In this document: piece by piece, positions 1-48,035 of the stretch
Layout: every line of letters starts with the position of its first letter
Position numbering within the stretch: the stretch's first letter is position 1
IMG/VR virus record: IMGVR_UViG_3300045988_174984
Coordinates: 1-48,035 of that record
Length of the DNA stretch: 48,035 bases
Direction: 5' to 3' (one strand)
Source of the DNA: a virus
Notes under the pieces: generated by a model
Told to the model about the DNA's origin: nothing
Database searches by the model: none
Seen by the model: the letters and a program-made list of their open reading frames with translations, nothing else
Program-made: the position numbers and the translations under genes

Positions 1-99
1 ATTTTTTTGAAAAATCAAATAGAGCGTGGAACATGTAATAGTTTGTAACTTCGTTCCCGTCGTTTAAAAAATTCCAAAATTTTTGCACCCCCTTCCCGG
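1..99. repeat. 99-bp terminal sequence identical to 47937..48035 (circular-contig overlap or short direct terminal repeat)
   Basis: Base-by-base comparison of the window start and end shows identity over 99 nt. The region is AT-rich with AAAATTTT-type tracts. Confidence 0.9.
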
Positions 100-504
100 G
101 GCGCGGCGCCGCGGGTTTTTGGCCCCGGGGGGTCTCGAACGCCGCATCCCCACGCCGTTCGATATCGAACCGAACGGACCCCGGCGGGTTTCGGCAGCGC
201 AGGGGGTGAGAATCCGCCGTGTAGGCGGCTGAGTTTCGCTAGCTCATGCGGACGGCAGGCGGCGGGGCCAAAGTTCATACAGTTTCTCTCATACAGCCGG
301 ATAAATGAACATGTGTTTATTTAGCCGGCTAACAAACTGCGCGCAGAATGATGTAAACGCCTGCGGCAGTAGCGAAGGCCCCACGGAGCGGACACGCTCC
401 AAGGGTGTTGTGCGTGCCGTAAACGAGCGTACAGCCACTCTGGCCGCCACGGTCGCCCGTCGTCGAAACCCAGTCTTGTGCTTTTTTAGGTGATAACCCT
501 CATT

Positions 505-621
505 CGTCGCGTAGTCGCGTCGTTAAACGTTTTAGAGCTTCTCTCCTATATGTCTTTTTTACTCCTCTTTTCTCACGTAAGGATCAACATATAGAACAGC
601 TAATAACGCGACTACGCGACG
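505..621. repeat. 16-bp perfect inverted repeat flanking an 85-bp AT/pyrimidine-rich spacer; each arm is a GTCGCGT doublet (iteron-like)
   Basis: 505..520 CGTCGCGTAGTCGCGT is the exact reverse complement of 606..621 ACGCGACTACGCGACG. It lies in a non-coding region. Confidence 0.8.
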
Positions 622-804
622 GCTCCATTGCTTTTTCGTAGGGAAACTACCCGCCTATTTCGCTTTTTCCCGCTTTTTTCTCAAAAGCCCGCCGCGCCCC
701 CCAACCTCGAAGAACGCGGCTTCATTAGGGTTTCTACTAGCCTAATTCGCTTATAGGGTTTCCGCTACTTCGTTTTAAACCTCGGGTTAGCCCCTATGCC
801 TCTG

Positions 805-855
805 TGTGCGCACATGTCTTGCCTTTGTGTGTTATGTGCGCTATAGTGTGCACAT
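805..855 (+). promoter_or_regulatory. Candidate early promoter (TTGCCT 819..824, N17, TATAGT 842..847) overlapped by palindromes TGTGCGCACA (805..814) and TGTGCACA (847..854)
   Basis: Sigma70-like hexamers with 17-bp spacing sit ~50 bp upstream of the first + strand gene. The palindromes share a GTGTGC/GCACAC half-site with the immunity region. Confidence 0.45.
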
Positions 856-900
856 ACAGATCGAACACATATCGCGTCCGATCGTCACTGAGGAAAAAAG

Positions 901-1728
901 ATGGCTGCTATTACTAAGACACTGATCACAAGATCGACCATCGATCAGATCATTCGCTGCAATGCTCACGCTGGCCGCGCCGCGTGGATTAAGAACAGCC
1001 GCTCGAAGGTACTGGCCGACGCAATGCTGCGGGAGGAGGACTTTCAGCCTGCGCAAATCCCTTTCGATGGCTTCTATGAAAGTCATCTCACTGCCGCATT
1101 CGAAGACGAAGTCGCTTTTGCACTCAGCCATTACGAAGAAACGGACGACTGCGAGCTGACCAGCGAAGAGCTCGGAGACTGTGCCGGCGACTGCACTATC
1201 AGCGCCGCCGATGCGGTCGAAATCGCTCGGACTTGGGTCAATCGCTACGAAGACTATCTAAGCGACGCGGCGAACGATTTGGCTGATGAGAACGATCAGC
1301 AGGATCGAATTCACCTGCGCTTCGCTTCATACAACGCTGAAGCAAACTGTCATGGCTACTGGCCGTGGGGTGATGAAGAAAAGCCCGTCGCCTATATCTC
1401 TAAAGCAGACATCCGCCGTCTTCGCAAGCTCGCAGCTCAGGCGCCGGCCGAGTATCGCGAGGACATCTGCGAAATCGTCGACTTCGCAGGATACGTCCGC
1501 AAGCGCTTCACGCCTGCGAGCGGGTGGATTCCCTTTTACTCGGCGGACGTCTGCGAGTGGGGGGCCGTCACGACGTGGGACACAGCGCAAATCGGCGTTC
1601 TCCTCGATTTCATTTGCCCCGACCGTTGTTTGACCGAGTACGGCCTTGACGATCGTATCAGCGCATGCATTCAAAAGCTCGCAGGCGCTGCGCTTGACGA
1701 CCGGATCGAAGCCCACAAGGCCGCCTAA
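901..1728 (+). CDS. Hypothetical early protein, strongly acidic
   Basis: 275-aa ORF with ATG preceded by ACTGAGGAAAAAAG. D/E-rich. No motif recognised. Confidence 0.7.
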   Translation: MAAITKTLITRSTIDQIIRCNAHAGRAAWIKNSRSKVLADAMLREEDFQPAQIPFDGFYESHLTAAFEDEVAFALSHYEETDDCELTSEELGDCAGDCTISAADAVEIARTWVNRYEDYLSDAANDLADENDQQDRIHLRFASYNAEANCHGYWPWGDEEKPVAYISKADIRRLRKLAAQAPAEYREDICEIVDFAGYVRKRFTPASGWIPFYSADVCEWGAVTTWDTAQIGVLLDFICPDRCLTEYGLDDRISACIQKLAGAALDDRIEAHKAA

Positions 1729-1758
1729 CTAACTAACTACACAACTGAGGAAAAAATC

Positions 1759-2175
1759 ATGTTCGTAAACACTCTCTCACAAAAGACGATCGAAGCGCTT
1801 GACAGTGAAGCCCGCGAGCTTCTCGAAAAGCCCGTCACGGCCGCCGGCACGTGGTTCTGCTTCTCAATCCTTGGTGGCCGGGACCCCGCGACGCTCTCGC
1901 AGCTGATCCGCAGCGCAGCGGCTTACTTAGATCGTGACGACGACGAGGACGAGATCGATTTGCTCAGCTTGGACGTCTTCAAGAGCGAAAGCGGCGATTT
2001 CATCGTCGACGCTGATCTTGCCGTCGGAGGTCCCACGATTCGCGCTCGCTACGAATCCCGCTGGGACACGCTCGAAGTAACTGCCTCGTGGGGCAGCGAC
2101 ACGGTACAGCTCTATCAGAGTAGCGGCGAAACCTCAGACCTGAAAGGCCAACTTACAGCCGCCGGCGAGCTGTGA
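1759..2175 (+). CDS. Hypothetical early protein, acidic (DDDEDEID stretch)
   Basis: 138-aa ORF preceded by the same ACTGAGGAAAAAA RBS-like motif as the upstream gene. Confidence 0.7.
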   Translation: MFVNTLSQKTIEALDSEARELLEKPVTAAGTWFCFSILGGRDPATLSQLIRSAAAYLDRDDDEDEIDLLSLDVFKSESGDFIVDADLAVGGPTIRARYESRWDTLEVTASWGSDTVQLYQSSGETSDLKGQLTAAGEL

Positions 2176-2187
2176 GGGGGATCAATC

Positions 2188-2487
2188 ATGAAAGTAATTG
2201 CAAAGCTCTCCACGCGTCTTTTCAACTCTGACGCCGTTCGGGATGCCTTCTTCGCCGGCTGGGTTGACGCAGGCGGCACGACCGGCGACTGCGAAAGCGA
2301 TTGCCCGTGGTGCGCTCCTTGGTACTGGGCGGATTCCATTCGCATCGAATGGGATGCAGACGAACCCACGCCGGACGGCCTCACTGACGAGGAGGCTGCG
2401 GCGTATCAAATTGGCGCGGCTTACTGGCGAGCAGTCGGCCCCGAAGTGCTCGCACTGATCGAAGAAGAAAAAGCGTACTGCGCTTGA
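2188..2487 (+). CDS. Hypothetical protein
   Basis: 99-aa ORF with a GAGGGGG RBS 7 nt upstream, tightly packed in the operon. Confidence 0.6.
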   Translation: MKVIAKLSTRLFNSDAVRDAFFAGWVDAGGTTGDCESDCPWCAPWYWADSIRIEWDADEPTPDGLTDEEAAAYQIGAAYWRAVGPEVLALIEEEKAYCA

Positions 2488-2508
2488 AAAACACTGTGGA
2501 GAAAAAAG

Positions 2509-2760
2509 ATGACGAAAGTTTACAAGGTTTCGGACGACGGACAGCTGATCGAGCACCTGACGGCTGAAGCTGTGAAAGCAATTGCACGTGAGCAGCTGTC
2601 AAATGCGTCGCGTGGCGCTGAACTTACGCTCGAAGAAGCGAAGAGCCTGATCGCTGCTTCGGAAGCTGAGGATTGCCAGCACATTTGCTTCAGCTTTGAT
2701 GAAGCGAGGAGCCTCGCTAAAGACCTTCGAGAAATGCGCATTGCGCGTGACGCTCGATAA
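2509..2760 (+). CDS. Hypothetical protein
   Basis: 83-aa ORF with a GGAGAAAAAAG RBS. It is followed by terminator hairpins. Confidence 0.6.
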   Translation: MTKVYKVSDDGQLIEHLTAEAVKAIAREQLSNASRGAELTLEEAKSLIAASEAEDCQHICFSFDEARSLAKDLREMRIARDAR

Positions 2761-2798
2761 CCCCCGCGCGGCGGTTTGACTGAGCCGCCGTGCCTTTT

Positions 2799-2827
2799 CC
2801 CCCGGCATCGAAGCCGGGGGGCTTTTT
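2799..2827 (+). terminator. Rho-independent terminator
   Basis: CCCCCGGC (2799..2806), a 6-nt loop, GCCGGGGG (2813..2820), then GCTTTTT. A weaker hairpin (CGGCGG/CCGCCG) lies just upstream. Confidence 0.7.
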
Positions 2828-2902
2828 GAAGCTGCTTTACCACGCGTGAGGACGCTTCAAAAAGTCGCAGGACTTCCGTTCTTTTTAAAAATTTGGAAAC
2901 AA

Positions 2903-2924
2903 GAGGCCGTTCGGCCTCATTTAT
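2903..2924 (+). terminator. Small hairpin GAGGCC-GTTC-GGCCTC followed by ATTTAT; possible terminator overlapping the left arm of the 24-bp inverted repeat
   Basis: 6-bp GC stem with a tetraloop and an A/T-rich tail. Confidence 0.35.
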
Positions 2925-2935
2925 CTATGGACTTT
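2912..2935. repeat. Left arm of a 24-bp perfect inverted repeat (partner 3666..3689)
   Basis: CGGCCTCATTTATCTATGGACTTT is the exact reverse complement of 3666..3689. Confidence 0.9.
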
Positions 2936-3073
2936 CGCGCGCCTTTTGGGTATAGTTAGCTTGCGTCGTGAAAAAGACGACGACGGGCTTCGAACCCCGA
3001 ACGAACAACACAAGCGCGAAAGGCGCCGCACACATTTTTATGTGTAGTGGCTTTTCTTTTGCTTATCTCTTAT

Positions 3074-3149
3074 GGGGAGAGCTGCGGGCCGCGTAAGCGG
3101 GCCGGAGTGCTTGTGTTCCGGTGTTCGAACCCGCAGTTTCTTCCCGCCA
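3074..3149 (+). ncRNA. 76-nt tRNA-sized structured element ending GCCA; not a canonical cloverleaf
   Basis: GGGGAGA (3074..3080) pairs with TCTTCCC (3139..3145), followed by G+CCA. Nested inside are a 7-bp helix CTGCGGG/CCCGCAG, a CCGC-GTAA-GCGG (GNRA) hairpin, a CCGG..CCGG hairpin and an unpaired TTCGAA. The D and T arms do not fit the standard tRNA model. Confidence 0.3.
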
Positions 3150-3205
3150 CCTTCGAACAGTGCTCGGGAAGAGTTTTTCAAACTCTTAAGAAAGGATCAC
3201 AAGCA

Positions 3206-3661
3206 ATGTCCGACCTTTCCCCTGCGCAAATGCGCCAAATCACCGCGGCGGTTTACGCCGTCGCCCCGGGCCGTGCCGATCGCGGCCGCGTTTTTGCCGG
3301 CCTTCGTAGGCACTTCGCCGTTGCGTCATATCGCGATATTCCCGCCGAAAAACTCGGCGACGCTTTGCGCGTCATCAGCGCTTACAAACTCGCGAAAGAC
3401 GCGCCGGCCCCACAGTCGAAGTCGAAGCCGCGGCCAAAACCCGAACCGGCCGCGAAGCCTGCGACCACGCGGGAGCAGCGGCGCATGCAACTTGCACTAG
3501 GCACGATTACAGCTTTCGATATCATCTACGATCGTTTAGTTGACCTTGTCTGTGACGACGAAAAAGACTGGCCGCCGCAAAAAGTTACACGTGCATTAGA
3601 TGATATGTCTAAAAACGCGAGCATTTTAGAGGCGTGGTTAACGCTTCAATCCGCACGATAA
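3206..3661 (+). CDS. Hypothetical protein (151 aa) inside the inverted-repeat-flanked cassette
   Basis: ATG at 3206 preceded by AAAGGA. The ORF-track start at 3047 would read through the structured non-coding element and is rejected. Confidence 0.6.
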   Translation: MSDLSPAQMRQITAAVYAVAPGRADRGRVFAGLRRHFAVASYRDIPAEKLGDALRVISAYKLAKDAPAPQSKSKPRPKPEPAAKPATTREQRRMQLALGTITAFDIIYDRLVDLVCDDEKDWPPQKVTRALDDMSKNASILEAWLTLQSAR

Positions 3662-3665
3662 AAAA

Positions 3666-3689
3666 CAAAGTCCATAGATAAATGAGGCC
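3666..3689. repeat. Right arm of the 24-bp perfect inverted repeat (partner 2912..2935)
   Basis: AAAGTCCATAGATAAATGAGGCCG, the exact reverse complement of the left arm. Confidence 0.9.
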
Positions 3690-3715
3690 GTCCGATTAAT
3701 CTCGGGCGGCTTTTT
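3686..3715 (+). terminator. Rho-independent terminator
   Basis: GCCGTCCGA / TCGGGCGGC stem (one G-U pair), a 6-nt loop, then TTTTTT. Confidence 0.75.
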
Positions 3716-3751
3716 TGTTTCTTTTTTCTCTGAAACCGGAGCGTTTTTTCT

Positions 3752-4270
3752 ATGGAAATTCAAATCAAAATCGATGCCACGCCGGCCGCCGTGGCCTGCG
3801 CAGAAAGTTTGGGGCTGCTGGGCGCGGGGCTTAAAGCGCTGTCGAAGCTGCAGGCAAAGCCGCAAAGCTGCACCGCCGCGCCGACCCCGCCCGTGGAGGA
3901 ACCGGCCCCTGAACCTGCCCCATCTGCGGAGGAACCGGCTCCCGAACCTGCCCGACAAGCCGCCGCGGACCATAGGGAGGCGCGGCAAAATTCTGGCGAT
4001 GCGCCCGCCCCGCAGGGAGGCGCGGCAGCCTCTCCGGCTGAACTACATACGCATGCGGATATCCTGACGATCTGCGCGGCCTTGAAGCGCGACTACCCCG
4101 AAGACTTCACGCCGGCCGCAGGCCTGCAATTTACGCGCGATGCCTGTAAAGCCGCAGGCGTTGAATCAATTAAACCGACGGACCCCGAAGCGGTGGAGCG
4201 CCTTTATCAGGCCGTCGCGAAGATGGCCGCCGACTTCCGCGCGTCGCAGGGAGGCGCGGCGAATGGCTAA
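3752..4270 (+). CDS. Hypothetical Pro/Ala-rich protein; carries three copies of the AGGGAGGCGCGGC motif
   Basis: 172-aa ORF. Its stop overlaps the next gene's start (ATGGCTAA). Confidence 0.6.
   Translation: MEIQIKIDATPAAVACAESLGLLGAGLKALSKLQAKPQSCTAAPTPPVEEPAPEPAPSAEEPAPEPARQAAADHREARQNSGDAPAPQGGAAASPAELHTHADILTICAALKRDYPEDFTPAAGLQFTRDACKAAGVESIKPTDPEAVERLYQAVAKMAADFRASQGGAANG
3974..3987 (+). repeat. Motif copy 1: AGGGAGGCGCGGCA
   Basis: Exact 14-mer, read as REARQ. Confidence 0.85.
4014..4027 (+). repeat. Motif copy 2: AGGGAGGCGCGGCA
   Basis: Exact 14-mer in a different codon phase, read as QGGAA. Confidence 0.85.
4248..4261 (+). repeat. Motif copy 3: AGGGAGGCGCGGCG
   Basis: 13/14 match, read as QGGAA. 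Confidence 0.85.
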
Positions 4271-5525
4271 GCATGCCCTCCTTTCGCCGAGCGCGGCGCA
4301 TCGGTGGTGCAACTGCCCGGGCTCCGTCGCACTCACCAAAGACCTGCCGAACGAGTCAAGCTCGTATGCAGAAGAAGGCACGCGGGCGCATCGCCTTGCA
4401 GAGCTCGCTTTAGCGTACTGGCATGAGGCGGAGCGTCTTGCGGAGGGCTACGGCGCCGCAGGAGACCCGAGCTATGCCGCAGTGCGGGACGAGTATTTCG
4501 CGTTTCGCGACAAAGCCGGCGAGGAAATGAACGCTGCTGTCAGCACGTATCTTCGAGTTATTGAGGGCAAACGTCCGTATAACTGGCGCAAGGTTGAAGA
4601 ACGCTTAGACGTTTCGGGCATCACTGGCGAAGAAGGCGCGGCGGGCACTGCGGACTGCGTGCTGCTCCAAGGCGACACGCTTTGGATCATCGACTTCAAG
4701 TACGGCAAGGGCGTTCGGGTAGCCGCTGAGCATAACGATCAGCTTTCGATTTACGCGATTGCGGCCTACGACCAGCTCGATTTCTTCGCGCAGGCCGGCG
4801 TGCAGCAGATTGGTCTTCAGATCGTTCAGCCGCGCATCGACCACATCGATGAGTGGGTTTTCCCCGTCTCGGAGATCGAGGGCATGCGCGCCCGCTTCAA
4901 GGAGGCGGGAGCCGAAGCGCTCAGGGAGGCGCGGCAGTACGACGAGGATCACGGGACGGCGCTTCAGCTTAACCCGTCTGAGGGCGCCTGCCGCTTCTGC
5001 GGCGTGAAAGCTTCGTGCCCGAAGCTTCGCGAGCAGGTGACAGAGCTCGTCGAATCGCAGTTTGAAGTACTGCTGCCTGCGGAGATGCCTGCGGCACCCG
5101 AAGCGATCCCTGTCCCGCAGGAGATTGATGAGCTTGCCAAGGCGCTGAAGTGGGTCCCGCTCGTACGCACATGGTGCGATGCCGTCAGCGACGCCGCCCT
5201 GTCCAAAGCCTCTGCGGGTGAGGACATCCCGGGCTTCAAGCTCGTCGCAGGCCGCGCTGGCCCGCGGCAGTGGGACAAGGCGCAGCTCGAACAGGTCACG
5301 AAGCTGCTTAAGGGCGGACTTCGTGTGGCCGATCTCTATGAAAAGAAACTCATTTCTCCGACCTCGGCGGAGAAGTTGATGAAAGCCGGAACGCTTGGGG
5401 AGGCGCGGTGGAAGAAGCTCGGGAAATTCATCACGCGCTCCGAAGCCAAAAACGCCCTCGTGCCGGAATCCGATCCGAGACCCGCACTGCCGAAGGTGGA
5501 AAGCGCCTTCGACGTGCTCCAGTAA
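4263..5525 (+). CDS. PD-(D/E)XK-type nuclease, DUF2800-like (Cas4-like C-terminal Cys cluster)
   Basis: N-terminus MAKHALLSPSAAHRWCNCPGS and C-terminal CRFCGVKASCP are typical of the DUF2800 family, which sits next to DUF2815 and Pol A in phage replication modules. The start was moved to the ATG at 4263. Confidence 0.8.
   Translation: MAKHALLSPSAAHRWCNCPGSVALTKDLPNESSSYAEEGTRAHRLAELALAYWHEAERLAEGYGAAGDPSYAAVRDEYFAFRDKAGEEMNAAVSTYLRVIEGKRPYNWRKVEERLDVSGITGEEGAAGTADCVLLQGDTLWIIDFKYGKGVRVAAEHNDQLSIYAIAAYDQLDFFAQAGVQQIGLQIVQPRIDHIDEWVFPVSEIEGMRARFKEAGAEALREARQYDEDHGTALQLNPSEGACRFCGVKASCPKLREQVTELVESQFEVLLPAEMPAAPEAIPVPQEIDELAKALKWVPLVRTWCDAVSDAALSKASAGEDIPGFKLVAGRAGPRQWDKAQLEQVTKLLKGGLRVADLYEKKLISPTSAEKLMKAGTLGEARWKKLGKFITRSEAKNALVPESDPRPALPKVESAFDVLQ
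4923..4936 (+). repeat. Motif copy 4: AGGGAGGCGCGGCA
   Basis: Exact 14-mer inside the nuclease gene, read as REARQ. Confidence 0.85.
5398..5408 (+). repeat. Motif copy 5 (core GGGAGGCGCGG)
   Basis: 11-nt core inside the nuclease gene, read as GEARW. Confidence 0.7.
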
Positions 5526-5555
5526 CAGCCGATAGCTATATAGGAATGAAAGCAA

Positions 5556-6107
5556 ATGGCAATTAAAGATCCTTGCGTCGCACTCATCAAGTGCCGCCTG
5601 CAAACCCCCCATCTCTACGAACCGTACACCGACAAGTACGGGAAGACCATGTATTCGTGCATCCTGCGCGTATACGACAAGGCCGAGTGGGCAAAGATCG
5701 AGGCAGGCAAGCGCGCCGCCTGTCAGAAAAAGTTCGGCGTCGATGCCGATAAGAAGCTTAAGAAGATCAACGGCAATCCAAACTGCTGCCTGCTTCGTGA
5801 GCCCGACGACGACTCCTACAAGTTTATGAAGGCTACGCGCAAGCCCGAAGACGGCTGCCCCAAGCTGATCGACCGTGCGAAAAACGGCGTTCCGCAGTCT
5901 GCGGGGCTCTTTGTCTCCGGCGCAGAGGTTTTCGCCCTTGTCTCTTTCTGGGCGTACGACAACCAGTCGACGGGCGTAGGCGCCACGATCCTTGGCCTGC
6001 AGTGGGTCAAGGAAGGCGAACCCTTCGGTGGCGCGCTGATTGCCAGCGACGATGACTTCGACGCACTCGACGATACGGGCGGCGAAGAAACGGATTCGTA
6101 CTTCTAA
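5556..6107 (+). CDS. ssDNA-binding protein, DUF2815-like
   Basis: 183 aa with an acidic C-terminal tail (DDDFDALDDTGGEETDSYF), positioned between the DUF2800 nuclease and the polymerase. Confidence 0.7.
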   Translation: MAIKDPCVALIKCRLQTPHLYEPYTDKYGKTMYSCILRVYDKAEWAKIEAGKRAACQKKFGVDADKKLKKINGNPNCCLLREPDDDSYKFMKATRKPEDGCPKLIDRAKNGVPQSAGLFVSGAEVFALVSFWAYDNQSTGVGATILGLQWVKEGEPFGGALIASDDDFDALDDTGGEETDSYF

Positions 6108-6389
6108 CGGCTCTTGCCAGAGCGTCTTCATCTCCCCCATGAGGACGCTCGAGCAAGGGTCGTGAGGCAAAGCTCCTGACCGGGAAACCAGGAGCGTCGG
6201 GGTTATGGGTCGCGTAGCTGCAGTCCCTACTCCCTCGATACCAAAGGCGGCGTGCGTTCCGGCGCGAGAGAGAGAGTTGACTGCGATCCGCCTCCTCACG
6301 ATCCCATTGATTTTTAAGCATTGGAGATAAAGCTCAACGAGTGTATGACATTCGTTCGAGACTTGATCCTTTTGCCTTAAGGAAAAGAC

Positions 6390-9371
6390 ATGTACTTGAT
6401 TTATGCCGACACGGAAACCTTCAGCTCGCAGGACCTCTCACGGGTAGGCGCGGCGCGCTACGCCGAGGACGCGCAGATCATACTTTGGAGCTACGCGGAG
6501 AACGACGAGCCGGCGAAGGTTTGGGACCGTGTGAGCAATCCGCAGATGCCCGCAGATTTAAAACGCATGTGGGAAAGGCTTTTCGCTGATCCGGACGCGC
6601 GGGTTGTCATGCACAACGGCATGAACTTTGACCGGCAGGTGTTCGCGTCTAACGGCTTTGGCGAAATCCCGGCCGAGAAGATCATCGACACGATGGTTCT
6701 GGCCTATGAACACGCACTGCCCGGGTCTTTGGAGCAGCTCTGCGAAGCCTTTCGTCTTGATGCCGACCATGCCAAAGACAAAGACGGCAAGCGCCTGATC
6801 CAGATCTTTTGCAAGCCTTTGCCGAAGAACTACAAGCTGACTCGAGCCACGCCGCAGACGCATCCCGCCGAGTGGGAGCGCTTCAAGAACTACGCGCGCC
6901 TTGACATCGAGTCTATGCGCGCGATTTACAAGAAGCTGCCGAAATGGAACGCCACTGCGCAGGAGCGTCGTTTGCAGGCGCTCGATGCCGTGATCAACTC
7001 GCGCGGCATGTGCATCGACTTAGAACTGGCGAAGGGCGCGGTGGAGACAGCGGCTCGGCATCGCACGCATCTCGCCGCCCGCACGCAGAAGCTGACGGGA
7101 GGCGCGGTATCGGCCGCCACACAGCGCGATGCGCTTCTTGAGTACCTGCGCACCGAGTGGGGGCTCGATCTTGCCTCGGCCACACGGGCGGAGGTGGAGA
7201 AGCGCATTGCCGAGCCGGGCATTCCGGAGCCGGTGAAAGAACTCCTGCGTATTCGTATTGCATCGACCAAGATCAGCGTGCAGAAATTTCAGTCAGTGCT
7301 GAACGCCGCCTGCGAGGATGGCCGTCTGCGCGGGTGCCTGCAGTTTCGCGGCGCCAGCCGAACCGGTCGATTTTCGGGACGTATTTTCCAACCGCAAAAC
7401 CTGGCGCGTCCGACGATGCGCAATGACGAGATTGAGTTCGCCATTGAGGCTACGAAGGGAGGGCTGTTGGATACGTTCTATGAAGACCCAATGCCCGTCC
7501 TTTCGAATCTTTTGCGCGGGCTCATCATCGCGCCCAAAGGGAAGAAGCTCGTCGTCGCCGACTACTCGAATGTCGAGGGGCGTGTGCTGGCATGGCTTGC
7601 CGGAGAGGAATGGAAGCTCAAGGCTTTTCGCGACTTTGACGCCGGAGTCGGGCACGACTTGTACAAGCTGACCTATGCCCGTGCGTTCAACGTCAAGCCG
7701 GAGACCGTCACGAAAGCGCAGCGTCAGATGGGCAAAGTGCTCGAGCTTGGCATGGGCTACGGCGGAGGCGCCGGCGCTTTCCGCACGTTCGCTCTCGCCT
7801 ACGGCATCGATCTGCATGACATGGCGGATGCCGTGAAGTCTTCGATCAGTCCGGCCATTTGGGCAGAAGCGTGCGAGTGGTACCCCAAAGCGCTGCTTGG
7901 CGGCTTCACCGAAGGTATGGACAAGGAAGTTTTCCTTGCCTGCGACTCGGTGAAGCGAGCTTGGCGCAAAGCCAACGCCCAGATTGTGCAGTTTTGGTAC
8001 GACATGGACGCCGGCATTCGGCAGGCGCTTATTGAAGGCGGGCCCGTGCGGGTTGGCCGGTACATTACCGTAGACAAGAAAGGAAATTATCTGCGTGTGC
8101 GCCTGCCTTCCGGCAGATATCTCGTCTACCCCTCCCCTCGCATAGATGACGACGGAATCAGCTACTTCGGCGTTGCTCAGATAAGCCGGAAGTGGGCGCG
8201 TATTCGGTCCTGGGGCGGAAAGTATTGCATTGCCAAAGGAACTCCGGTTTTAACACAAGAAGGATGGCGGCCGATCGAAACCATCACGGCGGCGGACAAA
8301 GTATGGGACGGCGTGGCTTGGGTTCAGCAAAGTGGAGCGGTTTGCAACGGCCAAAAGTCTTGCATTAAAGCTTACGGCGTATGGATGACGCCGGATCACA
8401 AGGTACTTACTACCGAAGGGTGGAAGGATGCAAAGGACTATTCGAGATTTAACCGGGTTCCGTGTCGGCTTCCTGACAGCGTTGCGCTGTGTTGGGACGG
8501 ACGGGAAGAAAGCGCTGTGGGAGACCCGCTGCGTTTGCGGGCGGCACAAAGTAATTCAGGGGACGGAACTTACGAAAATGGCAAAACACGGGATTACCGC
8601 GTCTTGCAGGTGCAAACGGGCGGAGACCATAGCACGGAAGAATCGGACACACGGCATGAGCAAACATCCCGCTTTCGGGGTGTGGCACTCGATGAAACAG
8701 CGTTGCGAGGATCCCAGGCACCCGGCATACAAAAACTACGGAGCCCGGGGAATAACAGTGTGCTCGGAGTGGGACCGCTCGTTCCAGAAGTTTTGGGCGG
8801 ACATGGGCGCTACTTGGAAAAAGGGCTTAGACCTAGACCGCATCAACAACGATGCGGGGTACAGCCGGGAGAACTGCCGGTGGGTGACACGGAAAGTGAA
8901 TTGCAACAATCGCCGGCGAACAAGGAAGGTAGATGGAAAGCCGCTAACGCAGTGGTCAGCCGAAACCGGAATCGGGTTAACCACGCTGTACTACCGCTTG
9001 GCGCACGGTGTTCCGAGGGGACAGCTGTTTGCCAAGCCGGACGTGTCGAGACGGTTTACGACCTCACCAACTGCGGCCCCCGCAACCGCTTCGTCGTCCT
9101 CGGCGAAGAAGGCCCTGTGATTGTTCATAACTGTGAAAACGTTACCCAGGCTGCGGCTTGCGACCTTCTGTGCGAAGCGCTTCTGAACTTGGAGGCTGAG
9201 GGTTATCAGACCGTGCTCACGGTCCATGACGAAGCGATTTGTGAGGTGCCCGACACTGCCGCGTTCAGCGCTGAGCGCATGGAAAAGATTATGTGCCGTC
9301 TTCCGAAGTGGGCGGCCGGACTGCCGCTTGCCGCGGCGGGGTTTGAATCGCTTCGGTATCGGAAGGACTAA
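6390..9371 (+). CDS. Family-A DNA polymerase with 3'-5' exonuclease domain, interrupted by an intein
   Basis: Contains Exo DTET, motif A DYSNVEGRVLA, motif B RQMGKVLELGMGYGGG and motif C VHDE. AAGGA RBS. Without the intein the protein is 691 aa. Confidence 0.9.
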   Translation: MYLIYADTETFSSQDLSRVGAARYAEDAQIILWSYAENDEPAKVWDRVSNPQMPADLKRMWERLFADPDARVVMHNGMNFDRQVFASNGFGEIPAEKIIDTMVLAYEHALPGSLEQLCEAFRLDADHAKDKDGKRLIQIFCKPLPKNYKLTRATPQTHPAEWERFKNYARLDIESMRAIYKKLPKWNATAQERRLQALDAVINSRGMCIDLELAKGAVETAARHRTHLAARTQKLTGGAVSAATQRDALLEYLRTEWGLDLASATRAEVEKRIAEPGIPEPVKELLRIRIASTKISVQKFQSVLNAACEDGRLRGCLQFRGASRTGRFSGRIFQPQNLARPTMRNDEIEFAIEATKGGLLDTFYEDPMPVLSNLLRGLIIAPKGKKLVVADYSNVEGRVLAWLAGEEWKLKAFRDFDAGVGHDLYKLTYARAFNVKPETVTKAQRQMGKVLELGMGYGGGAGAFRTFALAYGIDLHDMADAVKSSISPAIWAEACEWYPKALLGGFTEGMDKEVFLACDSVKRAWRKANAQIVQFWYDMDAGIRQALIEGGPVRVGRYITVDKKGNYLRVRLPSGRYLVYPSPRIDDDGISYFGVAQISRKWARIRSWGGKYCIAKGTPVLTQEGWRPIETITAADKVWDGVAWVQQSGAVCNGQKSCIKAYGVWMTPDHKVLTTEGWKDAKDYSRFNRVPCRLPDSVALCWDGREESAVGDPLRLRAAQSNSGDGTYENGKTRDYRVLQVQTGGDHSTEESDTRHEQTSRFRGVALDETALRGSQAPGIQKLRSPGNNSVLGVGPLVPEVLGGHGRYLEKGLRPRPHQQRCGVQPGELPVGDTESELQQSPANKEGRWKAANAVVSRNRNRVNHAVLPLGARCSEGTAVCQAGRVETVYDLTNCGPRNRFVVLGEEGPVIVHNCENVTQAAACDLLCEALLNLEAEGYQTVLTVHDEAICEVPDTAAFSAERMEKIMCRLPKWAAGLPLAAAGFESLRYRKD
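6442..6454 (+). repeat. Motif variant copy GGGTAGGCGCGGC
   Basis: One mismatch to the core, inside the pol gene. Confidence 0.5.
7097..7107 (+). repeat. Motif copy 6 (core GGGAGGCGCGG)
   Basis: 11-nt core inside the pol gene, read as TGGAV. Confidence 0.7.
8226..9131 (+). mobile_element. Intein (302 aa) in the DNA polymerase, inserted just before the conserved QAAACD motif
   Basis: Begins CIAKGTPVLTQEGW (block A), has TPDH (block B), and ends VYDLTNCGPRNRFVVLGEEGPVIVHN followed by Cys+1. The central ~210 codons in the pol frame are domain-less, R/G/S-rich sequence. Confidence 0.8.
8428..9120 (+). CDS. Homing-endonuclease-like ORF (HNH_3-like signature) nested inside the intein in the +1 frame
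   Basis: 230-aa ORF with DLTGFRVGFLTAL, a CxC..CxC cluster and KHPAFGVWHSMKQRC..YKNYGARGITVC..LDRINNDAGYSRENCRWVT. This pattern is typical of free-standing phage HNH-type endonucleases. The frame differs from the pol/intein frame. Confidence 0.6.
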   Translation: MQRTIRDLTGFRVGFLTALRCVGTDGKKALWETRCVCGRHKVIQGTELTKMAKHGITASCRCKRAETIARKNRTHGMSKHPAFGVWHSMKQRCEDPRHPAYKNYGARGITVCSEWDRSFQKFWADMGATWKKGLDLDRINNDAGYSRENCRWVTRKVNCNNRRRTRKVDGKPLTQWSAETGIGLTTLYYRLAHGVPRGQLFAKPDVSRRFTTSPTAAPATASSSSAKKAL

Positions 9372-9373
9372 CC

Positions 9374-10219
9374 ATGTACCACACAACAAACGATACGACT
9401 ACCGTGATCGGCTGTGCAACCGCTACGGTAATCGCTGACACGATGGCCGAGCGCACGGGCGGCCGCATCATGACACTCGAGCTCGTTTATCCGCGCATTA
9501 TCCACGCGGAGTTTCTCACGCACCGGGTGTTCAGTCGCAATGCGGCCAGTTCTCGTGCGACGCCCGTCGCCACCTGCCTCGAAGAGGTGGAGCGCCGCCC
9601 CTACGTCCCCTCCCAGTGGCTTAAGAACAAGCCGGGCATGGCGGGCGGTGAGCCCTTCGACGCGGAGGATGCGGCGGCCATCGCGTCGGACATCAAGTTG
9701 CTTCGACAAATGACGACCGCAGTCGTGCGGCGGCTTATGGAACTCGGCGTCAGCAAGCAGCAGGCGAACCGATATCTCGAGCCCTTCATGTACATCCGCA
9801 CGCTCGTCACGGCGACCGACTGGGACAATTTCTTCAAGCTTCGGCTTGATAAAGCGCACGTCCAGCCGGAGATGTACGACCTTGCCCGGGCGATGCGTAT
9901 TGCTATTGATAAGAGCACGTCAGTTGTCGGCCGCATTCATCTCCCCTACATCGACTGGGATGTCAGCGGGGCCATCGGAGATGAAGACTGCGTGGCCGCG
10001 ATGATAAGCGCCGCACGATGCGCACGAGTCTCGTATCTCACGCACGACGGGAAAGCGCCCGACAAAGAAAAAGACTTGGCGTTGGCCAACCGCCTGTGGG
10101 AGGAAGGGCACCTTTCACCCTTTGAGCACCAGGCATGGGCGAAGTTTCCTCCCTACTACTACTCCAGCAACTTCCGCGGTTGGTCAAGCGCACGCCGCTA
10201 CTTCTCGGGGCAGAGCTAA
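9374..10219 (+). CDS. thyX: FAD-dependent thymidylate synthase (ThyX-like)
   Basis: The motif EFLTHRVFSRNAASSRA matches the ThyX RHR..S....S.R signature region. Confidence 0.7.
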   Translation: MYHTTNDTTTVIGCATATVIADTMAERTGGRIMTLELVYPRIIHAEFLTHRVFSRNAASSRATPVATCLEEVERRPYVPSQWLKNKPGMAGGEPFDAEDAAAIASDIKLLRQMTTAVVRRLMELGVSKQQANRYLEPFMYIRTLVTATDWDNFFKLRLDKAHVQPEMYDLARAMRIAIDKSTSVVGRIHLPYIDWDVSGAIGDEDCVAAMISAARCARVSYLTHDGKAPDKEKDLALANRLWEEGHLSPFEHQAWAKFPPYYYSSNFRGWSSARRYFSGQS

Positions 10220-10942
10220 ATGGGAAAGCCTAGAAAAAAGTACAGGCCGAAGCCAGTGCGCATCATGCCGGTGATCGCTGACGTAGTGCTCGGGGATTTG
10301 TCGGACGGCGAGCGTGAGTTTCTGCGAGAGGCCGCGATGCAGTCGCTCGATTTAGTGCAGCTTGGCACCGAAGACATAGGCGACTACGCGAACATCGATG
10401 CGGTTTTGCGGAACTTGTGGGTGTACGCGCTCCAATTTGAGGAGACGGCGATTGTCCGTGTACTGACGCTCATGGCCTCGTCGTGTTTGTCCGGGCTGTA
10501 TGCCGGAGCGGGCGACGCCTTGGCCGCCCGACGTCCCGGCACGGCGGTGCGCAAGCCGCTCACGCATGAAGACCGCGTCGCTTTAGTGCGGCCGATTCAA
10601 GCGGCAATCGATATGTACTTCGAACTTACGAAGACCGCTGAACGCAGAAGCGAGCTTGTCTGCAGCCAGTATGCCGCGGGCAAGATCAGGCTTCCGCGCG
10701 TCCATGAATTTTACTTGGTTGACAAAAGCTCCACCTCGAAGGCTGACCAGAAGGCTTTCTGGCACCGACGCGGCGTGGCCTTTGTCAACGGCCGAGCGGT
10801 GCCCGGCTATTACAAAACTGACAACTTGGGTCGACTCATCTGGCGCATACCGCTTGAGCAAACACAAGTTGCCATCACCGATCCAACTCCTACGTATTTC
10901 ATTAACGACGAGAGACTTTCAGATGCCGAAGAGGAAGCTTAG
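10220..10942 (+). CDS. Hypothetical protein
   Basis: 240-aa ORF directly abutting the thyX stop. Confidence 0.6.
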   Translation: MGKPRKKYRPKPVRIMPVIADVVLGDLSDGEREFLREAAMQSLDLVQLGTEDIGDYANIDAVLRNLWVYALQFEETAIVRVLTLMASSCLSGLYAGAGDALAARRPGTAVRKPLTHEDRVALVRPIQAAIDMYFELTKTAERRSELVCSQYAAGKIRLPRVHEFYLVDKSSTSKADQKAFWHRRGVAFVNGRAVPGYYKTDNLGRLIWRIPLEQTQVAITDPTPTYFINDERLSDAEEEA

Positions 10943-11228
10943 TTATTCCCCCAAACTTGTGGCTGAACTTGCCGTCGCACTGCGCGCAGTGCCTGGCGCC
11001 GCTGACATCAACAACCCCGAGCCTTTGGGCGGAACACTGTGGACGCTTGCGATGCTTGTCGGAGCGAGTAAGGAGAAGGACCTTGTAAAGGCCGCGGAAC
11101 GCACGACTGCTGCAGTCGGCATTCCTATCGAGCTCGCGGACGGGTTGGTCAGCGTTGCCTATGCCTTCGTAGAAGCGATGGCCGAGGTGCGAAGCAAAGC
11201 TGATGCTCAGACCGCGGTCGAAGCCTGA
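10923..11228 (+). CDS. Hypothetical protein
   Basis: ATG at 10923 (MPKRKLSYSPK...) overlaps the end of the upstream gene. The longer ORF-track start was rejected. Confidence 0.5.
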   Translation: MPKRKLSYSPKLVAELAVALRAVPGAADINNPEPLGGTLWTLAMLVGASKEKDLVKAAERTTAAVGIPIELADGLVSVAYAFVEAMAEVRSKADAQTAVEA

Positions 11229-11241
11229 CAGGAGAAAAAGA

Positions 11242-11664
11242 ATGGATGAAGAAAAGACCGACATGGTAAATCATCCCTCCCACTACACGGCCTGCAGCAT
11301 TGTGTTGGAACCAGTCGATGCGACTGAGCTTCTCCCGCATCCTCTGGCGTCGGCGGTGGAGTACATCCTGCGGTCCCCGTATAAAGGCTCGGAAAAGCAG
11401 GATCTCGAAAAAGCCGTGTGGTGGCTTATGCGTTTTCGCGATGAGACGATGCCGCGTCTTCATTACTATGACGGCGTATACAAACTAGACGAAACTGCAG
11501 GGGTGTACCTCTGGGTGTTTTGCCGGGAGCACCCCCTGCTTAGGGGGCTGTGCAAGCTTCGCCCAGACGGCTTCGTCGTCGAAGCTGATGTGATAACCAA
11601 CGTGGCTAAAAGCATCAACGCACGCATCAGCAGGCTTAGCAGTCAGGAGGTGCCGCATGTCTGA
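11242..11664 (+). CDS. DUF3310-like protein
   Basis: Contains the HPSHY motif near the N-terminus. GGAG RBS before the ATG at 11242. Confidence 0.6.
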   Translation: MDEEKTDMVNHPSHYTACSIVLEPVDATELLPHPLASAVEYILRSPYKGSEKQDLEKAVWWLMRFRDETMPRLHYYDGVYKLDETAGVYLWVFCREHPLLRGLCKLRPDGFVVEADVITNVAKSINARISRLSSQEVPHV

Positions 11665-11923
11665 CAACAAATTTGCGCAGCGCATGGCTGAGGCGGGCAT
11701 TGCCCCCGAGGAGTTCGCGCTGGCTGTCTTAGGCGGCGACTGCAAGTCTGCGGACAAAATGCTGAGGGAGGTCTTCCCGGAAAGTGTTTCGGCGGAAACG
11801 TTGCGGGAGCACCAGGCGTATCTCATGGCGATCATTGAGGTGACCAGGTGGGCGGCTGCAGGGTTGGGCCGGCTTGCTGGGGAACGTGAATGCAAGGAGA
11901 AGTCCCATGGCAACAACGCCTGA
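11657..11923 (+). CDS. Hypothetical protein
   Basis: 88-aa ORF with overlapping start and stop, consistent with operon packing. Confidence 0.5.
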   Translation: MSDNKFAQRMAEAGIAPEEFALAVLGGDCKSADKMLREVFPESVSAETLREHQAYLMAIIEVTRWAAAGLGRLAGERECKEKSHGNNA

Positions 11924-12227
11924 AGGTAGTGTCGTGCAAGCGCTCATTCGCGAGTGCAACAAGCGCGGGTGGGAGCAGAGAAAGATCACGTACGAAGGGC
12001 GCGTCGGTGCGCCGGACCGCATGGTGCTGGCGCCGAGCACGCTCTTCTTTGTTGAGTGCAAGGCACCCGGTCAGGCGCCGACGCCAGTGCAGGCGCGTGA
12101 GCATGAGCGCATTCGACGTACCGGCACGCGGGTTTATGTCTGTGACTCGGAGTGCTCAGTGGAGTATGTGTTTCGGCATATCGCGAACACGATCGAGCAA
12201 CGTTCAATTCATCCTGATTGGAGATAG
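11907..12227 (+). CDS. VRR-NUC domain nuclease
   Basis: GAPDRMVL...FFVECKAPG...REHERIRRTG fits the PD-(D/E)XK VRR-NUC pattern. AGGAG RBS before the ATG at 11907. Confidence 0.7.
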   Translation: MATTPEGSVVQALIRECNKRGWEQRKITYEGRVGAPDRMVLAPSTLFFVECKAPGQAPTPVQAREHERIRRTGTRVYVCDSECSVEYVFRHIANTIEQRSIHPDWR

Positions 12228-12229
12228 CC

Positions 12230-12421
12230 ATGGCTGATCTGCTTACATACATTCTGCTTACCGTCGCAGCTATTGGCTGCATCGCCTTTGGCTTCTTTTG
12301 CGGAGCTCAGCTGGCCATGGCTATTCGGCTCCGCGATTGGGAGAACGTCATCGTCAACGCGGTGCTTCTTACGCTGGCGTCTTGCTCCTTGTTTTCCGTA
12401 TTGTCGATGAGCGTGTTATGA
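12230..12421 (+). CDS. Small membrane protein (two hydrophobic helices)
   Basis: 63-aa hydrophobic ORF with a GGAG RBS. Its stop overlaps the helicase start (ATGA). Confidence 0.45.
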   Translation: MADLLTYILLTVAAIGCIAFGFFCGAQLAMAIRLRDWENVIVNAVLLTLASCSLFSVLSMSVL

Positions 12422-13809
12422 AATTCGTTCCTCGGCTGTACCAAAGCATGGCGATCGACTTCCTTCTCAAGCACCAACGCTGCGCGCTTTACGCAGGCAT
12501 GGGACTTGGGAAGACAGTCTCCACGCTGATGGCCGTTCGGCACCTGCAGGAGTGGTGGGGCGAAGGCCCCGCCCTCGTCCTCGCTCCGCTCCGCGTGGCG
12601 CAGTCCACGTGGCCGGATGAGGTCGCCAAGTGGGATGAGCTGCGCGGCACTCGGGTCTCTGTCATCTGCGGCTCGGCAGTTCAGCGTCGTGCGGCGCTTG
12701 ATAAGGACGCAGACATCTACACGATGAACTATGAGAACTTGGAGTGGCTTACCTCCGAGCTTGAGCGTCGCGGGAAGGAGTGGCCGTTTGCAATAGTTGT
12801 AGCCGACGAAGCCACACGCCTGAAAGGCTTGCGTGCCAGACAAGGCTCCAAGCGTGCACGTGTGCTGGCTAAGGCGCTCCCGAAGATTCGCCGGTTCATC
12901 GAGCTTACGGGCACGCCGGCGCCCAACGGGCTTGAAGATTTGTGGGGGCAGATCTACTTCCTTGACCAAGGCGCCCGGCTGGGGAAGTCGATGACGGTCT
13001 ACCACGAACGGTTCTTTCGCCAGGTGCGCGTGGGCTCATCCCCGCTGGCCGTGCGCTACGAACCGCTCCCCGGTGCCGACCGCCTGATCCACTACAAGAT
13101 CAGTGACATCGTGCTGAAGATCAATGCGGAGGAGTGGTTCGATGTGAAGCAGCCGATTCTCTCTACCGTTGCGGTCGACCTGCCCGACACGGCAAGGCGC
13201 CTTTACACAAAACTCGAGCATGAGTTTTTGGCTGAGCTTGAATCCGGTACGGAAATCGAAGCGATGAACGCCGCAGTTAAATCGGGCAAGTGTCTGCAGT
13301 TGGCGAGCGGAGCGGTTTATACCGAGGGGGAATCCTTCGAAGAAGTCCACAAAGCCAAGCTCGATGCGCTCCGATCCATCGTGGAAGAAGCCGGCGGCAT
13401 GCCGATACTCGTGAGCTACCAGTTCAGGCACGAGGCGGTGCGCATTCAGCGGACCTTCCCGAAGGCCAGACTGCTCGACAAGAACCCGAAGACACTGCGC
13501 GATTGGAACGCGGGGAAGATTCCCCTTCTCCTAGCGCATCCTGCGTCGTGCGGCCACGGGCTCTCAATGCAGGACGGCGGAAACATTCTCGTCTTCTTTA
13601 GCGCCGGGTGGAACTTGGAGCACCACGACCAGATCATCGAACGTATCGGCCCTACTCGCCAGAAGCAGGCAGGGCACGAACGTCCGGTCTACGTCTACTA
13701 CATCGTCGCGAAAGACACGATGGATGAGGTGGTGCTTGAACGATTGAAGACCAAGCGGGACGTGATGGACGTCCTGCTTGAGAAGAAAAAGAAGGAGGCT
13801 CGGCCATGA
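12418..13809 (+). CDS. SNF2/DEAD-like helicase
   Basis: Contains LYQSMAIDFLL, Walker A GMGLGKT, DEATRLK (motif II) and C-terminal helicase motifs. The start was moved to the ATG at 12418. Confidence 0.85.
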   Translation: MKFVPRLYQSMAIDFLLKHQRCALYAGMGLGKTVSTLMAVRHLQEWWGEGPALVLAPLRVAQSTWPDEVAKWDELRGTRVSVICGSAVQRRAALDKDADIYTMNYENLEWLTSELERRGKEWPFAIVVADEATRLKGLRARQGSKRARVLAKALPKIRRFIELTGTPAPNGLEDLWGQIYFLDQGARLGKSMTVYHERFFRQVRVGSSPLAVRYEPLPGADRLIHYKISDIVLKINAEEWFDVKQPILSTVAVDLPDTARRLYTKLEHEFLAELESGTEIEAMNAAVKSGKCLQLASGAVYTEGESFEEVHKAKLDALRSIVEEAGGMPILVSYQFRHEAVRIQRTFPKARLLDKNPKTLRDWNAGKIPLLLAHPASCGHGLSMQDGGNILVFFSAGWNLEHHDQIIERIGPTRQKQAGHERPVYVYYIVAKDTMDEVVLERLKTKRDVMDVLLEKKKKEARP

Positions 13810-14021
13810 AGCCGTTTGAGCTGATGACAAAGAAGCAGGTGGCAGCGCTGACAGGCGTCAACGTTTCAACCGTCGACCGGCACGTGAAGGCCGGGCGATT
13901 TCCTGCACCGGCGTATGTGTTCGGCCGGCCGCGCTGGCGGCGTGAGGATGTGGAGCGCTTCCTGGCGCAGGCATTCAAGCCGGTAGAACAGCACAATAAG
14001 GAGGTTAAAATGGTTGGCTAG
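13806..14021 (+). CDS. Excisionase/AlpA-like HTH DNA-binding protein
   Basis: LTKKQVAALTGVNVSTVDRHVKAGRFPAP...RWRREDVERFL fits the excisionase-family HTH pattern. Confidence 0.6.
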   Translation: MKPFELMTKKQVAALTGVNVSTVDRHVKAGRFPAPAYVFGRPRWRREDVERFLAQAFKPVEQHNKEVKMVG

Positions 14022-14048
14022 AGCACGTGATATTTTGGGAGAAGCTCC

Positions 14049-14243
14049 ATGGAAGCAAACGATGTGCTCGCCGGCCTTGGCGATACTGTCCGCAAGAAGG
14101 CCGAAGCCTACCTCGCCGAGCAGAAGGCGCAGCTTGATACCGAAACACGGCGCAAGGTTCGCGTCTTTTGGGTGTCTGTCTGCATTGTGGCGTCCGCTGT
14201 ATGCGGTATCGCCGGGTGGTACCTCCACGGTCCCGTGGGGTAA
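14049..14243 (+). CDS. Small protein with a C-terminal transmembrane helix (possible lysis accessory)
   Basis: 64-aa ORF immediately upstream of the holin. Confidence 0.4.
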   Translation: MEANDVLAGLGDTVRKKAEAYLAEQKAQLDTETRRKVRVFWVSVCIVASAVCGIAGWYLHGPVG

Positions 14244-14246
14244 GGC

Positions 14247-14732
14247 ATGATCCAAGACCTCCTTCCTCGATCTGTCGAAGGAGCACTGACCGTTTTGGGC
14301 GGCTGGCTTGGGCTGATATGGAGCGCAACGCTGCAGAGCGTTGCCCCGCTTGTGTGGTGGTTTGCGATCTTTGTGGTCGCGGATTTCATTACCGGCGTAT
14401 GGGCCGGTGTTAAAACCACGGGTTTTTCATCGAAGCTGCTGTCCGCGGGAATGGTCAAAAAGGGCATCGCTTTTTCGATCATCATTCTGGCGCACGGCCT
14501 CGACGTCAGTTTTTGGTACGTGCTTAAAGACCTCCCCGTTTTTCAATCCGTCGTGCTCTGTGCGTACTGCTGCGGGGAGTTCGGATCGATCGTAGAGAAC
14601 ATCGAGCGCGCCGGTTACGGCGACGCCCTGCCGCCTGCGCTGCGGCGGCTGTTCCTTTCCCTCGAAGAACGGCTCGCCAATGCCGTAGATAAAAAGCTTG
14701 ACTCAGTCGGGCTTGAAGATAAGGACAAGTAA
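14247..14732 (+). CDS. Holin (Phage_holin_4-like)
   Basis: VADFITGVWAG....KKGIAFSIIILAHGLD....GEFGSIVENIERAG matches the holin family pattern. Multiple TM segments. Confidence 0.7.
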   Translation: MIQDLLPRSVEGALTVLGGWLGLIWSATLQSVAPLVWWFAIFVVADFITGVWAGVKTTGFSSKLLSAGMVKKGIAFSIIILAHGLDVSFWYVLKDLPVFQSVVLCAYCCGEFGSIVENIERAGYGDALPPALRRLFLSLEERLANAVDKKLDSVGLEDKDK

Positions 14733-15175
14733 TGGAACGACAAAGTTTCGGAAGCTATAGCTATGAGCTGGCTATGGCGTTCGTCAAGGCCGAAGAGACC
14801 TTGCGCCTCAAGGCATACAAATGCCCGAAGGGCGTATGGACAATCGGGTGGGGCCACACGGGTGGCATCAAAGAGGGCGACACCTGCACCAGAGAGCAGG
14901 CTGAAGCGTGGATTCGCAGTGACTTGCAGTCCGCGCAAGCCAGTCTCGCAAAATTTATCAACGTTCCTGTTTCGGCAAATCAGTTTATCGCCTTGCTGAG
15001 CCTCGCCTTCAATATGGGAGCGCAAGGCGTCGTCGATAAATGCCCCAAGATGCTGCGCGCGCTGAATGCAAAAGACTACGACGGTGCCGCCGACGAATTT
15101 CTTGACGTCACTAACGGCGGACTGGCGGGGCTTGTTGCCCGTCGCCGCAGAGAAGCAGAACTCATGAGGAGTTAA
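14732..15175 (+). CDS. Endolysin, glycoside hydrolase family 24 (T4/lambda-type lysozyme)
   Basis: Contains EETLRLKAYKCPKGVWTIGWGHTGG and SLAFNMG motifs. Confidence 0.85.
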   Translation: MERQSFGSYSYELAMAFVKAEETLRLKAYKCPKGVWTIGWGHTGGIKEGDTCTREQAEAWIRSDLQSAQASLAKFINVPVSANQFIALLSLAFNMGAQGVVDKCPKMLRALNAKDYDGAADEFLDVTNGGLAGLVARRRREAELMRS

Positions 15176-15177
15176 TC

Positions 15178-15498
15178 ATGAAAGAAAGGAAAAGCAAAGA
15201 CGACTACTACATCCCTCCAGAAGTCGAAGAGCAGGATGCTCGCATCCGCAAGATGACGCTCTCGGATACCGTGGAACTAATGGAGTCGGAGGACTACAAA
15301 GACCGCTTTAGGGCGGAGTTTTACCAGACGCGTATCCGCATGCTCAAGCTCTTTGACATGCTCGATAAATGGGACGCCGGCACACTTGGCTTCGTGCCTG
15401 CCAGTGCCCGCTACCTGTATCTCATGCAGATTAAAGGCATGGGTATCCAGATTCGAGCGATGCGCCGCAGGGCCAAGTTCGAAGGTATCGAGCTGTGA
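15178..15498 (+). CDS. Hypothetical protein in the lysis cassette
   Basis: 106-aa ORF between the endolysin and the spanins. Confidence 0.5.
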   Translation: MKERKSKDDYYIPPEVEEQDARIRKMTLSDTVELMESEDYKDRFRAEFYQTRIRMLKLFDMLDKWDAGTLGFVPASARYLYLMQIKGMGIQIRAMRRRAKFEGIEL

Positions 15499-15905
15499 AC
15501 TGGCAGGCCGCCGGTGCGCTTGCCCTCTTGGCCATCGGTTTTGCCGCAGGGTATGGCGTGAGGGGCACCAAGGCCGACGCGGAGATGGCCGAGCTGCAGA
15601 AGTCAGAGGCATTAGCGCGTGCGGCACAAGGGGGAAAAGACTATGCAAAACTTGTCGCCGCAGTGGATGCGGCCGCTTCTGTCAGCGGCGAGCTTGATAG
15701 TGCTCGCGTTGACGCTGAGCGGATGCGCCGGTCCTTCGAGCGTCGTCTGCGCAGAGCCGAATCCATTGCCCAAGACGCTGACGGAGCCGAGCTTGCCCGC
15801 TGCACAAGACTACTCCGAGAAAGTGTCGATCTACTTTCAGAAGGTAGAGAGCTGGCTATCAGAAGCGCCGCAAAAGCAGACGCAGTAAGCGCGCTCCACA
15901 AATGA
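15495..15905 (+). CDS. i-spanin (Rz-like)
   Basis: N-terminal TM helix (AAGALALLAIGFAAG) followed by a charged coiled-coil-like periplasmic part. It contains the embedded o-spanin. Confidence 0.6.
   Translation: MNWQAAGALALLAIGFAAGYGVRGTKADAEMAELQKSEALARAAQGGKDYAKLVAAVDAAASVSGELDSARVDAERMRRSFERRLRRAESIAQDADGAELARCTRLLRESVDLLSEGRELAIRSAAKADAVSALHK
15643..15888 (+). CDS. o-spanin (Rz1-like lipoprotein) embedded in the +1 frame
   Basis: Signal sequence plus lipobox LTLSGC, Pro-rich mature part, entirely nested within the i-spanin gene. Confidence 0.6.
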   Translation: MQNLSPQWMRPLLSAASLIVLALTLSGCAGPSSVVCAEPNPLPKTLTEPSLPAAQDYSEKVSIYFQKVESWLSEAPQKQTQ

Positions 15906-16091
15906 AGAAACCCCGTCCGGGCATCACGCTCTGGCGGGGTCTCTTCAGTGTTCTAAACGAAGGCGAGGTGTGCGTCAATCCATCTTGAGCGAAAGCTCTA
16001 GATGTCGACCAAGAGAATAAAGGGCTTTGGCGACGGCGTCAATTTTGGTGCTGACGATGACCGACCTAAGAGACCTCGCCTTTTAGCCTTT

Positions 16092-17318
16092 TTACCAACG
16101 GCTGTAAAATGGTTTACAGGCGGGGTTGTCGGATCGGCGAACTTCCGGCAGCAGGTAGTCCGCCCACTCCTGAAGAAGCGCGCGTCTCTGCTCGAGCAAA
16201 TCGTCGCGTTGGTAAGCCCTGAATACCTGATTGCCAACTGCGTGCATCAGACACTTTTCAGAGACGAGGAAGTTTTTCTCGTTCTTCGCACACCAATCCG
16301 CAAACGTCGATCGCAGTCCATGCGTCGTGATGGGCTGATCTGTGACAGACTTGAATGTGTTTAGCACCGTCGCAAGGGTTAACGGCCTGCCGTTCCGACA
16401 GCTAAAAAGAAATTCGCCTGATGTATCCAGCCGATGCAGCAGCGCCCTCGCCTGCCGAGACAGAGGCACGACGAAGGGGTACGGCTTCTTGTCTTTCCGT
16501 CGGGAAGGAGGTACGGTGAACGTCGCAGCATCTAAGTCGATCTCGGCCCACTGCGCGCACCTAAACTCAGATGCACGGCCAACCGTTAAGCAGCCGAAAA
16601 CAGCGCAGAGCGCGCTGACGGTATCCCCCCGCCATAGCTGCTGAACGACCCGCCCAAGCTCGGCTGAGGAGACCGCCGAGTGGTGGTTCTCAGGCTTGCC
16701 GCGTAAAACGACGGCCTGACTAGGGAGCACCGCATCAAGGTTGTTCTTCCACACGGCGGGGTTCTTCTCAATCCACCCCCTCAGGATCGCGTAGTCGAAC
16801 ACCGCGAGCATGCGGCTCTGCCAATCTTTCGCTATCCGCGGCTTAGTTGTCCATGCCTCCCGCAGCACGGCGGCGCAGTCATCCCGTGTGATTCCGTCGA
16901 TCTTTTGTGTGCCAAACCGCTCGGCGAGTTCACGAAATGAGCGCCGCCAGCTTTGCTCGGTACGTGCTCCTTGAAACTGCCGCATGGCAAGAACATGTTC
17001 GAGCGCTTCTGGGGCGAGCTCCCCGAACGTGGGCATTTGCTTTTTCTTTTCTGCGCGCTTTTGTTCTGCCCGCACCTCGGCTTTTTGCTCGAGCGGGTCG
17101 ATACCCTGCGCAACCTGTGCCTTAGCTAGGTTGGCTTTCGCCAGTACCGCCGTGATTGGCTGAGTTGTCCCGCCGAGGCCGAGCTCACGGCGACGGCCGT
17201 TAATGCTGTACTTTAAAAGCCACGACATCCCGCGGGGTGTGACGCGAAGGTAGACCCCCCGATCGTAGCAGTGAATGCCTATGGGCAAGCGATTGATATC
17301 CTTGAGAGCGAATTTCAT
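16092..17318 (-). CDS. int: Tyrosine integrase (P4-type, DUF4102-like N-terminal arm-binding domain)
   Basis: N-terminus has GVYLRVTPRGMSWLLKYSINGRRRELGLG. C-terminus has HGLRSTF...LMHAVGN..RAYQR (R..H..R..Y catalytic pattern). Confidence 0.9.
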   Translation of the reverse strand: MKFALKDINRLPIGIHCYDRGVYLRVTPRGMSWLLKYSINGRRRELGLGGTTQPITAVLAKANLAKAQVAQGIDPLEQKAEVRAEQKRAEKKKQMPTFGELAPEALEHVLAMRQFQGARTEQSWRRSFRELAERFGTQKIDGITRDDCAAVLREAWTTKPRIAKDWQSRMLAVFDYAILRGWIEKNPAVWKNNLDAVLPSQAVVLRGKPENHHSAVSSAELGRVVQQLWRGDTVSALCAVFGCLTVGRASEFRCAQWAEIDLDAATFTVPPSRRKDKKPYPFVVPLSRQARALLHRLDTSGEFLFSCRNGRPLTLATVLNTFKSVTDQPITTHGLRSTFADWCAKNEKNFLVSEKCLMHAVGNQVFRAYQRDDLLEQRRALLQEWADYLLPEVRRSDNPACKPFYSRW

Positions 17319-17529
17319 ACAGGTTTCATACAGAAGGTTGCGTTAAACTGCCTAGCATTGCGGTGAAATACTAGAGCACTGCGAAGCTAACCGTATGAAA
17401 CTGCTTAAATTTACCGCGTTATGCAGGGATTTGCAGACATCTATCTATGCGTCATGCTCACGGCTTACGCCCTTTTAAAATCACATAGTTACGCAGGCAA
17501 TTTCGCTTTTCATACGGCGTTTCATACAG
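17313..17529. promoter_or_regulatory. Probable attP region with five TTTCATAC(A/G)G arm-type repeats
   Basis: Copies at 17313..17322, 17324..17333, 17391..17400 (inverted), 17508..17517 and 17520..17529. Two tandem pairs have 11-12 bp phasing. The region is directly upstream of int and is non-coding. Confidence 0.45.
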
Positions 17530-17674
17530 ATATTAGACATGCGTGTACGCGGTCGTCAAGGGTAAAGTGATCATATACAAACTTGGTATAAACCCGTAAT
17601 TGCGTGCGGGAACGAAGTGATGCGCGGTAGGCTTGAGAGTACTTTGGATTATCAGAAGCCTGAAAGAGGGATGT

Positions 17675-18124
17675 ATGAAAACTTCGATGGTGGCGGTTGC
17701 CTTGCTTTTGCTTTCCGAAGCTGCGCTGTGCAGCTCTTGGTCGTATATTGGCACTTCTGAGCAGAATGCATCGTTTATCGAATCAACCACCATATCGGAC
17801 GAGGGGCAAGATACCAAAGGGTTTTGGGTCGCAATGGTAACTGCGGATAAAGCGCTGCCCTTTGACACTGCGGTCACCTATATGCAGGCGAAATGCCGCA
17901 AGCGGCAGATTAGGGCTGTGCAGAGCGATTTTTACTTACAAGGCAAGCGTAAGGGCGGCGATGCAGTTTCTGCCCCCTGGCAGCGTGTCATACCTGACAC
18001 CATTGGGGAAAGCTTTCTTTTGTTCGCTTGCCAAAAATACGACCCGATGAACTACACCATCCCAGATACCCCCGTTATGGAGCTGTGGAAAATCGCGCAG
18101 CCTCTAATCGAAAAGCGCAAGTAG
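17675..18124 (+). CDS. Secreted protein (moron); possibly surface-adhesin protein E-like
   Basis: Signal peptide MKTSMVAVALLLLSEAALC, a W..IG...FI....I N-terminal pattern and two conserved Cys. It has its own orientation in an AT-richer island, convergent with the tail genes. Confidence 0.55.
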   Translation: MKTSMVAVALLLLSEAALCSSWSYIGTSEQNASFIESTTISDEGQDTKGFWVAMVTADKALPFDTAVTYMQAKCRKRQIRAVQSDFYLQGKRKGGDAVSAPWQRVIPDTIGESFLLFACQKYDPMNYTIPDTPVMELWKIAQPLIEKRK

Positions 18125-18128
18125 CGCG

Positions 18129-18445
18129 CTATTTCCACCTCCCTATAGCTAAGTAGCCGGAAAGCGTCGTTAAGCCGATGTTATCTATCGCTACGCGCTC
18201 GACGCTAAAGCCGGTGGGAGTGACCGTTGTCGGGTATAGCTCCCGGTCGTAAGATGCAACCGCTCGTGTCGAAACTTTGGACACTAATACTGTAGGGGTA
18301 TCGATGAAAGGCGTTGGAAAGGTTGTTTCCAACGCGATCGTATCAGATCTTATGATCATTATCCCGTTCAGAAATTTGAGGACGTTACCCCCCCCCCGTC
18401 AGCTGTAAGAGCGTTCAGCACATTCAGTATTTTTGCGTTCAACAT
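18129..18445 (-). CDS. Tail-fibre tip paralogue 4, poly-G gated (out of frame with G10; in frame with G11, 105 aa)
   Basis: AGGAGG RBS plus ATG at 18445, then MLNAKILNVLNALTAD, then G10. This frame stops at TGA after 25 codons. The +1 G frame reads ...GGGGNVLKFLNGIMIIRSD...GYLAIGRWK, paralogous to 19936..20307. Confidence 0.7.
18388..18397 (-). repeat. Homopolymer G10 (C10 on the + strand) at codon 17 of tip paralogue 4
   Basis: Counted directly: ccc at 18388..18390 plus ccccccc at 18391..18397. Confidence 0.9.
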
Positions 18446-18495
18446 ATCACCCTCCTTTTAGCGGCCTGCGTTGCACCGCTGTGTTGGTTCTGTTG

Positions 18496-18872
18496 TCATT
18501 TCCATGCTCCTATCGCTATCCAGTACAACGCAGAACTTCCGTCTGTATTGGTGTTCCCGCCTGATGCATACTTAAATCCTGTTGCAGTCAAATAAGCTTC
18601 ATAAGTAAAGGAATAGCCCCACGCGTCAGCAAGGCTTTGAACCATTGACGCAATAATTGGTGATGCGGCAAAAGGGACGGGAAAGGTAAAAGTAACAACC
18701 TTCGCGTTATTGCTGTTCGCCACATTCTTACCCCACTGAATCATTAACCCGTTTGCGAACTTCTGGTAGCCCGCACGCGGGCCGCCTTCAGTAATCGCAC
18801 CTTTGCCGAGATAGTCAAGTACGGCCTTAACCGTGTCCTGATCTACCCCCCCCCCTCTAATAAATTACTCAT
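18496..18872 (-). CDS. Tail-fibre tip paralogue 3, poly-G gated (out of frame with G10; in frame with G11, 125 aa)
   Basis: AAGGAG RBS plus ATG at 18872. MSNLLE, then G10, then TAG in the present phase. With one more G it reads GGGVDQDTVKAVLDYLGKG...FANGLMIQWGKN...VTFTFPVPF...TATGF...YWIAIGAWK. Confidence 0.7.
18846..18855 (-). repeat. Homopolymer G10 (C10 on the + strand) at codon 6-9 of tip paralogue 3
   Basis: Counted directly: 18846..18855. Confidence 0.9.
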
Positions 18873-19116
18873 CGTTTGCACTCCTTAATTCGGGCGGCAA
18901 CTGACTCCGATTCAGCTCGGACTCGTATGCCTCACGGCAGTGGTCGACCTGCCAAAAGAAAAGACCGTTAATGATCCGAGCTAATCTGGGGCGCCCTTTC
19001 AGCTTCCCGCGATACGCCCGGCTCGAAATCGTCTCATCCGCGTAACCACCCGCCAAGGTGTTCACTAGCTGATCGAGGGCTACGAGAACTTGAAAGTAAT
19101 CAGGATGCCGGCTCAT
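18865..19116 (-). CDS. Small conserved-looking protein of unknown function within the tip locus
   Basis: ATG at 19116 gives MSRHPDYFQVLVALDQLVNTLAGGYADETISSRAYR...HCREAYESE. Its stop, TAA 18865..18867, overlaps the ATG of paralogue 3. Confidence 0.55.
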   Translation of the reverse strand: MSRHPDYFQVLVALDQLVNTLAGGYADETISSRAYRGKLKGRPRLARIINGLFFWQVDHCREAYESELNRSQLPPELRSANDE

Positions 19117-19567
19117 AAGGCGTCGTCCATACCTTTGTCTGCGCAGCCCCTGCCAGTTGGAGAGCGCGGGCAAGCTGTTTGATTGTCGGCTCTGCCACCG
19201 TGTTGTCGGCCAGCACCCACACTTGCTTAGTGGTATCGAGGTCGACGCCTAAGACAGTCGCGGCGGCAATCGTGCGGCCCATGCGGGTCTGCGCAGTTTC
19301 GTCACCATCGAAGACCATGCCGTCCACTTCGACTGTGATCTTGCTTACCGTGTCAGCGCGTTCCCGCTTAGCCTTGGCAAGCTCTGCCGCGGCCTGCTCT
19401 TCGGGCGTAGGCGCGGGTACAGCCACGATCTGAAAGCGCCGTTTGCCGTCTGCGTCCTTGTCAATCTCTTTGATGTACCGATCCCCGAAGCCGTTGCACC
19501 ATGCCGCGGCTTCCGGCGGGTAGATGCCGACAAAGATTTGACCGATAGAGAACTGTTCGTCTGTCAT
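19100..19567 (-). CDS. Tail-fibre assembly/chaperone-like protein (DUF4376-like C-terminal region)
   Basis: ATG at 19567 with an AAGGA RBS. The pattern VEVDGMVFDGDETAQTRM...WVLADNTVAEPTIKQL resembles the DUF4376 domain of tail-fibre assembly proteins. Confidence 0.55.
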   Translation of the reverse strand: MTDEQFSIGQIFVGIYPPEAAAWCNGFGDRYIKEIDKDADGKRRFQIVAVPAPTPEEQAAAELAKAKRERADTVSKITVEVDGMVFDGDETAQTRMGRTIAAATVLGVDLDTTKQVWVLADNTVAEPTIKQLARALQLAGAAQTKVWTTPYEPAS

Positions 19568-19577
19568 GTTTGTTTCC

Positions 19578-19936
19578 TTAAAAACCGACTGCAAGCCAAG
19601 AGGCGTATTTCGCAAACGGCGCTGAGTCGATGTTTTTTTCCAGTGCCACGTTAGTTGTTGTTGGTGTTCCTTTTAATGCGATTCGCTCAATACGCCCCGA
19701 GGAGGCGCCCGTTTGACTAAATGCCAACGAGATTGAGGCGGGGTTAGTAAACGGCACAACAAAAGTAATTACAGAGGTCACCGCCCGTAACGGCCCGCCC
19801 TGAATCTTTAACCCGTTTGCCAATTCCATACTCCACGACGAGGTCGTGTTCGTCCTGCGCTTTTCAACAAGAAACGTGTTTAAAACCTTGAGGATTTCCG
19901 GCGATGCGGATACCCCCCCCCCCGTTGATTGGTCAT
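19578..19936 (-). CDS. Tail-fibre tip paralogue 2, poly-G gated (out of frame with G11; in frame with G12 or G9, 119 aa)
   Basis: ATG at 19936 overlaps the stop of paralogue 1 (TAATG). MTNQ, then CG11. The present phase ends after 18 aa. With +1 G it reads GGGVSASPEILKVLNTFL...LANGLKIQGG...ITFVVPFTNP...YASWLAVGF. Confidence 0.7.
19913..19923 (-). repeat. Homopolymer G11 (C11 on the + strand) at codon 5-8 of tip paralogue 2
   Basis: Counted directly: 19913..19923. Confidence 0.9.
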
Positions 19937-20307
19937 TACTTCCACCTCCCGTAAGCGGTAAAAACAAGGGTTTTGTTTAGCGTCGAGTTTCTAGAAATTA
20001 AAAAATTGGTTGTCGTGATTTGTCTCGGCGCGATAACGGTCAGCCAACTAGTTTTGCCGCTCGAGTCGTTAATCGACAAAACAACGTGTGGAGCCGTAGT
20101 AAACCCGACCGAGAAAGTAACAGTGCAGTACTCGGTGTCTGCGCCATTGACGTCTTTTTGCATCAGCTCTTGCAGTCCGCTGTTCCATCTGCGGCAAAAA
20201 TAGTCGCCGCCCGGCGTACCCAAAACTTGCACGACAAAATCAGCGGAACCGCTGTGCAAGGCATTGAGCACCGCTTTAACGGTCCTTTGTGGTGTTAGTT
20301 CTGCCAT
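19936..20307 (-). CDS. Tail-fibre tip paralogue 1 (intact, no homopolymer); small putative receptor-binding tip protein
   Basis: 123 aa. Its ATG overlaps the fibre stop (TAATG). TVKAVLNAL helix, then a C-terminal pattern VTFSVGFTTAPHVVLS...TTTNF...FTAYGRWK resembling the C-terminal tip domain of many phage tail fibres (gp53-like, tentative). Confidence 0.7.
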   Translation of the reverse strand: MAELTPQRTVKAVLNALHSGSADFVVQVLGTPGGDYFCRRWNSGLQELMQKDVNGADTEYCTVTFSVGFTTAPHVVLSINDSSGKTSWLTVIAPRQITTTNFLISRNSTLNKTLVFTAYGRWK

Positions 20308-22265
20308 TACGTAATTCCGTTTTCAGTAGCGAATTGGGTGAATGCCGCCAAAATCTCTGCGGCGGTTGTGTCTGCCGGAATAGCACCATCAGCGATATCA
20401 GTGGGCCCGACCTTGTCTTTGCTGGCCAGTGCGCCGAGCGTAGGCTTGCCGCCCAAATTCGCCCAAGTGAAATTGACAGTGGCCACATAGCCGGATAGGT
20501 CGGGCGCAGGGGCAAGCGTTGTGATTGCCGCCTTCAATGTCGCGGCGCTAATGACGCACCCTGCCGTGGCCGTGCCGGCTTCTGCGGCCGCGTTGGTCAT
20601 CTGTGCGGGTTTATTCAGCAGGACGCCCTTACCCGTGGTCGCATTCCAGTCCGTTTGCACTTGAGCCGCAGGGATAGTCGGCTTGCCGGAGATGCCGGCC
20701 CACGTGAAATCCGTTTTCAGCAGATAGCCGGATAAGTCTTGTGCGGGCGCCCATTTCTGAATCGCGGCCTTGACGCCTGCCGCAGTCACCGTGCCAAACT
20801 TCGCCGCCGTGCCGGTCTCCAGTTCTGCTTTCTGCACTGTGTACTCGGCTGGCGCGACTGCCTTAATTGACGCCTTTAACTGCGCGGCAGAGATCGTGCC
20901 TTGATCGGTGGCCGTGCCTGCGCTCACTGCTGCCGAAGTCAGTTGAATTGGCTTGTTCTTGATGTAGCTTTTAGCAGCTGTATCCGTCTCAGTCCAGTCG
21001 GCCTGAATCTGCCCCGATGAGGCTTGGTTGGCGTACTCCTTCGCCTTATCTTCTGAGGCCTTAGCCGCAGCGGCAGAGGCCGCCGCCGCGTCTTGCGAGG
21101 ACTTCGCAGCGCTTGCGCTTGCCGCCGCAGCAGCGGCTCGGCCGCCGGCTTCTGTAGCCGACGTGGCTGCCGCTGCCGCACTCTGGGACGCGGCGGAGGC
21201 AGAACCGGCCGCGGCTGTCTTTGAGGATGCCGCCGCTGTCTCCGATGCCTTGGCTTTTGCTTCAGAAACCCCTGCGGCTGTAGCTGAAGAAACCGCTACG
21301 TTCTCGGAGGTCTCGGCCGCTTTGGCTGCGGCAGACGCCGCATCAGCGAAGCCGCTTGCTTTGTTGGCGCTGGCCTCCGCGGCAGCAGCTTGCGCCGTCG
21401 CCTTAGCGAGCGAGTCTGAGCCCGCGGCGATAACGTCTTGCTTCCACCTCTGACCGGTAGCGACCACCGTGTCGTTCCACGTGCCGCCGGTCTGGGTAAT
21501 GCGGTCTACCTCACCCTGCCCGTTGAGCTTGATGTCCGCGACAACAGCTGAGCCGGCCGTCGAGATGCGGCTCGCCTGTTCCTGCCCGACTGACTGCACG
21601 TTTGAAATCTGCGTGCCGCCTTCCGTTTGGATCGCGGCAATCTGCTTTCGCCCTTCAGCCGTCACTTGCTCTTTCATGACGTTAATGGCGTTCTTCGAGG
21701 CTTCGGCTTCCACAGCCGAGGAGGCCGCAGCCGCCGCAGAAGCCGCCGCGTCACTGGCACTGGTCGCAGAAGCAGACGCTGAGTTGGCGGCCTCTCCGGC
21801 CTTCGCGACCGCCTCATCGCGCGCATCGAAAAGCGCTTGCGTGAACTGTTCCGGCGTCCTGTCGCCGAGCTCCGGTGCCAGTACCGCCCGATCAAGGCGG
21901 TCCAGAAGCTGTTGGCTAAGCGCGGTGTTCTTGTCCCACGCGGCGTTCAGGTCCTCTGCGTTAAACGCCCCCTGATTCTGCAAAGCGAGAAGCTGGGTGT
22001 ACGGGATGTTCGAAAGGATGACAAGCTTGGCGCCCGCTGCCAGAGGGGCCGAAAGCGTAACGGTGCCGCCGACGGTCTGCGCAGAGGCCGAGGCCAGCGT
22101 GACAGAGTACTGCGTCGTATCGAGCAAAGTACCCGATGCCGCGTCGGCCGCGCGGACGTAGACCTTAACTTGGTCGGCGGCGAAGACGCGGAAAGGGAAC
22201 GTGTATGAATTCACGTCCCCTGTGCCGACATACGTCTGACTGCGCCGAATTTCGGTACTGATCAT
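20307..22265 (-). CDS. Tail fibre protein
   Basis: 652 aa. The N-terminal YTFPFRVF...QYSV pattern is typical of fibre anchoring domains. There is a long Ala-rich coiled region and three EAGTAT..ISAA.LKA.I fibre repeats. Confidence 0.8.
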   Translation of the reverse strand: MISTEIRRSQTYVGTGDVNSYTFPFRVFAADQVKVYVRAADAASGTLLDTTQYSVTLASASAQTVGGTVTLSAPLAAGAKLVILSNIPYTQLLALQNQGAFNAEDLNAAWDKNTALSQQLLDRLDRAVLAPELGDRTPEQFTQALFDARDEAVAKAGEAANSASASATSASDAAASAAAAASSAVEAEASKNAINVMKEQVTAEGRKQIAAIQTEGGTQISNVQSVGQEQASRISTAGSAVVADIKLNGQGEVDRITQTGGTWNDTVVATGQRWKQDVIAAGSDSLAKATAQAAAAEASANKASGFADAASAAAKAAETSENVAVSSATAAGVSEAKAKASETAAASSKTAAAGSASAASQSAAAAATSATEAGGRAAAAAASASAAKSSQDAAAASAAAAKASEDKAKEYANQASSGQIQADWTETDTAAKSYIKNKPIQLTSAAVSAGTATDQGTISAAQLKASIKAVAPAEYTVQKAELETGTAAKFGTVTAAGVKAAIQKWAPAQDLSGYLLKTDFTWAGISGKPTIPAAQVQTDWNATTGKGVLLNKPAQMTNAAAEAGTATAGCVISAATLKAAITTLAPAPDLSGYVATVNFTWANLGGKPTLGALASKDKVGPTDIADGAIPADTTAAEILAAFTQFATENGIT

Positions 22266-22315
22266 GTGTGAATCCGGTTGCCGAATTCACGTGCTCTAAG
22301 CTCTGATTTTAGCGG

Positions 22316-25300
22316 TTATTTCTTGTAGCCGAGAAGAAGTGCAAGCCAATTGTCAGTGTCGCCCTTATCAAGCGCCTGCCAGCCGGCAATCGACTTCTGC
22401 AGCTGAGCCGCACCCGGCATGCCGAAGTCGCCGGCAAGGTTGATCAGCGCCTTGGAAAACGCCGCGTCAATCTCGCCCTGCTGAACCTGAGACAGGAACT
22501 GCCCTGCATCAGCAATAGCTCGAAGGCCGGACGGACCGCGCCACGAGAACACCGGATCGCCTTTAAAGAAGTTCTCCGTCATGCTCGAGAACTCGCGGGC
22601 CAAGAAGAACTGCCCGAGCATAAAACCGGCAGAAGAGCCCAGAGCGTAGCGAGCCCCATAAGTGAACTTCTCGGCGTCCGTCATCCGGTCCCACTTATCG
22701 TCGTCGTCACCCGGCTGAATGGCCCCGCGAATCACGGACTCGATCATCGGGAGCGCAAGCGAAATCGTGAGTATCTGCGCATATGCTTTCGCACGGTTGC
22801 TCTCACCCAGATAGCTCATGGCAGTCAAACCCAGCGCACGGCCCATGAATGAATAGAACACCATGAAAAGGCGTTGAATCGGAGAACCGTTTTCGATTGC
22901 CGCAGAGTCTGATACAAGGCCAGAACCCTGCGTATCGCGAACGACGCGATCTGCGTATTTCACCGCTTCCGCTTCGCTCAGCCCTTCGGTCTCAATGGCA
23001 CGGCGGAACGCTCCGCTCCACACCACATGGTCAACCGTTCCCTGCACGGCCATCATCGGCGCGTAGGCCACGTCGTAGACCGCGCCCTTAATCTTGGTGT
23101 AGCGGCCGCCTTTCTCGAGCACATTACGGGCGTCGGCGATTTCACGAGTACGGGTAACTTGACGGGCGCGCATGAAGACACTGCGGCGGTTGATCTCCTG
23201 CCAAGTCTCCACTGGGTGCATCATCAGATCCCCGATTCCGGCGAGCACATACTTAGCGCCGACCTTCGGCACCGCCGTGATGAGGCCGGTTACCTGAATC
23301 AGCGCCGTTGTGAAGTTGAAGCCTAAGCCGGCAAGCGAGACGCCTTGACGTACAAAGGCCGACGCGCGATCCGCCGCTCCCGTGTTGGCCGGGCGACCGC
23401 CCGTAGCAATAGCCTTGGCCATGTTGTCAAGCACCTGCACGCCTGCTTCGCCGAAGCGATCGCGGACGGTGTTGAGGATGCCGGGGACAAATACTGTCTT
23501 TGGCGGCTCCTTAAGCTTGATCGTATCCGGGTCAAGACCCGCCTGTTTGGCCTCCTCCCGAGCAGTGTTGTACTCCTCAAGCGCCTTGGCACGCTGACTT
23601 TCGTAGTCTGGGTTGGGAATGCGAATGCCTTCCATAACTCGCTTATAGTCCGCCAGATACTCCCGCCAGCAGACGTCGTGAACCACCTCTTCCGCGCCGT
23701 CAAAGACACCCTGCACGTCCAGACGCATTACAGACCCCATCGGAGCATCGCCGGCGCGAGCCTTGGTGTAGGTCTTGAGCGTCATCATTTCGGTGGCGCC
23801 CTTCAGCGCGGCTTCGTAGTTAACCGCATCGTCGTCTGTATAGGCTCCGCCGAGCTTCTGCATGGAGGCGTTCTTGTCGTACTTGATCGGTACGTAGCCG
23901 CCCGTCATCTGTACTTCCACACCGTCCTTTGACACTACCGTGAACGGCGTAGGCTCGATCCACAACGGTTCTGTTCCCGTTGCACGACGGTTCATTTCCG
24001 CAGCGAGCTTACGGAGCTTTTCCATCACCGCCCAAACCTTATTGACGGTCTGCAGCTGTTCTGCCGTCAGCTCTTCGGCGATGCGCATCTGCTTCTCTCG
24101 ATCGAGGCCGTTGCCTGTTTCAAGACGCTTAGCGTTGCCCTCGTTGCCCATGTTGAGCACAACGGCCATGATGTTGTGCAGGTTCATGCGCCCGACATCT
24201 TCAATCTCTCGGAAGTCGCTGTTAAACGCGCGGCCCGATACCGGCGAAAGCAGATCTGTAAGCTCTGCGCCGAACTCTGCCTTCAGCTGCTGCTCGCGAT
24301 TGGAGCATTCGTCCTGACGCCAAAGCAGCGTCTTCGTAAGAAAGCCCTGCCTGTTTCCGTCAAGCGCCTGCACAAAAGCGACGCCGGGAATATGCGCGTA
24401 GATGAAGCTCGTGAACCCCCGCTTGAACTTCGCCCCAGGGCGGGTTTCCGTAATCGCCGAATTGAAATGCCCGCGCTTTACGGCGTTCGCGTTAGCCGTA
24501 ACGGACGCTGTACCCTCTCGGATCGTGTCGTACAGCTCCATCGTCTTTTCAAGTTCGCGACCCTTCTTTTCGAGGGAGCCGTCTTTGGTGAGGGCTCCGA
24601 AGAAATTGTTCAGTTCTTCGATCTGACGAATCTGCATCGACGGCCAGTCCTGCCCGCCTTTGAGCAGCGCCGCCTGCGTATCTTCCGATAAGTTCTCCCA
24701 CGCAAGCCGAATATTGTCGTGCTTCTCAACAAAGCTCTTCCACGGGGCGGCGGCTTTGTTCTCCTGTGCGTTAAACCCCAGACGTGCGGCGAACTTATGG
24801 ATCTGCTCGGAGTACTCTCCGCCGACCGTCTTTGTCTTCAGCGCTGCTTTCACTCTGCGGTTAAAACGAGTGCCTAATGCACGGGCGCGCTCCACTTCAC
24901 TTGCGAGCATCTCTTGCGCTAGTTGAGCGTGCTTAGCGTCTGCCGCCTCCGAGGTCTGGCCTTTGCCGAAGGCTGTAAGCGCAGCCTTACTGGCACGACG
25001 GGCCGCGGACATAAAGGGGTACGAACGGATTGGCAGCCACCGACCGCTCCGTTCGTGGTATCGGGCATAGGTCATGCGGCCGACTGCTGAACGCGCGAAG
25101 GCTTTCATCGCCGCATTCACTTGCGAAGCCTTACCCGCCATGCCCTTAAGCGCTGCGACTTCTATAGAAAGCACACGCAGTCTGGCGTCGTTATTAAGCG
25201 CAGCCGAGGCCAGTTGTGCGATGGAATCCGGTGAGTACGCCGTGCCGTACTTTTGCAGGAATTCGCTTCTTGCGGCCTCATCCGCAGCCTTTCCTAGGTC

Positions 25301-28300
25301 GACCTTAGACCCGGCAACGATGCGGTCTGCCAAAGCTTCCGGGGACTCTGCGTTGAACGCCATCGCCGCTTCACCCAGCGTTAGGTACTCAACGTTTGCT
25401 TTCCCGCGCTCCATGGCCACGTGGCTGTCAATCAGCGCTTTCTGCGTTTCTTCCGGCAGGTTTTTGATCGTGTCAGCATCGATCTTGCGCCGGATCGTTT
25501 TGCCGTTCTGCTTAGTCGAGCGAATAAAGTACTGGTACGCCTTAATGTGCGGTTCATTCAAAAGAAGCTTTTGTGCAGCACGGCGCATCTTTTGGAAGTC
25601 TGCCTCAAACCCTCGGCGTTTCCGCAGATCAGCGTCTGTACCAAGCTTCATATCCTCGGTCAGGTTCTTGCGAATCTTCCCTTCGGCCTGCTGTCGCGCA
25701 AGCTCTCGAAGGTCAACAAAAGAACGGAAGTCGTCCTCCGACATGCCCGCCTTAACCAACGGGTCGAATACGTTTGCGTCAGCCCAACGATCGCGCGCAT
25801 CCTGCACCGCCTGCTCAGACACAAAAAGCTGATCATAGAGTGAAGCTACTTCCGGAGACAGTTCAACATCAAGCGTTCGGCGAAGGGTGACATAGACCTC
25901 TTTGAGCCAATCGGCAAACTGCGCAAACACTTTTTGGAGCCCTTCGGCCGGAGCCTTGCCTTCCTTGATGTACGCCTCCATACCGCGGGCGAATTTCTCT
26001 TGAAAAGCCCGCTGCTCGTCCGTTGAGGATGCAAGCCATCGATCGACTGCATCCCGAAACGATAGGTCTGTCTTAGCGTCATATGCCCCGCCCCACTGCA
26101 TGAACTTCGATGTGAGCACGAGTAACCGCTCGCTTTGCTGAGAGATGGGCCTCTGCGAATCCGCCTGCTGTGCAAGAAGTACCTTGGCCGTACGCAGCAT
26201 CGTATCAAGCCAGTAGTGCGCAGACTCGTGCAGAAAGGTAGACGCGTTCATACTTGACGCGGCATCTTCATCCTTGAAGAGCCGAATCATTTTTTCCGTC
26301 GGCGTGTAGCTCCCGAGGATCGCTTTCTTGCGCTCTCTCAGGCGCCGATTCTCTGCGCGACGGTCTACCGGCGAAGTGTCTTCCTTCCACGCCCCCACAT
26401 CTGCCTTGTGCTCCTCCCGGGATGTGCGCCGCACGCCATCCTCGGTCGTCTGCAGAAAGCCTTCCGGTTTGGGCGTCGACTCGACGTTAACCGTGAAGCC
26501 GTGCTCTTTAAAGAAGACATCAGGCTCAACGCCGGCCATCTCGGCCATGTTCTCCAGAATAGAGGCCTGTATGGCGACGGAGGACTGCACCTCCTCCTCG
26601 GATCGGCCGGCCGCACGAAGCTCCTCAGCCACGGGGGCCAGTGCCGTGCGGGCTCGCTCCATGCGCTCACGCTTGCGCTCGTACCCTTCGACCGTTGCCG
26701 TGGCCAACTGGTTGACTGCAAGCTCCAGTTCGCCCGTTGCGTCATACGCTCGGGCCTCACCAATAGACATGCCGTCGCGGTCAAAGCGCGCCAAGGCCAT
26801 TACATTTTCAGCCAGGGGCTTATCTTTCAGCCGCAGCTCGAACACCTTAGCAAGCGGAATCTTTACGTCGGCACCAGTGGCCTCGGCTTCCGTGAGCACT
26901 TTAGCAGCGTCAGGGATGAGCTCGCGGAGTTTATCCATGTAGGGTTCTGCTTCTCGGGCGTTGATAATCACGTCCGTAAGCGGCGTACCTTGGAAGGCCG
27001 ACTGCACCGCCCGAGCCGCCACATCCGGCGCACGCTGTGCGAGGCCAGTAGTCTCCATTCGGTTAAACGCTTCTTCGACCACGGCGGCATTATCGAGTGT
27101 GCTCTTTGCCGAACTCTGGTCCTGCGCCACACGGCGGATCTGATTGCGCGCAGAGATCATGTCCACGGGGGCCGTGGCAAGATCCGCGATTGCTTCAAGA
27201 AAGACATCGGCAGTGTTGATCTCCTCACCGATCGCAACCTGCCCGAGCGCTTCGCCGCCGGCGCCAAACGCTGCCTGCACTACGGCCTGCGTGGCATAGT
27301 CCTCCGCGACCGCACCGGTTGTCTTGGCCGTGCGGTTAGCGGCTCTGCCGGCATCGACGGCCTCACCCAAAGTCTTTCCGGAGCGGCGGGCCTGTACAGC
27401 CGCGTTAAGCGAACTAATCGGCCGAATGCTCAGCCGAGCGGCGCCAAGTGACAGCGCATCCATCGCACCGACGGTGAGCGCGCGTTTCGTCGCCGCAATG
27501 CGGGCTTCGCGAACTAGGTCAGAGTTGGCCATAAAGGCTCGAACAGCGTCAGGGTTAGTTGTGTCAACGCCCTGCTTTTCCATCTGACTGATGAAGGTCG
27601 AACCGTACTCGGCTTCAAAAGACGACGCGCCCATAACGGCCCCTGCGGCAGCAGGGCCGGCGACCATACCGGCGATGGGCGCAAGCGCGAATCCGGTCGG
27701 GCTGGTCGCCACCGAAGTAGCGAGCGTGCTGACCATCGTGTCTACTGGGTGCCGTACAGCGATGCCGATCATGTCCCACACGCTGTCCGCGTTGGCGATA
27801 TCCGCTAAAGCCGGATTAGTCGAAAGACGCTGCGCTTCAATCTGCGCCTGCGCCAGCTCTTCCGCCGCGTACTTCGTCGCCTCCTTGCGCCGAGCGGTCT
27901 GCTCTGCAGCAAGCTGAGCCGCCCTTGCCCGGAGCGGACTGTCCGGACGATTCGCCCAGTCTTGGAGCCACTCGTCACCGCCGAATGCATCCGCATCCCC
28001 CTGACGAAGGAGATCCGCCGGATTCACTGCCACGGGGGTCGCGCCGATCTGCAGACGCTTCTGTGCATCGTTGGCCTGCGACTGCAGGCGCCCGCGTCGT
28101 ATTGCCTGACCTAACTGGGAGACAACGGAGAGTGTGTCCCAATCCTGCGGGGAGTTGGCGATCAGCTTGGAAAGCTCTCGATCCGCAAGAAGATCTCGCA
28201 CCACCGGTACCTCAGCGTAGCGCGAGGCGTCCTGCGCGGCCTTGCGCATTTTAAGCGCCTGCCATGAGTCCTGATCCTCGGGCACCGGCACGCCCAACGA

Positions 28301-28429
28301 CTGGGCAGCAGCTCGCCGCTGCGCGAATTCATCCGGGTTGACACCGAGGTTGGCCGCCGCATTGCGCTGAGCGTCCGTGGTCTGATCGACGCTGCGCATC
28401 GACTCGATCATCAAGTCAAGATTCGCCAT
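22316..28429 (-). CDS. Giant internal virion/ejection protein (2037 aa) with an HExxH zincin-like motif
   Basis: Position is equivalent to the T7 gp16-type internal core protein. It has hydrophobic segments and FLHESAHYW (HESAH encoded at 26216..26230). Confidence 0.7.
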   Translation of the reverse strand: MANLDLMIESMRSVDQTTDAQRNAAANLGVNPDEFAQRRAAAQSLGVPVPEDQDSWQALKMRKAAQDASRYAEVPVVRDLLADRELSKLIANSPQDWDTLSVVSQLGQAIRRGRLQSQANDAQKRLQIGATPVAVNPADLLRQGDADAFGGDEWLQDWANRPDSPLRARAAQLAAEQTARRKEATKYAAEELAQAQIEAQRLSTNPALADIANADSVWDMIGIAVRHPVDTMVSTLATSVATSPTGFALAPIAGMVAGPAAAGAVMGASSFEAEYGSTFISQMEKQGVDTTNPDAVRAFMANSDLVREARIAATKRALTVGAMDALSLGAARLSIRPISSLNAAVQARRSGKTLGEAVDAGRAANRTAKTTGAVAEDYATQAVVQAAFGAGGEALGQVAIGEEINTADVFLEAIADLATAPVDMISARNQIRRVAQDQSSAKSTLDNAAVVEEAFNRMETTGLAQRAPDVAARAVQSAFQGTPLTDVIINAREAEPYMDKLRELIPDAAKVLTEAEATGADVKIPLAKVFELRLKDKPLAENVMALARFDRDGMSIGEARAYDATGELELAVNQLATATVEGYERKRERMERARTALAPVAEELRAAGRSEEEVQSSVAIQASILENMAEMAGVEPDVFFKEHGFTVNVESTPKPEGFLQTTEDGVRRTSREEHKADVGAWKEDTSPVDRRAENRRLRERKKAILGSYTPTEKMIRLFKDEDAASSMNASTFLHESAHYWLDTMLRTAKVLLAQQADSQRPISQQSERLLVLTSKFMQWGGAYDAKTDLSFRDAVDRWLASSTDEQRAFQEKFARGMEAYIKEGKAPAEGLQKVFAQFADWLKEVYVTLRRTLDVELSPEVASLYDQLFVSEQAVQDARDRWADANVFDPLVKAGMSEDDFRSFVDLRELARQQAEGKIRKNLTEDMKLGTDADLRKRRGFEADFQKMRRAAQKLLLNEPHIKAYQYFIRSTKQNGKTIRRKIDADTIKNLPEETQKALIDSHVAMERGKANVEYLTLGEAAMAFNAESPEALADRIVAGSKVDLGKAADEAARSEFLQKYGTAYSPDSIAQLASAALNNDARLRVLSIEVAALKGMAGKASQVNAAMKAFARSAVGRMTYARYHERSGRWLPIRSYPFMSAARRASKAALTAFGKGQTSEAADAKHAQLAQEMLASEVERARALGTRFNRRVKAALKTKTVGGEYSEQIHKFAARLGFNAQENKAAAPWKSFVEKHDNIRLAWENLSEDTQAALLKGGQDWPSMQIRQIEELNNFFGALTKDGSLEKKGRELEKTMELYDTIREGTASVTANANAVKRGHFNSAITETRPGAKFKRGFTSFIYAHIPGVAFVQALDGNRQGFLTKTLLWRQDECSNREQQLKAEFGAELTDLLSPVSGRAFNSDFREIEDVGRMNLHNIMAVVLNMGNEGNAKRLETGNGLDREKQMRIAEELTAEQLQTVNKVWAVMEKLRKLAAEMNRRATGTEPLWIEPTPFTVVSKDGVEVQMTGGYVPIKYDKNASMQKLGGAYTDDDAVNYEAALKGATEMMTLKTYTKARAGDAPMGSVMRLDVQGVFDGAEEVVHDVCWREYLADYKRVMEGIRIPNPDYESQRAKALEEYNTAREEAKQAGLDPDTIKLKEPPKTVFVPGILNTVRDRFGEAGVQVLDNMAKAIATGGRPANTGAADRASAFVRQGVSLAGLGFNFTTALIQVTGLITAVPKVGAKYVLAGIGDLMMHPVETWQEINRRSVFMRARQVTRTREIADARNVLEKGGRYTKIKGAVYDVAYAPMMAVQGTVDHVVWSGAFRRAIETEGLSEAEAVKYADRVVRDTQGSGLVSDSAAIENGSPIQRLFMVFYSFMGRALGLTAMSYLGESNRAKAYAQILTISLALPMIESVIRGAIQPGDDDDKWDRMTDAEKFTYGARYALGSSAGFMLGQFFLAREFSSMTENFFKGDPVFSWRGPSGLRAIADAGQFLSQVQQGEIDAAFSKALINLAGDFGMPGAAQLQKSIAGWQALDKGDTDNWLALLLGYKK

Positions 28430-30843
28430 TAGTAATCTTCTCCGTAAGTATCTTCACCTGACCCGGGTTCACCTTCGGGCATCGGCCCGTCATCGATCTC
28501 CACGAAGGGGCGTCCGCCTCTCTGGGCCGCTGGGCTTTCTGGGAGGTAATCCGTAATTGATGGCGACTCTGGGGCCTTCATTAGCCGTGCCGCACCATCT
28601 GCGCCAAGGACGTTTGCCACTTGGATCTTGTCGCCTTCGGACATACACGCCGCAAGGTAAACCATGGTGCGGGCGTCAGGCAGTTTTCCAAAAGCGCCCT
28701 TGTATGCTTCACGGATCCGGGTTCGAAGCGGGAGCGGCAGGTACTCGTCCGTGACAGAAACACTAGGCGCGTTTTTGAGTTTCAAGAAAAGGTTGACGCC
28801 GCCTCTGCCTTTCAGCGCCGCCTCATCCTGAACGCCAAACGCCTTCGCAAGGATCTCCTGCGTTGCGCCCTCTGTGCTGTCCCAGTTAGCGACGTTCGTC
28901 TGCCCGTCCGAGAATATCCCGCCCGGTTTATTCACTTTCGCGCCAAGGATCGCCCGCACATGCTTTTCAAGATCGGCGTGCGAAAGCGGCCCTTTCGTGA
29001 GCTTAAGCCGTCGGATAACGGGGGAGACATAGCCCACGAGATACCCCTTGAGCGCTTTGCCGTCTGCTGACTCGCGATCTTCCTTAATGCCCAGATACTC
29101 CCAGTTTTCGTCGATGATCCGGTTGATGTCGCCATACGGCACTACATCGTCCATCTTCACCCCGTTTTTCAGCGCCGCTCTTTGGTTCTCGAGAATCTGC
29201 AGCTCTTGAGAATCAAGCTGAGAGGCGAGAAGCATGAACTCCCCGTCGGACAGCTTGGCCAACTTTGTAGGGTCGCTGTTCAGCGCCTGAAAAAGAACCG
29301 GATCACCCACCTTGTCAATGTCTCCGCTGGTTATGCGCTCTGCGGCAGAAGCAAGGTGGTTCTTGAAAGACGGCGGCAGGTCGCTGTACCCCTGCATCGT
29401 CATGACATCGTGCACGGTTCCGCCGTTCTGAACAATGCCGAAAGCCTGCTGAACCGTCGCCCCCCAGACAACCTTCTGCTGCTCACGCTCAAGCTTCAGC
29501 TTCTCGAAGCCGAGCTTGGCCGCCGCCATGAGTTCTTCTTGCTGGCCGTGTGGGTTCTGGCGCCTTATCGCCGCATAAACCTGCTCAAATGTCGGATCAA
29601 AGTCGTACGTAGACTCTGTGGCATAGCGGTTCTTAGCTCGAGTGAATTTCGCCTTTTCATCCGGCGTTAAGTAGTTGATAACGTCCCGCGCTGTGCCGCC
29701 GCTGTCGACGGCAAGCTCGATGTTCTGGTCCATCCACTTCTTTGTCTCGGCCGGCGTCATGTCGTTGCGCGCACCAACGATGGAGGCCGCGATTGCGAGA
29801 TCCGGGTCGCCTCCGTACTGCCGCAGCTGGTCGTCCACCGCGTCACGTGCGTAGCTGTCTTTCCTGCGCTGATCGAGCTCGTCCCAGTTCTTCACGCCCA
29901 TGCGCTCGGCATAGTCCCGCCCCCACGAATCAGCGATGCCCCCGTTCGCCATAAGCGTCGTAACCAACCGGCCCGTCGGCGTACTGGCCGCCTTAAGCTC
30001 CGCGACTGCGCTGTCCGCCCGGAGCTTGGCCTGCTTCACCTGCAAAGCAGTCTCCACCTTGTCGCGCTGCGCACGGAGAAACTCTCCGGACGTACCGCCG
30101 GTTGTGGACGCTTTGTATAGATAGAGCTGAGCGTCTTCCGGTCTGTTGTCCGCGATCAGGCGATCGGTGAAGGCGCTGACGCCTTGCTCAACAGCCTGCT
30201 TAACCGCAGAGTCAATAACCCTGCGGCCCGACGGGGTGTCGACATCCATGCCGGTGATACGGCCGTGCTCGATCGCGGCGGCGCGAATGGCCGCCATGTT
30301 CGCTGTAACGCTTCCGCCTTCAGCGATGTTGAAAGCCGCGGCCGAAGCGCGGTTCTTCTGCACGTCAACCGCGTACTTACGCTTTTCGTTCGTGTAGTGC
30401 GTTTCCGCCAGCGCAAACGTTTCCTTGTCTGTCGGCCAAACCCGACGCTCGAACTCCTGCCGCTCCTCGTCGGTAAGCCCGTAAAACTCAGAGATATTGC
30501 CGTGCAGCGACCGCACGTCTTCACCCAGCTGAACCCGATAATCTCGGCCGTCCAGATCTTTGCCGAGCACCTGCGACCCCTGCTTCTGCAGCGGCCCTTT
30601 CTCCGCCGTCATGTACTGGCGGAGGTCGAACTGGTAGTGCGTTACCGCATCCTGAACCTTAAGCTTCACATCCGCTCGCCGAGCCTCCTCACGAAGCCGG
30701 CCCGCCTCTGAAAGCGTCTGCGTGACCTTCAGCGGCTCGCCCGTGTAGTCCACGGCAAAGATCCTCGGCGTCGTATAGCCGGGTCCAGGTTCTGTTGCGG
30801 GAAGCGGAGAAACTTCCGGAGTATCAGCAACTCGTACTGCCAT
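28429..30843 (-). CDS. Internal virion protein (804 aa)
   Basis: Large ORF in the internal-core position with TAATG coupling to the downstream gene. No catalytic motif recognised. Confidence 0.65.
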   Translation of the reverse strand: MAVRVADTPEVSPLPATEPGPGYTTPRIFAVDYTGEPLKVTQTLSEAGRLREEARRADVKLKVQDAVTHYQFDLRQYMTAEKGPLQKQGSQVLGKDLDGRDYRVQLGEDVRSLHGNISEFYGLTDEERQEFERRVWPTDKETFALAETHYTNEKRKYAVDVQKNRASAAAFNIAEGGSVTANMAAIRAAAIEHGRITGMDVDTPSGRRVIDSAVKQAVEQGVSAFTDRLIADNRPEDAQLYLYKASTTGGTSGEFLRAQRDKVETALQVKQAKLRADSAVAELKAASTPTGRLVTTLMANGGIADSWGRDYAERMGVKNWDELDQRRKDSYARDAVDDQLRQYGGDPDLAIAASIVGARNDMTPAETKKWMDQNIELAVDSGGTARDVINYLTPDEKAKFTRAKNRYATESTYDFDPTFEQVYAAIRRQNPHGQQEELMAAAKLGFEKLKLEREQQKVVWGATVQQAFGIVQNGGTVHDVMTMQGYSDLPPSFKNHLASAAERITSGDIDKVGDPVLFQALNSDPTKLAKLSDGEFMLLASQLDSQELQILENQRAALKNGVKMDDVVPYGDINRIIDENWEYLGIKEDRESADGKALKGYLVGYVSPVIRRLKLTKGPLSHADLEKHVRAILGAKVNKPGGIFSDGQTNVANWDSTEGATQEILAKAFGVQDEAALKGRGGVNLFLKLKNAPSVSVTDEYLPLPLRTRIREAYKGAFGKLPDARTMVYLAACMSEGDKIQVANVLGADGAARLMKAPESPSITDYLPESPAAQRGGRPFVEIDDGPMPEGEPGSGEDTYGEDY

Positions 30844-31491
30844 TTATGCGCTCCTCAGCCAATTCTTGTCGTTGTAATAGATGTAGTCCTTGATGCCTGT
30901 GCCCAAAGCCGCAGCGGCGTTGCCCAAGCCTTGGAAAGCGTTGACTTCGCCCACGGCGGTAGCGGCCGCCTGCGACTGGGCGTTGACACCCTGCATCCGA
31001 TACTTGGACGCCTCTGAGTAACCGTTGGCATACTGGTTATCGATCGATCGGCGCTTGTTGATGTCGGTCGAAGCAGTCACTTCGGCTGCAGATCCGACAC
31101 CCAGCACAATGCCGTTTGCCGCCATCGCCGCCTTCTGTGAGGACTTCACCTTCTCGAACTTCTCGCTGATCTGACCGATCTTGAAGTTCGACGACATCAG
31201 CGCCGACTGAGCCGCCCGCTCGGCCTGCCGCGCGTTGTATTCCTGCACGCGGATCGCCATCTCCTGCTGTGCCTTCTGAATGCGGGAGTTGTAGTAGCCC
31301 GTCGCAATGGAGCCCACGGCGCCAATGACGCCGTTGGCCAGACTCACGTAGCCGGTGTTCTGCCCAAAGGTTTTGGCCGCAGACTTCGTTTCAAAGAGCC
31401 CTACGTTCCAAAAACTTGCCGCGTCCGGGTCGTATGTGCTGAACGCCTGCTCAAGAGAGGCGTCACTGACGTTTCCTAATCCGTAGTCCAT
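30844..31491 (-). CDS. Internal virion protein (215 aa)
   Basis: Position after the tail tubular B-like gene. Contains a Gly-rich hydrophobic segment. Confidence 0.6.
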   Translation of the reverse strand: MDYGLGNVSDASLEQAFSTYDPDAASFWNVGLFETKSAAKTFGQNTGYVSLANGVIGAVGSIATGYYNSRIQKAQQEMAIRVQEYNARQAERAAQSALMSSNFKIGQISEKFEKVKSSQKAAMAANGIVLGVGSAAEVTASTDINKRRSIDNQYANGYSEASKYRMQGVNAQSQAAATAVGEVNAFQGLGNAAAALGTGIKDYIYYNDKNWLRSA

Positions 31492-34191
31492 TTACTTGTC
31501 GTCTCCGATAACCACTTCTGCCGAGTGGCAGATCAGCGTGAAGGGGAGCGGCTCCGCCTGCCGAATAACAAAAGAGCCGTCCGCGCTCCACGTCCCCGTT
31601 GGCACAAGATCCGTCTCACCGGACATGAGCTCCGGCGGCTTCCCGTACGACTCCATTGAGCGGGCCTTCACGGGTTTCATGTGCCCGGTGTCCGGCCCTG
31701 CATCGACGCCCGATGTTTTGCTGAGCCGAAGCGATACGCGCGAAACGTTCTTCACTCGGCCTCGAGCGTAGGAGCCATCCTGCGACGGGAGTGCCACGGG
31801 GAGCGTCTTCAGCTCCGTCACATAAGGGAGCCCGACCCAAACGTCCGCGCACTCCTGCGGAAGCGTCACTTTTCCGTCCTTCACCGTCAGACCGGAAAAC
31901 ACAATGCCGTCTCCTACCGCCGTTACCATCCGGCCTTCAAGCCACGAAAGCCCGGAGACGTCCATCGATTTGGCTGCGCTTGTAAGGCGCCCGGCGCAGT
32001 CGAGGAAGCACGTCGCGCCGCGGTAATCGTCCGTGCGAACCATCTGGCGCTCGACAAAACGCCTTGTCTGACCATTGACCGTCCGGCGAACGACGGCGTA
32101 GAGATAGTCGTTCAAACCCTCCTGCACGACTGCGGCCGACTCAAACGCACCGTCCGTCTTGTACTCGAACCAAGCGGCGATCTTCTGCTCCGGCACATAC
32201 GAAAGGCCAAGCAAAACACCGTCCTGCCGCACGCACCAAAGCACCGGATCCGGCGACTTCGTGAGCGCCATATCCACCACCACGTTGTCTTCCGTAAAGA
32301 GATGCGGCGCACGGATCGATATGTCGCCGGTGATGTAGCCGCCAGCGGTGTAGTCGTACGAGAGCTCGCGCACATGTCCGCCTCGCGCGGCGGCATAAAG
32401 CAGATTTGTGTTGATGATCTGCGGCTGTACTGTCGAAGCACCGATGTACGACTGCGGGCGCACTGAGATCGAGGACGGTGTGATCGCGTCGGAATTCAAA
32501 GGCGAGACACGCCACTCAGCGGCTGAGGTCAATGCAATCAGCTGCTGCAGTGCGACGATGTGCTGAATCTGGTTCAAGTCACGCGCTGCCACGGCGAAGC
32601 TGATTCGGTCCGTATCCTGCAGAGGCAGGTGGTACGTCATATTCGACTCGGTGCCTGTGGCCGTCATCCAAATCTGCTGAGGGCGCAGATTTGATCCGGC
32701 GAAAATGCGTCGCTGCTCGAAGTAGCCGACCGCGGCGGGGTAGTCGCCCGCATTGCCAATCGTCAGCCTGAACTCAGCACCGGTGCCGTTAATTGTCGTA
32801 ATTCTCACCTTGGGGTTGGTGTAGTTGCGCCCCGGCGAAATGACGTAAACGTCGGTGAACACCCCGTTCGTGATAACAAATCCCAGACGGGCACCGTAAC
32901 CCGACCCCCCGTCGTCATAGACTTCGAGCTCGACCGGGACTTCTTCCGCAAGACATTCAAGATACCCGACGGTGCAGATATAGTCTTTCGTCCCTGTACG
33001 AAATTCAAATTTCAAGACAGGACGCTTGTACCCATAACCGCCGTCATTGGTCAGCCGCCCGCCGTTAATCTGCGTACCAAACCGGCCCCATTGCTGGGTG
33101 TCGAACTCACCCGCAGCCCCCGTGCCGCCTCCTTCGAGGTCTTGAATGCCAAGGTTATGAAATGTGCCAGTACGCCATGTGGCGCCAGAATTGAAGCCCG
33201 ATTCCACGCCCCCGGCAACCCACGGAAGCGTCATAAGTCCCGCATAGCCCTCCTGCGTATTCCAATCGCCGTTGCCCCACCAACCGTAATCAAGAACCTT
33301 TACAACCCGCTTACCGTTGTCATACCCCGAACCGCCGTTAACGATCGAAGCGCCGGAAATACCGCCGGAGACTTGAAAGACATCATCTGTATATGGTGGT
33401 GTTGTGCCAGTCTCGGGGGCAATATTGTCATCAATGATGCTGTTCTCAACCGTCTCACCGATATAGCCGAAGAGCCCGCCCTGATATTTATAAATGCGGT
33501 AATACCGGGCACCCGTTACCAAATTCCAACTGACCTTCACGGTGGTGCCAGTCGCATACAGATTAGCCACGACGCTTACTTCCGCCGACGCGATGGACTC
33601 CTCAGTACGGTCTTCACTCAATGCAGTAACAACATATCGCTGGGTGTACTTCTCAGAATTCGAATCGCTCGCCGCACTGCTAAGCCGTACCGCGGTCACA
33701 CCAGAGGGCGGCAGCAGCGAAGTAAGCAAACTCACCCGCACCATGCGCCAGTCGTTCATCGAATATCGGCGAAGCTCCTGCGGCGGATACGCCGGGTGCA
33801 CAAGTGTCATGATGTCCGCGTTCTGCGTGTAGTGAATCTGAAAGAGGTCACTCGCGCGCCACGGTGTGGCGATCTCGTACGGAGCCGAACCATCCGCCCG
33901 CATCAGCGTCTGCCCTTTCAGATGGAAGCGCGCGTAATACTCACCGAGCTCGACAATGATCTGCTGATCCGCCGAATAAGCAAACGGGATCAGCCGCACG
34001 GCTTTGGACGAATCCTTCACCGCATTCACGTACATGAACCCCGCGCGGTTGCGCACCGGTCCTTGCGGCGTCGGATAGGCGTTCTGGCAAAGCGCCAGTC
34101 CGGCCGAGTACTTCGAGTCGTCCACGCGGCCGGTAAGCAGCTCGCCCAGTTCGCCCGCGTTGTACGAAAGTTGTGTCACTCTGGTCGCCAT
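31492..34191 (-). CDS. Tail tubular protein B-like (nozzle)
   Basis: 899 aa. The N-terminus MATRVTQLSYNAGELGELLTGRVDDSKY is typical of podovirus nozzle proteins. It lies downstream of the adaptor-like gene. Confidence 0.6.
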   Translation of the reverse strand: MATRVTQLSYNAGELGELLTGRVDDSKYSAGLALCQNAYPTPQGPVRNRAGFMYVNAVKDSSKAVRLIPFAYSADQQIIVELGEYYARFHLKGQTLMRADGSAPYEIATPWRASDLFQIHYTQNADIMTLVHPAYPPQELRRYSMNDWRMVRVSLLTSLLPPSGVTAVRLSSAASDSNSEKYTQRYVVTALSEDRTEESIASAEVSVVANLYATGTTVKVSWNLVTGARYYRIYKYQGGLFGYIGETVENSIIDDNIAPETGTTPPYTDDVFQVSGGISGASIVNGGSGYDNGKRVVKVLDYGWWGNGDWNTQEGYAGLMTLPWVAGGVESGFNSGATWRTGTFHNLGIQDLEGGGTGAAGEFDTQQWGRFGTQINGGRLTNDGGYGYKRPVLKFEFRTGTKDYICTVGYLECLAEEVPVELEVYDDGGSGYGARLGFVITNGVFTDVYVISPGRNYTNPKVRITTINGTGAEFRLTIGNAGDYPAAVGYFEQRRIFAGSNLRPQQIWMTATGTESNMTYHLPLQDTDRISFAVAARDLNQIQHIVALQQLIALTSAAEWRVSPLNSDAITPSSISVRPQSYIGASTVQPQIINTNLLYAAARGGHVRELSYDYTAGGYITGDISIRAPHLFTEDNVVVDMALTKSPDPVLWCVRQDGVLLGLSYVPEQKIAAWFEYKTDGAFESAAVVQEGLNDYLYAVVRRTVNGQTRRFVERQMVRTDDYRGATCFLDCAGRLTSAAKSMDVSGLSWLEGRMVTAVGDGIVFSGLTVKDGKVTLPQECADVWVGLPYVTELKTLPVALPSQDGSYARGRVKNVSRVSLRLSKTSGVDAGPDTGHMKPVKARSMESYGKPPELMSGETDLVPTGTWSADGSFVIRQAEPLPFTLICHSAEVVIGDDK

Positions 34192-34203
34192 CTCACTGCT
34201 CCC

Positions 34204-34863
34204 TTACTTCCGCATTGCCAGCCACTGCTCATTGCTCATCAGCCCGCCCTCTCGATAGGGATCCCAAGAACCACGCTCAATAAAATCAACGGGCTCATAC
34301 TTAATCGTCCGGCGCTGACGTACGTCAGCCTGAATCGCCTGCCGCTCGAAGTACTGCGCCTGCTGCAGAAGCTTGGTAGCTACCGTCATCCCGGTCTCGC
34401 CCTTAATGATCGGACCGGCGAGAGACGCCGCAAGGTGCCATGCGAGAGCATCGACAAAGCCCGGCGAATAAAGGTCCGAATTCTCGGTGTACTGAATGAA
34501 CTTCAGCACGGCGTTCTCGATGTTCGTGAGCACAACGCGATACGCGCCCTGCATCTCGAACACCCACGGCTCCTGCTCAATCACCTCTCCGCGAGTCTCG
34601 GCATAGACTGAAAGCATCCGCAGGCAGGCCGCCGGCACCTGATACCCAAACTGCCAGCCGATAGGCTTCTCTGCCAAAAGCTGCCCCCGCACACGCGTAG
34701 TCGCAAAATTCCATGCATGGCGTTCAAGAAGAGCGTCACGCACAATGGGGTACGTCTGCTTAGCCACTTCGGCATAGGTCGAGTTTTCGTTCACGTCCAC
34801 AAGCAGCGCCATTTCACCCAGTCGGCGAACCGCTAGATTGCAGATATCGGTTTCAGTCGCCAT
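34204..34863 (-). CDS. Tail tubular protein A-like (adaptor)
   Basis: 219 aa. The ICNLAVRRLGE...AWNFAT pattern is common in podovirus gp11-like adaptors. Confidence 0.6.
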   Translation of the reverse strand: MATETDICNLAVRRLGEMALLVDVNENSTYAEVAKQTYPIVRDALLERHAWNFATTRVRGQLLAEKPIGWQFGYQVPAACLRMLSVYAETRGEVIEQEPWVFEMQGAYRVVLTNIENAVLKFIQYTENSDLYSPGFVDALAWHLAASLAGPIIKGETGMTVATKLLQQAQYFERQAIQADVRQRRTIKYEPVDFIERGSWDPYREGGLMSNEQWLAMRK

Positions 34864-34875
34864 GGAAAAACTCCA

Positions 34876-34912
34876 AAGAAAAAAGGGGCGGGGCCATTCA
34901 GACGCCCGCCCC
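34876..34912 (-). terminator. Strong rho-independent terminator after the capsid genes
   Basis: On the - strand: GGGGCGGG, a 12-nt loop, CCCGCCCC, then TTTTTTCTTT. Confidence 0.8.
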
Positions 34913-34938
34913 TTCAGGCTCTCGCGGCTAGACGAGGG

Positions 34939-35550
34939 TTAAGCCGTGGATCTGCCCGTGCCGCCGTTCGCTACCGGCAGTACACCGGTAACCTGAGAGG
35001 TCAGATTGACCTTCACCCCGGAAGCGAGCGCCTTGGCTGAGTCGGCGGACGCAGCCGTATTCGCTGAATCCGCACGAGTTGCCGATGCCACCGTGCCCTT
35101 CGCACGTGTAGCAAGGTCAATCTTGGAGGCGTCGGGATCTGGCTGATAGAACTCAACCTCATCGCGCCAGTAACCGGCCGGATCGGAGAAGTTGTCGGCG
35201 ACAGCAAGCGTGCCGGCAAGCGTACTCACCGTACCCGTAACCGCCGTCTTAACACGGACATACCGACGGTGATGGAGCGGGAACGGGAACGCAACATCGC
35301 GCACAATCTTCTCAGCAACGATCGGGCCGTACGCCGCAACCGACGTAAAAGCCTTGCCGTCTTCGGAGTCTTCAAGCGTGAACGTCACGGAGCCCGTGCC
35401 GGCTGACACGTCAGACGGAACGAAGACAAACCACAGTGCGCGTTCGAGAAGGCCGATATTGGGCGTCTTCTGCCCAAGATCTACAGCCTTCGTCGTAACA
35501 GCAGCTTTGAAGTCCTGCTTCTCTGCGAGTACCAATTCATAGTCAATCAT
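34939..35550 (-). CDS. Capsid decoration / head-fibre-like protein (tentative)
   Basis: 203 aa immediately after the major capsid gene. The N-terminal part looks beta-rich. The C-terminus has the LPVANGGTG motif seen in fibre-type proteins. Confidence 0.5.
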   Translation of the reverse strand: MIDYELVLAEKQDFKAAVTTKAVDLGQKTPNIGLLERALWFVFVPSDVSAGTGSVTFTLEDSEDGKAFTSVAAYGPIVAEKIVRDVAFPFPLHHRRYVRVKTAVTGTVSTLAGTLAVADNFSDPAGYWRDEVEFYQPDPDASKIDLATRAKGTVASATRADSANTAASADSAKALASGVKVNLTSQVTGVLPVANGGTGRSTA

Positions 35551-35560
35551 GGTTCCCTCC

Positions 35561-36532
35561 TTATGCGAGCTTCTTGGTGTAAGTCGGAAGGACCGTCAGC
35601 GGCACCTTGTGGACAGCGATGCCGTCCCAGTTGAGCACCTTCTTGCCAGCAACGGTATCGAATGTCAGGTTGACATTCGGCTTGGCCGTAATCTGAAGAC
35701 GCAGGGCTGAGCGGAGCTTCTGATTCATATAGATGCCGCAGCCCGGAAGCACATCGCCCGGCAAACCTTCCGTCGCAAGCGTAAGCGCCGTGATGAGGTC
35801 GTAGTCACCGGAAAGCGCCTTGTTGACCGGCACGTTCGCAATACGAACAACCTGCGCAGGATCGGGCACTGCAAGGCCCATGTACCACTTGTACCAAGTA
35901 CGGTCGACCTTGAAGAGACGATTCTTCGGATCGCGGGCGTCCACATTCTGTTCAAAGTTCTGATGCAAACCTGCCACGCCGCCTTCCGGATAGATCAGGT
36001 GCACAGTGTTCGTGCCCCAGTTCACAAGCCAGAGGTCGGCATACACGGTATCTTCGACGGCCGCATCGATCACGTGCTCGCCGTCAATCTTGCTGTAACG
36101 AGTCCCGAGCCCGTCAAATTCAAACGGGTCACGCTTCTTCGACGCGTTGAAAATGCGCTCGGCCGTGGAGTGCGCAAGACCGCGGACGAACGCCTTGTCC
36201 TGATTGGCACGCCAACGCGCAGAGTCCCCGTTCTGGCGAACGATCTCTACATCGATTTCGTTGTACGTTTCGATCATGCAGGTGTCATCCTGCACAACCT
36301 TAGAGGCGGCCTTCTCAGCGGTCACGCCCATGTTGTAGCCGCGGGTCTGGCCAACCGGGTACTGCGTGATGACCTGAGTTTTGTTGACTTGGCCGCTGTT
36401 GCACTTGATGATCGGCGCCGAAGCAAAAAGCGGCTCCGTGTCTTCAATCGTGTGCACGACCTCCAGCTGAACGCCTTTCAGGCCTGCGACCTGGGCGTAC
36501 TCAGCAAGCGTGTAGCGATTGCCAGTAGACAT
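35561..36532 (-). CDS. Major capsid protein
   Basis: 323 aa, positioned between the scaffold and decoration genes. Abundant-protein codon usage and a strong terminator downstream. Confidence 0.75.
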   Translation of the reverse strand: MSTGNRYTLAEYAQVAGLKGVQLEVVHTIEDTEPLFASAPIIKCNSGQVNKTQVITQYPVGQTRGYNMGVTAEKAASKVVQDDTCMIETYNEIDVEIVRQNGDSARWRANQDKAFVRGLAHSTAERIFNASKKRDPFEFDGLGTRYSKIDGEHVIDAAVEDTVYADLWLVNWGTNTVHLIYPEGGVAGLHQNFEQNVDARDPKNRLFKVDRTWYKWYMGLAVPDPAQVVRIANVPVNKALSGDYDLITALTLATEGLPGDVLPGCGIYMNQKLRSALRLQITAKPNVNLTFDTVAGKKVLNWDGIAVHKVPLTVLPTYTKKLA

Positions 36533-36544
36533 TCACTTATCTCC

Positions 36545-37255
36545 TTAAGGACGCATGCCCTTGTAAAAATCGTCAGAGCCGCTCCGATCGTCTGACGAAC
36601 CCGCCGAGGTGATGAATTTCCCCTCGGAACGTTCTTTGTTAAGGCGGTAGAAAAACCGCAAAACCTCCGGATGCGAGTTGAGCCCCGTCTTCATGAGCAC
36701 TTCTCGAAGACCCTCCGTCGTCGTATCCATGTAGGTGCGGTTAATGCTTTTCAGATTGGCCTTAAAAGCCGGGCCGCCAAACTCCGGATCCCCCTCAGAC
36801 TGGGCCGCCCATTCCTTGCGCATCTGTGCGTAGTGCTGCGTCATCGCAGGCGCCATTGCTGACACAACCTTCTGGGCGGAGGCCTGCGAGAGGTTCAGCT
36901 CTTTGGCCACTTTGCCGAAGGCGTCGAGCATGTCGCCGGACAGCTGCACCGGGCTCTTTTCGTCGGCCTCAAACTTATAGCCGTCTTCCGGTGCGCCAAG
37001 GATGCCGCCATTCGGATCTTCGTCCGCCGGATCCTGCCCCAGAAGGCCGGGGCCACCCAGCCCCTGAGAAGCGTCGTCTGAGCCCTTATCAATTCCCAGA
37101 GCACGTGAATCCTTGAACTCAGACGACGAATTGGTGCCGCCCGTGGAGGGAGAACCCGTCGGGATGCCCGCTGCGGGTTCGGTCGTCGCAGACACAGGAG
37201 CCGCAGCCTGCTGGCCCGCTCCTTCACTCGTGGCGGCGTTAAGTTCATCAGCCAT
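36545..37255 (-). CDS. Scaffolding protein
   Basis: 236 aa with a low-complexity, acidic N-terminal half. Located between the portal-side genes and the capsid gene. Confidence 0.6.
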   Translation of the reverse strand: MADELNAATSEGAGQQAAAPVSATTEPAAGIPTGSPSTGGTNSSSEFKDSRALGIDKGSDDASQGLGGPGLLGQDPADEDPNGGILGAPEDGYKFEADEKSPVQLSGDMLDAFGKVAKELNLSQASAQKVVSAMAPAMTQHYAQMRKEWAAQSEGDPEFGGPAFKANLKSINRTYMDTTTEGLREVLMKTGLNSHPEVLRFFYRLNKERSEGKFITSAGSSDDRSGSDDFYKGMRP

Positions 37256-37259
37256 CGCG

Positions 37260-37574
37260 TTATTCCTTTCCTAAATCACGAACGACGGCGTCGCAGAGGT
37301 TGGAGTCTGCGTCACCCATCGTAGCCAGCAATTGAAGGCCCACATTGCGAGAGCCTTCGCGAAACGCCGTAACGAGCGCGTCGCCCGGCGTATAGGAGAG
37401 CTGATAGAGCCGCGTCATCTCAAGAATGCAGCGCAGAACACGCATCCCCTCCGCCGTCTCCATCACGCGCACGAAGTCCAAGCGGCGCTCTGCTTCACGC
37501 TGCTCACGGAGCTTCTGCGCCTCCTCGCGCTTGAGCTGTTCGTGCTCAAGATCATCAATGCGGTCATTCGTCAT
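37260..37574 (-). CDS. Hypothetical protein (charged helical N-terminus)
   Basis: 104-aa ORF upstream of the scaffold gene. Confidence 0.55.
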   Translation of the reverse strand: MTNDRIDDLEHEQLKREEAQKLREQREAERRLDFVRVMETAEGMRVLRCILEMTRLYQLSYTPGDALVTAFREGSRNVGLQLLATMGDADSNLCDAVVRDLGKE

Positions 37575-37595
37575 ATAGCGTTGATTCTACCGTAA

Positions 37596-37644
37596 AACAC
37601 CATATGCCGTGTTGTATGCTGATACGAACACTACATATGGTGTT
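37596..37644. repeat. 11-bp inverted repeat AACACCATATG / CATATGGTGTT with a 27-nt spacer in the portal-scaffold intergenic gap
   Basis: The arms 37596..37606 and 37634..37644 are exact reverse complements. Confidence 0.8.
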
Positions 37645-37693
37645 GGTAGGGCGCGAGACGTGACGGCCGGAGCACCCCGCTCACGCCTCGCTT

Positions 37694-39373
37694 TTAGTAG
37701 CCCTGTAAGCTCTGAATCGACCCGACATTCGAAATGCCGGGATTTGTCGCCTGTATGTTCTTGACGACTTCGCTCATCTGCACGGCCTGCGCCATCTGAG
37801 CCTGCTGCGCCTGCTGCTCCTGGCGAGCCGCACGCATCTTCTGCACGTCCTCGGGGGCACGCAGGATATCTGGGTCAACGCCCTGAGCAATGGCCCGCTT
37901 CTGCATGAGCTTGTCCAGATCGACGTTGTCCACGATCGTCTGATCGAAATTGGCGATTGAGAACGCGGTAGAAAGGTAGCGGTCTTCGGCCGTGATGCCC
38001 GCCGAACGAAGCGCCTGCACAAGAATGGATTCGAACGTCACTGTAACGCCCTGCATGCCCGAGGGCATGGGGCTAAGTACTTTGGCCTTCTCAAGCGCGT
38101 AAAGCCCCATACGAATGAGCGGACGCAAAAGCTCCCCGTTCAAGCGCTGAAGCACTGGGCCCAGAAGTGCCATGCGCTCCTGCGCAACCTGATCGACCTC
38201 ATAAGCCGTTCGGTTGGTGCGGGGTGTTGACATAATCGCCGTGAACAGATCTTTATAGAAATACTCGTTGATCTTCTGACGGGAATCCTGAATGTCGGCG
38301 AGAAGATGCTGAAGATTGATGTTCACCTGCTTAGCGGGATACGCCTGCTGAGGCGTGCCGCCGTCGGGGTAAAACGAAATGCCGCCGGGCGTGAAATCGA
38401 GCTGATGATTCTCCATCGAGGCGGGATAGATCATCGCCGGATTTGTAAGCTCATCGATGCCCTGACGCTTGCGCTTTGTCTCAACCTGCAGGCCTTTCAC
38501 CTCACGGAGCGCCTTCATGCCGGGCGACGTTCCGTAGACCGAACCGCCGTGAATCTCCCATCGAGGACACAACCCCGGAAATGTTGAAAAGCCTTCCTCA
38601 AGAAGCGGCGTGCTCGAACCGGAGCTTCGCCCGTCATTCTCGTAGGTCTCTTCAAAGTAGACAGACACCCACGGGAAGTTGCGGTTGTCCTTCTTCTTCG
38701 GATCGTAGCCGTCACGCGGGAAAATGCCGTGAATAACCTGAAAACGCTGATTCCGCTTACGGTCGTCCGTCAGGCATTCCCTCACGCCGGAGGAGACTTT
38801 TTCTCGCCCGAACTGCTCGACCATCTGCTCGGCCGTCATGCTGATCCGGCGGAAAACCGTGTTCACGCGATTCTCGTAATCTTCGGCAATCCAATACTCA
38901 CCCACCGTCATCGGGAAGAGATGGATGATGTCGTCGGACTCAGATGGGAGCGCAATGATGCACGCCGTGCCAAAGACGGCCAGTTCCTCATAGGCCTGAA
39001 TCAGAGCCGGGTAAACGTTGGAGCGCAGAAACACCGTCTGCAAAAGTTCCGTCGTCTGAGAAAGCCACTGGCGATTCTCAAAGCGCTCATCAGCCTCGGG
39101 ATCCCCCGTCGTCAGACGGAACCACGGTCGGGCGGGGGAAGTGATGCCGCCCAGCAAGCCGGCCGCTAAAGCGCCCGCGGCGTCGGTCGCCGAAGCGTCA
39201 TAAACAAACGTCCACGGATCCGCCGCCTTGGCCGACTGTGTGGAAGAAGCCTCAAATCGCCCGGAGTCGGGGAGGATATATCGGGCGAGGTCACGGTATC
39301 GCGCCTCGTATGGGGAGCGCTGATCCTGCAGGTCCCGGAACCGCGCACGGACCTTGTCCATATCCACGGCCAT
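37694..39373 (-). CDS. Portal (head-to-tail connector, T7 gp8-like family)
   Basis: 559 aa. The N-terminus RFRDLQDQRSPYEARYRDLARYILP is typical of the podovirus head-tail connector family. Confidence 0.85.
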   Translation of the reverse strand: MAVDMDKVRARFRDLQDQRSPYEARYRDLARYILPDSGRFEASSTQSAKAADPWTFVYDASATDAAGALAAGLLGGITSPARPWFRLTTGDPEADERFENRQWLSQTTELLQTVFLRSNVYPALIQAYEELAVFGTACIIALPSESDDIIHLFPMTVGEYWIAEDYENRVNTVFRRISMTAEQMVEQFGREKVSSGVRECLTDDRKRNQRFQVIHGIFPRDGYDPKKKDNRNFPWVSVYFEETYENDGRSSGSSTPLLEEGFSTFPGLCPRWEIHGGSVYGTSPGMKALREVKGLQVETKRKRQGIDELTNPAMIYPASMENHQLDFTPGGISFYPDGGTPQQAYPAKQVNINLQHLLADIQDSRQKINEYFYKDLFTAIMSTPRTNRTAYEVDQVAQERMALLGPVLQRLNGELLRPLIRMGLYALEKAKVLSPMPSGMQGVTVTFESILVQALRSAGITAEDRYLSTAFSIANFDQTIVDNVDLDKLMQKRAIAQGVDPDILRAPEDVQKMRAARQEQQAQQAQMAQAVQMSEVVKNIQATNPGISNVGSIQSLQGY

Positions 39374-39376
39374 GTC

Positions 39377-39679
39377 TTATCGCCCCAAAAGGCCGCCTGC
39401 GCCAAGCGTTGCACCTCCGGTGCCGGCTCCGCCGCCCGTAATGTTCGCCGTGCCGAAGCCGCCCGTGTTCTGATTCAGCAAGGCGCCGACATCGGCCGTA
39501 TTGCGGTTCTTGCGGTTAAAGTTCTGCTGATCCTGCAGTTCGGCCTGCCGCATCGCTTCGGCCTGACGCTGGTTGGCCGCCTCGGCACTCCTGGCCTGGC
39601 GGCGCTGCTGATTCATTTGATACCCGGTGCTCGCAACGTTGAGCACTAGAGCACCTACACCCACCCAAGACATAGTCAT
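39377..39679 (-). CDS. Small membrane-anchored Gly/Gln-rich protein
   Basis: 100 aa with an N-terminal TM helix. Confidence 0.5.
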   Translation of the reverse strand: MTMSWVGVGALVLNVASTGYQMNQQRRQARSAEAANQRQAEAMRQAELQDQQNFNRKNRNTADVGALLNQNTGGFGTANITGGGAGTGGATLGAGGLLGR

Positions 39680-40110
39680 TCCTCTTCGAATACGCGAAGA
39701 AGTCGTGACGGATCGGCAACTGCCTCCCTCTCGGCTTCCTCTACAGTCTTCGCGTTGGTCGCGAAGAACGCGGTTATGTATGTGTCTTTGAGTGTCCTAA
39801 ACACCGCTTGGCGGCGTTGTGCTCCGGCTAGAACCTCATATCCCTGAATTCTAACGGCTTTATCGGTATCCGTTAGCAAACAGTCGCCAGAGATGACAAC
39901 GACTGTCGGAACCATTACTTGGTTCGATACGAAAAGAACGCCCGCCGGAACGAAAGCCGTGCGGGCATAACACCCAGCATGAAGTACGTGACTGATGCGA
40001 ATGCCCGCGTCGTCGGGCGCAACCGCGGCCATCTCATCCATCAGCGCCTCCATGCGGGCGTGCTGGGCATCAGTCACTGAAGGCACTATATATGGTTGTA
40101 ACTTACTCAT
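39676..40110 (-). CDS. Hypothetical protein
   Basis: 144-aa ORF overlapping its neighbours by 4 nt on each side. Confidence 0.55.
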   Translation of the reverse strand: MSKLQPYIVPSVTDAQHARMEALMDEMAAVAPDDAGIRISHVLHAGCYARTAFVPAGVLFVSNQVMVPTVVVISGDCLLTDTDKAVRIQGYEVLAGAQRRQAVFRTLKDTYITAFFATNAKTVEEAEREAVADPSRLLRVFEEE

Positions 40111-40553
40111 GCAACCACTATATATATGTTTTGCGCATGACGGGCGGATTTCAGCTTTGCAAGCATCCGGTCAAAGTCACTGCCGGTTTGAGCCGAAAAA
40201 AGCACAACCGTAGCGCCCGCCGCTCTCGCCGCCTTGCGAAGCGCAAGCATCAGCTGGGCTCCCGTCGAAGGTGGCGCAAGTTCGCTCGTATAAAGCGCGT
40301 CCACCATGCAGGTCTTCGCACCGGTGTGCGGAGATACGGCGACAAAAAAGCAGGCCAGGCCTAGCGTACGGTCGCCGTCCGAAGCAACAAGCAGCGTGGC
40401 AGCCCCGGCATCCGTGCACTGCTCGTAGTAGCTTCGCAGCACGCCCGGTCCGGCCATCTCGGGATACGCCATCGCCTGATACTCCATCTCAAATCGCCCC
40501 CAGTCAGGGCGTGCAAAAAGCCGCTGAGCCGTCATTTTCTCAATCGTTACCAT
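40107..40553 (-). CDS. Hypothetical protein, possibly GNAT-like acetyltransferase
   Basis: 148 aa. Only weak resemblance to the GNAT core (G.QLMLALRKAARAAGA). Confidence 0.4.
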   Translation of the reverse strand: MVTIEKMTAQRLFARPDWGRFEMEYQAMAYPEMAGPGVLRSYYEQCTDAGAATLLVASDGDRTLGLACFFVAVSPHTGAKTCMVDALYTSELAPPSTGAQLMLALRKAARAAGATVVLFSAQTGSDFDRMLAKLKSARHAQNIYIVVA

Positions 40554-43180
40554 GAGTCCTCCCGTTCAAGTGCAGTAGTGGGGTCCATATCGCTTGTGCG
40601 TCGCCAAGATTGCCGACGCCCTGATTCAACATCGTCGGGCACGAGATCCGCCATCTCGTCGGCGAAAGTAAGCGAAAGCGCATCGGCGTGGTCAGGTGAA
40701 CATCCGATCCGGTCCTTCAGATCCTTCTTGCGCTCAAGCACCATCTGCTGGCGATCGTTGTACGAAAACTCCGGAGAGATAAGCTCCATCTGCAAATCGT
40801 CGTTCTTCGGCAGACAGCCGTCGCTAGTGATGAGCCACTCTTTCATGCGCCCCCACATCTCAATGCGCTTGTTCGCGTAGACATTCGACTTCTGAGCTTT
40901 GGTGCCGAAGTCCACGGGGTAGTACCGGACACGAGGGTCGTTGTACTCATACCGCAGCCAGTCCCACACAGACGCGCCGACACCCGCTCGGTCGAAGTAG
41001 ACGCGGACTTCACGGAACTTCAAAGTGTCAAGCAGATAGCCGCAGTGGGCGGCCAGTGCCTGCCCGACCATCGGGCCGTCAAGCTTGCGGACTTCTTTAA
41101 ACGGAATACTGGCTGCATCGCGGCCGATGCGGGTTGCAATCACCGAGGCGTCGTCGCCGAAGCGGGCGATGTCTAAGCCCACAATGGCGCGCTTAAACGA
41201 GTTGCCGCCGACCCCCGGCGCTTCGCGGCTCATCGCAGCTTCAACGGCAGAAGTGGGGATGAACTGCACTGACGCGTTGTCAGGGAACTCTCCTCGAACA
41301 CGGACTTTGAAGAAGTCTGAATCCTCGCCATAGACCTCGGCCCACTCGGCAATCTGCTTTTTGTTCGTCAGCTGAGCGCTGCGGCTGTCCACTTTGAACG
41401 TGTCCCAACGCGCTGCATCACGGTGGAAGCAGTTGTAGAAGCCGCCCGAAGCGCGCGTCGGGTTACCAAACACAAAAATCATCGGTTCGCCGTCGGTTAA
41501 GCCGCCTTCTGCCACCTCCCAGATTTTGTCTGGGATGCCGGACGCCTCGTCGAAGATATAGAAAGACGTAGAACTTGCCGCGTGCTGGCCCGCGAAAGAT
41601 TCTGAGTTTTCCTCTTTCGAGGTCTGCGCCGTGCACGCCCAGCCTTCACGAGATTCCTTGGCGTACATCCGCATCGACCCGCGGCCTTGCGTGATCTCAA
41701 ACCAATGCCCCGTCAGGCAGTCCTTCTGCATCGACGCAACCTGCGCCCACGTCTTCGCCTCAAGCTGCGGCATGGTGGTCGCCGTAATCGTCCCCTTACA
41801 GTTGGGACGAGTCGTCATAATCCACCACGTGAGCGCGCCGACAAAAAATGAATTGTGGGTGACGATGAAGTCGTCCATCAGATACAGCCCGTCCGGGCTG
41901 TCCACCGAGACACACCGGATAACTTGGTCGGCGCATGGCTCAATCTTGTCGATCCATCGCGTTAAGTAGCGGTCTTCAATCGCTGGTCGGATACGCGACA
42001 CCTTGTGTGTGGCATAGCCCAGTCGAGCATCTCGCGGCATTGTGATCGTTAACCGAACGCAGTCCCTGCAAGTTATGCGCTCGCCATCGGTGTTTTTATA
42101 GAACGCCTTCTTGACCGCTGGCTGTCGCTGCGCCTTACCGCCCAGTGACCGCACCAACCAAGCGACTTGCTCTGCAAGAACAAAGCTCGTCGTCGAGTAC
42201 GTCAGCGTGCCTTGCTTACCCACATCCGCATCAGAATCCACAAGCCCGCGAAGGAGCTCGAGCCGCTGCTCAACCGATGCGTACAAAAAGCACTCCGGAA
42301 TTTCCCGTTCGTAGCTGCCCGCGTTGAAGTATTGGCGATAGTCCCTTAACCCTAAAAGGCGGACAAGATAGCATTCGCCTTTACTTGACTTATGAACGCT
42401 AAGCTCTAGGCCTTTTTCCCGCAGATGTGCGATCGCCTCCAGCTCGTCCGTAGTAATCAGCGGCTGCCACGCCACGCCGTCCCCAAGCCACAGCCCGTAG
42501 AAATAGGGATCTATCGGCAAATCCGCCTCGGGCCACTCCGCCGGTTGCTGCCTCGGAATCTCCCACTGACGCGCAAACGCTTTCCCGTTTGGCCGCTTGA
42601 CCCCTAGTTTTAGAATCTCCTGCGTCTCCAAAGTGCGCCATGTGCCAAGGTTGTGCCGCCGTTCCTGTCTGCCGCGAACATTCCATAAGTGCTCCTGACT
42701 GACAACGGCAAAAGACCCGTCGTCAAACTCGACGCGGTAGCACGGACGTACGCCGCAGTACGGAAAGCCGGTGATGCGCACAGCTTTTCCATCCGCGCCA
42801 AATAGATAGTCACCAACGGCCAAATCGCCCCAGCGCATTCTCCCTTGCGGTGTGTCGACCCAGGCGTCAAGAGGCGCTCCCTTGCCCGGCCCGTGCCCTG
42901 ACGCTACCGCTACGCGAATCGGATCCACAGCATTGACCATATCAAAGTCGTGTTCAGCAACACGTAAAGCAATCCTGTCGCACACTTCACAAGCCCAGGC
43001 ATCCAACCCGTACTCACAGTTCGGATACCTTGACCGCCACGGCTCTTGAAGCCGCACAAGCGAATACTTTGGATCCGTGCCAAAAGGAAAGAGCTCCAAG
43101 ATGGCCCGAAGCGGATCCTTGCGCCACATGCCCGATGCACGCTCAATCAGCCAATCCTCTGTCTTACCCGCGTTTTTCAT
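40547..43180 (-). CDS. terL: Terminase large subunit interrupted by an intein in the Walker A P-loop
   Basis: SGHGPGK...[343-aa insert]...SFFVGALTWW restores GHGPGKS. The nuclease half lies downstream. Confidence 0.85.
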   Translation of the reverse strand: MKNAGKTEDWLIERASGMWRKDPLRAILELFPFGTDPKYSLVRLQEPWRSRYPNCEYGLDAWACEVCDRIALRVAEHDFDMVNAVDPIRVAVASGHGPGKGAPLDAWVDTPQGRMRWGDLAVGDYLFGADGKAVRITGFPYCGVRPCYRVEFDDGSFAVVSQEHLWNVRGRQERRHNLGTWRTLETQEILKLGVKRPNGKAFARQWEIPRQQPAEWPEADLPIDPYFYGLWLGDGVAWQPLITTDELEAIAHLREKGLELSVHKSSKGECYLVRLLGLRDYRQYFNAGSYEREIPECFLYASVEQRLELLRGLVDSDADVGKQGTLTYSTTSFVLAEQVAWLVRSLGGKAQRQPAVKKAFYKNTDGERITCRDCVRLTITMPRDARLGYATHKVSRIRPAIEDRYLTRWIDKIEPCADQVIRCVSVDSPDGLYLMDDFIVTHNSFFVGALTWWIMTTRPNCKGTITATTMPQLEAKTWAQVASMQKDCLTGHWFEITQGRGSMRMYAKESREGWACTAQTSKEENSESFAGQHAASSTSFYIFDEASGIPDKIWEVAEGGLTDGEPMIFVFGNPTRASGGFYNCFHRDAARWDTFKVDSRSAQLTNKKQIAEWAEVYGEDSDFFKVRVRGEFPDNASVQFIPTSAVEAAMSREAPGVGGNSFKRAIVGLDIARFGDDASVIATRIGRDAASIPFKEVRKLDGPMVGQALAAHCGYLLDTLKFREVRVYFDRAGVGASVWDWLRYEYNDPRVRYYPVDFGTKAQKSNVYANKRIEMWGRMKEWLITSDGCLPKNDDLQMELISPEFSYNDRQQMVLERKKDLKDRIGCSPDHADALSLTFADEMADLVPDDVESGRRQSWRRTSDMDPTTALEREDSW
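41852..42880 (-). mobile_element. Intein (343 aa) with a double-LAGLIDADG homing-endonuclease domain; non-Cys/Ser N-terminus
   Basis: Starts GAPLDAWVDTPQG (block A-like, Gly1/Ala2). Block B is SQEHLW. LAGLIDADG motifs are YGLWLGDGV and LRGLVDSDA. Block F is IRCVSVD and the intein ends FIVTHN followed by Ser+1. Confidence 0.75.
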
Positions 43181-43181
43181 C

Positions 43182-45701
43182 TCACTCCTCTACCTTCAGC
43201 ATTCGGTCAACCGCACAAAGGTGCCTGTGCTTCTGCACCCTGATGCCTAGACTCTTCGACAACTGCAGTGAAAACCGCCGCTGCGTGTAGTACGCATTGG
43301 GACAGTTATTCCGGCGCACATATGAAAGCCAGCTGTCATACAGCACCTTGGCATCACGCAGCGGCGCATTTTCTTCAGTCGCCTCGTCGCAGGCAACCGT
43401 GCATTCTTCGTACCAAGCACGAAGAAAATCCATGTCCGAGCGATAGCGGTTCACCGCTCGCTGCACCCTCGGCGTTGCCGTGAGCCCCTCCTTTAAGTAC
43501 AGACGAACCCCCTCAAGCGCCCAGTTGAGAATGCCCGGAAGCTCGGTACGAAGCTTGCTGTACAGCCCCGTATCCGCCCGCTTTGCGAGCCCCTTCGCTA
43601 CGCGCTCTGGGTCTTTTGAGTAGCGCTCGCGAAACTCAACAATGCGCAAACGACGAAACATGCCCTCGCTCAAGTCGACGGTTTGCGGCATGTAGTTGGT
43701 GACGATAAAAATGTTCCATGTCGTGTCGAATGTCACATAGTCCGAATACAGCCCGCGCACTGTCAGCGTAGCGTCGCCAGTAAGCGCCTTAAGCTCTCCG
43801 GCTTTAAGTACGTCACCCTCCTCCGTCTCCGAACAAACCACAAAACGAGAACCCTTTAGCCGCGCTAGTTCCGGCCTCGCACCACCCGCAGCAGCACCGC
43901 TCGTCCGCGAGAAACCCAGAAGCGCCGCTTTATCGATCTGGCGGTAATACGGCCCAAAAAGTTTCTGCAGAATGTCCGTAAAAAGTGACTTGCCGTTAGA
44001 GCCTTCGCCCACAAGAAAATGAACAACCTGTTGGTCCGGCTGCCCCAAAAGCGCGTAACCGACAAGCTTCTGCAGGTACCGCATATCCGCTTCATCCCCC
44101 GACATCCACTCGCGCACGGACGCCTTCCACAAGGGACAGTCCGCGTCTTTGATATAGGCAACTGGGGCGCTTTTGCTCAGAAGCTCCTCAGGCCGCGGCG
44201 GGCAGAACTCGCCGGTCTTGAGGTCAACCGACCCATTTGCTACCGGCAGACGAAAAGGGATGCAATCAAAGTCCGTGCTGAGCTTGCGGATAAGCAAGTT
44301 CTTTTCCAAGTAATCCTTGACCGTATTCGGCACCCAGCCTGGCCGATTTGTAAGATTTGCCAAAAGCTTCACCCATGGGTCTTTCGCATACGCTTTGGCC
44401 TCCTTCTCATCCTGCGGCGGCGGAGGAAGGTGCGACTCAACATGGCGGATCCACTCAGCTCGCGCAAACGCCACTATATTCGTGCGCGGTGCCTCGCCGG
44501 TAAACTCATCCCCCAGAAGCGGCCCTTCGTCATCCGGTACATACCGCACGCCATTGAAGCTGACGAACCGCTTCGTGTCCGCTTGATACGCAATCCTGTC
44601 GCCGAAGTTCACAATGAAATGCGCCGTCAGCCCGTCTGCCGACGGACGTTCAGCGCGTGCCGCAAGACCGCCGCTCCTTCGTGCACGAGACTGTACCGCG
44701 CGTATCGTGATACATCCGGCGTCGTTGCGCTTGAGCGAATTCCAAGTGCGCGTCACATCCTCCGGCCCTTTATACGTGCCGGGGGCAACCTCCTCCGCCC
44801 ACTGGGACAGCTCTATTGCGAGCGCCAGCCCCTCATCCTCACGGTTTTGAAACTCGTGTTTGACAGCCATCAGCGCCTCAAGCCACTCGTCACGACTGAC
44901 CATTGTGTAGCCCGCCTCGCGGAACAGCTCCCGAACCTCATCCGCCGACATACCCAACGGGGGTAAAGCCGGCGTCAATGCCAGTACTTGCGGATCCGTC
45001 TCCCGCGGCTTTGCGCTGCGTTCAGACTCAAGTATGCGCAGACCGAACGCTTTGCACTTTTCGTCCGTCATCGCGCGCAGCCGGTCAAGCTCCTCAACCG
45101 TAATAAGCGGCCACGAGGCTGCGTCGGTATCAAGCGGAGACGTACGCGGATCGAAAAGATCCTGCGGCACCCACGAGTAAGGCTGCCCCGTACCCGGATG
45201 CTCGGCGAATGCGACAAACTGCTGACCGTCGGCCAGAATCTCAAAACGAAACTTCGCGCAGTCTTTGCTCGGCGTGCCTGCGGGGCTGTTCGTCCACATG
45301 CATGACGTCATTTTCTTCAGCGGTTCGGCAGTCCTCGCAACAAGCAAAAACTTCGGCGCCTTGCCAATACGTTTAGGCAGGGGCGTAATCTGCGGCGCGA
45401 TGCGGCAGGCCTCAGCATAAATTTCATCGGCGAGCTTCTCGTCGGGGATATCGAAATCGAGCCCGACGATGTTTTCGCTTTTCGGTCCCGTCACGATGCC
45501 CACGCCCCACGCACCGTTGTACGCAGGCAGATTAATGTCGTCCGCTGTAAGTTCATGAACCTGCCAGCCTTTGCGCTGACTGCTCTTTCCGCCGGGGACA
45601 ATCTCCACAAGACGGTAGCCGCGCCGCTGCAGCTGACGCCAGTAGCGCCTTGCATAATTAATCGCGGCCATGTGCCCCCTCCGAGACCTTGTTAAGCGCA
45701 T
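43182..45701 (-). CDS. Bifunctional primase-polymerase / SF3 (D5/P4-type) helicase
   Basis: N-terminal prim-pol-like region and a C-terminal GEGSNGKS Walker A with a D5-type NTPase pattern. An alternative start is the ATG at 45671 (MAAINYARRY). Confidence 0.8.
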   Translation of the reverse strand: MRLTRSRRGHMAAINYARRYWRQLQRRGYRLVEIVPGGKSSQRKGWQVHELTADDINLPAYNGAWGVGIVTGPKSENIVGLDFDIPDEKLADEIYAEACRIAPQITPLPKRIGKAPKFLLVARTAEPLKKMTSCMWTNSPAGTPSKDCAKFRFEILADGQQFVAFAEHPGTGQPYSWVPQDLFDPRTSPLDTDAASWPLITVEELDRLRAMTDEKCKAFGLRILESERSAKPRETDPQVLALTPALPPLGMSADEVRELFREAGYTMVSRDEWLEALMAVKHEFQNREDEGLALAIELSQWAEEVAPGTYKGPEDVTRTWNSLKRNDAGCITIRAVQSRARRSGGLAARAERPSADGLTAHFIVNFGDRIAYQADTKRFVSFNGVRYVPDDEGPLLGDEFTGEAPRTNIVAFARAEWIRHVESHLPPPPQDEKEAKAYAKDPWVKLLANLTNRPGWVPNTVKDYLEKNLLIRKLSTDFDCIPFRLPVANGSVDLKTGEFCPPRPEELLSKSAPVAYIKDADCPLWKASVREWMSGDEADMRYLQKLVGYALLGQPDQQVVHFLVGEGSNGKSLFTDILQKLFGPYYRQIDKAALLGFSRTSGAAAGGARPELARLKGSRFVVCSETEEGDVLKAGELKALTGDATLTVRGLYSDYVTFDTTWNIFIVTNYMPQTVDLSEGMFRRLRIVEFRERYSKDPERVAKGLAKRADTGLYSKLRTELPGILNWALEGVRLYLKEGLTATPRVQRAVNRYRSDMDFLRAWYEECTVACDEATEENAPLRDAKVLYDSWLSYVRRNNCPNAYYTQRRFSLQLSKSLGIRVQKHRHLCAVDRMLKVEE

Positions 45702-45927
45702 GTTCCTCTCGGAAGGCGCTGTCGGCGGCTTCCGCGGCCCTGTACGTCTCGAATGCCTGAAAGATCTTTTCCGTCGTGGCTGAGGTCAGTTTCCCCGTGC
45801 CTTCTCGGCGGCGGCGCTGAAAGTTGTAATAGGTGTGCCGGTCAATGCCGACCAACCGGCATGTTTCTTTAACGGAGCCCGTCCGCTTTACGAGGTAGTC
45901 CAACGCGGTGTCTGCGAACACTTGCAT
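45658..45927 (-). CDS. Cro-like / early HTH regulator, divergent from the repressor
   Basis: 89 aa. ETCRLVGIDRHTYYNF is an HTH-like segment. Its position is divergent from the CI-like gene. Confidence 0.55.
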   Translation of the reverse strand: MQVFADTALDYLVKRTGSVKETCRLVGIDRHTYYNFQRRRREGTGKLTSATTEKIFQAFETYRAAEAADSAFREEHALNKVSEGAHGRD

Positions 45928-46017
45928 GTTTTGTGTGCCTATATAAGGTAAAATGTGTGTATGTAAAAGCGGCGTGTGTTATCACACTCGCGAACTATAG
46001 CACACATGGGTGCATAT
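45928..46017. promoter_or_regulatory. Divergent promoter/operator region of the immunity switch
   Basis: GTGTGCCTATA (45933..45943), palindrome GTGTG-TTAT-CACAC (45974..45987) and CTATAGCACAC (45995..46005). TATA-type -10 elements sit next to GTGTGC/GCACAC half-sites on both strands. Confidence 0.5.
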
Positions 46018-46722
46018 ATGAAACACACAAAACTCGGCAAGGAACTGCAGCGTTTGATGAAACTCCACGATTTCACCTACCGCAGGCTCCATGACGCAAC
46101 CGGTGTCAACGAATCACAGATCCGGTACATCATCCGTCTCGGCGGCACGCCCACGAATGCGACCGCTGAAAAACTCGATAAGGTCCTTCCCGGTTTCTTT
46201 GACTATTTGCAGAACGTGTGGCGCCCGATGCAGGAAGCCGCGGCAGAAAAAGACTGCGAAGACGATGCCTATGCCCGCACGCATGCGGGCGCTCCGCCTG
46301 CCAAGCGAGAACGGCTGATCCCTCTCATTGATTCGTGGGCCATCCACGATCTGCCCGCAGAAGGCTACGACACGGAGCCGTTCAACGACCAGATGGCCGA
46401 TTACTGCGTGAGCGAATGGGCTCTGCCGCCCGCCGGCATGCCGCTTGATGATGATGATTTCCTCTACTGCACGCACGTGGAAGACGGCGAAATGCGGCTT
46501 CTGCCAGTAGGAACACTTGTCTACGCCAAGCGCAACCAAGTGCCGGTGCCCGGCGATTACGTTGTCGCCCGCAATGCCGAAAGCATGGCAATCGTTATCC
46601 GGCAGTTCAAGCGCAAGAAGGACAAAGATACGTCGGTTATCGCCGCGGACAACGGAGAGTCCGTCGAAACCGGCGATCTCTACGGTGTCGTCGTTGCGTG
46701 GACCGTCGTCTTGCAGAGATAA
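46018..46722 (+). CDS. CI-like repressor (N-terminal XRE-type HTH, C-terminal S24/LexA-like fold lacking the canonical Ser)
   Basis: HTH is LHDATGVNESQIRYIIR. The C-terminal VEDGEMRLLPVG...GDYVVARN...IVIRQF aligns to the S24 GDSMxP...K pattern, but with E in place of the catalytic S. An alternative leaderless start is at 46006. Confidence 0.6.
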   Translation: MKHTKLGKELQRLMKLHDFTYRRLHDATGVNESQIRYIIRLGGTPTNATAEKLDKVLPGFFDYLQNVWRPMQEAAAEKDCEDDAYARTHAGAPPAKRERLIPLIDSWAIHDLPAEGYDTEPFNDQMADYCVSEWALPPAGMPLDDDDFLYCTHVEDGEMRLLPVGTLVYAKRNQVPVPGDYVVARNAESMAIVIRQFKRKKDKDTSVIAADNGESVETGDLYGVVVAWTVVLQR

Positions 46723-46728
46723 ACGAAA

Positions 46729-46757
46729 GCCCCGCCGGTGGTAAAACCGGCAGGGCC
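46729..46757. terminator. Bidirectional terminator hairpin between the convergent repressor and terS/tRNA-like units
   Basis: GCCCCGCCGGT, a 7-nt loop, ACCGGCAGGGC (one bulge). On the - strand it is followed by TTTCGTTTAT. Confidence 0.5.
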
Positions 46758-46809
46758 TTCGAGTGTCTCACTGAGGAAAAACAGTTCGACGCAACCAATT
46801 CTATACGAT

Positions 46810-46923
46810 TGGCCACCTGACGGGAATTGAACCCGCTTCTCCTCCTGCCGCCCTTGTACCTCGGGGGCTGCCATGAATTTCACACAGCCATGGCGGGTGT
46901 CTTAACCAATAGACGATCGGTGG
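46810..46923 (-). ncRNA. Atypical 114-nt tRNA-like element (good D-arm and T-arm, CCA end, expanded non-canonical middle)
   Basis: On the - strand: D-arm GTCT-ATTGGTTA-AGAC (46899..46914), T-arm GCGGG-TTCAATT-CCCGT (46820..46836), then CAGGTGG+CCA. The acceptor pairs only 5/7. The middle has a 6-bp hairpin whose loop could present GTG, plus a second bulged hairpin. Confidence 0.3.
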
Positions 46924-46957
46924 TACCTGCGCGATTTAGCGTCCTGCGCAGCTGACG

Positions 46958-47824
46958 TCAGCTCTTGACTTCGATGTCCTCGATCGGCTCCGCAGACCGC
47001 GTGCGCTGACGCGCCGCAATAATGCGGGAGGCCAGACTCTCGTCCGTCTTCACCTCGAGCTTGTCGCCGTACTTCTCCGGCGCCCACTTCTTCGCAATGT
47101 CGAGCCTTGTCGCCACTGCGAGCTTGCGGGCGTAGATGGCGTCGGCACGCCGAACGTCCTTGCGCTTGAGCTGACCTTTCCCGTCGAAGCTGAGGAACAC
47201 CTCCTCCACAATCTTCGGGGTCTCGGAAATCTCGAGCGCCTCTTCGATCAGCGCGTCTGCCCCCAGCTTCTTCGCCGCCTCATAGTCCTCGGACCACTCC
47301 GGGTCACGACGAATCCATTCGTTCAGCGTCGAACGCGAAAGGCCTACGGCTTCGCCAAAAAGCTGCATCGTCCCGCCTGCCGCCACGAAGGCCTGCAGCG
47401 CCGCCCGAAGTTCGGGGGACTTGGCAGGCGCTCCGTCCGGTCTGCGCGGAAGCGCGTCCAAGACGGACGGCGGAACACACAGCTTTCTCGAAATCGCTTC
47501 AAGCGCGGCCAGGTTTCTGCGGATTCCGCGTTCACCCGGCTCCCGCTTGCGCGGTTTCCAACTGCGACGATCCCACTCCGAATTCGGCGTCGGATCCTTC
47601 GCCCATTTTGTTTTCGACTTTGTCGGCGGATACACATCCGGCCGAATTTTGACGATCCTCGCCGCTACCCCGTCGGGCAGCTTCTCAGGATCGTACTCCG
47701 CGCCAACTACACCGGCCAGACCTTGGGCGCCGGACGGGGCTCCGGCAAAAAGGCTTTCCTCATCAGGCTCAGCGTCTGTAGCGGCATATGCGGGCTTCGT
47801 GGCTGGCTTGCGAGTGCTTGACAT
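46958..47824 (-). CDS. terS: Terminase small subunit (tentative)
   Basis: 288 aa. The HTH-like segment LFGEAVGLSRSTLNEWIRRDPEW and C-terminal LDIAKKWAPEKYGDK are typical of TerS families. The N-terminal ~100 aa are low complexity. Confidence 0.6.
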   Translation of the reverse strand: MSSTRKPATKPAYAATDAEPDEESLFAGAPSGAQGLAGVVGAEYDPEKLPDGVAARIVKIRPDVYPPTKSKTKWAKDPTPNSEWDRRSWKPRKREPGERGIRRNLAALEAISRKLCVPPSVLDALPRRPDGAPAKSPELRAALQAFVAAGGTMQLFGEAVGLSRSTLNEWIRRDPEWSEDYEAAKKLGADALIEEALEISETPKIVEEVFLSFDGKGQLKRKDVRRADAIYARKLAVATRLDIAKKWAPEKYGDKLEVKTDESLASRIIAARQRTRSAEPIEDIEVKS

Positions 47825-47861
47825 GGTCGATGGTCGTGAGGACGGTTACGTGTTTGCTGCG

Positions 47862-47872
47862 AATATAGCACA
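47862..47872. promoter_or_regulatory. ATATAGCACAC element upstream of terS (same motif as in the immunity region)
   Basis: The core ATAGCACAC is identical to 45997..46005. On the - strand it reads GTGTGCTATAT, a -10-like TATAT next to the operator half-site. Confidence 0.4.
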
Positions 47873-47936
47873 CGAAGAGCACACAACGTCGGCGGTTGGG
47901 CGTGATGCATTCGAGAGGAATTAAAAATTTTCTAAA

Positions 47937-48035
47937 ATTTTTTTGAAAAATCAAATAGAGCGTGGAACATGTAATAGTTTGTAACTTCGTTCCCGTCGTT
48001 TAAAAAATTCCAAAATTTTTGCACCCCCTTCCCGG
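47937..48035. repeat. Copy of 1..99 (contig overlap or DTR)
   Basis: Identical over 99 nt to the window start. Confidence 0.9.

Follow-up and report, generated by a model that had tools for sequence, protein, structure and literature searches.

Candidate slipped-strand switches on stand-alone tail-fibre tips in a BPP-1-like prophage of the human gut

Poly-G-variable receptor-binding proteins of phages have so far been described only for Campylobacter phages, and experimental proof exists only for Campylobacter myoviruses. The phase variation of Campylobacter Fletchervirus receptor-binding proteins (Sorensen et al. 2021, Cell Rep 35:109214, as given in PMC11868660; bioRxiv 10.1101/2025.10.21.683753) is attributed to hypermutable tracts of 7-11 G in up to four receptor-binding-protein genes, which produce subpopulations with different receptor use (PMC10877375, PMC11868660, bioRxiv 10.1101/2025.10.21.683753). 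This precedent had been pointed out in an initial sequence-only reading of the DNA studied here, and the same sources (PMC11868660; bioRxiv 10.1101/2025.10.21.683753) show it to be real. For T2 and T4, contingency loci were proposed that consist of short repeats of at least 6 nt, in agt and rIIA among other genes, and a 2025 survey of coliphages reported short repeats to be under-represented in tail-fibre genes (bioRxiv 10.1101/2025.10.21.683753). Tropism can also be varied by other means. Phages Mu (G segment/Gin) and P1 (C segment/Cin) switch stochastically between alternative distal fibre parts and host ranges by inversion, and BPP-1 mutagenizes its receptor-binding protein Mtd, which forms separate trimers at the ends of the fibres, with probably two on each fibre (PMC2408619).

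The 48,035-nt stretch of DNA analysed here (hereafter the window) belongs to a temperate BPP-1-like podovirus whose host is a gut bacterium, probably one of the Sutterellaceae; the prophage is found in hundreds of human-gut assemblies. Its structural module is syntenic with that of BPP-1 (Rauchvirus-type) across the portal, capsid, tail-tube, internal-protein, giant-protein and fibre genes. Homology extends to the portal (39% identical), to the giant protein, which matches Bbp10 (29% over 1380 aa, E 3e-126), and to the fibre N-terminus, which matches that of Bbp9 (33% over 166 aa, E 2e-14). At the position of the BPP-1 mtd-avd-TR-brt cassette lies an array of small genes for fibre tips, three of which carry a poly-G tract. 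We consider it likely that these are slipped-strand contingency switches acting on alternative stand-alone, lectin-type receptor-binding fibre tips. The tips are encoded downstream of the fibre gene, like the separate receptor-binding protein of BPP-1, whose gene directly follows that of the fibre and which is located at the fibre ends (PMC2408619), and tropism diversification would be the purpose common to both arrangements. However, BPP-1 relies on adenine mutagenesis by a reverse transcriptase in a single C-type-lectin tip, whereas the present locus would use frameshift gating to select from several ready-made tips whose fold is different.

As in Fletchervirus, the poly-G tracts lie inside genes for receptor-binding candidates, here encoding a tail-fibre tip domain. 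Nonetheless, Fletchervirus comprises virulent myoviruses of an AT-rich pathogen full of poly-G switches of its own, whereas the present phage is a temperate podovirus of a gut commensal. The Fletchervirus proteins are also larger and unrelated, whereas the tips found here are stand-alone and lectin-type, about 105-125 aa long, arranged in tandem behind a conserved leader, with three to four independent gates and one ungated tip. Neither the locus nor tip C had a blastn or tblastn match in the GenBank phage collection (tblastn of tip C covered 50,697 phage records), and since no match to Campylobacter phage proteins or genomes was found, the locus is an analogue rather than a family member. The proposed stochastic choice between distal fibre parts is shared with Mu and P1, but there site-specific inversion joins one C-terminus or the other to an invariant N-terminal part and yields two states, whereas independent gates would yield 8-16 combinations. 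Closest in mechanism are the simple-sequence-repeat (SSR) loci of bacteria (poly-G/C in Neisseria, Haemophilus and Campylobacter; homopolymeric tracts in Bordetella, PMC1891110), which likewise carry, within the 5' part of the coding sequence, a homopolymer whose slippage toggles the frame and whose length is polymorphic among close relatives; unlike them, the switches here reside on a prophage and are predicted to control virion tips. Finally, the tips resemble T2-type gp38 adhesins in being separate small proteins, presumably capping the fibre, but gp38 is unrelated in sequence and ungated, in contrast to tips B-D.

All features of the array are on the minus strand. The fibre shaft gene (20307..22265; 652 aa) encodes an Ala-rich shaft behind an N-terminal adaptor of the Bbp9/T7 gp17 type. 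Residues 2-150 match PHROG tail/tail-fibre families, and a Pfam scan detected no domain in the protein and no recognizable C-terminal tip domain. The start of tip A (19936..20307; 123 aa), the ungated stand-alone tip, overlaps the fibre stop codon by TAATG coupling, and its ORF is intact, as had been stated initially. Tip B (19578..19936), gated by poly-G, starts at the ATG at 19934-19936, again with TAATG coupling and with the SD sequence GGGAGG. It is followed by the gene for a 155-aa DUF4376 protein (19100..19567; Pfam PF14301, E 2.7e-5; PHROG tail families), which may assist in the assembly of fibres or tips, and by that for an 83-aa phrog_3342 protein with no assigned function (18865..19116; PHROG E 7.5e-25). 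In an index of public assemblies, the exact phrog_3342 sequence occurs in 413 blocks. The gene ends in a stop codon that overlaps the tip C start; tip C (18496..18872) is gated by poly-G and has a Gp53-like_C domain. Tip D (18129..18445), also gated, has its own SD sequence, AAGGAGG; directly 3' of its stop codon, a consensus scan alone picked up a terminator-like hairpin with a T-run (18114..18130), which would mark the end of the late operon. The initial description of four tip paralogues directly after the fibre gene needs correcting: the array is not contiguous, with two unrelated genes, those for the DUF4376 and phrog_3342 proteins, separating tip B from tip C.

Tip C matches Pfam family PF21882 (Gp53-like_C) with 48.3 bits (E 1.5e-12; gathering cut-off 24.9 bits) and, in sequence, PDB entry 4MTM (E 0.0025), the gp53 tail-fibre tip of Acinetobacter phage AP22, which has the same C-terminal domain. 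Tips A, B and D gave sub-threshold matches to PF21882 or H_lectin (E 4e-4 to 0.08; H_lectin 4e-4 for tip A), and the tips match PHROG tail-fibre C-termini. The resemblance to tail-fibre tips seen by the sequence-only reading is thus borne out, above threshold for tip C, and this homology points to a putative receptor-binding role. In the 1808 database clusters with a Gp53-like_C domain, the domain nearly always forms the extreme C-terminus of the protein and is mostly fused to a long fibre; its position, together with analogy, suggests that the tips attach to the fibre and are present in virions. Of the profile and structure comparisons proposed at the outset, hhalign linked tips D and A to the tip C family (97%, E 5e-11 and 94%, E 1e-7, respectively) but tip B at only 48% (E 2e-4), and the AlphaFold model of tip C is of low confidence (pLDDT 51), which limits structural support to sequence profiles. 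A shared C-terminal domain ending in W.A.G.WK, as originally described, does not extend to tip B in this form, because tip B ends in AVGF rather than WK; its kinship to the other three tips appears to be the weakest.

The tracts comprise G11 in tip B (19913-19923, starting at codon 5), G10 in tip C (18846-18855, codon 6) and G10 in tip D (18388-18397, codon 17), corresponding to C11, C10 and C10 on the plus strand. The next longest runs in the window are 6 nt for G/C and 7 nt for A/T, so that the window indeed holds no other run of 9 nt or more. The view that three such tracts could not be due to chance agrees with a first-order Markov simulation, in which 0.043 G/C runs of at least 10 nt are expected per window versus the three observed. 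Translation from the ATGs at 19936, 18872 and 18445 gives stubs of 18, 9 and 25 aa, whereas one G added or two removed gives ORFs of 119/118 (B), 125/124 (C) and 105/104 aa (D). In other words, all three genes are one G short of the long frame, as first reported, and OFF in this genome. Tip B is ON at G9 or G12 (118/119 aa), tip C at G8 or G11 (124/125 aa) and tip D at G11 (105 aa).

To see how the tracts behave in nature, we can turn to 36 independent assemblies of the same prophage from SPAdes (NODE_), MEGAHIT (k119_), Logan and JGI pipelines. Some short contigs start or stop inside poly-G tracts, which may hint at frequent, reversible switching within clonal populations. The tract lengths given here are assembly consensuses from different samples, and as short-read poly-G is error-prone, some single-base length errors are possible. 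The tip B tract is an uninterrupted G8-G12 in 35 relatives and interrupted in one (GGAGGGGGG), that of tip C ranges over G8-G11, and that of tip D over G7-G12; the flank downstream of the tip D tract comes in two alleles, ON at lengths one G apart (G11 or G7/10). One tip C tract in the 36 assemblies is likewise interrupted, and interrupted tracts at tip C encode EGRGV and similar peptides; interrupted tracts, including GAGGGGAGGGGGGTA in relative L118, are in frame, as would be expected for alleles locked ON. Tracts of 9, 10 and 11 nt occur between identical ±150-nt flanks, and tract length differs in 70-77% of locus pairs, while the flanks of tips B and C diverge by 0.7-1.5% per site. Relatives L122 and L127, 99.79% identical over 8.4 kb, have a single gap, which is tract B (10 vs 9). 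The length variability implied by the original claim of homopolymer slippage is therefore seen among near-identical relatives. Length changes also toggle the genes as proposed: about 97% of copies, whether ON or OFF, keep the downstream ORF open (the tip B ORF is intact in 26 of 27 relatives), and the frames switch with tract length. Of the 105 genes scored, 32 (30%) are ON, and a free-running frame switch predicts one-third; because the fraction is so close to this value, no selection on frame is visible in the assembled genomes, most of which are prophages. Seven of the eight suggested ON/OFF combinations occur in nature, and the all-OFF state of the present genome recurs in 9 of 30 complete relatives. 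Judged by sequence, these are probably SSR contingency loci: tracts of at least about 8 nt in the 5' coding region that are length-polymorphic and toggle the frame. Wherever sequence can speak to it, the initial interpretation is supported.

An alternative view is that the G-runs are merely mutational hot spots inactivating dispensable duplicates, i.e. that the gated tips are decaying redundant paralogues with no adaptive switching. Most copies are OFF, the ON fraction is that of unselected frames, three of three gates are OFF in this genome and tip A could suffice alone, all of which would fit such decay. We nevertheless find it unlikely, as it is hard to reconcile with downstream ORFs that stay intact in nearly all copies and with the pattern of substitutions. 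The dN/dS ratio is 4.7 for tip A, 4.7 for tip B and 1.06 for tip C, whereas neighbours, including the fibre N-terminus, have values of 0.04-0.20 (DUF4376 0.04, phrog_3342 0.12), and the tip variation clusters in multi-allelic codons. These ratios indicate strong diversifying selection on tips A and B, and for the gated tip B, a ratio well above 1 together with multi-allelic codons argues for selection on the expressed protein. Decay would also leave unexplained why every gate is pure GGG, although GGC is the preferred Gly codon and only 22% of the Gly codons in the 12 largest phage genes are GGG. In four relatives tip A is broken by ordinary mutations, and each of them has at least one gated tip ON. 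Moreover, the tract is kept on non-homologous cassettes and where the tip C homologue of a relative shares no more than 37-67% identity. The search of relatives for the same array, suggested by the sequence-only reading, thus found it with up to four gates: L013 and L116 carry a non-homologous cassette with the same gate, and L116 has four gates in all. In L113-115, where the tip C homologue is only 37% identical and lacks an upstream run of at least 6 G, tip B and one further downstream cassette are gated. The leader, MxxNQ followed by poly-G and a helix, recurs across gated cassettes, including those of diverged relatives.

Alternatively, the full-length tips might be made as a set fraction through RNA or ribosome recoding, by transcriptional slippage or ±1 frameshifting, with the DNA length being incidental or tuning expression. 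Long homopolymers are known slippage sites for RNA polymerase, and GGG-GGG lets tRNA-Gly re-pair in shifted frames; recoding would also account for the persistence of all-OFF genomes. However, length variation in DNA is observed directly and is enough alone to toggle the frames, and the alleles with interrupted but in-frame tracts suggest a role for the frame in DNA, so that recoding as the main explanation seems improbable. Recoding and DNA slippage are not mutually exclusive.

Far less probable still is an assembly or sequencing artefact, in which the true tracts would be fixed in frame, miscalls would mimic frameshifts and the genes would be four ordinary paralogues. All three genes being off by the same amount, one G, would be consistent with this, as would the known error rate of short-read platforms at poly-G and the contig breakpoints within the tracts. 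Yet the 36 assemblies from several pipelines show lengths of 7-12 with both longer and shorter states at each site, within one contig the three sites vary independently of each other, and interrupted-tract alleles exist, one of which (P0006) appears under ENA as well as Logan sources. With only about 30% of genes in frame, no single true length fits the data, and lengths spread over 8-12 exclude the uniform under-call that had been named as the outcome refuting a switch. The idea that DGR hypermutation or invertase switching of the BPP-1 or Mu/P1 kind is the true diversifier, with poly-G secondary, can practically be set aside: synteny with the BPP-1 DGR cassette would speak for it, as would the DGR-like multi-allelic codons of tips A-C, with nearly fixed third positions, but the variable codons include NNG types that a DGR would turn into stops, no second copy of any tip region that could serve as template repeat was found in the 48-kb genome (blastn-short, word size 7; repeat search), no reverse transcriptase was seen among 13 of the 14 ORFs of at least 280 aa on the coding strands (scans gave other functions or nothing; relatives carry integrase (PF00589) homologues of the 14th, which is 408 aa long), all cassettes have the same orientation, and no invertase was detected, inverted matches being of chance quality (14-31 nt, 71-93% complementarity) with none at cassette borders.

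Returning to slipped-strand switching of fibre tips, we envisage that the late operon ends with a tipless Bbp9-like shaft followed by small stand-alone tips. In each, a short leader and an amphipathic helix (xDAVxKVLxxL type) would be combined with a Gp53-like/H-type-lectin-like beta domain. Of these tips, A would always be translatable, whereas B, C and D would depend on their uninterrupted 8-12 G within the first 5-17 codons. Slipped-strand mispairing during replication, either by the host replisome in the lysogen or by the phage family-A polymerase in lytic growth, could add or remove one G. One length in three would connect the well-placed start to the tip ORF, the other two leading to stubs of 9-25 aa, and each lineage or burst would therefore produce virions with tip A plus one of eight B/C/D subsets (16 with four gates), hedging against varying host surface glycans. 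The prophage, on this sequence evidence, probably varies its host range by replication slippage; the slippage mechanism itself, the docking of tips on the fibre, their differing receptor specificities and the effect on host range are what we infer. It is tempting to go further, although here we are more tentative and somewhat inclined to doubt, and to regard the array as a modular, previously undescribed host-range bet-hedging device, an expandable tandem of detachable lectin tips that would be the slippage-based counterpart of the BPP-1 DGR. Each tip would be installed behind the conserved leader, with the helix serving for docking, and the codons for ...IGRWK* at the end of the preceding cassette would double as the ribosome-binding site of the next. 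Such a layout would accept new receptor-binding domains, even non-lectin ones, each with phase variation of its own, and virions would be mosaics of tip A and any of 8-16 tip subsets.

Several consequences may follow. Prophage genes that annotation pipelines report as 'frameshifted' may be switches rather than pseudogenes, and host-range prediction from a single assembly could mislead. The conserved leader could also guide the design of phages with switchable tips. For phage biology, the locus would be a second, independent case of receptor-binding proteins varied by slippage and, if true, a more elaborate one, with several independently gated interchangeable tips on a temperate phage common in the human gut. 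As the array sits exactly where BPP-1 uses a retroelement for the same purpose, the two phages would let two routes to tropism diversity be compared in a natural setting.

The window has a G+C content of 57.9% over its 48,035 bp and ends in an exact 99-bp direct repeat (1-99 and 47937-48035); it therefore represents a complete circular or terminally redundant phage genome and not a fragment. On the minus strand, the end region of the late operon runs from the gene for a 2037-aa protein (28429..22316) through the 652-aa fibre gene (22265..20307) and the intact 123-aa tip A (20307..19936) to tip B (ATG at 19936, region 19578-19936), a DUF4376 gene (19567..19100), a phrog_3342 gene (19116..18865), tip C (ATG at 18872, region 18496-18872) and tip D (ATG at 18445, stop at 18129), after which a terminator-like hairpin closes the operon. 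Homopolymers longer than 7 nt occur in the window only as G11 (19913-19923), G10 (18846-18855) and G10 (18388-18397), all on the gene strand and early in tips B, C and D, respectively, with 0.043 G/C runs of at least 10 nt expected per window from first-order Markov simulations. From the start codons proposed in the sequence-only reading, the present frames give stubs of 18 (B), 9 (C) and 25 (D) aa, and one additional G or two fewer produce ORFs of 119/118, 125/124 and 105/104 aa, respectively. Both the homopolymer scan and translation thus agree with that reading as to the poly-G tracts, the start codons and the frames lying one G short. Its description of the four tip genes needs amendment on two counts: they do not all adjoin directly, two unrelated genes separating tips B and C, and the shared C-terminal WK ending does not extend to tip B, which ends AVGF.

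A scan for related loci with tip C returned only two relatives from IMG/VR and none from GTDB representative genomes. Most relatives were reached via exact-protein look-ups, their DNA being taken from IMG/VR, ENA, JGI and Logan assemblies, and tracts were tabulated for 36 non-redundant loci. Tip B has tracts of G8-G12 and one interrupted tract; it is ON, that is, its start codon is in frame with the full tip ORF, at G9 and G12 (13 of 36 loci). For tip C the lengths are G8-G11, again with one interrupted tract, and the ON state corresponds to G8 and G11 (11/36), while tip D ranges over G7-G12 and is ON at G11 or at G7/G10 depending on the downstream-flank allele (8/33). Overall, 30% of gated genes are ON, about one-third being expected for a frame switch unselected in the sampled state, and seven of the eight possible ON/OFF combinations are found among the 30 complete loci, all-ON being absent. 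The tracts are hypervariable: their lengths are unequal in 70-77% of locus pairs, and the flanks of B and C diverge by 0.7-1.5% per site. Flanks of ±150 nt may even be identical, yet the tracts between them vary (9, 10 or 11 nt in B; 8, 9 or 10 nt in C; 9-12 nt in D), and in two contigs that are 99.79% identical across 8.4 kb tract B is the sole gap. Slippage on the G-run at the RNA or ribosome level may cause leaky expression from templates in the OFF state, but cannot stand in for the length variation that is observed directly in the DNA. The caveat attached to the sequence-only reading, namely an invariant in-frame tract uniformly under-called in assembly, is excluded because both tract lengths and ON/OFF states vary among the 36 loci. 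At the protein level, a search with the reconstructed ON form of tip C returned 57 close homologues. Full-length ones differ exactly in the tract-encoded glycines (EGGV, EGGGV, EGGGGV), others have arginine-interrupted versions such as EGRGV, EGGRGV and ERGV, and further ones are 82- or 108-aa calls from internal methionines, these being the OFF state in other assemblies.

Two further observations concern the runs themselves. Some short metagenomic contigs start or stop exactly inside a poly-G tract (the related loci L011 at the 5' end, L113 at the 3' end and L115 at both ends). Such ends would fit length heterogeneity within a sample; this is only suggestive, since contigs may also break off through read degradation, leftover adapter sequence or a mixture of strains. 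In addition, tip B of the relatives L129-L131, which form one allele group, has a secondary G8 run, where hypervariable codons 72-73 after the tract read GGG GGG GTT.

The frames 3' of the tracts are open to a conserved stop in essentially every locus, whether ON or OFF, the exceptions being one scaffold gap and one late frameshift. Nei-Gojobori estimates across alleles (variation was seen in relatives L001-L032 and L118-L128) gave dN/dS values of 4.7 for both tip A and tip B, 1.06 for tip C and 0.76 for tip D, the corresponding values being 0.20 for the fibre N-terminus, 0.12 for phrog_3342 and 0.04 for DUF4376. The excess of amino-acid change in tips A, B and C is concentrated in a handful of multi-allelic codons whose third position hardly varies; in tip B, codon 94 after the tract is one such (ATC/CAC/CTC/GAC/ACC/GTC). 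Such concentration would be expected of receptor-contact loops engaged in an arms race, and does not fit easily with unexpressed pseudogenes. The tract glycines are all encoded by GGG, which makes up only 22% of the glycine codons in the 12 largest genes of the phage. As to the ungated gene, ordinary mutations have broken the tip A ORF in 4 of about 36 relatives (L021, L119, L118 and L013), the lesions being CAA to TAA, one extra T in a T run (T5 to T6 and T6 to T7) and, in a divergent allele, a stop codon. All four have one or more gated tips ON, which in so small a sample is not significant (p about 0.24).

The gate itself outlasts replacement of the cassette behind it. The relatives L013 and L116 have, in the position following tip A, a C-terminal domain of 131 aa that is not homologous but is preceded by the same leader (MxNQ..., a G9 or G12 run and the helix DAVxKVLEWL). 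L116 has four gated cassettes. In the more divergent L113-115, where the tip C homologue is only 37% identical and lacks an upstream G run of at least 6, gates are present on tip B and on a further downstream cassette. Cassette number differs among relatives. Each tip ends in conserved codons (...GGGAGGTGGAAGTAATG) that provide the Shine-Dalgarno sequence and overlapping start of the next cassette, which suggests that the array grows by tandem addition. Extra or replaced cassettes behind a poly-G leader lie at 3132-3553 in L013 and at 3460-3886 and 5318-5703 in L116; the 131-aa domain is non-lectin (...VIAAVYGVNYS) and another cassette is lectin-like (YADGYLVQWG...).

Decay of the gated tips into pseudogenes is contradicted by the intact ORFs, the selection signal in the tips and the conservation of the gate. 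The multi-allelic codons raise the question of a diversity-generating retroelement (DGR), which we rejected: none of the tip regions has a template-repeat-like second copy anywhere in the 48-kb genome, and a scan of 13 large ORFs found no reverse transcriptase, the one large ORF left (408 aa) having integrase homologues in relatives. Several variable codons of the form NNG also argue against a DGR, since adenine mutagenesis would make stop codons of them. Switching by an invertase or shufflon was likewise rejected, with all cassettes in the same orientation, inverted repeats of chance quality only and no invertase detected.

The assignment of the small proteins as fibre tips is clearest for tip C, which matches Pfam PF21882 (Gp53-like_C), a C-terminal tip domain of tail fibres, at 48.3 bits (cut-off 24.9 bits). 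Further matches are to the C-termini of several tail-fibre families in PHROG and, with a profile of the tip C family, to PDB 4MTM (E 0.0025), whose deposited title is that of a putative tail fibre protein. Tips A, B and D have only sub-threshold Pfam matches to Gp53-like_C or H_lectin. Profile-profile comparison links D (97%, E 5e-11) and A (94%, E 1e-7) to the tip C family, the link of tip B being weak (48%, E 2e-4). Among 1.84 billion representative proteins searched, the domain is present in 1808 clusters, almost always at the extreme C-terminus of proteins of about 100 to 1700 aa. The 652-aa fibre has an N-terminal tail-fibre adaptor (PHROG; 33% identical to BPP-1 Bbp9) and contains no tip domain recognisable with Pfam or PHROG. 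An AlphaFold2 model of the tip C family (mean pLDDT 51) was too low in confidence for use, and a query for fibre-tip fusions with the last 170 aa of the fibre found only short proteins with a common fibre repeat, uninformative on docking.

PHROG and Pfam matches include T7-like tail tubular proteins, an internal virion protein, portal, major capsid protein, large and small terminase, family-A DNA polymerase, primase, holin and lysozyme. Most relatives are embedded in 50-240-kb bacterial contigs and relatives encode an integrase; the phage is therefore temperate. Since an aminotransferase in the host flank is at best 76% identical to Sutterella spp., the host can be placed only as Sutterellaceae, and that probably. 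A single NCBI record, a MAG contig, has the locus, and by their record names the samples appear to be human-gut metagenomes. The prophage is common: in public assemblies, the index lists the exact 83-aa phrog_3342 protein and the exact DUF4376 protein for about 400 blocks. Sequencing runs with the prophage include ERR11589922, ERR11592038, SRR29936040, SRR24033013, ERR11508491 and SRR22402346. An Adhesin_E-like ORF (Pfam PF16747, E 2e-8; 17633-18124, plus strand) with a signal-peptide-like N-terminus has the tip array on one side and the integrase on the other; it is conserved in relatives and is a candidate for a surface protein of lysogenic conversion. In relatives, a 106-aa protein with a match to Pfam Sequestin (PF21825) adjoins the lysozyme and holin genes (7665-7985 in L118, 5953-6273 in L129).

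The nearest cultured relatives, 38-41% identical by portal, include the Bordetella phages BPP-1, BIP-1 and BMP-1 (39%). BPP-1 shares the gene order from the portal through the giant protein and the fibre (Bbp9), and its Bbp10 is 29% identical over 1380 aa (E 3e-126) to the 2037-aa protein (22316-28429, minus strand). The 804-aa neighbour of the latter (28429-30843, minus strand) has no PHROG match and occupies the slot of the BPP-1 transglycosylase Bbp11. The difference lies 3' of the fibre gene, where BPP-1 has mtd-avd-TR-brt and the window phage the tip array.

Poly-G phase variation of receptor-binding proteins has been demonstrated in Campylobacter Fletchervirus (Sorensen et al. 2021, via PMC11868660, PMC10877375 and bioRxiv 10.1101/2025.10.21.683753). 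The 2025 preprint among these proposes contingency loci in T2 and T4, mentions isolated poly-G tracts in a methylase gene of BPP-1 and a baseplate gene of PB1-like phages, and finds short repeats under-represented in coliphage tail-fibre genes (bioRxiv 10.1101/2025.10.21.683753). Neither Sutterella prophages nor gated stand-alone tips in arrays turned up in our literature search. The present locus would work in the same way as that of Fletchervirus but is not homologous to it, distant-mode blastn of the 4.7-kb locus and tblastn of tip C giving no match among GenBank phages. The two also differ in phage type, lifestyle, host, tip architecture, number of independent gates and the modular leader.

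The proposal of a phase-variable host-range switch is backed at every point that sequence data can address (tract variation, frame toggling and the tip domain), and we consider it quite probable that the tracts are genuine contingency gates on fibre-tip genes. Their length would be altered by slipped-strand mispairing, possibly through the host replisome in the lysogen and through the phage's own polymerase during lytic growth, with one tract length in three bringing the tip ORF into frame with a start codon that is strong and translationally coupled. Expressed tips might then trimerise and dock on the fibre via their shared N-terminal helix, a candidate docking helix being the fibre C-terminal ...AAEILAAFTQFA, which resembles ...SPEILKVLNTFL and DTVKAVLDYL of the tips. 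The best available support comes by analogy from BPP-1, in which the fibre ends carry the receptor-binding protein Mtd as a separate trimer, with probably two of these on each fibre (PMC2408619); this arrangement would suit both the docking of stand-alone tips on a Bbp9-like fibre and the carriage of more than one tip. Virions would accordingly bear tip A together with whichever gated tips are ON, and, if the tips differ in receptor specificity, the gates may alter the host range of the phage.
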